Source: Macrostomum hystrix (lineage: Eukaryota; Animalia; Platyhelminthes). Taken from it: 64,000 nt of DNA. The notes below the pieces were generated by a model. The model saw only the letters and a program-made list of their open reading frames with translations, made no database searches and had not been told where the DNA came from. The position numbers and the translations under genes were made by a program. The stretch is from assembly GCA_950097015.1 (NCBI GenBank), contig CATNEN010000039.1, positions 6,944,001 through 7,008,000 on the forward strand. The letters run 5' to 3'. Of this stretch, positions 1 through 64,000 are shown in pieces. Each line of letters opens with the position of its first letter. Position 1 is the first letter of the stretch.

Positions 1-861
1 AGCTTAATTCCATTGCCAAGGGGATTAAATATTAGAAAAACATGATTTTTTGCACATTTTTAAAAAGGTCAAACCATCTTGGCCTATTGAGAATTTTACT
101 CACTGCCACTGAATTAGAATTGCATCGTCAAATTGCGCAACAACCCCTAGCTGATTGAATTTGAAGCCTGCACCCAGAGACAAATCGGAAATAAATGTAC
201 ACAACCAACCCCCAGACTAAGTGTATTCTATTTTCTTACTTCACTGTACAAAGTCAGAACTTTGAGAATTCATTTTATAAGGCAGATTTTTGCACCCACA
301 ATCCAACAGTCGGAATAGCCGATGTGTAGGCACTAGGAATAGGTTAGGCCACAGATACTATATTAACTAGATATGTCACTCAGCAATATTCCATTAAGCT
401 ACTTTCAAGTCAGTAGAAATATGAACATTTCTTTTTCTTTTTTGTTTGACTATAAGAAAAGTCGTTCGAGTTTAATACAAGAATACCGTTGACAACACAA
501 ATTAAAATCCAGATGATGCTAAATGAATTGTGGTTTTTACACCACTTTTAACACTGTACATGTATTTAATTTTGCAAAAGAAAATTTAAACATAACATTG
601 GATTCTTTGCGAAGTCATATAGCTAATACAAATGTGCATAAAGTGCCGACAGAGTATGTACAGAAAATATTAAGCAAACGAACAGCGCCAAACAGTATTG
701 AAGTATTTCAAGGATTAAACAATGCAAACGCCAAAATATAGCATGCGCAAATATAAAATATAAAATGAGCAAATTTATAGATTTTGTATAACGGATCAAA
801 CTTCTGGTGTAAATGATAAACAGTTATGAATGGCTTGTGTTGGAGGAATGACAGTCAATAA

Positions 862-1748
862 CTAGTTAAACTTCTTCACTTTGCGCAATGCGGAATACCT
901 TGATAGTGCACTCGACCGCATTTGGCATCGGCACCAGTGATGCAGCCGCAAATGTGAAAACGTGCGGAATACTCGCTGTTGCACTTGTTCAAGATGTTGT
1001 TCACAAGCAGGAAAAGCAATTCCGGATGAGAAAAAAAGTTCTGTCAACCGACAGGAAACTTTTGGCCGCAAAATAAAGCTAGGGGACTGAGCGGTAAATA
1101 CAGCCTCCATTTGGTTAAAGCTTTGTAATGCAGCTGGAGAAGGCAGTTTCAAACCACTGACTGCATGGGAGTGCATCTTGAGTACCCCTGTAGGATGATC
1201 GGCAGTCAGCACCAGCTTGCAGGCTTGGCATTCCAGGACGCCGCTCCTTTTCAAAACAAACCCGCCCACATACTCGGTGGCTTCTTTAAGTACTGAATCG
1301 AGTTTGGGCAGCTCTTGTGACTCCAAGACATGCGCCGGTGAATCGTCGGTAGAAATCGAATGATATACTGCAGAAACGATTGCGCTGCTGCTGCTGCTGC
1401 TGCTGCCTTCTATGCATGCACTGTCTGCCGTGACTGCAGCCGTGCAGCCGTCGTCTTCGCAGTTTCTGGCAGCAGAATCTGGATGCGCGACCGCAGTCGA
1501 GTTGCAGCATCATGTCTTAGGGAAGGACAATTGTAGGCATCATCGGTAAAATGCATGCTGCAAACTCGCGATCCCATCTTGCGGATCGTTTCGATGTCCA
1601 GATCGATTTCCAGCAGCCGCTGCCATCGACTTGCAACTTCGTTGTCGCTTGGGAATCTATGCATTCGAACAGCGACTCCATCATCCGTTAGAGATTCGGC
1701 AGTGTAAGTGCACGTTGCCGCACAGCAGCGCTTGGAACTGAAGTTCAT
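862..1748 (-). mobile_element. Internally deleted P-element/THAP9-like transposase gene (THAP domain + C-terminal region, catalytic core missing)
   Basis: ATG at 1748 opens MNFSSKRCCAATC...MHRFP...W...VCSMHF, a THAP C2CH signature. A second frame, open from ~1490 to stop 862, reads HPDSAARNCEDD...EYVGGFVLKR...C..C...GLKLPS...FPACEQH...LRLHHWCR, typical of P-transposase C-termini. TIRs not identified. Confidence 0.8.
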
Positions 1749-2247
1749 GCTAAAGCTGTTGCTAACATGTCGCTGTTTTGTGTATGAATTTAACTTCGCT
1801 TTAAGATGATGTTCTGTCGATAACCCCCACCCCCTACGCTGGGTGTGTGCGATCTTATTTTCCATCCCTCTTAACTTCCTATTGGTCCATTTGGTCTGCT
1901 CCTCTCACTCCCATTGTCAACGTGCATTCCACTGCCAATTTTAATGATTGCATCAGGGCCAGTTTTGTTAAAATTGTGTACACTGATAAGAATTTCACTG
2001 TGTCAAATGTACATAGCTGTGTCAACCCCACTGGCGAGACAGTCACTGCGAATTTATAAATATATTACATCACAGCTTTTCTCACCCGTGTGTGTGTGTG
2101 TTTGATTTGAATAGGTAAAATGTGCATAGAGGACTTCAATTCAACGATACATAGCCAAATTCAAGCGAGACATCTACTCCTTTCTTACTACAATATATAT
2201 AAATCATCAAACCTTGTCTCAATTTAAATAGAGGAAAGTGTTCAACA

Positions 2248-2460
2248 GTTGTGTCCAACAGTTTTCCAAATGTTTTTAACATGTTTCTAAATGTGTCTAA
2301 CAGTTTTTTTAATGTGTTTAACAGTTTTCTAAAAGTGTTTAACCGTTTTCTAAATGTGTTTACCAATATTCTAAATGTGTTTACCAGTTTTCTAAATGTG
2401 TTTACCAGTTTTCTAAATGTTTTAACAGTTTTCTAAACGTGTTTATCAGTTTTTTTAAGT
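2248..2460. repeat. Degenerate 21-bp tandem repeat (aacagttttctaaatgtgttt)
   Basis: About 10 imperfect copies, seen directly. Confidence 0.85.
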
Positions 2461-2535
2461 GTCCAATAATTACCACTTATCTTAATGCGTTTTAAAGTTT
2501 TTAAATATGTTGAACGGTTAATAATATTGGTTATT

Positions 2536-2812
2536 TGCTGCTGAGGGGAATTAGTTCTCTGCTGCTGGGGGGAATTAGTTCTCTGCTGCTGGGGGAAATT
2601 AGTTCTCTGCTGCTGGGGGAAATTAGTTCTCTGCTGCTGGGGGAAATTAGTTCTCTGCTGCTGGGGGAAATTAGTTCTCTGCTGCTGGGGGAAATTAGTT
2701 CTCTGCTGCTGGGGGAAATTAGTTCTCTGCTGCTGGGGGAAATTAGTTCTTTGCTACTGGGGGGGATTAGTTCTTTGCTGCTGGGGGGGAATTAGTTCTC
2801 TGCAGCTGGGGA
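2536..2812. repeat. 24-bp minisatellite (ctgctgctgggggaaattagttct)
   Basis: About 11 copies; produces the spurious LLLGEISS ORF. Confidence 0.95.
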
Positions 2813-3121
2813 GACACTGGTTTTTTACTGCTGAGGGGATAGTATTCACATGTACCTCAGTAGCATTTAGCTGAGTTGAATCAAATGTAAGTTACTTGTG
2901 TAATTTTGCCCCAATGGGGCTCTTGGTGTACAGACCGGATGTCTCAAGCTCAGACTGACTATTTTTGTATTTAGTGAGAATTCAAATTCTTGTTGAATCG
3001 CAATCACGTATATTCGCAATCATTGAAATTAATACCAACGAAATGAGTTTTAGTTTTTGTTTGCTTTCAGGTGTGTTTTGTCCTTCTGTATTACACAATA
3101 TTTTTTTGTCTGAACAGTTGT

Positions 3122-3149
3122 GCCCCCCAAGGGGGGCTTAGTGTGCTAG
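3122..3149 (+). mobile_element. Probable Helitron 3' terminus
   Basis: GC hairpin GCCCCCC-AA-GGGGGGC followed 8 nt later by CTAG and then T, the canonical Helitron 3' end arrangement. Confidence 0.45.
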
Positions 3150-4227
3150 TCATATTCTATAACTGATGTTAGCCGATATGTATCGAAAAGCCGTATTAAA
3201 CAAAAAAACTTAGCAACACATTAAAGTTAACACACACAACCTGTTACCAGCCAATTACTTTTATTTAGATAGCACCTGCTTAAACCTTTGCAATGGTAGG
3301 CTGGTACTCCTCAATGAGTAAGGCTTGAGGGGTTAAGATGGCAACAGAACTAGCTTCTTGCTGCTGACGCTTTTACTGTGGCTTTGCTTAGACCGTGACT
3401 GGCAAACCAAGTTTGCATATATCAGCCTTTTGGGGTCCACTCATACAGGATAAAAGAGAGACTATTACTGCCTACTGCTTACACGGCTTTAATTCATTTT
3501 GCCTATATTCTCTGCTTTCTGCCTAACTTCTCTACTAAATATCTATTGTCTCTACTCTGTCTACCTTCTCTACTTTCTATCTACCTTCTACCTATCTACT
3601 TTCTCTCCAACTTCCCATCTTCTTTACTATATGTCTACTATCTCCACTCTTTAACTTCTCTGTGCTGTCTGTTATCTCTGCTGTCTCTGCTAAACTCACT
3701 ATATCTACTTTTCCTCTTTTACTACATATACTCGTACAATAAATTACATCTAGATTTGTTTTGACATAAAAAATCCACCGTTCGTGCGCTACAACCGCAG
3801 CACCATTAGCCTAAATCTATTACATAATCGTAATTTGCTTGATAAATTAACCAGAAAGCATTGGTATTCTATAGACTTGTAATTTCACGCTCACAGAGAA
3901 AAATAAGGAATATATGCATATAATTTTTACACTGCAATAATAATGTTTGACCTTATAAATAGGTTGTGGGTTAGGTAGGGTTCTATTTCCATTAGTGATT
4001 TGCAATCGGCTCTACTGGAGTGGCACGATTTCTCAAGCACAATAGGCTACATCGCCTATTGTTTATTATATTGGCATGGCAGAACGTTACGTAATCGCAA
4101 AACTCAATTACTGCTAACTAATAACGCGTAAACAAACAGCTCGCCAATATTAAGTAAACATTTTTCGTATTGCGTTGGTGTATTTTGTTTTTTGGCTATT
4201 AGAATTAGCCCGTAAAAGAAAGTGAAT

Positions 4228-4362
4228 ATTGTAGCCTAGTGGTTACGTCTATGTATTTCTGATCTAGAGGTCGAAAGTTCGAGACTAAGACAACATGAAA
4301 CGATTTTGACCTTGAGGAACGAACTTTATTACTCTTGGCTATATTTTACTCTGCTGTGAAAT
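4228..4362 (+). mobile_element. Degenerate tRNA-derived SINE, family A
   Basis: A-box GTAGCCTAGTGG, B-box-like GTTCGAGAC, then a gaccttgaggaacgaacttt body similar to the copy at 60610-60791. Confidence 0.6.
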
Positions 4363-7300
4363 TTGCGTGGTGTGGTGTCATCCTCCCCAGACCACAGACT
4401 AAACAGCTGTACACAGCCATGGAAACGTAGTGCAATAGCTTTGGCTGTGCACTGGCTACAGATCAAGATTTACAGGGCTATGTGTCCTGTCACTCTCTCT
4501 CTCTCTGCCCACAAGAAGACAGCTTTTAAACCTAAATCCGACGTTCTTTTGCAAATAAAAAATCTCCTGAAATCTGCAGACAAAAATCTATTAGATAATT
4601 AAAAATCAATCCAAAACTGACTGCGAATTAGGATTCATCTTTGCAAATGCTTATATAAAAGTCTACATCGGCACGTTAATCTGAATGTGCTTGCCCATAG
4701 TCTCATGGGACAGTGGGTGCTGCTTTTCTACGCCTAGTAGCCGCCGCAGAAGTAATTTCCCGTTTTCTTGTCTTCTTCAATCTAGGTTGTGTATGCCGTC
4801 TAAGGCTTGGTCTCCTTTTTTACTTCTTGGCGATCCTTTCCTTCATTTAGGAATAATTAATTCAGGCCCCTTGTGGGCCTTGCGCCTTGGCCTTCATTGG
4901 ACATAGAGATCCGAGGCCCTCCTATGTACAGTAAATTGATGTAGCAGCCAAGCAGGTTAGTTTCCCTTCTTGTTTTTTTCTTATTCCCCCCCTATGTAGT
5001 TTTAGCCATCTTTAGCTTCCCCGCTGGGGCGCAGTTCCTCTCTCCGTGTGCTCCTGTGAGCATATAATGCAGCTTCCCACGTCGCCTTCCCAGGAGGCCT
5101 GGTGGGAGTGCGGGTGGATGGAAGGACGCGAGGCGACGGGAAGGAAAGCACGAATCTAGGGCCGTCATATTTTAGTATGAAAAAATGAGCATTCGTCTTG
5201 CTGTGCTCACTAACCCAAAGGCTCTAATGGGAAATTGACTGCGGCTCCACCATCAAACCTTCCCATGCAAACTATAAAAAAAATTGCGCGGCCCCATTCT
5301 CCATCCTAGCCATTCGACTGCATTCGCGTCCCCCGCCTCACATTCGATAAGCAGTTAGCTACAGCCTGACACCCTAATACCCAGCCCACACAAGACCCCC
5401 CCTTAGGTGATGATTAGGCGTGGCCGGGATACGAGCCCTGTCCTACTTGTAAAGGGATCAATTTCTTTGTGTTTGCGGTTTTGCTGCAGCGCTGACACCC
5501 CAATCGGATCGCGCATCCGTTTGACACTTAGCTACGACGTATTTGTCATTTAGAAACAACCCACAATTCCAAATCTGGTTTTGCTTCTAGGCAACAAGTT
5601 TTTGGTGTAGATTTGTTCTCGATAGAGTAGAATTACTTCGAAAGAAGCCCAAGATTATTATTATACGAGTAATATTAGCTGTTGCTATACACTGCACTAT
5701 ATTGTATTGTATTTACTATTTTATTGTAGAAATAGTTGCTTTAGAAGCTTTTATCTTTTAGGTTCCTAAAAATCTTGTTCGATATAGATATAACAGAGTT
5801 TTTGTTAATACTTGTATATCGTAGCAAAACAACTACTTAGTGGGAGGGTCATTGGCACACAATTCAGCAACAGCGACTTGCAGCCAGCGAGGAGTAAATT
5901 ATACCCTTTCCGCTGACCCTTTAGCACAAAGGTATACGGAAACGAACACAGGCACAACTTGGTGTCACATCTTTGACTTTCGCGTCTTCAGACTGTAAAA
6001 ATTCATGTGTTTTCGTTTGAGGTTAGCTCTCAAAGGCAAAATTCATATGACAAGCCTCTAAATCTTCACACAGCAGATTGGCCCCAATTAAAATCGCCGT
6101 GGCACGGATTCTAGCCCAAGGACGTTAGTGCGAGAGTCGAGACTCGAGACCGTATGCTTGCTAGTAACGCGTTTCTACTTATCATGTTGACCATGTTGTG
6201 TGTTTTTTCTTTGTCATATGAAACAACTTTTTTCTCTTAGTTTCCTTTACGCACGTGCTAATCGGATGGAACTCGGATGGAGTAACTGAACTCGAAAATT
6301 ACAAGAGCAATTAACTGTAAACGCTCTGCTTGTATTCATGTATGCCCACTGAGCCCAATGCTACCATAATACGAGTATAAGCACCAGATCCAATTAGATT
6401 AAACAAAGCTGCTCACGGACCACCTGGCTTGTGCGTGAGTCGTCTTTTAAGTGCCCAGCGTTTTCTATCACCGCATTTCCAAAGGTTTTCGTCGTACTCA
6501 AAGCTGCACACACAATAATCCTCGGCTTATAAAGCATCCAAAAGATCCTCCCTCTCCTCCTCATCTCCTCCTACAGCCGAGACGCTTGGTCATTCGTGAG
6601 TATTTTTGCCTGCACTTTTGCTACTAGGAGGAGTGACTACGGAATGACAGGAAAATATCAGTCTTAGAACTGAGCGAGGTACACGATTAAGTATACGACA
6701 CTAGGTTCAACAATGTTACAAATAAATAACTAATCAGCGTCTTGGTTTTTCTTTCGATAAAAAATGTTCGCTTTTTGGGTGCCTAAACAAATAATTAGGC
6801 TTAGCTATAATCTATTAGCTAAGTAGATGTCGGCTGACACGTTAGTGACAATTCTACACGGCTCTAGTGTATAAAGTGAAATAAGAGACGGAATTCGTAA
6901 CTCGATCCGCAAAACTAGCACATTTTACCATTTTAGACATACTTGTTTAATACTGGGATGAGCAGTGCAACTGTACGATAAGCAAGAAGAAGTTAACTTT
7001 GATTAGAACTCATCGTCAATCAATAAATTATTGATTAACAGCTAGTCACGCAACAGCAAAGCATAGTCTCGAGCTACACGTCGTGTAAATGATTAATAAT
7101 ATAATAATATGAAGGAGGAGTGAATGCAGATAGAAAGAAAAGAAGGTATAGGCTCGAAGATAAAGAGGAGAGAAAGCAAGTGAAGTGGCTAAAATAGAAA
7201 CTAAACTGAAGAATAGGAAGCAGAATCATCAAGAGATGTAGAAAAGTGAAAAGGCTACAGACACAAACAAGAGAAAGAGATTGAATAAAAGTTATAGAAA

Positions 7301-7810
7301 CAAAAAAAATTGGTAAAGGTTTCGCACGGGAAGAGAATGCCCAGTTAGACTCACCCGCTATAGGACTTCGCCCGACTTTCAATGGTCCTCTGCTTCAGAC
7401 AGATGCGAGTTAGGGCCGCGCCCAGTTCTTTAGTGGCGCCTAGGAATTAGAAACCGCATCATTGCTAGACAATTGGTTAATGAAGAGCACAAAAAAGCAG
7501 AGTCAATTTTTTTAATTAGCAAAATTGCATGCATTGCATGCACATGCCAACTCACCATTAGAACTCGACGCCAAGTCTGCTATCTTTTGAAACGAATCGA
7601 GAAACGCCGAGCTCGCCAATAGCAGGATTCTAAAATATGCCAGTTATAAACGAATCTAACCTCAATCACATTACACATGAGTTTCTTAGAACATTATCTC
7701 AAACCTGCTGAAACCCTTGCCGCAGACATTTAACCTCAATTGAAAAACTTAATTGTCCTACCCATAAATGAAATTCTACTTCCAACAGAGCTTGACTAAC
7801 CCTCCATCAG

Positions 7811-8751
7811 TCAGCTTGATTCTGCCTCCACCACCCAGCTTGATTCTCCATCCACCACCCAGCTTGATTCTCCATCCACCACCCAGCTTGATTCTGCCTC
7901 CATCACCCAGCTTGATTCTGCCTCCACCACCCAGCTTGATTCTCCATCCACCACCCAGCTTGATTCTGCCTCCATCACCCAGCTTGATTCTGCCTCCACC
8001 ACCCAGCTTGATTCTGCCTCCACCACCCAGCTTGATTCTGCCTCCATCACCCAGCTTGATTCTGCCTCCACCACCCAGCTTGATTCTGCCTCCACCACCC
8101 AGCTTGATTCTGCCTCCACCACCCAGCTTGATTCTGCCTCCACCACCCAGCTTGATTCTGCCTCCACCACCCAGCTTGATTCTCCATCCACCACCCAGCT
8201 TGATTCTCCATCCACCACCCAGCTTGATTCTGCCTCCATCACCCAGCTTGATTCTGCCTCCACCACCCAGCTTGATTCTGTCTCCACCACCCAGCTTGAT
8301 TCTCCATCCACCACCCAGCTTGATTCTCCATCCACCACCCAGCTTGATTCTGTCTACACCACCCAGCTTGATTCTCCATCCACCACCCAGCTTGATTCTC
8401 CATCCATCACCCAGCCTGATTCTGCCTCCACCACCCAGCTTGATTCTCCATCCACCACCCAGCTTGATTCTCCATCCACCACCCAGCTTGATTCTCCATC
8501 CACCACCCAGCTTGATTCTCCATCCATCACACAGCCTGATTCTGCCTCCACCACCCAGCTTGATTCTCCATCCATCACCCAGCCTGATTCTGCCTCCACC
8601 ACCCAGCTTGATTCTCCATCCACCACCCAGCTTGATTCTCCATCCACCACCCAGCTTGATTCTCCATCCACCACCCAGCTTGATTCTCCATCCATCACAC
8701 AGCCTGATTCTGCCTCCACCACCCAGCTTGATTTTCCATCCACCACCCAGC
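7811..8751. repeat. 24-bp minisatellite (cccagcttgattctgcctccacca and ...ctccatccacca variants)
   Basis: About 39 copies; explains the PPPSLIL and VVEAESSW ORFs. Confidence 0.97.
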
Positions 8752-9099
8752 TGTATTTTGTACGTTATGTGACTGGATCACAATGATAATAGCATTCTAG
8801 CATAAGTTTAAGTAAAAAGCTGATTGCTTTACCTGAAGGCACCATTTAACTTTTGTGCTTTATTAATTAAGTCCTCATAAACAGGGATGCCAAGCTTTAA
8901 TTCTCCAATTAAACAAGTGAATGCACTGCCAGCAGAGTTACATTCAAACTCCAGCTCAGCACAGCGCTGAGCTGAAACTTCTGTCACCATTGCCAGCTCA
9001 CTAACTGTTGCAAGGCAACTGAAAATTATTTAAAGTTAAACAATGGATTAGTAACAACATCCAGCTGTATATACCTAAATATACTGATGTAACCTTGTA

Positions 9100-9606
9100 T
9101 ATCTATCCACCATTTTACTCTCAACTTTGGACATCAGTAACTTTTATTATAACAAACTCCACATTGATTTTGTCATAAGTTTGCCTATATTGAAGTGAAG
9201 TTGACAAAATTGAAGCAGAGATTCAGTAGAATTTACCATAGAGTGTAACTTTGAAGCAACAAGTGTTAAATTTGAAAATTAGTTTCAAGACTTTAGGATT
9301 GGAAGATAGAGCAGGTTTCAATGAACTAACAAAAGAGAATCATACTGGAAAGTAATTCAAAACTAAAAAAACAAGCAAAGTTTTAAGGCCCGGACATTGT
9401 TCCCACGGCATGATTTTTTTAGATTTTGCATAGCAGAGGTTAAAAATTATATGTGCTAAAATTTAATGTTTCTTTGTCTAAATTGAAGTTGACGCTGACT
9501 AAATAGAATGTACTTTTTCCCTCAAAGCAACAGACTGTCAAAATTGATGTGGAGTTTGTTACAAAAGCAGTAACTATTGTGTAAAATTAAGGGTAATATT
9601 GAATAG
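9100..9606. mobile_element. Old degenerate TIR element (MITE-like)
   Basis: taacaaactccacattgattttg (~9150) is inverted to caaaattgatgtggagtttgtta (~9540); weaker symmetry extends outward. Confidence 0.5.
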
Positions 9607-10748
9607 CTTTTTATTACAAATTATAACAATTTAAGTACTTAACTTTATGTGCCTAGCCATAGCTAAATTAGCTACTAATAACTATTAAGTATAGGCCAGG
9701 ATTAACAAATAATGATAGAAGTGCTATGAATAACCTGCTAATGTGCATATTTAATTATTTTATAAAATATAACAACTTTCTTAGCTTCTGTAAATACTTG
9801 AACTTACATACATTTTTAAATGATATAGCTATTTGTGGCCATGTCTATTAACTAAAACCTAAGCAAAAGAGAGAAGAGAAAGGACAGGAGGGATAATGAG
9901 GGAAAGATTATTTCATTGTCGCTTTGTTAGCTTCCCTTGCCTTGTTACCCTAGGCAAATATATTTTCTGGGTGGTATACTACCCAGCTCTCTAAGCACAC
10001 TACTATGATATCTGATTGGCTTGTTGGTTGTTGTTTGTTTATTATTAGTCATTGTCATTTTCTTTTTTACTTATGTTCTTATAAACACATTCTTTATTTT
10101 TTTTACATAAAGAAGTAGAGAAATAAGACTGTGAAACTAGAGGATTGCTATGCCATGGTCAGGTCAAGCATATAGCTAAATAATAATATATATGATATTG
10201 ATAAATAGCTAGGCCTAAGAATACAATAATTTATATACACTATGCTCATATAATAAACTATATAAAGTTATATAATTTTTTTCTACAACCAGCTTTATTC
10301 CACTAATCTATACAAAAAAAATAAAATACTAACTTAATAAGCTACTTTATTCATTATAAAAACTAAGTTAATAAAACAATGGAAAAATAGCCCCATATCA
10401 GTTTATCAACATATGCTATTAGACTAGCCTTTAGTTAGAGTAAACAGGCAATGTCTTGCCACTACCTTGACCATGTCACAATTCAAGGCAAAATAACTCA
10501 AACTAAAGAAAATTATGACAGAATGTTAATTTTATAACTGAGCCTGGGCTATATCAGTTCATGTTAGAAAACAAAACTCACAAAGGAAATAAATAAACTG
10601 CCCTTTAAGTAGAACTTTTGGCACAATATTATAAACAAATCAATACCAATGGCAATTAAATATGATGTAAAAAGCAAAAAAACTAAAAATCCAAACAACA
10701 AACAAGTCTACTAGCTATTATCCAATATAAAAAACAATAGTGACCATA

Positions 10749-11021
10749 CATGCGCAACACCTGGCCGACCCGGCCAAACCGGCCAGGTGAAACGAGGGCC
10801 AAGCAAGGTAAGTCGCAAAAACCAATAGACCAAGCGCAAAAAAATCAAAGGGGGGACCAAGTGACAAAAAAGGAAGGCGTGAAGAAAAGGAAAAAGGGGA
10901 GAGAAAAAGAGAGCAAATGAGAGCAAACTAAGTTGTAAATAGAGCAATGAAATGAACTAAGTCGCAAATGAGAGCAAAAACTAAGTCGCACGGCCGGCTA
11001 AGATTTGGGAGGTTGCGCATG
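10749..11021. mobile_element. Short MITE, TIR CATGCGCAAC, flanked by TA
   Basis: ta-CATGCGCAAC (10749) ... GTTGCGCATG-ta (11021); internal repeats of ctaagtcgca and aaatgagagcaaa. Confidence 0.6.
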
Positions 11022-11097
11022 TATAACTGAAACTAACCAATATCCTGTGTAGGCCTATGAGTATTATTTAGTAAAACATTCAGCAGCTATAAAATTA

Positions 11098-11773
11098 GGA
11101 AGTGCTTATACCCACAGTCCCGTGCCGATAATTTTAATCTTATCCACACGGATCCGTGCCGATAATTTTCTGCTTATCCACATGGCAGCTTGTATGAATA
11201 GGTCTACTTTTAAGTCCCTACCTATTCTTCTCTGAGCAGAAGGCTTTTGCTTCAGAGTATAGTATATAGTGTACACTATCAATGCATAGTGTAAAATAAT
11301 AACAGTGATGTGTGATAATATGTGTGATGAGTTTGGTGCTGACTAGAATTCTGTTGGTTGACTCGGATGATTTTCTTTGATAGACTTCTTACTTTTTAAG
11401 TCAAGATACAAATCAAATGAAAACATGTAACAATGACAAAAGATTTAGTAAGTTGTTATTACAATAATTAAAAAGGATGACATTAATGTTGGTTTATGAA
11501 TGTGTAGGTCGAAATGTAGGACAAAGTCGTAACACACTGGCAACTTTGTCAATCTATTGGCTCGAGGGTTCAACAAAAGGTTCAAACCCGAAAGGGCCTT
11601 GTTTCAAAAAACAGAACCATGTGGATAAAATTGAAATTAACGGCATGGCATATATAAAGAGTTGTAGACCTATTCATACAAGCTGCCGTGTGGATAAGCA
11701 GAAAATTATCGGCACGGATCCGTGTGGATAAAATTGAAATTATTGACACGGGACCGTGGGAATAAGCTCTGCC
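11098..11773. mobile_element. Mutator-like (MULE) non-autonomous element
   Basis: ~110-bp TIRs (ggaagtgcttatacccac... / ...gtgggaataagctctgcc) with internal ccgtgccgataatt repeats. Perfect 9-bp TSD ATAAAATTA at 11089-11097 and 11774-11782. Confidence 0.9.
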
Positions 11774-12602
11774 ATAAAATTATTTCCTTACTCTTTTTTG
11801 TAGGGCCTATAGCATGCAGGTAAGAGATTTATATTTTTTACTAATATTAGGCCTACTAAAATCTAATATGTAACTTACTCATAATACCCAGTGAGACCAA
11901 TAATCAGAACTAAGTTTTGATCTGCACTTCATGACAAAATAAATTTGCGATTCATACAAAACAGAGAATTCTACATAATAGATTGTGGATACTAGTTTTA
12001 AGAAAAAAATAAGTAGATGACCTCTGTCTCTTTTTGTACTTTATTGTTTAATACGCTCTTAAATGAGAGTATTTGGTTAAATAAGAAGAATCAGAGAATC
12101 CAATATTAGGCAAATTAAAAAAAGACTAAAATCGAAAAAATATATATCCCACTCAATTTGAATGACTTGGCCTATATTGGATCATAAAAAAATTTAGGCC
12201 ATTCAGTAGCTCTGTTCTGTGACCTCTGTTGTTTAGTATATGGCATGGCATGTTATGCCGGTAAAAACTTATTTTTCTTTGATTTATATTGGTTTCTTGC
12301 TGCAGAATTCGATGTCGATGTCTACAGGTGTCCTGGCCACCGTCGCGTTTCGGTTCTGTATATTTATATAATGAAACGCCTACGCAGTACGACTACACAG
12401 TTGCGATAAGCAATTACAACATAATCTAAGAATTGAAACTTTGAATTGAAGGAATAAAATTTAACAATATGTAGCAGTTTTTATTTGCTGATTTGTTGTT
12501 CTGGCTAAAGTTCTTGATCTTGCTTTCTTAGTATAATATGATTTTCATTACAGTTTGACCTAAGTTTAGTAACTAGAATATTTGCATAATATAGCAGAAT
12601 TC

Positions 12603-12989
12603 CACCCTTGTTTTCCAAAAACATCCCGAATATAACATGCAAAAGTTCGCATATATATCCTGCGATAACATGTTACCGTGTTACAGTTACATATAAATTA
12701 TTATAAATGTAATAATAAATTTTAAATTAGGAACATAATTTATATTATTGAATACTTTCAGCGGCTTGCAAAAAAAGTCCAAATACTGTAGAAATGTAGA
12801 AATGTATAGAAATACTATAGACTACTATAGAATACTATAGAATACTATAGAAAATACTATTTATACGTTTGCCTTCACGATTTACTTTCATAGAAATGCT
12901 GGAATTCTGTAACACGGTTACATGTTATCGCAGGATAAATATGCGAAATTTTGCATGTTATATTCGTGATGTTTTGGAAAACAAGGGTG
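12603..12989. mobile_element. MITE with ~85-bp TIRs beginning CACCCTTG (CMC/EnSpm-like)
   Basis: cacccttgttttccaaaaacatc... inverted to ...gatgttttggaaaacaagggtg; internal tactatagaa repeats; no clear TSD. Confidence 0.75.
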
Positions 12990-13505
12990 ACTAGTCCAAT
13001 ACCATCTATTGTAGTCATGTTGCAGTTCATTTGGATATTGTTTTGGTATTTTTTAGTCTGTTGCAATCTCATTTGGTGTTTACACAGACTTGCATAGTTT
13101 ATCTTTGACAGATCACATAGTATGTTAAGCATTATAGTATGTTAAGTATCCCAGTTTTTTAAATGATCAGTATCTTGGCATTGGGGCTGCATCAGTAAAA
13201 TAATCAATGCAATGATATATTAATTATTTAGGTCACTAGCATTAACTAGCTTGGCCCTAATATACTATACTAGGGGCCTAGTAGATATTAGGCCTACTCT
13301 GTTTAATATCAAAGTTAATGTTTTTTACTGTTTTGTTTTTTGGTCTAATGCTTTTTGTTTTAGCTTAGAACTATTGAATCAAGGCATTTCTCTTTTGGTT
13401 GACAAAAAAAAGAATTAACTTAGGCCTATATACTAGATCAGCATTTTTTAATCTAGGATAGACTAATTTACCATATCAAAAAGAAGCATTTCTTCTCTTA
13501 TTGTA

Positions 13506-14121
13506 GGGTAATGTATTATCAACCAAACAAGAATGTGTATTTTTTACTTCAAACCTAAGCTACAGATTTTCTATTTAAGATATGATTATAAATCAAAAGC
13601 TAAGGTATAAAAAACAGTTACATCTTTGTAAAAAGTATCTGATTTTGCTATTTTGTCAAATAGAAAAAAAGCTATTCCTGCTTTTCATCTAAAACCGAAC
13701 AATGATTTTTATGTATCTTCAAACCAAATGGAGAATTTGATGTTCGGTTTTACAATTTGAGTGAGTGGTTTAATCTTATTTTAACGAGTAAACTATTTTT
13801 CGTGCTCTATAAATAACTGCATTTATGGTCATTTAATTGGCAAGCAACTACATACAATCTTCATCTAAAGTACATACTGAAAAATGTTGTCAAAAGGTAT
13901 GCTTTTGCAATAAAAAATTCTACTGAAAGATCAATATCTTTCCTCTTAATGCTTCATTGCACTGCACATCATGCCTCAGCTTGTAGATAATTTCTTTGAC
14001 TTTCAAATTAGTTGTTCTGTGAAACACAATAGCTTGTTTCTGTCTTGCACGAGACCATGGAAGGAGTCAAAATTATTGTTCGGTTTTGAAGATACACTGT
14101 TCGGTTGATGATACATTACCC
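13506..14121. mobile_element. TA-flanked MITE (Tc1/mariner-pogo type)
   Basis: ta-GGGTAATGTATTATCAACCAAACA ... TGTTCGGTTGATGATACATTACCC-ta; internal aaccgaaca/tgttcggtt motifs. Confidence 0.8.
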
Positions 14122-15274
14122 TATAAATCCTTAAATTTAGTCTTTAGCAGTTAGCCTTTAGGAAAGTTAGGAAAGAAAGTTTAAACAGTTTTTCCCAACT
14201 TATTATTTTTTTTAATAAAAAGGGTGAACAAGTAGTGAAAACTATGTATGTTTTTTTAATAGAATTGAGCTAAATTAGGATTTATCCTTTTTTGCTATAT
14301 GAAGTTGTTGTAGGGCTATTTTATAATATTTAAGATCCCTACTGAATGTCACCAAAGTTGTGCAGGGCTAATTTAATCCTACTGCTGTTACCAAAGTTGT
14401 TCTAGGCTTCTTTCCTTATACACTTTATTCAAATACTGTCTTTATGTCAATATTATAAATGTCTTTACTTTATTCGCTTTATACACTTTCTTATTTCAAA
14501 TTCAATTGGTAGCATTTATGTATTCAATATGGTAGCGTTATACTTTCAATATGCCCGGTATCTATCTTTGCTTATAACCTCACTGTATTACTTCTATAAT
14601 TACTTTGTATCAATCTTTGTCCATCTTTATCAGTCTTTATCTGTCTTTATCAGTCTTTATCACTCTTCAATTATTATTCAGTTAACCTTCAATTCAATCT
14701 TCAGTCCGTCTTCTGGGCTTTACCAGTGGATCTAGATTTACAGCTTTCTCTTCACTCTATTTACTTCTCTTTCACAATTCTCTTTCTTATATAACTTTAA
14801 CACGAACACTTCAAGATTCAAGCTTTCTTAATCTGAACTCCTTTCAACCGAGGTTGTCCAAGTTAGTTTTTCACTTTAGTCTGCTCGTGTATTTATAGTA
14901 AAAACTTCTCCTCCTCACCTCCGTGACTTCATTAAAACATTTTATTTTCGGTGCAATTTAAAACAAATTAGTGTATTTAAACAAATTTGGTGCATTTAAA
15001 CAAACAAAATGCTAATTTTGTGGGAAAAGATTTCTAGGAATAAAAACGAGGCCTATCTCAAAGTACAACAAAAGGAAATCAATCTACAGCTATGCATTTA
15101 TTTAATGAGTTTTTACTTATTAGATAGTTATGGTAGTTATATTTCTTAATGTAGCTCATGCATTAGTATTCAGCTTTTTGTTCTCTTTTTTTCAGAAGAT
15201 CAAGTCCTTGAAGTTTGCTTGAGATTTGGTAGCTTTAAGCAACTTAAAAGTCTGTGTTTTCTGCAATCTTCAAG

Positions 15275-18200
15275 ATGAATTGCAGTGAGCATTTATTTTA
15301 TTTTTATACAATAAATTTTGCTGAGAATGTTTAATCTTAATGCATATTTGCATTGTGGAATGTATATGACTGTGTTGTTAGGATAATTGCACTGATAATT
15401 TGGGCAATCACTGTCCATATTTGAGGCCATTAACAAGCCCAAACTCTTTATGCACACTTATGCCAAGTAATTTAAAATTCCCTATAAGGAAATATGCTTT
15501 TAGAAGGGATGAGTCAGCTCAATGATAATACTGCATTCTGTAAAAAATGTAGGCATTGGAAAACATCAGCTTAGAAATAAGCTATGCCTGTGTAAAATTT
15601 CCCAGTGAAAATTTAAGAATATTGATTCAAAATTAGCTAAAAACTGTTATCAGGCCGCACTGGGTTTGTGGATAATACCAGCACAACTGGCGCCTGCCAC
15701 AGTTCATATGACTATCGGCCTCTGCCTGTACAGCAGGGTTATCAGCAATGCCAGCAACGATTGGACCGTGACAGGTCACCAATCAGAGATGATCGCGGCG
15801 GTGGGGGTGATGGCTTTGGTGGTTGTCGAGTACTCAGAGGTAGTGGAGGTAAGTTGACAGAAATGGTGTCCTAAAACTAAAATGCTTAAACTGTAAATCT
15901 ATTAAAAAAGTTTTGGTCACTTTTGTATTGTTTACCTAACCTCAAAATAAAAAATGTTTAAAGTTAGAATTTGCATTAAAACTGTCTATACTGAATAAAG
16001 CAATCTCGAAAGTTATTTGCATATAAATTAAAAACATGCCAAAAATACGAGACAGGCGAAATTGCAAACTGCGCATCGCACTGTTAATAATGACTTTGGT
16101 GCAGTGACTTGCTGTCCACTCTTTGGCTTGCAGTAGTCAGTCACTAGACAGGGGCTTCTTGACCATACTTCAGCATGGTGCTGCATCCTTCTCAATAAGG
16201 CTCAGAGAAAAACACGCTTCTTAGGTGATCAGCGCGACCTTTTTTGCGAGTGCGTGTGTTCTGTGGCTCTTCAGGTTCTTAGCATCCTAGTACTTGTAGA
16301 AGTGTATGCTCTAATACTCGTCTGGAAATGTTCATGGCTTAGTTCATCAGGATCAAGTTGGCAATAACTGCAAGTATAAAAATTTTTGACTAGGCCTATA
16401 GTTGGGCGAGGTGAACTTACAGCTTGGTGAACTGAGGCGCTAGGAATTAAGTATCTTCCTCAATACAGTTTTTTTACCTTAGCCGGTCACAAGTTCCAAG
16501 CTCTTACCACACGACTACAACATGATTTGGCTTAAATATTTTAGAGAATAATTGGCTAGCTGTACGTATTTTTCTGCAAGACATCCCCATCATGACGTTT
16601 AGACATGTGTAAATATTTCCTGACTTTCTTGTCCTCAGGCAGGCTGTGTGAATTTTCACTGCACCATGGAGGTTGGCTTTCAAGGGCATAAATGGCACGA
16701 CAGGCCCCTCTCAGCGGCTGTGCCCCAAATGAACATGGCCTCACTGCGGAATCGAGCTCAGTTGACCTTGTTTCAAGAGTCCAACCCGTTTAACTGCCTA
16801 GTCACTCACCCCAAAATCGGCTTCTAAGAAAATACGAGTAGTGAGAAACCTATGAGAAGCATTTTAACTGGTTAAAAAAAGCCAAAAGCGCGTTTGCTAT
16901 CGCAGGAGGCGGAAGTGCTCTTCGATCTCGCATTCCGGAGGAGCCGCAAAGTTGGGAGCAGGATGAAGGCATTCGTCTAGATTTATACAACAGCGATCTT
17001 TGGCTAATGATTGAAACCGACGGCGTCACTGCTAGGCCGCTTAGCGAGGGCGGCTTCGCTAACATGTGGGCCGGCGCGCAGGCCACCTACGCAGCCAAGC
17101 GTGGCCGCGTTTACTACGAGGTTAGCGGCTAAATGCAGTTCTAACTTATGAACGTCTGGGTGTTTGTGTAGTGAGGTGGGTGTTTGTAGTGAGGTGGGTG
17201 TTTGTGTAGTGAGGTGGGTGTTTGTGGAGTGAGGTAGTTGTTTGTCTGATGCCGCTGACCCAGGCTTTCAAAATACACTAAATTGGCACAATTAGGTTCG
17301 CGTTAGCCAGCACAACCGAGATGTTTCGGCGCCACCAGAGGAGCGCCTGATGTTCCTGTTGCGCTGCGGCTGGTCGCAGCTTGGAGCCGGAATGGTGCTA
17401 GGCGAGGAGCCGCTCTCCTACGGCTACGGCGGCTCCGGTAAAGCCAGCACCAACTCGTTGTTTAAGGACTACGGCGGACCATTCGACACTGGGGATGTTG
17501 TTGGCTGCTTCTTGGTAAGTACTACTGCTGATCAATTTACTAGTGTTCATTTCACAATTCAAACTAGTTTCCTTCCATTAACTTAGGAGTATCGCGACGA
17601 CGGAGTCCCGGTGATTTCCTACTCGCTTAACGGCCGCAGCCTGGGAGTCTGCTACATGGCCAATGAGGCGCGGGATAAGCCACTGTTTCCGCATCTGCTA
17701 ACTAAAAATGTGCAATTTGAAGTCAACTTTGGCCAGCGCAAGTGAGTAGTTTCGTCTGGTTATGAGCACAAAAAATGAAACTAGTAATTAGCGCATAAGC
17801 ATGCGCGAATGGGCCTTCAAAATTCTATTGGCTAAAAACCTGTGGGTAAGTCGATGAGCGATAATGTCCACACAAAGGTCTCTAAGCTCGAATCTACAGC
17901 GAGACCACATTTTTTGAGCGCAGCCTCGGAGAGGTTGGTCGTGCCATTTACGAGTACACCAGCCCTTGTACCCTATTAAAATGCAAGGGCAGATGTACAC
18001 CCATTGCACACCCAGCTGCTAACCCAAATCCTCAGGCCCTGGTACCCGCCACCTGAGGCTGAGCAGCCCTCCTGGCTGCAGATTGGCCATTTGGCTGCTC
18101 GAGACCGAGTGCGCAATTTCCCTCCGCCTGAGAAGCGCGAAGATTGCGTCATGCTGATGATGTGCGGCCTGCCAGCTGCTGGCAAGTCGCAATGGGCTGA

Positions 18201-19901
18201 GAAACATTGCTCTGAGAATGCCGATAGGCGCTACTGCGTGCTGGGCACAAACAGCATCATCGATCGGCTGAAAGTCATGGGCCTGCCGCGCCAGAGAAAC
18301 TATCACGGCCGCTGGGAGATGCTGATTGAGCGGGCTACGAAGTGCCTGAATGCTCTGTTTGAAGTGGCCTGCCGACGGAAGCGCAACTACATCTTGGACC
18401 AGACTAATGTCTACGCCAGCGCGCAGCGCAGAAAGATGGCCCCATTCGATGGCTACAGGCGAATCGCTGTGGTTGTTGTGCCCGACGATGAGGAATATCA
18501 GCGACGGCTAGATAGGCAGCGGCGCGTCGAAGGCAAGGAGGTGCCGGATCACGCAATCGTTTCCATGAAAGGTAAGATTGATCCCCGTGCTTGACAGCCA
18601 CTCTTTCAGATCCCCAAACTAGGCGGCCAATCTTCCAGATCCCTAAGTCAGGCAAGCCACTATTCCTGATCCCCAAACTCGACAGCCACCCTCCCAGATC
18701 CCAAAGCTGGGCAAATTCTCCCATATCCCCAAGCTAGGCAAATTCTCCCATATCCCCAAGCTGGGCAAATTCTCCTATATCCCCAAGCTGGGCAGCCACT
18801 CTCCCAGATCCTCAAGCTGGGCAGCCACTCTCCCAGATCCTCAAGCTGGGCAGCCACTCTCCCAGATCCTCAAGCTGGGCAGCCACTCTCTCAGATCCTC
18901 AAGCTGGGCAGCCACTCTCCCAGATCCTCAAGCTGGGCAGCCACTCTCCCAGATCCTCAAACTGGGCAGCCACTCTCCCAGATCCTCAAACTGGGCAGCC
19001 ACTCTCCCAGATCCTCAAGCTGGGCAGCCACTCTCCCAGATCCTCAAACTGGGCAGCCACTCTCCCAGATCCTCAAGCTGGGCAGCCACTCTCCCAGATC
19101 CTCAAGCTGGGCAGCCACTCTCCCAGATCCTCAAACTGGGCAGCCACTCTCTCAGATCCTCAAACTGGGCAGCCACTCTCCCAGATCCTCAAGCTGGGCA
19201 GCCACTCTCCCAGATCCTCAAACTGGGCAGCCACTCTCCCAGATCCTCAAGCTGGGCAGCCACTCTCCCAGATCCTCAAGCTGGGCAGCCACTCTCCCAG
19301 ATCCTCAAACTGGGCAGCCACTCTCTCAGATCCTCAAGCTGGGCAGCCACTCTCCCAGATCCTCAAACTGGGCAGCCACTCTCCCAGATCCTCAAGCTGG
19401 GCAGCCACTCTCCCAGATCCTCAAGCTGGGCAGCCACTCTCCCAGACCCTCAAGCTGGGCAGCCAGTGCTGGGCGCACTAATAAGTCCCAGGCTGGGCTA
19501 CCACTCTCGCTGACCTCTTAATCAGTGTTTTTTGCTTCTTGAGCTTCAGAATTGTTTCTCTAAATAAGCATCTATTAAGTCATTTGTTTTGGTTTTTAGC
19601 AAACTTCTCAATACCCGCCCAGGGCGGTGTATTCGACGAAGTGCTCTTCACCGAGCTGCCCCGTCACGAAGCCGAACAGCTCGTGGCTCGTTACAATCGG
19701 GAAGGCGCTGCCGCTCAAGGCGGAGTCGGCGGCAGCTTTAATCAGCAGAACCAGCGTCAGCGACAGCATCAATCATCTAGGCCATATTCTAATTACGACA
19801 GTCCGCAGCATCAGCAGCAGCAGCCGCATGGCTGGCGGGGAGGTGGCGGCGGCAGGTGGCGAGGTGGCGCTGGTTACAGTCGTGGTGGTCGCCCGTATTA
19901 A
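15275..19901 (+). CDS. HNRNPU: hnRNP U / hnRNP U-like 1 family protein (SPRY/B30.2 + P-loop AAA_33 + C-terminal RGG)
   Basis: Phase-consistent exons 15275-15284, 15654-15848, 16906-17120, 17296-17514, 17587-17741, 18036-18571, 19600-19901. Motifs: LDLYNSDL..MWAGAQATY..GRVYYE; GWS..LGEEPLSYGYGGSGK; FDTGDVVGC; MMCGLPAAGKSQW; RNYILDQTNVYASAQRRKM; RGG tail. The first two exons are less certain. Confidence 0.92.
16545..16815 (-). mobile_element. tRNA-derived SINE, family B (intronic)
   Basis: Reverse-complement similarity to 27865-28180 (gagctcgattccgcagtgaggccatgttcatttggggcacagccg..., gcccttgaaagccaacc). Confidence 0.8.
17900..18010 (+). mobile_element. Degenerate fragment of SINE family B (intronic)
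   Basis: gcgcagcctcggagagg..gtcgtgccatttacg..agggcagatgtacac matches family B segments. Confidence 0.5.
18595..19465. repeat. 29-bp intronic minisatellite (ctgggcagccactctcccagatcctcaag)
   Basis: About 30 copies in the last intron of the hnRNP U-like gene; the 5' copies are degenerate. Confidence 0.95.
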
Positions 19902-20174
19902 AATCCAATTTTTCATTATAGAAGCATTGGTGAAACATATGAACAGCCTATTGATTGATTTGACTTGTTAATATAAGGCATAAACAGTCTCTATAATTGT
20001 GACACGCCGTGTTGTACGATTTGTATATTTTCTGTTTTTTCTGTTACTACTACTGTTATTACTACTGTTCAGCTTTTAGTAGTAAAGACAGTTTCCTCAA
20101 TTTTACAGTTTTTCTCAGTTTTACATTTTTCATCAATTTATAGCTGAACAATTTGTATAGTTCTGAACGAATTA

Positions 20175-23100
20175 ATGGTAATTTTCCTCTGACTCTGACA
20201 ATGTTCTATTAGTCCTAGTCTACCATTTTAAGAAGTTTTTTTCATAGCCCACTGTTTTGAAAACCCTTTCCCATGATTAAATATAGAAATTTGCCGATTC
20301 TGGAAAACATTTTCAAGCTTTATAGTCAAAAGTGCATTATATTTTGGCTATTTGCCCTACACTTGTTATTTTAAGCCTGTGTTTGGCTGGTCAATTATGG
20401 CCTTGAAAGCATCGTTATATATAAAAAAATGCTGCCGTATTCTCATATAATCGGCATCGATGCACTATCTTTGTTTATTTACTCTCAGAAAATATTGCTT
20501 ATAGAATTAATTTGCCGCTAAGATCCTCAGAACTGACACCCAACCACACCAGATCCTCAAAACTGACACCCAACCACACCAGATCCTCAAAACTGACACC
20601 CAACCACACCAGATCCTAAAAACTGACACCCAACCACACCAGATCCTCAAAACTGACACCCAACCACAGCAGATCCTCAAAACTGACACCCAACCACACC
20701 AGATCCTCAAAACTGACACCCAACCACAGCAGATCCTCAAAACTGACACCCAACCACACCAGATCCTCAAAACTGACACCCAAACACCAGATCCTCAAAA
20801 CTGACACCCAACCACACCAGATCCTCAAAACTGACACCCAACCACACCAGATCCTCAAAACTGACACCCAACCACACCAGATCCTAAAAACTGACACCCA
20901 ACCACAGTAGATCCTTAAAACTGACACCCAACCACACCAGATCCTCAAAACTGACACCCAACCACACCAGATCCTCAAAACTGACACCCAACCACAGTAG
21001 ATCCTTAAAACTGACACCCAACCACACCAGATCCTCAAAACTGACACCCAACCACAGCAGATCCTTAAAACAGACACCCAACCACAGCAGATCCTTAGAA
21101 CTGACACCCAACCACACCAGATCCTCAAAACTGACACCCAACCACAGTAGATCCTTAAAACTGACACCCAACCACACCAGATTTTCAAAACTGACACCCA
21201 ACCACACCAGATCCTCAAAACTGTCACCCAACCGCGGTAGATCCTTAAAACTGACACCCAACCACACCAGATTCTCAAAACTGACACCCAACAACACCAG
21301 ATCCTCAAAATTGACACCCAACCACACCAGATCCTCAAAACTGACACCCAACCACACCAGATCCTTAAAACTGACACCCAACCACAGTAGATCCTTAAAA
21401 CTGACACCCAACCACAGCAGATCCTTAAAACTGACACCCAACCACAGCAGATCCTTAAAACTGACACCCAACCACACCAGATCCTTAAAACAGACACCCA
21501 ACCACAGCAGATCCTTAAAACAGACACCCAACCACAGCAGATCCTTAAAACAGACACCCAACCACAGCAGATTCTCAGAACTGACACCCTACCACACCAG
21601 ATCCTCAAAACTGACACCCTACCACACCAGATCCTCAGAACTGACACCCAACCACACCAGATCCTCAAAACTGACACCCAACCACACCAGATCCTCAGAA
21701 CTGACACCCAACCACAGCAGATCCTCAGAACTGACACCCAACCACACCAGATCCTCAAAACTGACACCTAACCACACCAGATCCTCAGAACTGACACCCA
21801 ACCACACCAGATCCTCAGAACTGACACCCAACCACACCAGATCCTCAAAACTGACACCCTACCACACCAGATCCTCAAAACTGACACCCAACCACACCAG
21901 ATCCTCAAAACTGACACCCTACCACACCAGATCCTCAAAACTGACACCTAACCACACCAGATCCTCAAAACTGACACCCTACCACACCAGATCCTCAAAA
22001 CTGACACCCAACCACACCAGATCCTCAAAACTGACGCCCTACCACACCAGATCCTCAAAACTGACGCCCTACCACACCAGATCCTCAAAACTGACACCCA
22101 ACCACACCAGATCCTCAGAACTGACACCTAACCACACCAGATCCTCAAAACTGACACTTAATCACACCAGATCCTCAGAACTGACACCTAACCACACCAG
22201 ATCCTCAAAACTGACACCCAACCACACCAGATCCTCAGAACTGACACCTAACCACACCAGATCCTCAAAACTGACACCCTACCACACCAGATCCTCAGAA
22301 ATGACACCTAACCACACCAGATCCTCAAAACTGACACCCAACCACACCAGATCCTCAAAACTGACACTTAATCACACCAGATCCTCAAAACTGACACCCG
22401 ATTATTTTTGCACACCACATTTAAAACACTGAATGTGCTTCTGTTTTCAGGCCTATATTACTTCAATCCTGACGGGTCTCCCGTCATTTTCTGCTGATAA
22501 CTTTTCCTGCTACAAGAAAACCGATCGGGTTAGTAAAGCAACTACTGGCAAACTTCTGCATTTGTTGTTAGAGCTTATGTATTTTAAACTCAACTTTTTT
22601 TCAGTCGGCCTGCACACTACAGCTGTTTTCTAATGATGTTCAACCGGCCAGACGTATGCTTTTTAACTTGCTGCTTCTAATTTCGAAAAGTTGTTAATAA
22701 TTCTTTTAAAATGTGATTTATAACACATGCCTCTTTTCAGCTTTCGAAAACGGGCATCAACACAGAAATATTGCAATTATTGCAGCTGCTGACAAGTGGA
22801 ATAAGCGAGTGAGTAAATTTGTTTATGTTCGAACTATCTTAGCCAGCATTTACCAATCCTGTTCCACCTTGACCCATCCTGTTCCACCTTGACCCATCCT
22901 GTTCCACCTTGACCCATCCTGTTCCACCTTGACCCATCCTGTTCCACCTTGACCCATCCTGTTCCACCTTGACCCGTCCAATTCTACCGTGACCCATCCT
23001 GTTCTACCTTGGCCCATCCTGTTCCTCCTCGACCCATTCTGTTCCACATTGACCCATTCTGTTCCACCTTGACACATTCTGCTCCATCTTGACACATTCT

Positions 23101-23615
23101 GCTCCATCTTGACCCATCCTGCTCCACCTTGACACATTCTGCTCCACCTTGACACATTCTGCTCCATCTTGACCCATCCTTTTCCACCTTTACACATCCT
23201 GTTCCACCTTGACACATCCTGTTCCATCTTGACACATTCTGCTCCACCTTGACCCATCCTGCTCCACCTTGACGCAAATCAGTGAATGCTTTTCCAGTTT
23301 GACCCATCTGAAAACAAGCCCTCGATCGCTGAGCTTCGTCAGCGCTGGGCTGACACCCTTCGCAGTCCGGATGAGCTTAAGACCGACTCCGACAACGCCG
23401 CCGCCGCAGCCGTCTCCTCCGCTGACGCCGCTGATGCCACTGAGTCGACGCCCCGCCGTTCGCCTAGAAAGCGTCGAGCGCCTACTGATACGCCTTCATC
23501 GCAACAGCATCAGCAGCAGCGGCGGCGGCGCCGGGTGCAGCTCCAGTCGCAGCCTCAGCAGCTGGATCAAAAGCGGCCGTGCTTACGTCATACTCGTCGC
23601 TCTGGCGGCAACTGA
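20175..23615 (+). CDS. DDA1-like protein, divergent paralog 1
   Basis: Inferred exons 20175-20177 (ATG|gt), 22451-22528, 22605-22653, 22741-22808, 23298-23615 give MAYITSILTGLPSFSADNFSCY..., compared with DDA1 MADFLKGLPVYNKSNFSRF. Intron phases are 0,0,1,0. The ATG-only first exon is tentative. Confidence 0.6.
20521..22399. repeat. 30-bp intronic minisatellite (agatcctcaaaactgacacccaaccacacc)
   Basis: About 62 copies; explains the VSVLRIWCGW and TPNHTRSSKL ORFs. Confidence 0.97.
22852..23273. repeat. 20-bp intronic minisatellite (gacccatcctgttccacctt)
   Basis: About 21 copies filling most of intron 22809-23297. Confidence 0.95.
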
Positions 23616-23766
23616 CTGGCTGCTACTTACGACAACGACTCAAGACTTGAAGTCGCTGTGTGATGCCTTACATTGATGGTTCTTGATGCACTTTAAAGGA
23701 ATTCAATTTTCACTATCGTATACTCAATCCACCCGACACTGATCTCGTTGATCCAATGTTTTCAGC

Positions 23767-24708
23767 CTTGACCCAACTAACTTTAATTTGACCCTACCCA
23801 CCTCACCTTGACCCAAACCACCTCCCCTTGACCCTACCCACCTCACCTTGACCCTACTCACCTCACCTTGACCCTACCCACCTCACAATGACCCTACCCA
23901 CCTCACCTTGACCCTACCCACCTCACAATGACCCTACCTACCTCACCTTGACCCTAACCACCTCAGCTTGACCCTACCCATCTCACAATGACCCTACCTA
24001 CCTCACCTTGACCCTACCCACCTCACCTTGACCCTACCCACCTCACAATGACCCTACCTACCTCACCTTGACCCTACCCACCTCACCTTGACCCTACCCA
24101 TCTCACAATGACCCTACCCACCTCACCTTGACCCTACCCACCTCACCTTGACCCTACCCACCTCACAATGACCCTACCCGACTCACCTTTACACTACCCA
24201 CCTCACCTTTACCCTACCCACCTCACCTGGACCCAACCTACTTCAGATAGACCCAACCCAGTTCCCCTTGACCCAGCCAACCTCACCTTGACCCAAACCA
24301 CCTCCCCTTGACCCTACCCACCTCACCTTGACCCTACTCACCTCACCTTGACCCTACCCACCTCACAATGACCCTACCCACCTCACCTTGACCCTACCCA
24401 CCTCACAATGACCCTACCTACCTCACCTTGACCCTACCCACCTCACAATGACCCTACCTACCTCACCTTGACCCTACCCACCTCACCTTGACCCTACCCA
24501 TCTCACAATGACCCTACCCACCTCACCTTGACCCTACCCACCTCACCTTGACCCTACCCACCTCACAATGACCCTACCCGACTCACCTTTACACTACCCA
24601 CCTCACCTTTACCCTACCCACCTCACCTGGACCCAACCTACTTCAGATAGACCCAACCCAGTTTCCCTTGACCCAGCCAACCTCACCTTGACCCAACCCA
24701 CCTCACCC
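23767..24708. repeat. 20-bp minisatellite (accctacccacctcaccttg) with a higher-order duplication
   Basis: About 47 copies; the rare variant acccaacctacttcagatag occurs at 24231 and 24631. Confidence 0.95.
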
Positions 24709-25354
24709 GGATGTATCCTCCTGTTGCTATTAGACTTTATAATATTAGAATCGGAAGGCTATTAGCTTCCTAGTTGTCATTAAAGTTCTTGTGTGGGCCT
24801 GTATTCAACTTCCAGGTAGATAGTTTCGAGACTTGTTAATATTATTTGCCTGGATAATTTAACAGTTTTGTTTGTGTGATAGTTCTGAACTGAAACTTGC
24901 AAATCTGTTACATTTAATGTTCCTCTTCAGTTTCATGTATTCTTGGAAAGTTGATATATTTTCTAAAACTTATTTACGCGTGTTGCAACTAAAGCCATCG
25001 TAAGATCTGTTAATAGTGTATTTTTACTGACCCTTATTTGAATGTCTATACATAGCATATCGTTCTTAACGTTTGAGTCATGGTTTACCTAACACAAAAT
25101 TTAAACAAAAAAAGGATACAATTAAATTTTAGTTGCTAAAAGTTTGCTTTGTACTGTACATGGTGCTGTACATTGCTTTTATTGTGTGATCACAATTGAC
25201 TGTGTTTGTTTTTACTTTTTTACGAGACTAAGACAATAGACATGACGAACATTTGTATTTCTAGTCCAGTTGGGTCAGATATACACCTAGTGGCACAGTC
25301 GCACCTATTGCTCTTTCAAAGGCTGTGTACAGCCGTTCAGTCCGTGGACAGGGA

Positions 25355-25500
25355 AGACCACCCCACCCAATTTACAGCTGTAGTAAATTAAAGCACTGGG
25401 GAATTAGGTGTCTTGCAAAAAAACACAAACCGTGTTTACCTTGGGGTTCGAACTCCCGACCTTAAGGTTAGAATTCCGAAGCTAAATGAGCGTGCAGTAA
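25355..25500 (-). mobile_element. Degenerate SINE family A
   Basis: atttacagctg..gtgtcttgcaaaaaaacacaa..gttcgaactcccgacc parallels 60610-60791. Confidence 0.65.
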
Positions 25501-25577
25501 GTTTGCAACAATGTTATTAACCAACCGGTTGCAGCTCGAATCGAATTAGGTCGATCTGATCAGTTTGGCCGTGCCGC

Positions 25578-26444
25578 ATGACTAGCCACAACCTGCCTAG
25601 CCAGCAGCGCAGCTCCACCTGCTCGCGCATGCTCAATGACCTGCCCTCCTACTGCAGCGCCAGCTTCACCAAGTACTCGCCGCAGAGCCGGCTGCTCTCT
25701 GTGCGTGCCTTACCCGCTGGACTCAGTGCAATTCTCTTTTCTATGCTCCCTAGAAGACACAAATTGCTTCCCTTGGGCTGAAATTCGAACTCCAGACCTT
25801 TTTTCATAAGTCCAAAGCTCTCACCAGCTTCACTTATGCAATCTACTCAACAAATTTCAACTCACTAAAAACATTTCTATTGAATTTGCAAATCATTTTC
25901 TAGTTAATACATGTACTTGTTATTCTCATTTCAGACTAGAAAAATCCAGGTCTACATCTCCACATCTCCGGAGCGAAATGTGATTCGTAAGTTTTCTTGT
26001 CTTAAAAAATGAAATTAGCGGAATTTAAAGAAAGTAACGAATTTTAACAATTCCGTTGGTATCTGCAGCTATTGTAAACGACCGCGATGGCCTTCTAGTT
26101 CACTTCCTGGCTGCAGATTGTCATCGGCAGGTAGAATACAAGTTTCATTTCTAATACAACAGCCAGCTCGTAGACTAGCCATTTGTTTAAAGTTGCGCTA
26201 TTTTCCTTTCATTTCTCGTCAGCAAAACGGAGGCGCCGCACACAGCAGCTCAGCGCAGCCAAGGCCCGCATCACCAGCTGAAGCGGCTGAGGGCTTCGAT
26301 AACGCCGCTTCAAGCAGTGCTACGCCAGATTCTGATGGACCCACTCAGTGCAAGGTGCCACGACTGGACGAGCAGCTCGCTGACCAACAACAGCCCAGCC
26401 AAACTGACGCAGCTTCCTCAGATTCTTCATCTACTTTAATGTGA
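25578..26444 (+). CDS. DDA1: DDA1 (DET1- and DDB1-associated protein 1)-like, paralog 2
   Basis: Exons 25578-25700, 25935-25986 (52 nt), 26069-26130 (62 nt), 26223-26444 give ...MLNDLPSYCSASFTKY..RKIQVYISTSPERNVIPIVNDRDGLLVHFL..CKVPRLD. This aligns with DDA1 FLKGLPVYNKSNFSRF..RRPSVYLPT..IIVTEKTNILLRYL..RKVARTD. Confidence 0.75.
25745..25832 (-). mobile_element. SINE family A fragment (intronic)
   Basis: agacacaaattg..attcgaactccagacc..agtccaaagctctcacc resembles the tRNA head of the 60.7-kb copy. Confidence 0.5.
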
Positions 26445-27052
26445 TCCCCCGCCATTCGGTGTTCGACTCGTCTGCTACCACCCGATAAAACTCGAAGTCC
26501 TCCGGAGGAGGAGTTCTGCTAAGTAGATCCATGATGATGCCTTGATCTGTGCGCATTTCTCCAAATACGCATCAATCCTAAATGAATTCGTAAATGCTGC
26601 TGTTTTACCTGATTGAATACCTTTTTGGCGTGCCATAAAGACTACATTTATGCTTGAAATGTGTATCCATTTTTAGAGCATAAGGATACGAATAGCAATG
26701 CCATTGTTTACATTGTCAATGCTCGCTGTAAAGTTCGCTAGGTCTTACTCGTACTTTGCTTCTGATTTAACTGAAACTAATAGTTGCAATTATTCGGCCC
26801 ATCGCTTATTTGTATTAAAAATCAATATTTTATTTTACTCCTGCCCAAATAATTGCGATCGGGTTTAATTTTCTATAAAATGCTGTTGTCTGCTCATCTT
26901 TATTTTGTAGCTTTATCGATCGACTTTTGTCGTTTAGTTTTATCGTGGGTGCTGAAGCATAATTTCGATTGTTGATTTGTTTTTTATCTACTTTTTTTAA
27001 CCTCAGGATGACACAAAATGTGACGAGCTTTTTTATAGGTAACAAAGAGTGA

Positions 27053-27563
27053 GATCAGTGAGCAGTAGAGCGAGATCAGTGAGCAGTTAGGTCAGATCAG
27101 TGAGCAGTTAGGTCAGATCAGTGAGCAGTTAGGTCAGATCAGTGAGCAGTTAGGTCAAATCAGTGAGCAGTTAGGTCAAATCAGTGAGCAGTTAGGTCAA
27201 ATCAGTGAGCAGTTAGGTCAGATCAGTGAGCAGTTAGGTCAGATCAGTGTACAGTTAGGTCAGATCAGTGAGCAGTTAGGTCAGATCAGTGAGCAGTTAG
27301 GTCAGATCAGTGAGCAGTTAGGTCAGATCAGTGAGCAGTTAGGTCAGATCAGTGAGCAGTTAGGTCAGATCAGTGAGCAGTTAGGTCAGATCAGTGAGCA
27401 GTTAGGTCAGATCAGTGAGCATTTAGGTCAGATCAGTGAGCAGTTAGGTCAAATCAGTGAGCAGTTAGGTCAGATCAGTGAGCATTTAGGTCAGATCAGT
27501 GAGCATTTAGGTCAGATCAGTGAGCAGTTAGGTCAGATCAGTGAGCAGTTAGGTCAAATCAGT
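27053..27563. repeat. Minisatellite, ~21-bp unit (cagtgagcagttaggtcagat)
   Basis: About 24 near-perfect copies. Confidence 0.95.
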
Positions 27564-27639
27564 AGGAGTAGAGTAAATATGAGGAATCGTAAGTCACTTG
27601 TCAACTAACACTTAAACCAATGCAACCCCAACCCGCAGC

Positions 27640-29570
27640 AGCAACAGCAGCAGCGGCCCCCTCCGCCGCCGCGGTTTGTCCACGCAGACGCTAGTCTGGC
27701 GCCGGGCGCCGGAGTGACCTACAATGTGCGCTACCTGGGCAATGTTCCAGTGCTGGCCAGCACCAGGTCGCTTAGTCCGGAGATACGCAATCAGGTAGCC
27801 GGGAGTGATTGCTAGGGTGAAGTGTGAACAGCACATTAAAAGACAGTAACTTGTACAAGATGTACAGGGGGTCGCTGGCAGAGCGTTTAACGCGTTTGCC
27901 TATCGCACCAAGGTCCCTGAGGTCGATTCCGCAGCGAGGCCATATTTATTTGGGGCACAGCCGCGAAGAGAAGGCTTGGGGTCTTGTATTGCAATTTACG
28001 CCCTTGAGAGCCAACCCCCAAGGCACAGTGAGAGTGTGCACTGCCTGACGATACGAAAGCCAAGGAAGATGTACACACCTGTGTTATTGCATGCCTGCGT
28101 ACAGTACAGTCACCGAAATGGGCAGAATTGCCTCCTCGCTGGCTGCGGGTCTGGTGTCACCAAATGATGTGCCTGTGCACACAGCCCATTGCGATCTGTT
28201 CATTACGAAGTGATAGAAGTACATTTTAATGGCAGAAGTGGCAGAAGTACAGAAATGCTTCAGGGATTGCGTATTTTTTATTTCGCTGCCACAGGTGACT
28301 CGTGCCGCTATCTCCATGTGCTGCGATGCCGACTTCGGTTATCGTCGTCGACCAGCGGCGTCGCCTTTGTCATCGCAGGCCGCGGCGGCCGCCCACCTAG
28401 GCGAACGGCCGGTGCTGCAGTTCTGCGGCCGGCCAGCGGGCATCACCATCAGTACCCGGTCCATCGCAGTGCTGGCCGCCGACACCCAGGAGACGATCGC
28501 GCATCACAATCTCATCAATGTATCATTCGCCAGCGGCGGAGATCCCGACACGGCCGACTGTGTAGCCTACGTTGCTAAGGACTCGTTGCTAGGCCGCGCC
28601 TGTCACGTGATCGAGTGTCCGGAGGGCCTGGCAGCCGAGGTGGTCTCCACTATCGGGCAGGCGTTCGAGCTGCGATATCGGGGAGCGTTCGGTATCGATA
28701 ATCCCGCGACGCCGGCAATCAATCATCAACAGCAGCAGCAGCAGCAGCAGCTGCTCATCAGCTCGCCGGCTGCAGCTCAGTATGTTGAAGTTCGACCCGG
28801 TGAAGTCCCAGTTGGCAATCTGTTGAATCTGGACGACAATTTCAATGAATCAAACCTCGCTAGCGGCTTCAATGTCGGCGAAGCGTCGGCTTCAGATGTC
28901 GATGGTCAGTTTTCAATGAAATGAACTCGATATTCATGTAATGACAGTCAAAACGCAGCTAGCGAAAGGCAAGTCTGCCTATTCCACTGACTCCTGAACA
29001 CGCACCTAAAGGATGTACATCTGCCTGACTTTCTCATCGTCAAGCAGTGCACACTCTGTGCGGCTGTACCCAGAATTGGTGTGACCTGGAGCTCAAGGCT
29101 ACTCATTGCTGATTTTGTATTTGGAGTCGCATTCGTATTGTAATAGTTTGATTTACTCTACCTCAGGTGGCATCCCTGCTCAACCCTTGACGTCTTCGCC
29201 GCCACCGCCGCCGCCGCCGCGTCAAGCGCCGTCTTCCGCTGCCGCCTCCGTCTACGTCCCGGAGCCAATATCGCAGCCGTGGTACCATGGTGCCATCGGC
29301 CGTCAACAGGCTGAGCAGCTTCTGTCCGCAGCCGGCGACTTTCTTGTCCGCGCCGCCACGGGCCAGCCGGGCCAGTTTGTCCTCACCGGCCGGCTTGCCG
29401 AGGGTCGCTGCAAGCACCTGTTGCTGGTGGATCCCGATGGCCGAGTTCGAACTCGTGACCGCACCTTCGACAGTCTGGAACAATTAGTGGCCTTTCACTT
29501 AGACAGCCGGCTGCCCATTGTTAGCGAAGACAGCGAGCTCGTGCTCTGCTGCCCCGTGTCCCGAGCTTAG
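27640..29570 (+). CDS. SHC1: SHC-family adaptor protein (PTB - CH1 - SH2); 5' end unresolved
   Basis: Exons ~27640-27794 (FVHADASL..GVTYNVRYLG.V.VLAS.RSL..RNQ), 28295-28904 (VTRAAI..IAHHNLINVSFASGGDPDTADCVAYVAKD..RACHVIEC..TIGQAFELRY), 29167-29570 (WYHG..GDFLVR..GQFVLTG..KHLLLVDPDGRVRTRD). The start codon is ambiguous; the ATG at 27580 with splicing is possible. Confidence 0.93.
27865..28180 (+). mobile_element. tRNA-derived SINE family B, near full length (intronic)
   Basis: A-box TGGCAGAGCGTTTAA, B-box GGTCGATTCC, ~310 bp; homologous to 50110-50440 and 53615-53925. Confidence 0.85.
28968..29105 (-). mobile_element. Internally deleted SINE family B (intronic)
   Basis: tgtacatctgcctgactttctcatcgtcaagcagtgcacactc matches the family B hairpin. 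Confidence 0.75.
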
Positions 29571-30162
29571 CTGCCAGATTCTGCTCATAGCGTTGCTCTA
29601 CTGCCCACGTGTCTGAACCTCCTGGAGATTAATCTGTACCTTAGTTTCTAAACATATCGGCAAGTACGACTCTAGTGAGTTATTTCTCTCACTCTCTCTA
29701 GAGAGTGATAGGACAGCAATCCAGTGCGTCTCCACATCTACCCAGTATCAATCCACGCATACTATAAAAGTTGATATCGTTGCTGTTTTTTATCTGTAAT
29801 TTTTGCTGTGTGTTTTTTCGTGTCATTCTTTAAATTTCATTCGTAATTTTTTGCACTGTTTATTGGATTGCGGATCATCATCTTTCGCAACTTTGTCAAA
29901 CGTTTGTTGGACTCCATGACCGACTGCTGCTTCAATTTGTGAAACAGTTCATTATCTGTTCGTTTACCACTTATGCATTAGCGGCTAAATTTCTCACGAT
30001 GCTTATATTGCCAAACGGACATTTGATCGCTGTTCCGTATCAATTTTTATGTGCCTATAACTGTCGATTTTTTCAGTCAATTCTCTTATCGTTGGTTTTT
30101 TGGCTTTATATTGGGTTTTATTTTACTTTGCTTGTTTTTATACGCTCCATTTATTGCGGCGC

Positions 30163-31903
30163 TGTACACTTAGGGCAGCGGCTGTCTGGCATTGATGTAC
30201 ATTTAGGGCAGAGAGAACTGGCTGGCATTAATGTACATTTAGGGCAGAGAGAACTGGCTGGCATTAATGTACATTTAGGGCAGAGAGAACTGGCTGGCAT
30301 TAATGTACATTTAGGGCAGAGAGAACTGGCTGGCATTAATGTACATTTAGGGCAGAGAGAACTGGCTGGCATTAATGTACATTTAGGGCAGAGAGAACTG
30401 GCTGGCATCAATGTACATTTAGGGCAGAGAGAACTGGCTGGCATTAATGTACATTTAGGGCAGAGAGAACTGGCTGGCATTAATGTACGAGGGGTGTCCA
30501 AAAAGTAGTGGGAATTTTCAACGTAGCTCATAATCGGATTCAGGCACATTAAATTCCTTTACGTTTTTGAAAGCGGATTTATGTATCTCTGTTACTTTTT
30601 TTAATTTTGCATTTATCTTCTGGCATTAAAAAGTTATTAACAATTTAGTGCAGTTCCCCAGGGTACAACTTACAGAACCTTTAACAAGTAGTCATTACGA
30701 CGAAACATGACAACAAACTATCAATCGTAATCCCATTGAAGTTCATCTTAACGTCAACTCAAATGTCCTTTTCATCAGGGATGGAGACCTTCTCCACGTA
30801 GTCGCCTTTGCAGCTGATGCACTTCTCCCAGCGAGTACGCAACGAATCAATTGCATGAGCGTATTGCTCCTTGGGAATCGCAAAAACAAGGATGCGCCGA
30901 ACCTCTTCTTCAAGGCAGTGACGATTCGCGTAGACTTTGCCTCGAAGCAGCTCCTTCAGTCTCGGAAAAAGACAAGTCTGCTGGCGCCAAGTCAGGGGAG
31001 TAGGGTGGGTGAGGCAAGAATTCAAACTTCATGCCCTGAATTGCCTCCACTGTCTTTGAAGCCGTGTGCGGTCGGGCATTGTCGTGGTGGAGAACTGAGG
31101 GCTTGATTCCAGTGCGCCGTTTATTGTGGATGTCAGCCTTGAGCTTCATCAGAGACAAGATGTAGCGCCCCGCATTGACAGTTGTGTTTGGCTCTAGGAA
31201 ATCGATTGTCAAGGGGCCGTGACAATCGAAAAAAAGCAGCAGCATCAGCGGATGTCTGACATGTTTGCACAATCTTCGGATGCTTCAAATGCGCAAGTTG
31301 ACAAATGCTTGGCTGAGCTGGCTTGCATCTAAAGCCTGAGATTGCCTGGCTTTGGTGATGCTTGCATGAGCATAGTTCTCATGTTGAGCCCATAGACATG
31401 CTCAAGCATTTCTGTAGGCATCATCCCGTAAACTTAATGCAGAAAAAGTACAAAGCAAAACTTTCTTCATTGAAAGCCTTCAAAATGTCATCTTCTGTAA
31501 GTCGTAACCTGGAGTCGTACTAAATGGCTCATAACTTTTGAATCCCGGAAGATATTTGCAAAAAAATTTTGCATATATCGATAAATCCTCTTTCAAGAAA
31601 AGTTAACGAGATTAATGTATCTGAATCCAACTATGAGCTACGTTGAAAATTCCCACTACTTTTTGGACACCCCTCGTAAATTTAGGACAGAGAGAACTGG
31701 CTGGCATGGATGTACATTTAGGGCTGATAGAACTGTCTCGCATTGATGTACATTTAGGGCAGAGAGAACTGGCTGGCATTGATGTACATTTAGGGCAGAG
31801 AGAACTGGCTGGCATTGATGTACATTTAGGGCAGAGAGAACTGGCTGGCATTGATGTACATTTAGGGCAGAGAGAACTGGCTGGCATTGATGTACATTTA
31901 GGG
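30163..31903. repeat. 36-bp minisatellite (gtacatttagggcagagagaactggctggcatt[a/g]at) interrupted by a mariner
   Basis: About 9 copies at 30163-30487 and about 6 at 31677-31903. Confidence 0.95.
30488..31676 (-). mobile_element. Defective mariner (DD34D) transposon
   Basis: TA-CGAGGGGTGTCCAAAAAGTAGTGGGAATTTTCAACGTAGCTCATA... perfect TIR, extending imperfectly to ~150 bp; TA TSD. Transposase remnant 31272-30759 has HDNARPH...HPPYSPDLAPAD (34-aa D-D spacing), then a frameshift to LFPRLKE..RWEKCI..GDYVEK. The N-terminus and first Asp region are deleted. Confidence 0.95.
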
Positions 31904-32373
31904 TTTCATAAGATAAGTGTCTATAGAGCGCTGTCCGCTATCACATCGGTGCCGATTCCTAGTACGATTGTTCATCTCTATTAGCCAATCAACAGTGCAG
32001 CTGTTTTGATGTGAATTGTTTTTTCAGTCAATTATTTCTTCTAATCTAGCAAGCGTAAACTTTACAAATCAACTCTGATATTTTCTATTTCGAATTGTAT
32101 GTTGTGTGCAATTTTTTAATTATTTCTCCCAGCTTTATTCCGGTTCTGATTTTCTGCCGAGTTGCTGATGCAATCTTGTCTATGTACACACACATCTAGA
32201 TAGTCAACTATACACACTAATTGGGTGCTGCGTCATTGTTACGCAATCAATTACATTTGACTTTAGCCCAGCTACAACAGCTGTGTTCCTATCGACCGCG
32301 CAAAAGCTTGCCCAAATCAGGTGCAGGACTCAATAGCTCAAAGCCTTGACTCTGTCTATAGCTCTCTTTCATT

Positions 32374-34943
32374 AAAATGCAATCGGGTGGGGTGAGATGC
32401 AGTTAAATGCAATCCGGTGGTGTGAGATGCAGTTAAATGCAATCGGGTGGTTTGAGATGCAGTTTAATGCAATCGGGTGGTTTGAGATGCAGTTAAGTGC
32501 AATCGGGTGGTGTGAGATGCAGTTAAATGCAATCGGGTGGTGTGAGATGCAGTTAAATGCAATCCGGTGGTGTGAGATGCAGTTAAATGCAATCGGGTGG
32601 TGTGAGATGCAGTTAAATGCAATCGGGTGGTGTGAGGTGCAGTTAAGTGCAATCGGGTGGTGTGAGATGCAGTTAAATGCAATCCGGTGGTGTGAGATGC
32701 AGTTAAATGCAATCGGGTGGTGTGAGGTGCAGTTAAGTGCAATCGGGTGGTGTGAGATGCAGTTAAATGCAATCCGGTGGTGTGAGATGCAGTTAAATGC
32801 AATCGGGTGGTGTGAGGTGCAGTTAAGTGCAATCGGGTGGTGTGAGATGCAGTTAAATGCAATCGGGTGGTGTGAGATGCAGTTAAATGCAATCGGGTGG
32901 TGTGAGATGCAGTTAAATGCAATCCGGTGGTGTGAGATGCAGTTAAATGCAATCCGGTGGTGTGAGATGCAGTTAAATGCAATCCGGTGGTGTGAGATGC
33001 AGTTAAATGCAATCGGGTGGTGTGAGGTGCAGTTAAGTGCAATCGGGTGGTGTGAGATGCAGTTAAATGCAATCGGGTGGTGTGAGATGCAGTTAAATGC
33101 AATCGGGTGGTGTGAGATGCAGTTAAATGCAATCGGGTGGTGTGAGATGCAGTTAAATGCAATCGGGTGGTGTGAGATGCAGTTAAATGCAATCCGGTGG
33201 TGTGAGATGCAGTTAAATGCAATCGGGTGGTGTGAGGTGCAGTTAAGTGCAATCGGGTGGTGTGAGATGCAGTTAAATGCAATCGGGTGGTGTGAGATGC
33301 AGTTAAATGCAATCGGGTGGTGTGAGATGCAGTTAAATGCAATCGGGTGGTGTGAGATGCAGTTAAATGCAATCGGGTGGTGTGAGATGCAGTTAAATGC
33401 AATCGGGTGGTGTGAGGTGCAGTTAAGTGCAATCGGGTGGTGTGAGATGCAGTTAAATGCAATCCGGTGGTGTGAGATGCAGTTAAATGCAATCGGGTGG
33501 TGTGAGGTGCAGTTAAGTGCAATCGGGTGGTGTGAGATGCAGTTAAATGCAATCGGGTGGTGTGAGGTGCAGTTAAGTGCAATCGGGTGGTGTGAGATGC
33601 AGTTAAATGCAATCGGGTGGTGTGAGATGCAGTTAAATGCAATCGGGTGGTGTGAGATGCAGTTAAATGCAATCGGGTGGTGTGAGATGCAGTTAAATGC
33701 AATCGGGTGGTGTGAGATGCAGTTAAATGCAATCGGGTGGTGTGAGATGCAGTTAAATGCAATCGGGTGGTGTGAGATGCAGTTAAATGCAATCCGGTGG
33801 TGTGAGATGCAGTTAAATGCAATCGGGTGGTGTGAGGTGCAGTTAAGTGCAATCGGGTGGTGTGAGATGCAGTTAAATGCAATCCGGTGGTGTGGGATGC
33901 AGTTAAATGCAATCCGGTGGTGTGAGGTGCAGTTAAGTGCAATCGGGTGGTGTGAGATGCAGTTAAATGCAATCGGGTGGTGTGAGATGCAGTTAAATGC
34001 AATCGGGTGGTGTGAGATGCAGTTAAATGCAATCGGGTGGTGTGAGATGCAGTTAAATGCAATCGGGTGGTGTGAGATGCAGTTAAATGCAATCCGGTGG
34101 TGTGAGATGCAGTTAAATGCAATCGGGTGGTGTGAGGTGCAGTTAAGTGCAATCGGGTGGTGTGAGATGCAGTTAAATGCAATCGGGTGTTGTGAGATGC
34201 AGTTAAATGCAATCGGGTGGTGTGAGATGCAGTTAAATGCAATCGGGTGGTGTGAGATGCAGTTAAATGCAATCGGGTGGTGTGAGATGCAGTTAAATGC
34301 AATCCGGTGGTGTGAGATGCAGTTAAATGCAATCGGGTGGTGTGAGGTGCAGTTAAGTGCAATCGGGTGGTGTGAGATGCAGTTAAATGCAATCGGGTGG
34401 TGTGAGATGCAGTTAAATGCAATCGGGTGGTGTGAGATGCAGTTAAATGCAATCCGGTGGTGTGAGATGCAGTTAAATGCAATCCGGTGGTGTGAGATGC
34501 AGTTAAATGCAATCCGGTGGTGTGAGATGCAGTTAAATGCAATCGGGTGGTGTGAGGTGCAGTTAAGTGCAATCGGGTGGTGTGAGATGCAGTTAAATGC
34601 AATCGGGTGGTGTGAGATGCAGTTAAATGCAATCGGGTGGTGTGAGGTGCAGTTAAATGCAATCGGGTGGTGTGAGATGCAGTTAAATGCAATCGGGTGG
34701 TGTGAGATGCAGTTAAATGCAATCCGGTGGTGTGAGATGCAGTTAAATGCAATCGGGTGGTGTGAGGTGCAGTTAAGTGCAATCGGGTGGTGTGAGATGC
34801 AGTTAAATGCAATCGGGTGGTGTGAGATGCAGTTAAATGCAATCGGGTGGTGTGAGATGCAGTTAAATGCAATCCGGTGGTGTGAGATGCAGTTAAATGC
34901 AATCCGGTGGTGTGAGGTGCAGTTAAATGCAATCCGGTGGTGT
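32374..34943. repeat. 30-bp minisatellite (agttaaatgcaatcgggtggtgtgagatgc)
   Basis: About 85 copies; explains the 849-aa and 846-aa repeat ORFs. Confidence 0.98.
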
Positions 34944-35238
34944 TAAACGCAGTAGGCCGAAGCATTTCTGTTGTACTCGTACATGAGGTCCAACTATACA
35001 ACACGTGTTGTACATGTGTAAAAAAGTCGAAAAATTTTGAAAAAATGCAGCTGCGCTATGCACTGATGGAGCTCTATGGGAGCTTCATCAGTTGAGCTGA
35101 CTCGTCGAAATGGTTACGACCAGCTTCTCAATAGCGCAATACAAAACATAACAATGACGCGAAATATCTAGTCACGCTTCTGATTTAGTAGTGGATTCAC
35201 ACTGGATTAACAAATGGTTATCTCGAAACTGTCAAACT

Positions 35239-35245
35239 TATAAAT
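35239..35245 (+). promoter_or_regulatory. Candidate TATA box of the lectin gene
   Basis: TATAAAT lies about 30 nt before the first ATG (35272) of the ORF. Confidence 0.4.
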
Positions 35246-35346
35246 AGCAGCAGTAGGGCTGGAGCAATAAAATGCTTTCAACCTGTCAATTCCTAGCCAG
35301 TCGTCACAACGGCACACGCAGATTACATCTATATACTCTAAATAAC

Positions 35347-36111
35347 ATGCTATCGGAGGCCACCTTCCTCGTCGCCGTCTGCGTCCTCGGCTATATTGAA
35401 GCGGAGCGGTGCTCCGTCACCGAGTCATTCACGGAGGTGACCGCCAGCTTGTGCATCAGCAGTGAGTTCTCGGAGACGCCCCTCGGCAGCGCTGTGGCAT
35501 CGGAGCTCCAGTGCTCCCTGCTGTGCGCCAGTCGTCGGCGATGCCAGGCATTCAGCATTGCACACGGTCCGTGCGAGCTGTTCGTGTTTGACAGGTGCAG
35601 CAAACACGTGAGAAATTGCAGCTGCTCAGCCACTGGTCGCATCTTTGTGAGGAGACAGTCGGGTCTGCAGCCGGGAAGGCTGTGTCCGTCTGGCTATGAT
35701 GAGCAGCTGTGCGGAGTGAGGTACAAGCTGTACAACAACTCGGGCTACTGGTGGCAGAGCAGGCAGAGGTGCGACAATGAGAGTGGTCTCGTCATCATGG
35801 CCGATGTGGTGGACGCTGCAGAGATGAGCTTCATCAACTCGAAGTTCAGCAGCGTGTACTCGAGCGGCGGCTCCGTGTGGCTCGGAGGCTTGAAGACAGC
35901 GAGCAGTGCCGAGCCAGGCGGAGGCTGGCAGTGGGTGAGCTGCGGCCTGAACGTGAGCGCCGGCCTCTGGGCCGACAAGGAGCCCAACAACAGCGGAGGG
36001 AATGAGAACGTCATTTGCCGCTACAACTTGTACTCGGGTTTGACTGACACCTCGGAGAACTCAGCCATTCCAACCAACACGCTGTGCGAGTGCGTGTCAC
36101 CTTTCTTCTAA
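35347..36111 (+). CDS. Secreted PAN/apple-like + C-type lectin domain protein
   Basis: Signal-peptide-like MLSEATFLVAVCVLGYIEA; PAN-like SELQCSLLC...CQAF...CELF; CTLD with WWQSRQRC, VWLGG, WQW, W..EPNN..NENV, LTD, CEC. An in-frame upstream ATG at 35272 is an alternative start. Confidence 0.85.
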   Translation: MLSEATFLVAVCVLGYIEAERCSVTESFTEVTASLCISSEFSETPLGSAVASELQCSLLCASRRRCQAFSIAHGPCELFVFDRCSKHVRNCSCSATGRIFVRRQSGLQPGRLCPSGYDEQLCGVRYKLYNNSGYWWQSRQRCDNESGLVIMADVVDAAEMSFINSKFSSVYSSGGSVWLGGLKTASSAEPGGGWQWVSCGLNVSAGLWADKEPNNSGGNENVICRYNLYSGLTDTSENSAIPTNTLCECVSPFF

Positions 36112-36534
36112 CCTGACCTACATGTACCAATCTATAAATTTGGTACGATAGCGAAGTGCCATCGATTCGATGCGCAGTCAGTGCCAAGCATTAAAATATT
36201 TATCGATGAATTTTTACTCGTAATTTGAATGTCGATCATTTTAATGGGCCGTCATGGACACCCTGACAGGAAGGTCCATTCGTTGACTTCAAGACTTATG
36301 CGGTGTTTAAAATATTCTGAAATAGCAATGACTAGACTATCCGTTAAAACTTTTTTTACTGATGCAAAAAATCAGTAAAAAATCTGTAAAAAAGCAGTGC
36401 GACTTTTCAGTCCAATGCCCAGTCGAGTGATACGAGCGTAAATTGGCTTCAATTCGACATACAACAGAGCTATATAGGAACAGTTTACAAGTTTGCGAAT
36501 GTAACACACTAAAAGTGAGGAACGAACCTCGCCC

Positions 36535-36583
36535 TGGCTGACCGAGACCGGTTTCTGGCTTGTTTGCCTTCGTCAGTCAGCCA
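36535..36583 (-). ncRNA. Minimal type-I hammerhead ribozyme-like motif (Penelope-type)
   Basis: The minus strand reads UGGCUGA-CUGACGA-AGGC-AAACAA-GCCA-GAAA-CCGG-UC-UCGG-UCAGCCA: CUGANGA/GAAA core, stem I, stem II GGC/GCC, palindromic stem III CCGG and a GUC site. Confidence 0.55.
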
Positions 36584-37304
36584 TAGCCACACGCCGTCCT
36601 CTCCCACCACTCTTAGTGTGCACAGAAGTCTCTTTTAAGCTTGCCATTTTTATGGCGATATTTTTAGTGTTATGTGAGAGTTTTGCAGCCAAGTCTTTGC
36701 TTTTCTACTGTTGTCAGTAGTCTGAATTGTGCGGCTCGTATCTCTCACAGCGAACAAATTCTGTTGGATGTACCAGCTTTTCCGAACTTAATTTTATAAA
36801 AATTAAAAATTTGACAAATCATACATTTCAAGTTACAGTTTAGCGATGGAACACTTTCGAATATACTTTGTACTTTAGGCGAGCAATTCAAAGCCGTATG
36901 GGTACAGGCCCGTTCTATAAAGCTTTCGTAAGTTCCGTCGTACGCTCTAACTTACGCACGAGAACTACTTAAGAACTGTCTGAGAACGTTCTTTCGTGCG
37001 TTCAGAAAAAATTTCGCATATGCGTCGTAACTTACGCAGGGGCTGCGATCAAACTTAAGCACTGGCGTCCTACTTTTACCGTAAGCGGAATTTTTACCGT
37101 CCCTTTTTAGTCCTCTTTGAGACGCATGCTGTACTTATTTAGTAATTCAAGTAACGAATGACACTCACGTTTTCATATCAATAGACAAAAAACATCGAAC
37201 GGCAATATTGTATTGCCCTTGGTTCACACCACCATTATATTTAACTACTGTTGCCACAACAGATTCCAAAACTGACAGGTCATTGATACTCAGAGAAAGA
37301 AGGC

Positions 37305-38060
37305 CTACACGTCATTAAAATGGACCAATTGCCTACTCTCAAAATTCTTTTTTGTCTCCTTGTCGATCGCCAGTCTCTCCTGCTCAATGCGTAGACGCTC
37401 CCTCTTGATCTGCAGCCTCTCTTTCTCGACGAAAAATCGGTCAGTTTCGATCTTCAGTCGGTCTTCCTCCACCCGGAGACGTTTTGTTTCCAAGGATCCA
37501 ATCAGCTCAAGCTTGCTTTGATCTGTCTGACGCTTCTTGTTCTTGGCAGCAGAAGAGGCAGCAGGGGTGGCAGCAGACTCTTCGCTGTCTCCATCGTCGG
37601 CAGTGTCGTACTCAGGCGATGCACATCTGCCAACTTCTTCGACAGATTTACCAGCAGGTGAACTAGCAGCCACCGAGCTTGATGACGCAGCTTGTCCCTT
37701 AGATGCAGGTAACTGCAACGTGTCAACACACACCTTCCACGACCTGGGGTCGGATCGACTGCGCAGCCTTCTCCTCGAAGCTCGACAACTGCGGGGCCTG
37801 CGACGGACCTCCTCCTGTCTTAGCTTGCTCCTTGCGGATGCTGGCGACCTTGTGCTTCAGTTGACTCTTGAAGTCGGACCACCGCTTGCGGCAGTTCTCG
37901 GCTGATCGTCCTTGTCCGCCGACTGAATTCACGATATCGGCAATTTGCTGCCATCCGCGCTTTTTGCGTAAATTTGCTTCTACAGTATTAGCGGAGCTCT
38001 CCAAGTAATTTTTGCGCTTGGTCGTAGCCTCCTGCAGTGTCTCGATTTCAACTGCAGTTG
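37305..38060 (-). pseudogene. Harbinger Myb/SANT-like DNA-binding protein, 5'-truncated and frameshifted
   Basis: KKRGWQQIADIVNSV..RSAENCRKRWSDFKSQLK..KTGGGP (trihelix Myb/NAIF1-type), followed by a coiled-coil tail; frameshift near 37730. Confidence 0.85.
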
Positions 38061-38061
38061 C

Positions 38062-38792
38062 GTGACAGCGTCAGGAGTTGTCACCGACGTTTGCAAGCTG
38101 CTTCAGGACATGGCGCCTGCTCACATTTCGTTTCCAAGCAATCAGCAGGCGGCGGCAGCTTCAGCTCGGGCATTTTTTGACATTGCCGGACTGCCCCAGG
38201 TGCTTGGAGCCATCGACTGCACGCACATCCGCATCCGGCGTCCTATCGACGACGGTGGAGTCTTCATCAATCGGAAAGGATTTCACTCGATCAATGTTTA
38301 GACAGTCTGCACTGCCAATCTCTCATTTACCAACGTTGTCGCACGTTGGTCCGGCAGCAGCCACGACTCCTTCATCGTTCAGCAATCTGCGCTGAAGGAC
38401 CTACTCACTGATGGGATTGTCGCCGGCTTCTTGGTTGCAGATGCGGGCTATCCGCTCCGTCCGTTTCTGATGACGCCGTTCAGGGACCCACAGACGAATT
38501 CCGAGCAAAACTTCAACAGGCGACTGAGCAGAACTCGAGTGACTATCGAAAGGGCATTCGGTGTTCTGAAATCGAGATTTCGAAGTCTCGATCACAGCGG
38601 AGGAGCTCTGCAGTTTCATCGTGGCATGCTGCGTGCTGCACAATTTTGCGATGGCCAGAGCTGTTCCACTTCCGCCTGAAGCTCTGCCGCTGGCCATTGA
38701 AGCAGCAGTTGAAAATCCAGCTGCACCAGCTGAGGACACGGCTGCTGGTCGAGCTGAGAGACAGCGAATAATGCAGCTGCTGCCACCGTGAA
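38062..38792 (+). pseudogene. Harbinger DDE transposase (HARBI1-like), 5'-truncated with stop and frameshifts
   Basis: GAIDCTHI..NRKGFHSINV*..ARWSGSSHDS..VADAGYP..LMTPF..FNRRLSRTRVTIERAFGVLKSRFR..CVLHNF. Confidence 0.9.
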
Positions 38793-40095
38793 ACATTATA
38801 GGAGGATTGCTATTTCCTGCTACTCACTTTTAAAAACAAAACTATGTTGAAACAGTTTCTACAGTCTTTATAAATAATCATTTGTGCTTTTTATATTGGT
38901 GTCTTCACTGCAAAAGTGACTTACGACAGGTCCGACCTGTCTTAGATTTACGACGGTACTTAGGAGGCCGCTGTGACTTTGGAAAGTTTCACCGAACGCA
39001 AATTTACGCACGTGCAGTGACTTAAAATAGCTTCTTAAATCTAAGAACGAGCTTAAGATACGATGGCTTCACCGAACACTTTACGACATTGCGGCAGCGT
39101 AAGTTTGAACTTAAAGATACGCAAGCTTTATAGAACGGCCCTGTGTCTTTAGTCGCATAACGATCTAGAAAAAGATCGAGAGAGAGCTACAGTTGCAATA
39201 AATGGGTTTAATTGACAAGCAGCCAGAATGTCTTAAAATTTCATTTATTTTCTTTTCAAAGTATGAAGTGCGCTCACAAAGAAAGCTAAAGTATGTCTTA
39301 AGTGTCCCATCAGTCATCGAGTCCCAGAATAGCCTAGTCCCAGAAGTGTAACTCCCAGCCAAAATGCATACTCACATTTAATTTCTCTCACCTTCGTGCA
39401 AAATGACACGATTTTGACTGTTTGTCAATCATGCGACGTTTACACATCGTCAGAGGCTGAAATGTTTTGTTTCGAAGTGGCAAAGCTTTTAGAAAAAAAG
39501 CTTCCGCTCCACCGACTGGTGCGCAATTAGGTTCAGCGCCAGCAGGATATGAGCACCGCAGCCGCAGCTCCTCAAGAAGTGATGGGGCCGGAGCATAGTG
39601 TGCTACTCTCAGGGCCGAGAACAGGGCGGCCATTAGCTCTCTGGATGGCAGCCTGACCGGCTAGTGCATGCCATGCAGTGACCTGAAGAGCGCGTCCATG
39701 GCCAGATGTCGCTTTTCGGTCATAGGCACTGCACTGCTTTCATGCCAAAGAAGACGATCGGTCCCACGGCTGCGCGGAAGAACCGCACTTTCTGTTCAGG
39801 TCGTCACTTGCGGATGCGTTGAAGACATTCCTGTGTAAGTTCTCAGCGCCAAAGGCCTGGTTTCTCCTGTGGAAAATTGTAGAGTCTGGACTTAGTACAA
39901 AAGGAGCCCAGGACGGGACACTACGATATTGATAGAAAATATGCAGACCCGACCTGTCAGCCATGAGGAACAGAAGATGCAGCTGGACAGGAGAAAGTAG
40001 CATGAAACAAAAATAGTGCGTTACAGAGACTGGATAATGTGCGAAGGGGTTCCTATTATTTTTTTGGCATTCAGTCCAGCGCAACTCGCTCCAAC

Positions 40096-40841
40096 TCAGT
40101 TAAAAGGCGACACGCATTCGCACAGAGCAACTGTTGGGCTGCCAGAGAGATCTGAGATATCAGCGAGATTCGAAATCGAATGGTAGCGGCAAATGACGTT
40201 CTCATTCCCTCCGCTGTTGTTGGGCTCCTTGTCGGCCCAGAGGCCGGCGCTCACGTTCAGGCCGCAGCTCACCCACTGCCAGCCTCCGCCTGGCTCGGCA
40301 CTGCTCGCTGTCTTCAAGCCTCCGAGCCACACGGAGCCGCCGCTCGAGTACACGCTGCTGAACTGCGAGTTGATGAAGCTCATCTCTGCAGCGTCCACCA
40401 CATCGGCCATGATGACGAGACCACTCTCATTGTCGCACCTCTGCCTGCTCTGCCACCAGTAGCCAGAGTTGTTGTACAGCTTGTACCTCACTCCGCACAG
40501 CTGCTCATCATAGCCAGACGGACACAGCCTTCCCGGCTGCAGACCCGACTGTCTCCTCACAAAGATGCGACCAGTGGCTGAGCAGCTGCAATTTCTCACG
40601 TGTTTGCTGCACCTGTCAAACACGAACAGCTCGCACGGACCGTGTGCAATGCTGAATGCCTGGCATCGCCGACGACTGGCGCACAGCAGGGAGCACTGGA
40701 GCTCCGATGCCACAGCGCTGCCGAGGGGCGTCTCCGAGAACTCACTGCTGATGCACAAGCTGGCGGTCACCTCCGTGAATTACTCGGTGACGGAGCACCG
40801 CTCCGCTTCAATATAGCCGAGGACGCAGACGGCGACGAGGA
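40096..40841 (-). pseudogene. Inverted second copy of the PAN + C-type lectin gene with a premature stop and an alternative C-terminus
   Basis: 40183-40841 is the reverse complement of 35366-36024 with 3 differences seen, one of them TCA>TAA at 40782-40780. The last 28 codons differ but stay in frame. No matching start codon or promoter. Confidence 0.85.
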
Positions 40842-42196
40842 TTGTAACCTGCTGTCTCTTGCCTGTCGCATTCCTTTCTTATTTTGTAAAGCTTCTTTTC
40901 TTGGCAGGTAATATGCTTGTAAGAGCTTTGTCAATCGCTTCCTTTTTTGTCAAAATGGAAAGTTTTATCTGCTTTTCTGGCCCGCCGTGATTGGCTGGAA
41001 TTCTGCCCAAATAATTTTTCTTGCCACGCATTGCCGTTGAAAATATAGGTTCACGTGGATTTAGTTTATGCGTCACCAGCATTCACACAGAACGCAAAAA
41101 GTTCTTTTTTTAGAGCAAGCAAGTTGTTTGGGAAGGTCCAACCTTCCGTAAAATCTGTCCGTGACTCTGTTTGGAGTAGACAAGGAGTATGGTACGAAAT
41201 TTTCTTAGTTGTGCGAACAATGCCCGTGGCCCTGAATTGATGTAATTAATTTTTAATTACCTCGATTAATAAAGACTCGGGGGTAGAAAGCGCTTTCTTT
41301 GTTCTTATTTAGTAGAATTTGGCATGGTGCATTTCTTGGTTTGTGAATTGTGAAACAACATTCTTCTCTCTCGCCGAGTCCAGAGCTCAAAACCTTACGA
41401 ACGAATGATGAGCGAATCAACAACCAACAACCAACATCTATGACCTCATCGACCAGAAAGCAACAACAACAATCAGCACCATTAGCAATCAGTAAAAAAC
41501 TAACAACAAACTAATGAGAAACTAAAAACAGCAAGCAAGGAAGCGAGCAAAAAACAATAACGCATTGCCAACAAGCAATAAGCAGCATCAATTAACATTT
41601 TTAATATTTTCGCCCCTTAGAACTAATTACGCTCTCAGACTTAAAAGCTTACTAGAAAGGTTTGCCCATCATCAGCGATCAAAGTCAAAAATTTATTCAG
41701 TTCTTCTTTATTTTTTTTGGTTCGTTACATTACTTTGGTGCCTACTTCAAGTAGGTAATAAAGCAAAGCCTTCGTAGATGAGTGCATGTGCAATTTCGCT
41801 ACCCAACATTATATTGAGTTAATGATTTTAGTACCTCAAATAGCAGGTGCAGCTGCAGTGACCGCTCCTAAAAATGCCGCCGGCTGCAAGACTGCGCAGT
41901 TCCTTGCCAGCGGTGAGGTGGCGCACGGCGGCAGCCAAGCTGCTGAAAGGTGCAAATAAGTGCAGGCCCGTTAAGCGCACTAGTTCGCAGCCCAACCGGA
42001 ACTGCGCAGCTTCGTAGAGCACGTTGCGGCCAGCCTAATCTACCGCATGTCGCTTTCTCGGGCAGTGCATAGTTTCAAGTCTGAATTAATTTTGCCACCT
42101 CTGCTAATGCACACGTCGGTTTCCGGTACGACTGAGAGGCTTGGCTTGAAGACGGATGGCGATCTTTATTGCCTCTACAAGGGTCATTGTGGTCGC

Positions 42197-42366
42197 CTTC
42201 ATCACACCCTTCATCACACATGTAACAGCATTCATCACACATGTAACAGCATTCATCACACATGTAACAACATTCATCACACATGTAACAGCATTCATCA
42301 CACATGTAACAGCATTCATCACACATGTAACAGCATTCATCACACATGTAACAGCATTCATCACAG
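42197..42366. repeat. 21-bp minisatellite (attcatcacacatgtaacagc)
   Basis: About 7-8 copies. Confidence 0.95.
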
Positions 42367-43857
42367 CCAGAGGTAGCTTGCTAGTTTCTCGAGACCAAAC
42401 GGAACTAGTTCGGAACGCAGTATCTGGCTTTGCTGCGGAAGCAATGGAACCCTAGATCTGGGAGAATCCGATTTGGCCCCGATGTCGGACACCGCAGCCC
42501 CTACTGATCAGGGTTGGCTACAGATCTTGTCCAGCAATTGGCGCAGGTGAGTCGCTATAGCTCTTTACGACCGAGAAGAAACAGGAATTTACATTTCTGG
42601 AACTGTAGCGCCTAAAAGAGTATTTAACCGTGTCATAAAGATCACGAGACCTGACTAAGGATTTCGTTCGATACAGCCTACCCGGCCCCGTGAGAGCCCT
42701 GCTCAGTGTGTTCGCTCTACCTTTTTGAGTAATGTGGAAATTCCTGCATTGAACAAAGTGAGCCTGTCTGCCAATCTCCACCGTTGGAGTGCTGGCTTTC
42801 TGTGCTGGCTTTTTTCAGATCTGCTTGACTTAATTGCTTGTTTTCCCCGTCTTCGGAATGCGAAGCAGCAATTATTTCTTTGGAAATATAAAAAGAGAAA
42901 ACATGCATGTTCAGCAGTTGGGATCTCAGCCCATGCTGGGAGGCCTTGAGCGGGAAACTCAATTTCCTATGCTGGAATAGAAACTTGGATGGGTTTGGCG
43001 GCCTCCCAGTCCACGGACTGAACACCAGTACTGAACAGCCTTTGGATAGCGCCGCGTAATATAAAAAAGCACAAATTATTGTTAAAATAAATTCTGGGAT
43101 CAAAAGACGCTTAGATTAATGGTCGTTGAAAAAAAATCATCAAGTTGTAAATGAAGATTGAAGACGCCTGGTCCGTCGCTTCTGGAGCCACAGACCTCGG
43201 GTTGTTTTCCCCAACCGATCCTACTAACTTAGCCCATATATTTACATGCGCAGCACTGTACACAACACAGAGAGAGTGGCAGAGGCAGAGACAAAGTGCT
43301 TCGGCATATGGCAGTCAGGTTTTTTACAGTACACCTAATAGCCACACAGTATGAACTAAGAATACTATAAGTAATACAGATAATGTAGGACAGAAAAAAA
43401 CAAGCCGAAATAAATTGGGGCTGTTGGGGTCTCTAGGAGTCTAGGCTATAAAGTATAAACCCAGTCAAGTCTGATCAAATGCGGGATGTGGAAACAGGCG
43501 GCCCAACGTTTAGTGCGCGTGAACGTTTCAGGCAACTGCGTGCTGTCTGGCGGAGAGGGTTGGGCGTACTTGGATGAAATCTAAAAATAGCTGGGTGAGG
43601 AAGTGTCATGCGGCTTGTTATCTCCCCCAACCCCACCCCATCAGTTGGCTGGCCGTTCTTTTGCAAGCCTGCAAAATCTCTTTCAAACGGAAAAGGCCAC
43701 CGACTAACATTACAAGTTACAACTGCAAGATAGATTTTACAATTCCCGTGCACTCGATAGACATTGGACCTGATTTCAGCGCTCAATATGCATGCATAGG
43801 AAGATTAATAATCAATGGCTTGATGTGTTGTTTTAAGTGCAAAACTTTCAAATGGGG

Positions 43858-46140
43858 TCACCGGCCGGGCAGAGAGCGGATGAGGTGCCGGATCCGCTGT
43901 CGGACTGGGAACGCCAGGCCCAGAGCTTGCAGGTCCTCGTCGGAGAGCTCCAGGAAGGCTGGCCAGTCGATTTCCTGCTGCTGCATGACTTCAATGCAGT
44001 CAGCCAGGCGATTTTCGACAAGGATGCGCACCAGCTGGTCCTCCGACTCCGCGCAGCCGCTTAGAGTCACCTGGTCGATCGGGCGCATCAGCCGCAGCTG
44101 ACCGTCGTACAAGCTTCGGTTAAAACCAGCCGGGAGTGCCACGGCTGAGTCCGCCTCCACCGCCGGCGGTGCGGAGCGTGCATCCGCTGCCAGCGAGGAG
44201 ATTCGGGGCTGCGCGCACGAGCGGCTGAAGAACTGACCCGTCCAGGCACCGTCTGGGCAGCGTGGCGCGGCGCCACTGACGCCGGCGGCAATCTGGCGCG
44301 ACGCTGCCAATCGGCGCTTCGTGTACTCCGCGCCAGGCGCCAGAGACTCGGGGGCCTGGGGCCTGCATGTCGACCGCAGCTCCGCATTGGCCGATTGAGT
44401 CGGGGCCCACCAGGACAGGCCGGGCTGCCGCGGCTGCAGCTCTTCGACCGAGCCCTCCACACTTTGTTGCTTCGGCTGGCTTTGCTCAGGTGGCAGCCAC
44501 AACTGCTGCTGCTGCTGCTGAGCTGAAAAAGCAAGCAGCCGCTGCTTGCTTGGCGGAGAATGCGTCAGAGAGGGCTGCGACAAAATTGACGATGTCGAAC
44601 TCGAGGAGGTTGTGGGAGACAGCAGTGGTGATCGGAGCTGTCCGCTTTGAATTTGGTGAGACGGCAGAGGATAAGTCGGCATCTGGCCAATGTCTGAATG
44701 CTGATGCTTCCGCTGCTGTCTCGGGAGAGCAGATGGCTGCTTATTTCTAGGCTCAGCCGCTGGAAGGTGTTGGTTAAACAGGCGCAGTGGCGAGTGCAGC
44801 CCCTGGCTCGGCCAGGGGATGGAGAAGATTCTGGAGAACAGGCGGTACATTGCGCCAGTGTTGCTCTCGTGAGTTCGCATCACCACCGACCTGATGGAGC
44901 CTTCGGTCGAGTCCTGTTGGCCCCTTTTGACTATCACGGAGTCGGTGCTGACACCGTCAATTGAACGGTCGGTGAGAGAGTCGATCCAGGCCTCCTCCAA
45001 CGGTAATGTGTTCAGCGGGATCTGGGGTTTTCGGAAGAATTTGAATAGCTCGACACTGTAACATATTAAAATATGAAATTTCAACAATACCTAAACAGGT
45101 AACTCTGCAAGTCTTGCTATATAACTTTATTAAAGTTCTTAAAATCGAAAAAGTATTGGGTAATTTAAGCAGTCTTTAAGTGCGCATGATCTCACATCAA
45201 AGCCCAGCGACACGGGCAGGCAGCTGATGAAGGCCTCCCGCACTGCGAGGCTCTTCCGCGCGCCACCAGCCTCCCAGACCTTGGCCTCGCCATCCGGGCC
45301 CAGTCGGAACCCCCGCAGGTCGAATCTGGCGGCCACTGCAGCGTCAAAATCACCGGGTCCAACCAGTTCGGCCAGACGGTCTCGCAGCTGTTGAAGGTGA
45401 CGCGGCTCAGCGCGCAGCTCAGACACGACAAGAGCAGCCCAGCCGGCCGCTGCGGCCGCAGCAACCGCAGCCTCTACCGTCTGCGCCACAGCCTCTGCGT
45501 TGTCTGCGATGGCCCTCACTGACCAGCAAGGAGCATCGCCATGTCTGCCAGCCTGCAGCTGCACCCGTAACTCCGTTGCTATGGAAACCAGATAGGGCGG
45601 TAGCCGCTCCGGAGTCGGCAGTTGAACGTGGAAGGCGAGTGGCTGCCGCAGTCTTACTAGACGCCGGGCCTCCTCCATACCCGCTGGCTGCCAGCCGGCC
45701 AGCCCGTTGAGGGCCACCCGGTTGCTCTTGGTGGAATCCAGGCCGCCGCGGTTGCTCTTGTTGCTGTCTGGAAAGTGAATATCCGTGCCCGTGCTGGCCT
45801 TGATGCTCTGCTGCAGGCTGCCGCCACGCCCGATAAGCTGCGCGTGTTCGCAGTGCGGAACGTCGATACGCAGACTAAGCCGACTGAAGCGCCTGCTGAA
45901 GCTGGCCAGCAGGATGGCCCGCGCGCTGCTGACGGCCTCTAGCGGCCCGCTGATGCGCACGGCCGGATCCCGCTTCAGCTGCTGGCCGGGCCGCAGACGG
46001 CACTGCAAGTCGAGCTTCGCGCCCGTCTGCCGTTCGACTTGGGCCAGCAGGCGTTGCACTGAGCCGGCCTCCCTACTGAGCATGACGTCTAGGCGGCACC
46101 GGTCGAGACGGACGCTCTCCGCCGACTCAGCTGCGGACAT
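43858..46140 (-). CDS. BICC1: Bicaudal-C-like RNA-binding protein (KH repeats + C-terminal SAM)
   Basis: Exon 46140-45196: VRLDRCRLDVML..KRDPAVRISG..RLSLRIDVPHCEHAQLIGRGG..TGTDIHFPDSNKSN..KSNRVALNG. Exon ~45021-43858: RSVVMRTHESN..MY and SAM domain QQEIDWPAFLELSDEDLQALGL..RQRI. The acceptor choice is inferred. Confidence 0.88.
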
Positions 46141-47007
46141 GGCTGGCTGCTCTACTCAAAGCCGACTTGCTTTAAAAGAAGTCGGAGGCAACAGGCCAGC
46201 TTTTTTTGAGCCAGGGCATCCCCCGAACTCGCCATTTTACGCATTTAAGAGCCGCACACCCTTTCACCTTGGCTCCGGCGCGCCCGATTGGCCCCCGTCT
46301 CACCCTCCCTCTCCCTGCCGCAAGCAGGGGACTTGCGGGCTTGACTGGAGCCCCAAAGTCCAGAATTGAGGTCTCCCGTGCGAGTCGCAGCCTTTTTTCC
46401 TACGCGCGCAGACAAATTGAAATTGGTTTTTGCGCAGCGCCTCTTGCAGGTCTGGAAACTGGCGCAAATTTTTAATTGCGCTTTCCTGCAGCTACAGTGA
46501 ATGCCTTGCGGATTGATAATTCTTGATGATTTCCTGCCCACCACCCTTAGCGTTCATTTGTACTCATTGTCTCTACTGGATGTTTTGTATCGCACAGCAA
46601 CTACCAGCGTATTGTGCATTCCATGGTGCAACTTGTGTTTGCATGCATTATCGATCAGTTTTTCCGCCCCAGAACCTTAGTGACGTTCCATGTTCTAAAT
46701 TGGGCCGTTTCACATTCCTAAATTTCACATCCACAAATTTCACTTTCTGAAATTTTACATCCCTAACTTTCACATTCATATTTAACAAATCTCTAAACTT
46801 TCTTGCAATAAATCTAAGCCCATTGTTTATTTCTTAAAAAATAGTTTATTAGAAAAAAAATTATTTCCGCTTTTCTTCAGAAACAACATTTTTGTGTCTT
46901 TTTTCTTTTTTAATCTCAAGATGTTCTCGTAGAAAAAATTAAGCGCATTACACTACTTATAGGGCATGTATGGTAAGTGTACATCATGAATCATAAAAAG
47001 TGTTAAT

Positions 47008-47485
47008 GAACTGAGTGAATGCTCTCTGAACTGTGTGAATGGTCTCTGAACTGTGTGAAAGCTCTCTGAACTGTGTGAATGCTCTCTGAACTGTGTGAAT
47101 GGTCTCTGAACTGTGTGAAAGCTCTCTGAACTGTGTGAATGCTCTCTGAACTGTGTGAAAGCTCTCTGAACTGTGTGAAAGCTCTCTGAACTGTGTGAAA
47201 GCTCTCTGAACTGTGTTAAAGCTCTCTGAACTGTGTGAAAGCTCTCTGAACTGTGTGAAAGCTCTCTGAACTGTGTGAAAGCTCTCTGAACTGTGTGAAA
47301 GCTCTCTGAACTGTGTGAATGCTCTCTGAACTGTGTGAAAGCTCTCTTAACTGTGTGAATGCTCTCTGAACTGTGTGAAAGCTCTCTGAACTGTGTTAAT
47401 GCTCTCTGAACTGTGTTAATGGTCCCTGAACTGTGTGAATGCTCTCTGAACTGTGTGAATGGTCTCTGAACTGTGTGAATGGTCT
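47008..47485. repeat. 20-bp minisatellite (gctctctgaactgtgtgaa[a/t])
   Basis: About 24 copies. Confidence 0.95.
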
Positions 47486-48079
47486 GGTTTAAGTCGATAA
47501 AGCCAAAGTTTCAGACAACTTGTTGCAAAGATTTACCTAAACAGTTTTTTATTTAAAACAAGGTGCGACAATGATTGGAGAACTGACTTTTTGGAACCAA
47601 AAAAACATAGCTCGTACGCAGACGTGCCAATTGCCAATAATTTTATAATTAGCGTATTTAAATCTTTAATCAAATTTTTATCAAAATAAAACCAAATGAA
47701 ACAGATTATTTGTCTGTATTAGGTCAGGAACCTCCATTCATGCTCAATTTTAGCTCAACAGGTGAGAACAGATCATGGCAGTTTTTATCTTGGCTGTCAC
47801 CTTAGACTGTTTTTGATTGGTGACAATCGCGGCAGCGCGACCTCGATTAAGTAGACTTCGAACCGGAAGTGACATCCGGAAACTGATCCGGTCAGTCCAA
47901 ATAAATTTATTTCTATTCGACATTGTTTTGGTTAGACTTTTATTAAAATTTCAGTCAGAAGTGGACAGCAGTGGACAGGAACCTGTTTTAAAAGCAAGAA
48001 TTTGTTATATCAATCCGTCGTTTGAATTATTTAATTAATTTCATTTCGCACAGATTTAAATGATTGGCCAAATTACATT

Positions 48080-48899
48080 AGTTCAGAGACAGTTCAGAGA
48101 GCATTCACACAGTTCAGAGACAGTTCAGAGAGCATTCACACAGTTCAGAGACAGTTCAGAGAGCATTCACACAGTTCACAGACAGTTCAGAGACCATTCA
48201 CACAGTTTACAGACAGTTCAGAGACCATTCACACAGTTCAGAGACAGTTCAGAGAGCATTCACACAGTTCACAGACAGTTCAGAGAGCATTCACACAGTC
48301 CAGAGACAGTTCAGAGAGCATTCACACAGTTCACAGACAGTTCAGAGACCATTCACACAGTTCACAGACAGTTCAGAGAGCATTCACACAGTTCACAGAC
48401 AGTTCAGAGACCATTCACACAGTTTACAGACAGTTCAGAGACCATTCACACAGTTCAGAGACAGTTCAGAGAGCATTCACACAGTTCAGAGACAGTTCAG
48501 AGAGCATTCACACAGTTCAGAGACAGTTCAGAGAGCATTCACACAGTTCACAGACAGTTCAGAGAGCATTCACACAGTTCAGAGACAGTTCAGAGAGCAT
48601 TCACACAGTTCACAGACAGTTCAGAGAGCATTCACACAGTTCAGAGACAGTTCAGAGAGCATTCACACAGTTCACAGACAGTTCAGAGAGCATTCACACA
48701 GTTCAGAGACAGCTAAGAGAGCATTCACACAGTTCAGAGACAGTTCAGAGAGCATTCACACAGTTCACAGACAGCTAAGAGAGCATTCACACAGTTCAGA
48801 GACAGCTAAGAGAGCATTCACACAGTTCAGAGACAGTTAAGAGAGCATTCACACAGTTCAGAGACAGCTAAGAGAGCATTCACACAGTTCAGAGACCAT
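48080..48899. repeat. 31-bp minisatellite (gagcattcacacagttcagagacagttcaga), inverted relative of the 47-kb array
   Basis: About 26 copies; the unit is the reverse complement of the 20-mer plus an 11-bp internal duplication. Confidence 0.93.
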
Positions 48900-49793
48900 C
48901 CGCACATTCAGTTACACTTATTTTCGTTTCAGGATTTAGGAGTTCCGTTTATGCTACATCATGTATGAGTTAAATTGTTTAATAAACAGGTGTTTTACTT
49001 ATCATGTTAAGAGTACTACCGACTCTTCTTTAATTATTAATCCGTAAGTCTGTGTGCCTGATTTTTCCGCGTTGTGTTTTTGTCTATGGCCATGACCTTT
49101 GAAAGTCTAGCCAATGGAAATAATGGTTCCATTGTTCTTGATGACGATTGTTTTGCGAGCGGGGGTAGGCGCTACAATTTTTGTGAAAAACACTGAAAAA
49201 TTTGTCAGAAAAAGTTATCATATGAACTAAAATTCATTAATATAAAGCTTGCCTTTTCATCGCGTTCTATCTGCGTTCGTTCATTTTCGATGTCACATCC
49301 CTGTGAACTCCGATGCAGATATTGTCTGCAGATATTGAACTGGCAGAGAAATTTTATTTAGCTTTTATCGTGCGAAACATCTAACACAGATTTCGCGTGC
49401 TATAGTGCGATAAAAGTTCAATTATCAGATTCTGGGAATTGTGGCCCTGGTAAAGCCAACAAAACGACTTTGGTGCAGTGCAGGAACCACAATGTATAAA
49501 TACATTAAAATGTACAATCTGCAGGACTCCGGAATTCATAAATCTAAAGACAAGACAAGGTCAGCGAAAGCTTTCATTTTAAATGTTTACCTTATCAGGA
49601 TGAATAATTCTGACTATTCAGACAGAGAGTTGAGTGACTGACAAATTGTCATACATCGGCCCAATGGCCATAAAAGTTTGACAAGACAATATGGAAATAA
49701 CTACTTCCTCGTAGGCTTGAGAATCGAGCTTTAGTCATTGTCGAATGTGTTATGACAAGGCTCAGTGGCACCGGGGGCACCACGAACGTGTCA

Positions 49794-52700
49794 TCAGAGG
49801 ATGCCGAAGCGCTCGAGGTGCTTGTCAATGATGAAAGCGCGGCAGCCTTCAAGCACCTTCTTGACGTTGTCCGTGTTCACAGCGCAGGTGTAATAGTAGC
49901 AGCAGGTGTGATGGTGATATTCGAATTTGAAGTCTGCCCTGCGCTTTCTCTTGGCGATTTCCTGAAAACAGGCATTTAAATTTTGTTTGGCATCGCGAAA
50001 AAAATAAGATTAAAAATATAAAAAACATTGTCTTCTAGATACAGTCATCGGTATACAGGCCTTCATGAAGATAAAGTTTAAAGTTAAAGTTTAACTAATG
50101 GATCCAATTTGGTGGTGAGTGGCAGACCAGTTTGCCTCTCGTCAAGGTCACCGAGCTCGATTCCACGGCGAGGCCACATTCATTTGGGGCGCAGCCGCGG
50201 AGAGAAGGCTTGGGGGCTTGTCGCACAATTTACGCCCTTGAGGGCCAAGCTCCAAGGCATTCCAAGGCAAAGTGAGTGTACACTGCCTGACGATAAAAAA
50301 GTCAGGACAGATGTACACACCTGTGTGAGCCAATGGCTGCGTACGGTGTGCGTGTGTGCTCAGGAGTTAACGAAATGGGCGGAATTGCCTACTCGCTGGC
50401 TGCGGGTCAAGTGTCACCAAATGATGTGCCATTGCCCGCAGCCCTCCAGCAATAATAATAAACATTATTATGGATCCACTAATCCTGTACTGCCACGAAT
50501 TTAAGCTTTTTTACAGCCGGTTACTTAGTTAAAATTTAAATACCTTAAATACCATACTCAAGGTACATGAGTATAACATACTGCCAGGCTTTTCTCATTT
50601 CAACATGAACTTTAAACTTCAGTGCTTTCACTCACTAGGAAGATATTCTTTACAAAGCAGGCCGTTTTGACGGTGTCCGGGTGTACCGCAGGCAGTTCCG
50701 GCTGCTGCTGGTGCTGCTTTTTCCCCTTTTTTTTCTTCCCAGAATCCAACAAAGCGGTTGTTGATTTTGTAGCCACAGGAACCGCCAAAGCTGCGGCTGT
50801 TGGAGCTTTTTGCTGCTGTTGCTGCTGCTGCTGTTGCTGCTGCTGTTGCTGCTGCTGCTGTTGCTGCTGCTGCTGTTGCTGCTGTTGCTGCTGCTGCTGC
50901 TGAAGATGATGACTGTTTCCGTTTGGCGGCCCCTGGCCATCTGCTACTGCCGCGGCAGCCGCAGCCGCTGCCATCTCTTCAAGTCTGGGAAAAGCGTCGA
51001 TGAACTCGCGCTTCTCTTCCTCTGAAATTTGCACAAGGTGGTTGAGAGGTAGACCGGCATTGGTGGGTGCTAAGCGTCTGATATTTGTAGCATTTTTTCT
51101 TGGGTTTTATCTACGAGAGTAAAAAGCTTTATGTCCACGAAATTTAGTTATTAAGTGAACTTTATAATCGGTTTTAAGGGCGTTAAGGTGTAGCTCGTAA
51201 GTTCCTGGCAAAGTATTAACTGCCCGACCCTTATCGCCATCCCGCTACCCCCCTTAACGAATATAAAACCACAGCCGTTCCAACTATTCTACCAGCGTCT
51301 CGACTACCTTCTAACCAAAAGCTAATAAAAGCTTACGATAAGCTAAGTGAAGTTTTATTACTATACCGAAGTATGACTTACTTTGTATTGACACTAATAA
51401 GTGCAGAGGTATTGCCACAAACCTGCTATGAGATTATCACCAAAACTGCTTTTACATTACCACAAAGCTGCTTTGAGATTTCTGCTAGCTCTTGGCATTA
51501 TTATTACAAGTAGATAGACCACGGTATTTTCCCTCCATGCGGAAAAACCACGGGGGTATTTCAAATACCCACAGCATACTTCACGACAGCTACAAAACCG
51601 AATGACCGATTTTCGTAAAAGTTCAGCATCAGATCAACATTTTGCGCCCTTTACGATGAACTGACTTTCAAAGCCGTCAGACACAGCATCGTCCAGATAT
51701 TCAGCGATCTTGTCGAAGACCCTGTTGACAAGGCCAACTAACATTGCTCTGAACAAAGCTGAAATCCTCTTCTGCATGCAGTCTTCAGCCAGCAGACATA
51801 ATCGATGAATGAAATGGATGGTAAAGGGAAAGGATGCCCCTGCGACTGATTGATATAGTTTGTGGAGCCGACATGGTTCCATGATGAAATTTTGTAAGCC
51901 GAAAATTTATCTTAATATTGGTGTTTTTTGCCACCTGACACGCCGACCTGAATTGTTGAATATCCCAATAGTGTCGACGTTTTGTGATTCTGGAAGTTAT
52001 TATAGACATAAAAAAATGTTTTTTAATACTCCGTGGTTTTTTTTAATTCTGCTTCTATGGGGTTTTCGCTAAGCAGCAAGAAAACGATAGCTACGCTCGT
52101 AAGCTTTAATTATTTTGTTGTAAACCTGTGAAACAACGAGAATTTTGCTAATAGGCAATGAGATTATTGCACGGCCTGTGTTAGACTAATGATGCCAGCA
52201 GTTTATCCTAATGATCAGAGATGCAATCATAGTTTTGCAATGAAATGTAATTTTTCCTGCTTAAGGGAAATCGACAACTTAGCGGGAAGTTAGCCGACAG
52301 GGGTGGCTAGTCTTCGCTTAATGAACATATAAATCGAGTTCATGCCAGCTTGATTCGTTTCTTCTCAATTGCGTAACAATGGTCATGCATTCCCTTCGAC
52401 ATAGTTGTGAAAACTAAGCCCTTGTTTTGCATATCATGCAATGCCATTCGCCAGCAATGGCTTTCCTGAGCAAATGCATGTCTGACATACTGAGAGACAG
52501 ACCTAGAGGCTAGTTTGGCATTCACCGTGTTCCATTCGACACAAACTATTATTGCTAAGCAACGACTGCTGAGTGTGATCGCACGGGTCCCCCACCGATT
52601 GTGGAGCTGCTAATGAAACGCTTCCGCTCGATTTGAAATGCAAATTTTGTTCTCACTCTGCCACTCTCCCTTCAGTGTTGCGCACACCAATACAGCATCT

Positions 52701-55700
52701 GCTCTACAACCGGAGCAGCCCAGATCTAGCAGGTTTAAAGCTGTTCAGTGTGGCTGCGTGCTGTGCCTCTGCGAGTGCCAATTTTTTAACCATTTTTCTG
52801 CCGCGCCTCGAGAAATTTGCAAGCGGCGTGCACGAGGCCGCTGCCTGATAAGCAAACAGACTCGCTTTGGCATAGCCTGAATGGTTTTCTCTTCGAGCTT
52901 TCGATTTTTTTTAGTTTCAAGAAGTCCAAACCGGACCCAGGTGTCTCACCCGATGGAACGTAGCGGTCGAAATCCAGCTGGCTGATGAAGTGCACCAGAT
53001 CCAGCGGCCCGATGTGCTTCTTTTTCTGTTTGTCTGTCGCAGATGCGGCAGTCAGCGTTGCACCTGTGGAGGCTCCCAGGGTTGTTGCCGCCGCCGCTGC
53101 TGCTGCTGTTGCCGAGATTATTGGCGGAGCTGATGGCAGCTTGCAGCTTCGACGTCGGTGTAGCATATAATTTGAGTCGTCCTCAGTAGGAGCTACAGCA
53201 GTCGCAGTCGCCGCCGCAGCCTCCAGCTCCAGCGTCTGCTCGCAGTAGGCCAGCATTGTATGAAGCGTTTTTCCAGCTCGAATCTTTTCCTCCAGCTGGT
53301 CAATCTTGTTGATGAATAGCAGCACGGAGACGTCCTGCAGGTAGCGGTTGAGCCATACCTCCTGGAATGTGTCCAGGGACTCCAGAAGGCGATTCTTAGG
53401 CCGGTCACAACCGACGTCTTCTTTCAGTGTGAGATCGAAGCTGCTCACGTCGCATAGGTAAAGGATGGCGGTCACATTGTTGAAACACTGGATCCACTTC
53501 TTGCGCTCACCTTTCTGCCCGCCGACGTCATAGACTCTGCATAATTCGAGTTCGAATTTGATGTGTTTTGAATGTAAGACATTTCTACGAAAAATTAAAC
53601 TTACACCTTCCTGCACCGTGTCACTGGTACAGAACAGCAGCCAGCGAGGAGGCCATTCGCCCATTTCGCTGACTCCTGAGCACACGCCACACACGCACAC
53701 GGATACCGTACGCAGGCACACGCTCACACACGTGTGTACATCTGCCCTGACTTTCTCATCGTCAGGCAGTGAACACTCTCACTGTGCCTTGGAACTTGGC
53801 CCTTAACGGCGTAAATTGCACGACAAGCCCCCAAGTCGTCTCTCAGCGGATGCACCCCCCGCGGAATCGAGCTCAGGGACCTTGGTGCGAGAGGCAAACG
53901 AGTTAACAGCTCTGCCACTCACCCCCTTAACATCTACCTTAGTTTAAGCAAATCTTTCTGTTCGTTAAAAATAAGGATACTTTGGCGGTAAAACAGTATT
54001 TTCTTTTTCATGGCGTTCAGGTATTGTTTTCGTCGTTTTCATGGCGTAATCCATTTTCACCTGAACTTTGCTGTGTGATTCCCGTCCTTAATCTCGAATC
54101 GAATATCCGTGATGTTGTTAGTCATGATGCGACAGCGCAGAATGTCCTGATCTGTTGGCGTGTAGGTCTGGTTTCTGAACAGATGGATTCTGTCGAGGAA
54201 ACTGGCAAAATTATCAAGGGGGATAATTTAGAATCTTGGAGAAAAAACGAGAGATCATTACTGAGAGCAAATAATATTATTATGGCTGAATCGGCTATAA
54301 AACTTGGCTTACTATTTGGCGCAATCAATAAGTTGATACCGGCTGGAGTTCCGGAAGCTCTCCTGTACGCCAGGATCACGCCACAGGCGGTCCACAGTGC
54401 GGAAGAAGCGGCTGGAATAAACGAACGGATCCAGGTCGGCCCGAGCCGCGTTGTGCGCGTGGTTGTCCGCCATCTGCTTCAGCAGCCACGCGCCCATCTC
54501 CGCGGTCTCCTCGCTGCCAAATGGAATGCCCAACTTGTCCATTGCTGCCACAATGCACTGAAACACAGTTTCATGAGTGAGGCAGAGTCCAAGTCCAACT
54601 AATTCAACAAATTACTCATAATTCTAATGCTCTTCCTTCTTCGAGAGTCAGCCCCACAATGGAGTGGGGATCAAGATGGGATAAAAACCGCGGGGACAGA
54701 TTACAGAGCTTGCTGAGCGAGCACGTTCTTTCCACTCTCGAGTGCACGTCCAGTACAGTACAGCTAGCATGGCTACGCTGAAGTGGGTCTGCAGTGACAC
54801 GATACTCCGCCAACATTTGGGCCACCTGTCTTACAGCGATGGAGTCGCGGATATTTCTGCGCATATAGGCAAGCTTCTCACGCCTTTCACTGAAATGAAC
54901 GGCGGATTTGGTGTGCTCAGGTCAGCAAATCTGAACTAAATCAAAATCAGGAGACAGCCAATGCCACTCACTCATAGCTAAATCCGTTGATATGAATTAT
55001 TTGCATCTGCTTGCATATTGTAGACTTTCCAGATTCGCCTGTGCCTGAATAAATGGGAAAAGTAATATAATGTTATTTAATCCTAGTTAGTGCTTCACTT
55101 AATATAAAACTACAGACAGAGCCCACAGACACTGGAGTGGCTGTGCAGGTCATTCGTCACACGCCTCATCTTCTCAGCCAGGACGGCAGTTTAATTTTCA
55201 TGACATGTCGGGGCGGAATCGCAGAAAGGAGGCGTGCAAGTGAAAAAGGCTAATCAGCCTTGATTAGTTAGGCTGATTTCTCCGCTCAGTCCAAAGATTG
55301 CGGCCAGCCCCTCCGCTGCTCATTTCCTTTCCATGATCGCTTATCTCACTCCGTTTACTTTCACTGAGCGTATAGCAACAGCTGGTGCAAATAATGGCTA
55401 GCTGGAGCGCTTCCTTTAAAGCGATTTATTTTTTCACCGGAACACACCGCCCCCCGCCGCCTCTTCAACTGTGCGGACTGGGGAGCCCCTGGCTGAAAAG
55501 CGCTCGCGGGAAAGATCGGTCGTCAGAAAATAACAGTGAACCAGCCGTTGGCCAAACTGTGACAAAGAAGATTTCTTCCCAATCGGCAGCTGCTCTCCAG
55601 ATCCTCTCACCGCTCTTCCTAACCCGAAGCGTACTTCCTCCGACTGGGGGCGACAGTGTCGACTCTGCCCCGTGAGAGCTCAGAGGCGTTAGGCGGACCT

Positions 55701-58057
55701 TAGAAGCCATCTCAGGCGGTTATCTGCAATCACTCGTCATCTCGTCGCGGCATCTAAGATTTGTCTCGGCTAAGTCTTCAGCCTGCAGCAGTATCCCCAG
55801 CTTCTCCACCTAATCGCAATTATTTTTTCAACAGTCCAGTCAGAAATCCCAGCCATTATATCCTGGCAAAGAAGGCTTAGCATGTGGATCAAGTGAAATA
55901 AGTCTAGCTGGAAATATTTTAGAATAAAACTGCCAGCTCTGCCTAACGGATACTTACAGCTTAAAATAAAAATAAAAATTAGTTTTTGGAGTCGACAAAT
56001 AAGATGGAGCCAGTCGGGATGCTTTTGATGAAGGCGGTAGGTGAGTTAGGAATTGGTGAGTACAAAAATTTAACTTAGAAATCCTGGAAACCGGATGTTT
56101 TGCCATACAACATGCCTGGAACTGCATGCCTGTGTGGCAATATACTGAACCCTGAATTGCACAGAAGGAACAGTCCACTGCCAAAGCAAGTATTTTTTGT
56201 TGAAATTGTGCAAATAATGAATAAAATATGAAAAACTGAAGAAGGAAAGAGGCAAGCTTGGTGGCTTGAGTGGTTTGGGGGGGCTTGCAAATCACACCCA
56301 AGAGGGCCAGACTCCATTGACTAAGCAGTGACGATGAGAAAGTCAGGCCAGATGTACACATCCTGTCACTATTAGTGCCTCCAGAGCTTCTTTTGAGAAG
56401 CTTATTATTATAAAAATTATTATTTTAGTCAAGTCTAGACTGTTATAATATATTTAAAGCGAATCGATCAGTAGAGCTGACAGGATATCGCGATCCTAGA
56501 AAAGTAGAATATTGCAGAAAACTGACAACTACTATTCGCGTCTCACTGCTCCACCGATCTCAAGGCCGGTGGAGCTAGGCTGACGTGCTCAAGTTGGAGT
56601 GACAAGTCTGTCAAACTAGTCAAGAAGATCGAACGCTTCTCCCAGGCCTGAGCTACAGCCCTTCTGTCTCTGCCTCACATTTGCTCTCTTTATTATATTC
56701 TTCCTCGGGCAAAGCGGCTGAGCAGTTCATTTCCTGTGCGCCTTCTCTCCCGCAGAAGAAGGAAAGGCAGGGGCGCAAGCCGAAGGCGAAGCGGCAGTTG
56801 CTGACTGCGTTGAGGTGCGGGAAATAAATTTGCCAGTCAGGTAGAGCCCTCAAGCAGGTGAGTGATTGGGAACAGCGCAATACTCAGCGCGCAAGGGGAA
56901 ACAAAAGCGAGAGAAAATAATGGAGAAGATATTAAACAATAAGGAAGTGTGAGTTCGGGAAGGTGCGGGATCTGTATCGAGTTGTCCCATTGCAGTGAGG
57001 AAGAGAGCAGTGGGCAGAGATAAATCGTGAGACGCATATTAGCAAATGTACTCACTTGCACTTTTATTTCCAAGAAGAGGTGAAAGAATTAAGGACATCT
57101 TATATGGCTGAAATCTAAGCGGGACCTTCATTGTGCCCCCAACCTGTCCAGTCAACTCAGATTAACGCTAATACGAGAAGTGAATAGAAAATGTATTTGA
57201 GCTCGGAAAGCGACTGAGATTCGAGAACAAAGTGTTGATGTCATGAAATTGGTCGGAAATAGAGCGTTCAACGAGTTTACCTAATTAAGTATTATCTATC
57301 TAATATCCGAATTCATTTCAGTTAGCAAATTAGATTAGGAAATCATCAACGAAATCAAGCACTAATCTGTCTGGGACAGTGTTCTCAAGCGAGGCTAATC
57401 TGTCTGGGACAGTGTTCTCACGCGAGGCTAATCTGTCTGGGACAGTGTTCTCACGCGAGGCTAATCTGTCTGGGACAGTGTTCTCAAGCGAGGCTAATCT
57501 GTCTGGGACAGTGTTCTCACGCGAGGCTAATCTGTCTGGGACAGTGTTCTCACGCGAGGCTAATCTGTCTGGGACAGTGTTCTCAAGCGAGGCTAATCTG
57601 TCTGGGACAGTGTTCTCACGCGAGGCTAATCTGTCTGGGACAGTGTTCTCACGCGAGGCTAATCTGTCTGGGACAGTGATCTCAAGCGAGGCTAATCTGT
57701 CTGGGACAGTGATCTCAAGCGAGGCTAATCTGTCTGGGACAGTGTTCTCACGCGAGGCTAATCTGTCTGGGACAGTGTTCTCAAGCGAGGCTAATCTGTC
57801 TGGGACAGTGTTCTCACGCGAGGCTAATCTGTCTGGGACAGTGTTCTCACGCGAGGCTCGGACGTATAATTAGTGTTTTCATGACTTCTTATGATGTTTT
57901 CGAAGGTTCCATTGTTCTCACCAAGCAGCAAAAGCTGGATGACCTTCTTCTGGCCTTCAAAGTCCTTAACAGCCGCCTCCGTGATGGCCTCGTCGCGCTG
58001 CCGGCACTCAGCAGAGCGACCATTGCCGGGGGCGAAGCACAGGGACATTGCCCGCAT
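49794..58057 (-). CDS. Heterotrimeric G-protein alpha subunit, Gs class (divergent, with large insertions)
   Basis: Phase-consistent exons 58057-57922, 55044-54972, 54889-54835, 54557-54313, 54201-54061, 53536-52950, 51021-50636, 49961-49794. Motifs: LLLLGTGESGKST, YQLIDCAKYFLD, DILRCRIMT, DVGGQKGERKKWIQCFNNVTAI, NRLLESL..WLNRYL, INKID, TCAVNTDN, HLERFGIL*. Confidence 0.93.
50110..50440 (+). mobile_element. SINE family B (intronic)
   Basis: Homologous along its length to 27865-28180. Confidence 0.85.
50811..50902 (-). repeat. Coding CAG/CAA polyglutamine tract (~30 Q) in G-alpha exon 7
   Basis: tgc/tgt run on the plus strand, in frame with flanking G-alpha sequence. Confidence 0.9.
53615..53925 (-). 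mobile_element. SINE family B (intronic)
   Basis: The minus strand reads ggggtgagtggcagagctgttaactcgtttgcctctcgcaccaaggtccctgagctcgattccg...ctgcctgacgatgagaaagtcagggcagatgtacac. Confidence 0.85.
56255..56365 (+). mobile_element. SINE family B fragment (intronic)
   Basis: tgacgatgagaaagtcaggccagatgtacaca. Confidence 0.6.
57362..57858. repeat. 33-bp intronic minisatellite (ctaatctgtctgggacagtgttctcacgcgagg)
   Basis: About 15 copies; explains the 11-aa-periodic FSREANLSGTV ORF. Confidence 0.95.
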
Positions 58058-58721
58058 GTCGCTGTCTGCTTCACTTCTCTCTGACTTAGCTTAATAGTTC
58101 GAATTCTATTTGAGTTGCTCACTAGCAGTGTCTGATCTGACTGTTGTTCATGAAATTTCTGACTCGGTTTATAGATCTACCTATCTCGATATGTAGTGAA
58201 ACTCTGTCCTGCTCTTTCTGAATCATTCGCGGTCTCTCAGTCTGTCTCTTCTTCGTCTTTCGCCTTTAATTTCTGCCTATTTCGCTACCCCTCACTCCCT
58301 CCCTGGTTGGCTAGTGAAGTCGCGGCCACTGACCAACAGTTTCCATGCAGTGTTTACGCCAGTGCGAGCCCTGAGACCTCTCCGAGTCAGTGAGAGGATA
58401 AAATAAATTGGGGGACTTATGAAATCACAGAGAAGAAATCTGACTGTGGGATTTCTGGCTGTCGATAAACAGTTCGCTGTCAGGTCAACGGAGCCATAGT
58501 CGGCAGATAAGATAGCATGCACTCCCTCCTATTGGCCTAGCATGTATACATGCATAGTGCAAGTCAGCTAGGTAGTGAAGGACTTGGAGTCGTGCTCAAA
58601 CTGACCTGCTAGTCTGTATCTGGTGAATGACTGCATGGTGTTCTATCCGATGCACGAGTATAAAGAAATCCACTAGGCTTCTAAGATTCTAAGATTTGCT
58701 AGATCGAAGCCTTTGTGATTT

Positions 58722-58852
58722 ATCTGAGACTCCCCTAAAGAATATGAGACTCTCCTAAAGATTGTGAGACTCTCCGGACGATTGTGGGACTGCTCAGGAG
58801 ATTTTGAAACTTCCTGGAAGATCGTAAGACTCCCTGAAGATTGTGCGACTCA
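58722..58852. repeat. Highly degenerate ~20-bp tandem repeat (gagactctcctaaagattgt)
   Basis: About 6-7 decayed units. Confidence 0.6.
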
Positions 58853-60609
58853 CAAAATAAATTATTAAATATTTCTGTTTGAAAATGGATTGGACGAGAT
58901 CAGAATGTAGAAAGTTTATAGACTGATTTAGGAAAATTTAGGACAACTTTGAAGTTGAGCACCTTGGAATCCCAGTAAATTCGTACGCATGTTGATCTCA
59001 ACAAATTCTTGCTACTAAGAAGTATACACGAAGGTACTTTACAGTCACTGAGGCGGATTTGGCTACCAGCAGCAACGCAATGTGAAAGACCAGCAATGAA
59101 AATAGGGAAATAAACTCTAAAAAATCAAAGCCATGCAAACATCCTCCTTGTTTGCATCACCTTGATCAGTAAAAGTATGTTTCGCCCCTGAAAAGCAAGA
59201 GCTCGTTGTGTTTGTCTGGCAGTCCAGTTAAAAGCCAATGTTGACTCACCCAACTAACGGCTCTAACATGCTACAAACACTGAGCCGAGGGTCGGGCTCG
59301 AGTTTTACTGCACAATGCTTTAGGCACTTGTTGGCTTTGCGGTTGCACTTTTATGCTTTAGACCTCGTTTACTTTCTATGTTATCTTACTCCCTTTCTCT
59401 CGTGCGCTGTCTCACTCTAGCAGTGCTTACTCACCGCATATGCACCTGCGTATCAGTGCATGTTTTAGCCCTCAAACTATCAAATCGTTTCAATAATCAA
59501 CGTACATTCATCGACCATTCTGTGCATAATAAATAGATCGCAAGTTTTGGCTCTGGCCCTCAACTGTTCGTTTGTCAGCTAACATGACCTTATTCGGCTT
59601 ACAGCACTCTGACTCTGCTGGCGCATGTATTCACCGTCAATCGTAAAGTCTGACAGAGGAATCACGTTGACATTATTTCGTGGATGACGTTTGCATCCTG
59701 TGGACACTGGGGGTGGGGGCGCATGAGTCTCTATCGGCTTGTTAATTGACTCCGGAACAGTTCTGAATCGCTGGGCCTCAACCGGCGCGTGTGTCGCTGG
59801 GCGCTGGCGAAGGCGATCCGCGAACAGACGAGCCGCACCTAATCCGACCATGTCAGGCTCAATCAGCATCCAGGGCCTGCTAGCTTGCACGAGTGGCCAT
59901 ACAGGGCCTTCCTGTATATGAGAAGCGCTATGGGTTGGCTAGCCATATAATGCAGAACTATGAGCTAGAACTACAAAACTGCTCACACTTCTGAGAGACT
60001 AGAGAATGGGAAAGCATATACTCGTAGATTTGATAGAAAGTGCGCCCACTATTATAAAACTAATACGTGTTCTCGATGCAGTCGAGTCATGAGAACATAA
60101 GGTTGCTTATAGATCATTGTTTTGCTCAAATAATAATAATTTAATAATAATTGATTACACCTGCCCCAATTGGGTCAGATGTGCAGCCGACAGCACAGCC
60201 GCAGCTAATGCGCGGCGCATCTGAAGGCTGCGTACGGCTGTTCAGTCCACACTGAACTTTTGCCCGTAACTTTTTTCGGCGACCTCCCCCGGTCTTCGGA
60301 GTAGCGTCAATCAACTCGGCGCAACGAATTCTATCGGAAAAAGTTGTCCCGCAATATGGGTAAACACTTTGAAAACAGTTGACTTTTGAAAAATGTCAAC
60401 TCAATATCTCAACTTTCACTCAGGCAGGCCCTCCACGGCAAAGGTACTGGCAGTACTCGGGTTGATATTTCGAGTGCTAGCTATTCGGAAGGACTCGACA
60501 AGGCGAGTTTAACGCGCAGAAATTCCGAACTCCAACGGTCTCCTTTCAGTGCCAGTTCAATCGTCCAGTAGACGCGTCCAGTAACTAGACGCGTCCATGC
60601 AGTGGGGGG

Positions 60610-60791
60610 ACGCCACACCCACCTTCAATTATCCCAGCTAATGCTGGTACCCATTTAACAGCTGGGTGAACTGAAGCAATGCAGAGTTAAGTGTCTTGCT
60701 AAAGGACACAAATTGTTTCAGTGGAGTCGGGAATCGAAGCCCCGACCTTCAAATCGTGAGTCCGACGCTCTAACCACTAGGCTACAACCTC
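60610..60791 (-). mobile_element. tRNA-derived SINE family A with a CORE-like body
   Basis: The minus strand has GTAGCCTAGTGGTTAGAGCG (A box), GCTTCGATTCCC (B box), then GTGTCCTTTAGCAAGACACTTAACTC and CACCCAGCTGTTAAATGGGTACC, motifs common in invertebrate CORE-type SINEs. Confidence 0.8.
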
Positions 60792-61728
60792 TTGCATCTT
60801 GCATGAGCAGGCGTTTGCTCAAAACGCCTCCACTCTCTATGGGCCAATGCATCCCATAGCGACCAAGTCGCATGCAGCAGCTAGCATTTCTCTGATACGT
60901 CAAACGTCGTACGTCGAATGACTTTATATGCAGCCTCCTTTTATGGCATACTTCGAGACATCCTACTAGCTCGTATACGCAATTCAAAAAGGCACAAACT
61001 TAAAAAATGAACCAATATCGTGTCTGATATTCGAGTGCATCGCGGGAAAATTGCCGTCAATCTTTCTAGACTCCTAAGCGACAGCTTCAGTGAAGGATGG
61101 TCCACTCAAAGATGTGAAATTCGAAACGTAACTGTCGAGATTGTCAGGATTGCTTTGGTGGTGTCATGTTTCTAGCTTTTGGTGCTTTTGTTAGCCCAGG
61201 TAAGATTGGCATCACCACACTTTTAGGAGTCTTTGGCACCTTTAAGAGAGTTGGCCACAGTCTAAGCTGCCCACCTGCCAATCAAATCAACAAACTAGAG
61301 TGCATTATCACTAAAAACAGTCGAATATTCATTCAGCTGAGTGTCTAAATGGTTTAGCAAGCGCAAATAAGAAGATCGCCTGTCTTTGTGTGAACAACAA
61401 GGCTGAGGAGGCACTATAGAACTACTGCATGTGCTTTATTTCGTCAGGTTTACTGCTAGAGCATGATCAGACGCTTCCGGAAAACAGAGATGGTAGAGAG
61501 TATGTACTTTAACTTAAAGAGACAAACAATAAACTGTCCGACACCACAGTAGTGATTTATAGTTAAAATGAATATAAACCTAAAATTTTACAAGCGACAA
61601 GTTGCAAGCTTTTAGAAACGCTTACAAGCAGTACTTATAAGTTCATGTTCATGTTCTTATAGCATTCATGAGGGTTCATCAAATCGGCCGACTTTCTCCT
61701 AGACTGACTGCAACGGATTCGGAGCAAG

Positions 61729-62864
61729 CAGTGTTGGGCATCGTTAACTTTTTTTTAACGGATTAAACATCGATCCGTTAAAGTTAAAATTACAAAAAAG
61801 TTAACGTTTTACAACATTAGCCGTTAATTTCAGAAAAAGTTAACGTTTCAGCGTTAAAAAGCGTTAATTTAAAAGCATTAAAAATAGAATTAATAAAGGG
61901 CACGAGAAACCAACACGGCAACACATGATTTCCAAAGTAATTTTCATGAGACACCATTTTCAAGTGGTGTTTCCAGAATCAGCTGATGCATTAACAGTAT
62001 GCCATAGGGGCTAGGGCATAGCCGCATATTCATACATACTACATAGATAGACATAGACATAGGCATATGGAACCAAATATGAAAAGCCCTAAGTAAGAAA
62101 GGCTAAGATAGGTAGAAGAAAGCCAAAAGCTAATTGGGCAAAAGCGGCGGAAACTACTAAAGCACACCACACTACCAGGCAGTGCAGGCACTAGTCACAA
62201 TCACAACCGCACTACCAGTCTACCACTATACTAAGGTATACACTGATAGAACGACTCTAATATTGTAGAGACTTTTAACCAGTCAGCAGATTCATTGGAG
62301 AACTCGAAACAAATTCAGAGTATATTGCACACCTCATCTATCTCAACTTCTGTAACTTTATTCTTTCCGTAAGAGAAACCAACATCATGCGTAGCAGCGG
62401 TTTCTGTTTGAAATTTTGATTAGCACAATATGCGTTTGAAATGATTAACAAATACTGCATACTCAGCATTGTTAATCAGTTAATCAATACTAGTCACAGC
62501 CAAACTGAAACTGTGCCAAACTATTAATCAATAATAATAATAACCAGTGGGCATTGGCACTATCCAACTCAGCGAAACCACGTGAATTGGTCACTTGGGC
62601 CAACTTCGATCTAGACCGATTCTCTGAAATTGTTGCAAAAAAATGCTGAGTTCAATTCGTTTCATTTGACGCGAATTTTGTGCAAAATTCGTAATTAACG
62701 GAAGTTAACTGCAGTTAAATCGTCAAAAAAGTAACGGAAAATCATGAATCCGTTAAGAGAAAAAAAAATTAACTGAGATCCGTTAAAGTTAAAAAAACGT
62801 TAGCGGCCGGACTTTAACGGACTTTAACGGTTAACGGACATTAACGGACTTGTGCCCAACACTG
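61729..62864. mobile_element. hAT-type non-autonomous element
   Basis: TIR CAGTGTTGGGCA / TGCCCAACACTG; 8-bp TSD GGAGCAAG / GGAACAAG (1 mismatch); many subterminal TTAACG/CGTTAA motifs. Confidence 0.88.
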
Positions 62865-63034
62865 GGAACAAGTAATGTAATATTCTGAATTAGATCCACC
62901 TTCTTAAGTAAGCTTTTTTACTTCGCTCTAACCTGAGCTTACCTAACCTAAGAAGTTATCCCCACATCGGTTGTTACCACCGAGTCACCAAAACAATGAC
63001 CATAAAAATAACTGCCGTCTCTCTGACGTATAAA

Positions 63035-63534
63035 TCTTTCACCGCATTGTTTTCCGCATGGTTTTCTGCATGGTTTTCCGCATGGTTTTTTTTCCTGTAT
63101 TTTTGCATCATGCTGACTTGAATAAAGCACTTATGCGCTGCAATAATCCTTGGTAACATTTTTAGCAAACATATGAAAGAGATTCTAACAACTATATCAT
63201 ACAATATTATATGATACTAGGTCATATCTTACCAGATCATGCCATATCATACCATAACATGCCATATTATACCATATGATGCCATATAATACAAAATCAT
63301 GCCATATCATACCAGATTATGCCATATCATACCATATCATACCAGATTATGTCATATGCTAACATATAGACTATACTTCATCATACAAGATTAATACTAT
63401 ACCAGGTCATATCATACCATCCATTAAATTAAATTACAGTTTCACAGTAATTTTTACACCATACAAATTTTTTTTAATTTTTACACGGAAAAAAACCGTG
63501 CGGAAAACCATGCGGAAAACAATGCGGTGAAAGA
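63035..63534. mobile_element. Foldback/MITE-like element with repetitive inverted arms and an internal 15-bp repeat
   Basis: tctttcaccgcattgttttccgcatggtttt... inverted to ...aaaaccatgcggaaaacaatgcggtgaaaga; internal (ataccatatcatgcc)n at ~63220-63420. True termini not defined. Confidence 0.65.
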
Positions 63535-64000
63535 CCCACATTTTTTTTGTGGTGCAATCTATTTTTGTGGTGGATATGCGTAAACAAACATGACTAACAG
63601 ACTTGAGGATAATGTACAATATGCTACTAATTAGAACTAAAATCGCACTATGCGGCAACGTTTTGCTTGGTGATAATTAAAATACATTGTTTGTCTACTA
63701 GCATGTCTTTCATAGAAGCAGGCCCGTCAATTCAAGTTGGCATATTCAAGTGATTTTTATTAATACGCAGTGTGTGAAGACTGTTCACAGAGCAGTGGCT
63801 TTGATGTTATTTGTAACGTAAAATACGTTAAAAGTATACGCACAAGTAACTAATTTTTGTTTACATTATGAAGTGTAATGATAATGATGAAGTGTAGGTT
63901 GTGAAAACAAGAATTTAATTAGTGCTGTCTGCTGTGCAATGCTATGCATGCACTGCTTTTGGATACTAAACAACTTTTCCGAAGAATCAAAGCCACATAG

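What the first reader, a model, noticed from the sequence alone, without database searches (positions are those of the whole stretch)
35347..40841. Inverted lectin pair with an identical body and alternative ligand-site tips: a possible shufflon-like or gene-conversion cassette
Seen: 35366-36024 and 40841-40183 form a ~659-bp inverted repeat with only 3 differences found (a TCA>TAA stop, one synonymous change, one K>Q). Identity ends abruptly after the ...ICRY codon. The last 28 codons are long diverged (NLYSGLTDTSENSAIPTNTLCECVSPFF vs HSISNLADISDLSGSPTVALCECVSPFN) with no indels, many synonymous changes, and conserved L-x-D and CECVSPF. Known: this segment covers the beta3-beta4/WND-equivalent part of the C-type lectin sugar/Ca2+ site, and the C-terminal part of the same fold is what bacterial DGRs diversify. 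Inference: copy 2 lacks a start and has a stop near its 5' edge, but its tip is intact. One crossover within the inverted block would flip the ~4.2-kb middle and place tip 2 on the promoter-bearing copy, switching specificity. The ordinary alternative is a single recent conversion event between old paralogs.
Basis: partly seen in the sequence, partly recalled or inferred. Interest (0 to 1): 0.82.

Follow-up and report, generated by a model that had tools for sequence, protein, structure and literature searches.

The report
Gene-converted inverted flatworm lectin pair
Two neighbouring, oppositely oriented copies of a flatworm lectin-like gene share an almost identical 659-base middle because ordinary copy-and-paste repair between duplicated genes (gene conversion) overwrote it; one copy is a long-dead pseudogene, and nothing points to a purpose-built switch.

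Summary
Window 35366-36024 and 40841-40183 form a 659-bp inverted repeat with exactly 3 differences. It is followed by 80-nt tips that differ at 29 sites with no indels.

The shufflon-like reading is not supported.
- The genes are intronless PAN + C-type-lectin-fold secreted proteins. They belong to a family of over 100 copies found only in Macrostomum flatworms.
- Copy 2 lacks an ATG and has a TAA stop. A third, decayed fragment 470 kb away (L003) shares that stop, tip 2 and copy 2's 3' flank, and is 5-6% diverged in body and tip alike. Body + tip 2 + stop is therefore an old linked unit.
- Synonymous divergence between the tips is near saturation (pS 0.60, dN/dS 0.29), so these are old paralogs.
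- L003 and outgroup paralogs indicate at least two conversion episodes. The last one probably ran from the expressed copy into the pseudogene.
- Among 38 paralogs, no other of the 104 near-identical blocks ends at this breakpoint.
- The spacer holds only a MITE-like repeat and an internally deleted Harbinger transposon. No recombinase is present.

Family-wide mosaicism had already been noted by this scan on other pieces of the same genome (s1-842808, s1-842830). A rare homologous inversion between the arms cannot be excluded without reads.

The parts
35347..36111 (+). Copy 1: intact intronless gene of 254 codons plus stop. It encodes a signal peptide, a PAN/apple-like half and a C-type-lectin-fold half.
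   Evidence: ORF and translation. All family-invariant residues are present. The CTLD fold is modelled at pLDDT 91.9. Profile hits to PAN (MIC5, E 1.4e-4) and to CTLDs.
35239..35247 (+). TATAAATAG, a TATA-like motif about 100 nt upstream of copy 1's ATG. Promoter function is inferred only.
   Evidence: Read directly from the sequence. Not tested functionally.
35366..36024 (+). Arm 1 of the inverted repeat: codons 7-226 of copy 1, the conversion tract.
   Evidence: 3 differences in 659 nt against arm 2.
36025..36108 (+). Tip 1 (28 codons): beta3-beta4 turn, beta4 with L-T-D, and beta5 with LCECVSPF.
   Evidence: 29/80 nt differ from tip 2. Unique in the genome together with its 3' flank. Mapped on the model.
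36500..36730 (.). MITE-like repeat of about 231 bp in the spacer.
   Evidence: At least 30 genomic copies at 97-98% identity.
36907..39157 (.). PIF/Harbinger-type transposon copy, internally deleted. It carries a Myb/SANT-like ORF at 37723-38004 (-) and DDE_Tnp_4 fragments at 38062-38301 and 38431-38679 (+).
   Evidence: Pfam hits PF13873 (E 4e-9) and PF13359 (E 5.5e-13). 95-96% identical to five or more other copies, which carry about 800 bp more at window position ~38046.
40099..40182 (-). Tip 2 (28 codons) of copy 2.
   Evidence: The same tip, with 5/80 differences, occurs in L003.
40183..40841 (-). Arm 2 of the inverted repeat: the body of the copy 2 pseudogene.
40780..40782 (-). Premature TAA stop (codon 27) in copy 2. 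Copy 2 also has AAG where copy 1 has ATG.
   Evidence: The same TAA is present in L003.

Best explanation
This is a convergent (tail-to-tail) pair of old paralogs from a large, intronless, Macrostomum-specific family of secreted PAN + C-type-lectin-fold proteins. Copy 1 is an intact gene. Copy 2 is a long-standing pseudogene with no ATG and an in-frame TAA.

Their coding bodies (codons 7-226) have been homogenised by interlocus (ectopic) gene conversion acting across the roughly 4-kb spacer, in at least two episodes. The most recent episode covered about the last 200 nt of the body and probably copied copy 1 into copy 2. Each tract stopped where the paralogs are too diverged for heteroduplex to extend: the 28-codon tip and the signal-peptide start. 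That leaves a sharp identity boundary.

Shown: the identity pattern, the pseudogene state and its age, the age of the tips, the family-wide mosaicism, and the fold. Inferred: the mechanism (homologous repair templated by the neighbouring paralog), the number of episodes and their direction.
For: (1) There are 3 differences in 659 nt, against 29 in the next 80 nt, and the flanks are unalignable.

(2) Tip pS is 0.60 (dS about 1.2) and pN is 0.28. The conserved tip codons have pS 0.73 and pN 0.04. The tips are therefore ancient and both were once under purifying selection.

(3) L003 (C39:6511892-6512608) is a fragment of copy 2. It shares the TAA stop, the T at 35742, tip 2 and about 47 nt of 3' flank. 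It is 5.1% diverged in the body and 6.2% in the tip. The body-tip 2-stop linkage therefore predates the 0.5% identity event.

(4) L003-copy 2 divergence is 2.7% over 35415-35824 and 11.5% over 35825-36024 (max-chi-square permutation p = 0.0015). In the 3' part L003 keeps outgroup states where copies 1 and 2 share derived ones. That part of copy 2 was therefore overwritten after L003 split off.

(5) Across 38 paralogs I found 104 blocks of at least ~97% identity. Their ends are scattered between codons 128 and 254 and all include the core (codons ~64-131). The core has pS 0.08 against 0.43-0.63 elsewhere. This is pervasive conversion.

(6) Tip 1 plus its flank, and copy 2's upstream flank, are each unique in the genome. 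No third donor exists.
Against: - Direction and number of events rest on one degraded fragment (L003) and on distant outgroups. L003 could itself have been partly converted.
- The TAA stop sits inside otherwise identical sequence, 60 nt from the 5' boundary. This requires a patchy tract, separate events, or selection against importing the stop into copy 1.
- Conversion between sequences that were once as diverged as the tips is hard to start. It probably needed the family's conserved core as a homology seed.
- No read-level or population data were available. A co-existing inversion polymorphism is untested.
Confidence: 0.85

Rival explanations
1. Recombinational switch. Crossover between the 659-bp inverted arms flips the ~4.2-kb middle, recurrently or in a programmed way. 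This puts tip 2 on the promoter-bearing copy and changes ligand specificity.
For: The geometry allows it. The arms are inverted and 99.5% identical. A crossover anywhere in 35427-36024 would give an open copy-1::tip-2 gene. Tip 2 is still open and keeps L-x-D and LCECVSPF. The tip maps to the beta4/WND part of the lectin fold.
Against: - No site-specific recombinase is present. The only recombinase-like sequence is an internally deleted Harbinger remnant.
- There is one alternative tip only, and it sits on a pseudogene that has carried its stop for at least 5% divergence.
- L003 shows the same stop-tip 2-flank linkage as today, so there is no trace of a past flip.
- No other paralog pair shares the breakpoint.
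- The exchange that did occur moved the conserved body, not the tip, and probably ran from gene to pseudogene.
- A 659-bp homology would give only low spontaneous inversion rates (general knowledge of non-allelic homologous recombination).
Confidence: 0.04
2. Recent inverted duplication of most of the gene, followed by replacement of one tip (and the 5' end) by conversion from a third paralog.
For: It would also give an identical body with a divergent tip. Module swapping of this kind does occur in the family. For example, C3:8234247 combines the N-terminus of C3:8115300 with the CTLD and tip of C3:8117998 / C3:6399844.
Against: - No donor for tip 1 exists anywhere in the genome.
- The only other tip 2 is L003, a derivative of copy 2.
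- L003 shows that body + tip 2 already formed a unit about 5% divergence ago.
- The flanks of both copies are unique and unrelated.
- The spacer holds older transposon insertions that are 4-5% diverged from their relatives.
Confidence: 0.08
3. Assembly or polishing artefact: paralogous reads homogenised the two bodies, or an inverted duplication was created falsely.
For: One published Macrostomum hystrix assembly was polished with long and short reads (PMC10468722). I could not inspect reads.
Against: - The arms keep 3 real differences.
- The repeat is limited to the coding body, with unique flanks and a 4-kb spacer containing transposons. It is not a fold-back palindrome.
- The body-tip 2 junction and the TAA stop are independently present in L003, 470 kb away.
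- Polishing cannot turn sequence that was 10-30% diverged into 659 identical bases.
Confidence: 0.02

Closest known systems
Interlocus (ectopic) gene conversion between inverted or tandem paralogs, i.e. concerted evolution as seen in palindrome arms and in multigene families of immune or recognition genes
   Same: A tract of near identity is bounded sharply by old, divergent paralogous sequence. Different segments give discordant phylogenies. A pseudogene takes part. Tract ends are scattered across the family.
   Different: Nothing essential. The unusual points are the sharpness of the boundary at a functional loop and the size of this family: over 100 intronless copies, with a ~190-nt core kept 97-100% identical.
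Bacterial shufflon (R64 Rci/sfx, PilV C-terminal switching) and other invertible-DNA switches
   Same: Inverted repeats flank a segment whose inversion would exchange the C-terminal end of a binding protein.
   Different: - This is a eukaryotic genome.
- There is no site-specific recombinase and there are no short crossover sites.
- The repeats are 659 bp of coding homology.
- There is a single alternative tip, and it lies on a dead copy.
Pseudogene-templated diversification cassettes (chicken IgV pseudogenes, Borrelia vlsE, Neisseria pilS, trypanosome VSG)
   Same: A silent, startless copy lies next to an expressed gene and exchanges sequence with it by gene conversion.
   Different: Those systems move the variable segment from many silent donors into one expression site. 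Here the conserved body was exchanged, the variable tip was excluded, there is only one silent copy, and the inferred direction is expressed to silent.
Diversity-generating retroelements acting on C-type-lectin-fold variable proteins (Bordetella phage Mtd)
   Same: Variation is concentrated in the C-terminal part of a C-type lectin fold.
   Different: There is no reverse transcriptase and no template repeat. The tip differences are not adenine-specific. The tips differ through old substitutions that include many synonymous ones.
Invertebrate C-type lectins codakine and CEL-I, the nearest solved structures
   Same: Same fold (TM 0.77-0.79). An EPN motif and the following Glu align.
   Different: - The WND motif is L-T-D or L-A-D.
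- The usual inner disulfide is absent in most family members.
- A C-terminal C-E-C motif is present.
- The domain is fused to an N-terminal PAN-like half.
- Pfam Lectin_C does not reach its threshold.

Membership tests
C-type lectin-like domain (CTLD) superfamily | The CTLD fold: two helices, two sheets and a long loop region | tested here: met
   AF2 model of residues 113-254 has pLDDT 91.9. Foldseek gives probability 1.00 and TM 0.77-0.79 to CEL-I, codakine, CD23, DC-SIGN and langerin.
C-type lectin-like domain (CTLD) superfamily | Sequence match to the family profile (Pfam PF00059 Lectin_C) | tested here: inconclusive
   The single sequence gets no Pfam hit even at E <= 10. The family profile does hit PDB CTLDs at E 5.7e-5 and PF00059-bearing proteins at E 1.9e-7.
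Ca2+-dependent carbohydrate-binding C-type lectins (CRD sensu stricto) | EPN or QPD motif plus the WND motif that supply the Ca2+ site-2 ligands | tested here: not met
   EPN is present (KEPNN, aligned to the EPN of codakine, mosGCTL-1 and L-selectin). WND is replaced by L-T-D in copy 1, L-A-D in copy 2 and L-x-D across the family. Sugar or Ca2+ binding is therefore unproven.
PAN/apple domain | Match to a PAN profile with its conserved cysteine pattern | tested here: inconclusive
   Pfam PAN_4 gives E 0.061, below threshold. The family profile hits the Eimeria MIC5 PAN domain at E 1.4e-4. The full-length model failed (pLDDT 35).
Shufflon / site-specific invertible switch | A dedicated site-specific recombinase encoded nearby | tested here: not met
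   Between and around the arms there is only a Myb-like ORF and DDE_Tnp_4 fragments of an internally deleted Harbinger transposon.
Shufflon / site-specific invertible switch | Short conserved crossover sites shared by several invertible segments, giving a fixed breakpoint | tested here: not met
   The repeat is 659 bp of coding homology. Among 104 high-identity blocks in 38 paralogs, none other ends at codons 222-230.
Shufflon / site-specific invertible switch | Both orientations present in a population of molecules | not testable with these tools
   No reads are available and no alternative haplotig is in the assembly.
Pseudogene-donor gene-conversion cassette system | The variable segment is transferred from silent donors into the expressed gene | tested here: not met
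   The converted tract is the conserved body and the variable tip is excluded. Comparison with L003 and outgroups favours copy 1 to copy 2 for the last tract.
Diversity-generating retroelement target | Reverse transcriptase plus a template repeat, with adenine-specific differences | tested here: not met
   No reverse transcriptase lies near the pair. The tip differences involve all four bases.
Interlocus gene conversion | A near-identical tract bounded by old paralogous divergence, with discordant histories of adjacent segments | tested here: met
   Divergence is 0.5% in the body against 36% in the tip. Tip dS is about 1.2. The L003 comparison shows heterogeneity with p = 0.0015.

The most novel reading that the evidence does not exclude
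The 659-bp inverted arms could act as a homologous-recombination flip-flop. Rare germline or somatic inversions of 36025-40182 would place tip 2 on the expressed copy. Together with the family-wide conserved core, this would form part of a selected recombinational system that shuffles ligand-binding tips of secreted lectin-like proteins in a flatworm.
Probability: 0.04. Interest if true: 0.8.

Novelty: new member of a known kind. Interest (0 to 1): 0.3.

Why it matters
Taken alone, the pair is a clean textbook case of ectopic gene conversion. It has a datable third copy, and it shows how a conversion tract stops at a diverged functional loop and how a dead copy is kept looking 'fresh'.

The wider value lies at family level. 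More than 100 intronless PAN + lectin-fold genes are restricted to Macrostomum. Their ~190-nt core is homogenised even at synonymous sites, while the signal/PAN start and the lectin tip are hypervariable and recombined in different combinations. If that shuffling is selected rather than incidental, it would be an invertebrate germline route to a diverse recognition repertoire. The pair in this window adds no evidence for a dedicated mechanism.

Tried and rejected
- **Full-length structure prediction.** With a 15-sequence alignment it failed (pLDDT 35). Only the CTLD half, with 39 sequences, worked, so the PAN half remains unmodelled.
- **Pfam on the single protein.** It gave nothing for the lectin half.
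- **ESM Atlas look-up.** Unavailable.
- **The look-up of encoding contigs.** Closed. I could not look at the M. lignano homologue's locus or at transcript-derived contigs.
- **Expression evidence.** None was obtainable. Neither copy 1's protein nor a tip-2 protein is in the protein collection.
- **L003 as a processed retrocopy.** L003's homology ends near an A-rich stretch in copy 2's 3' flank. Its flanks are unique and there is no clear poly(A), so this stays open.
- **Copy 2 rescued by trans-splicing.** Macrostomum spliced leaders probably end in ATG (PMC10468722), and ...cag|GTT ACA ATC... would be in frame. The TAA at codon 27 still kills the reading frame.
- **Positive selection on the tips.** dN/dS is 0.29 for the pair. 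pN/pS is about 0.9 for the hypervariable tip codons in 26 closer family pairs. These sites are relaxed or mixed, not demonstrably adaptive.
- **Transposon capture of copy 2.** Rejected. Both flanks of copy 2 are unique, and the transposons lie well inside the spacer.
Full report
**1. Observation**

An ungapped comparison of window 35320-36140 with the reverse complement of the partner arm shows exactly three differences between 35366-36024 and 40841-40183:
- 35426 C/A, which turns TCA into a TAA stop in copy 2;
- 35742 G/T, synonymous;
- 35842 A/C, K>Q.

The repeat finder reports the same pair as 748 nt at 95% identity when the tips are included. After the ...ICRY codon the next 80 nt differ at 29 positions without indels. 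Beyond the stop codons, and upstream of 35366, the two loci cannot be aligned. Copy 1 (35347-36111, +) is an intact 254-codon ORF. Copy 2 (40841-40096, -) has AAG where copy 1 has ATG, and it carries the TAA at codon 27.

**2. What the genes are**

The window is G000:C39:6944001-7008000 of a 220-Mb, 42-contig eukaryotic assembly. It is not human. The only database relatives are Macrostomum lignano proteins at 43-46% identity, which UniRef names 'C-type lectin domain-containing protein', plus a few unnamed transcript-derived sequences. More distant hits carry Pfam PF00059. I did not verify the species independently.

Evidence on the domains:
- Pfam does not recognise the single sequence.
- A profile of 15 family members hits solved C-type lectins (codakine E 5.7e-5, mosGCTL-1, L-selectin) and a PAN domain (Eimeria MIC5, E 1.4e-4).
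- An AlphaFold2 model of residues 113-254, built from a 39-sequence alignment, has pLDDT 91.9.
- That model matches CEL-I, codakine, CD23, DC-SIGN and langerin at TM 0.77-0.79.

In the model, beta3 is V-I-C-R (residues 222-225), beta4 is L-T-D-T (232-235) and beta5 is T-L-C-E-C-V-S (244-250). The identity boundary (codon 226/227) therefore lies just after beta3. WND itself is L-T-D or L-A-D, so Ca2+/sugar binding is unproven.

**3. Spacer**

The 3998 nt between the arms contain two repeats:
- a ~231-bp MITE-like repeat at 36500-36730, with at least 30 genomic copies at 97-98% identity;
- a PIF/Harbinger-type transposon at 36907-39157, with Myb_DNA-bind_5 on the minus strand and DDE_Tnp_4 fragments on the plus strand. 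It is 95-96% identical to five or more other copies, which carry about 800 bp more at window ~38046.

No site-specific recombinase, reverse transcriptase or other candidate machinery is present. Without the two insertions the genes would lie about 1.5 kb apart, tail to tail.

**4. A third copy dates the parts**

The genome holds one more close relative, L003 (C39:6511892-6512608), 470 kb away. It is a 5'-truncated, indel-ridden fragment. It corresponds to copy 2 from 10 nt before the TAA stop to about 40-47 nt past its natural stop, and it lies between unique flanks.

L003 shares with copy 2 the TAA stop, the T at 35742, tip 2 and the start of the 3' flank. Its substitution divergence from copy 2 is 5.1% in the body (29/567) and 6.2% in the tip (5/80). 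The unit 'stop + body + tip 2 + copy-2 flank' therefore existed when L003 was made, long before the event that left copies 1 and 2 only 0.5% apart. Copy 2 has been a pseudogene all that time. The present linkage of tip 2 to the stop-bearing 5' part is the same as it was then, so there is no trace of a fixed flip.

**5. More than one conversion, and its direction**

Divergence between L003 and copy 2 is uneven:

| Segment | Differences | Divergence |
|---|---|---|
| 35415-35824 | 11/410 | 2.7% |
| 35825-36024 | 18/157 | 11.5% |

The max-chi-square permutation test gives p = 0.0015. In the 3' part L003 repeatedly carries the state of the outgroup paralogs (L004, L005, L007, L008), while copies 1 and 2 share a different state. 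The sites are 35893, 35902-35904, 35977-35978 and 36011.

The simplest reading is that L003 preserves an older copy-2 sequence. After L003 split off, the last ~200 nt of copy 2's body were overwritten from copy 1. The alternative is that copy 2 accumulated 11% change there and then exported it. That would need far more change than its neutral tip shows.

The 5' part was already similar earlier, so at least two episodes are needed. All three copy-1/copy-2 differences lie 5' of 35843, which is consistent with the 3' tract being the youngest. These steps are inferences from one degraded fragment and distant outgroups.

**6. Age and selection of the tips**

For the 28 tip codons pS = 0.60 (dS about 1.2), pN = 0.28 and dN/dS = 0.29. 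Split by conservation:

| Tip codons | pS | pN |
|---|---|---|
| Ten conserved codons (L, D, LCECVSPF) | 0.73 | 0.04 |
| Hypervariable codons | 0.60 | 0.42 |

The tips are ancient paralogous sequence that evolved under purifying selection on the scaffold residues. They are not recent hypermutation. In 26 closer family pairs, pN/pS for the hypervariable tip codons is about 0.9. That indicates relaxed or mixed selection, with no demonstrable positive selection. Tip differences involve all four bases, so there is no DGR-like adenine bias.

**7.

The genome has at least 122 candidate copies, mostly on contig C3 between 3.9 and 8.8 Mb. I extracted 41 copies, most of them intact single-exon ORFs of about 250 codons with signal peptides.

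Segment identities show a ~190-nt core (CQAF...GVKYKL) that is 97-100% identical among C3/C38 copies. The N-terminal part is 35-70% identical and the tip 50-70%. Core pS is 0.08 against 0.43-0.63 elsewhere, so this is homogenisation rather than protein-level constraint.

Modules are combined differently in different genes. For example, C3:8234247 has the N-terminus of C3:8115300 (99%) and the CTLD and tip of C3:8117998 / C3:6399844 (96-98%).

A scan of 38 genes (703 pairs) found 104 blocks of at least ~97% identity. All include the core. Their 3' ends fall at codons 128-135, 153-168, 201-209 and 237-254. Only the window pair ends at codons 222-230. There is thus no shared ICRY breakpoint, and the ends behave like conversion-tract ends. 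Other inverted neighbours exist with different patterns. C3:8383999(-)/8388086(+) share codons 67-254, tips included. C1:21893432(+)/21895740(-) share codons 67-170.

The same family-wide mosaicism was reported by this scan on two other pieces of the genome (s1-842808, s1-842830). My measurements on my own sample agree with those notes.

**8. Conclusion on mechanism**

The pair is best explained by repeated ectopic gene conversion between two old, adjacent, convergently oriented paralogs. One of them died long ago. The tract boundaries are set by loss of homology at the diverged tip and at the signal-peptide start.

The rival readings fare as follows:
- **Flip switch.** It is geometrically possible, because a crossover in 35427-36024 would create an open copy-1::tip-2 gene. 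It has no support from machinery, family pattern, history or direction of exchange.
- **Recent duplication with tip replacement.** This is disfavoured because no donor tip exists and because of L003.
- **Assembly artefact.** This is very unlikely. The repeat is confined to the coding body, three differences are retained, the spacer is unique, and the body-tip 2 junction is independently present in L003.

**9. Novelty and score**

The phenomenon is a known kind of event, interlocus gene conversion in a multigene family, occurring in a lineage-specific and little-studied family. The specific pair is ordinary. The family-level pattern is moderately interesting, but the scan had already flagged it elsewhere in this genome. 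Interest 0.3.

Noticed in passing
window 32375-34943: A 30-bp minisatellite (85.6 copies, 96% matches) ends about 400 nt upstream of copy 1's ATG. Two 36-bp arrays sit at 30163-30488 and 31676-31903, and a 21-bp array at 42210-42365.
   Followed up: no
window 36500-36730: A MITE-like element of about 231 bp has at least 30 copies at 97-98% identity spread over many contigs. This suggests recent mobilisation.
   Followed up: partly
window 36907-39157: A Harbinger/PIF-type transposon copy carries a Myb-like ORF and DDE_Tnp_4 fragments. It lacks about 800 bp that the copies on C12, C29, C1 and C30 carry.
   Followed up: partly
L003 (G000:C39:6511892-6512608): A ~736-bp fragment of the copy 2 pseudogene is inserted 470 kb away between unique flanks. 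It is 5'-truncated and ends near an A-rich stretch of copy 2's 3' flank. How it got there is open: retrocopy, repair filler or something else.
   Followed up: partly
L006-L044 (G000 contigs C3, C38, C1, C9): A ~190-nt core of the family is 97-100% identical in nucleotides among copies megabases apart and on different contigs (C3 vs C38), while the rest of the genes is 35-90% identical. Each cluster (C1, C9, C39) appears to have its own homogenised version.
   Followed up: partly
L028 (G000:C3:8383999-8388800): A divergent (head-to-head) inverted pair about 4 kb apart shares codons 67-254 at 98%, tips included, but has different N-termini. It is the mirror image of the window pair.
   Followed up: no
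window 20001-26000: Strong negative GC skew (-0.40 to -0.55) extends over about 6 kb. The cause was not examined.
   Followed up: no
window 40842-40870: Just upstream of arm 2 the sequence reads ...gacagcag|GTT ACA ATC CTC.... An AG acceptor there would be in frame with an ATG-terminated spliced leader, which Macrostomum is reported to have (PMC10468722). Copy 2's missing ATG alone therefore need not be disabling, but the TAA at codon 27 is.
   Followed up: no
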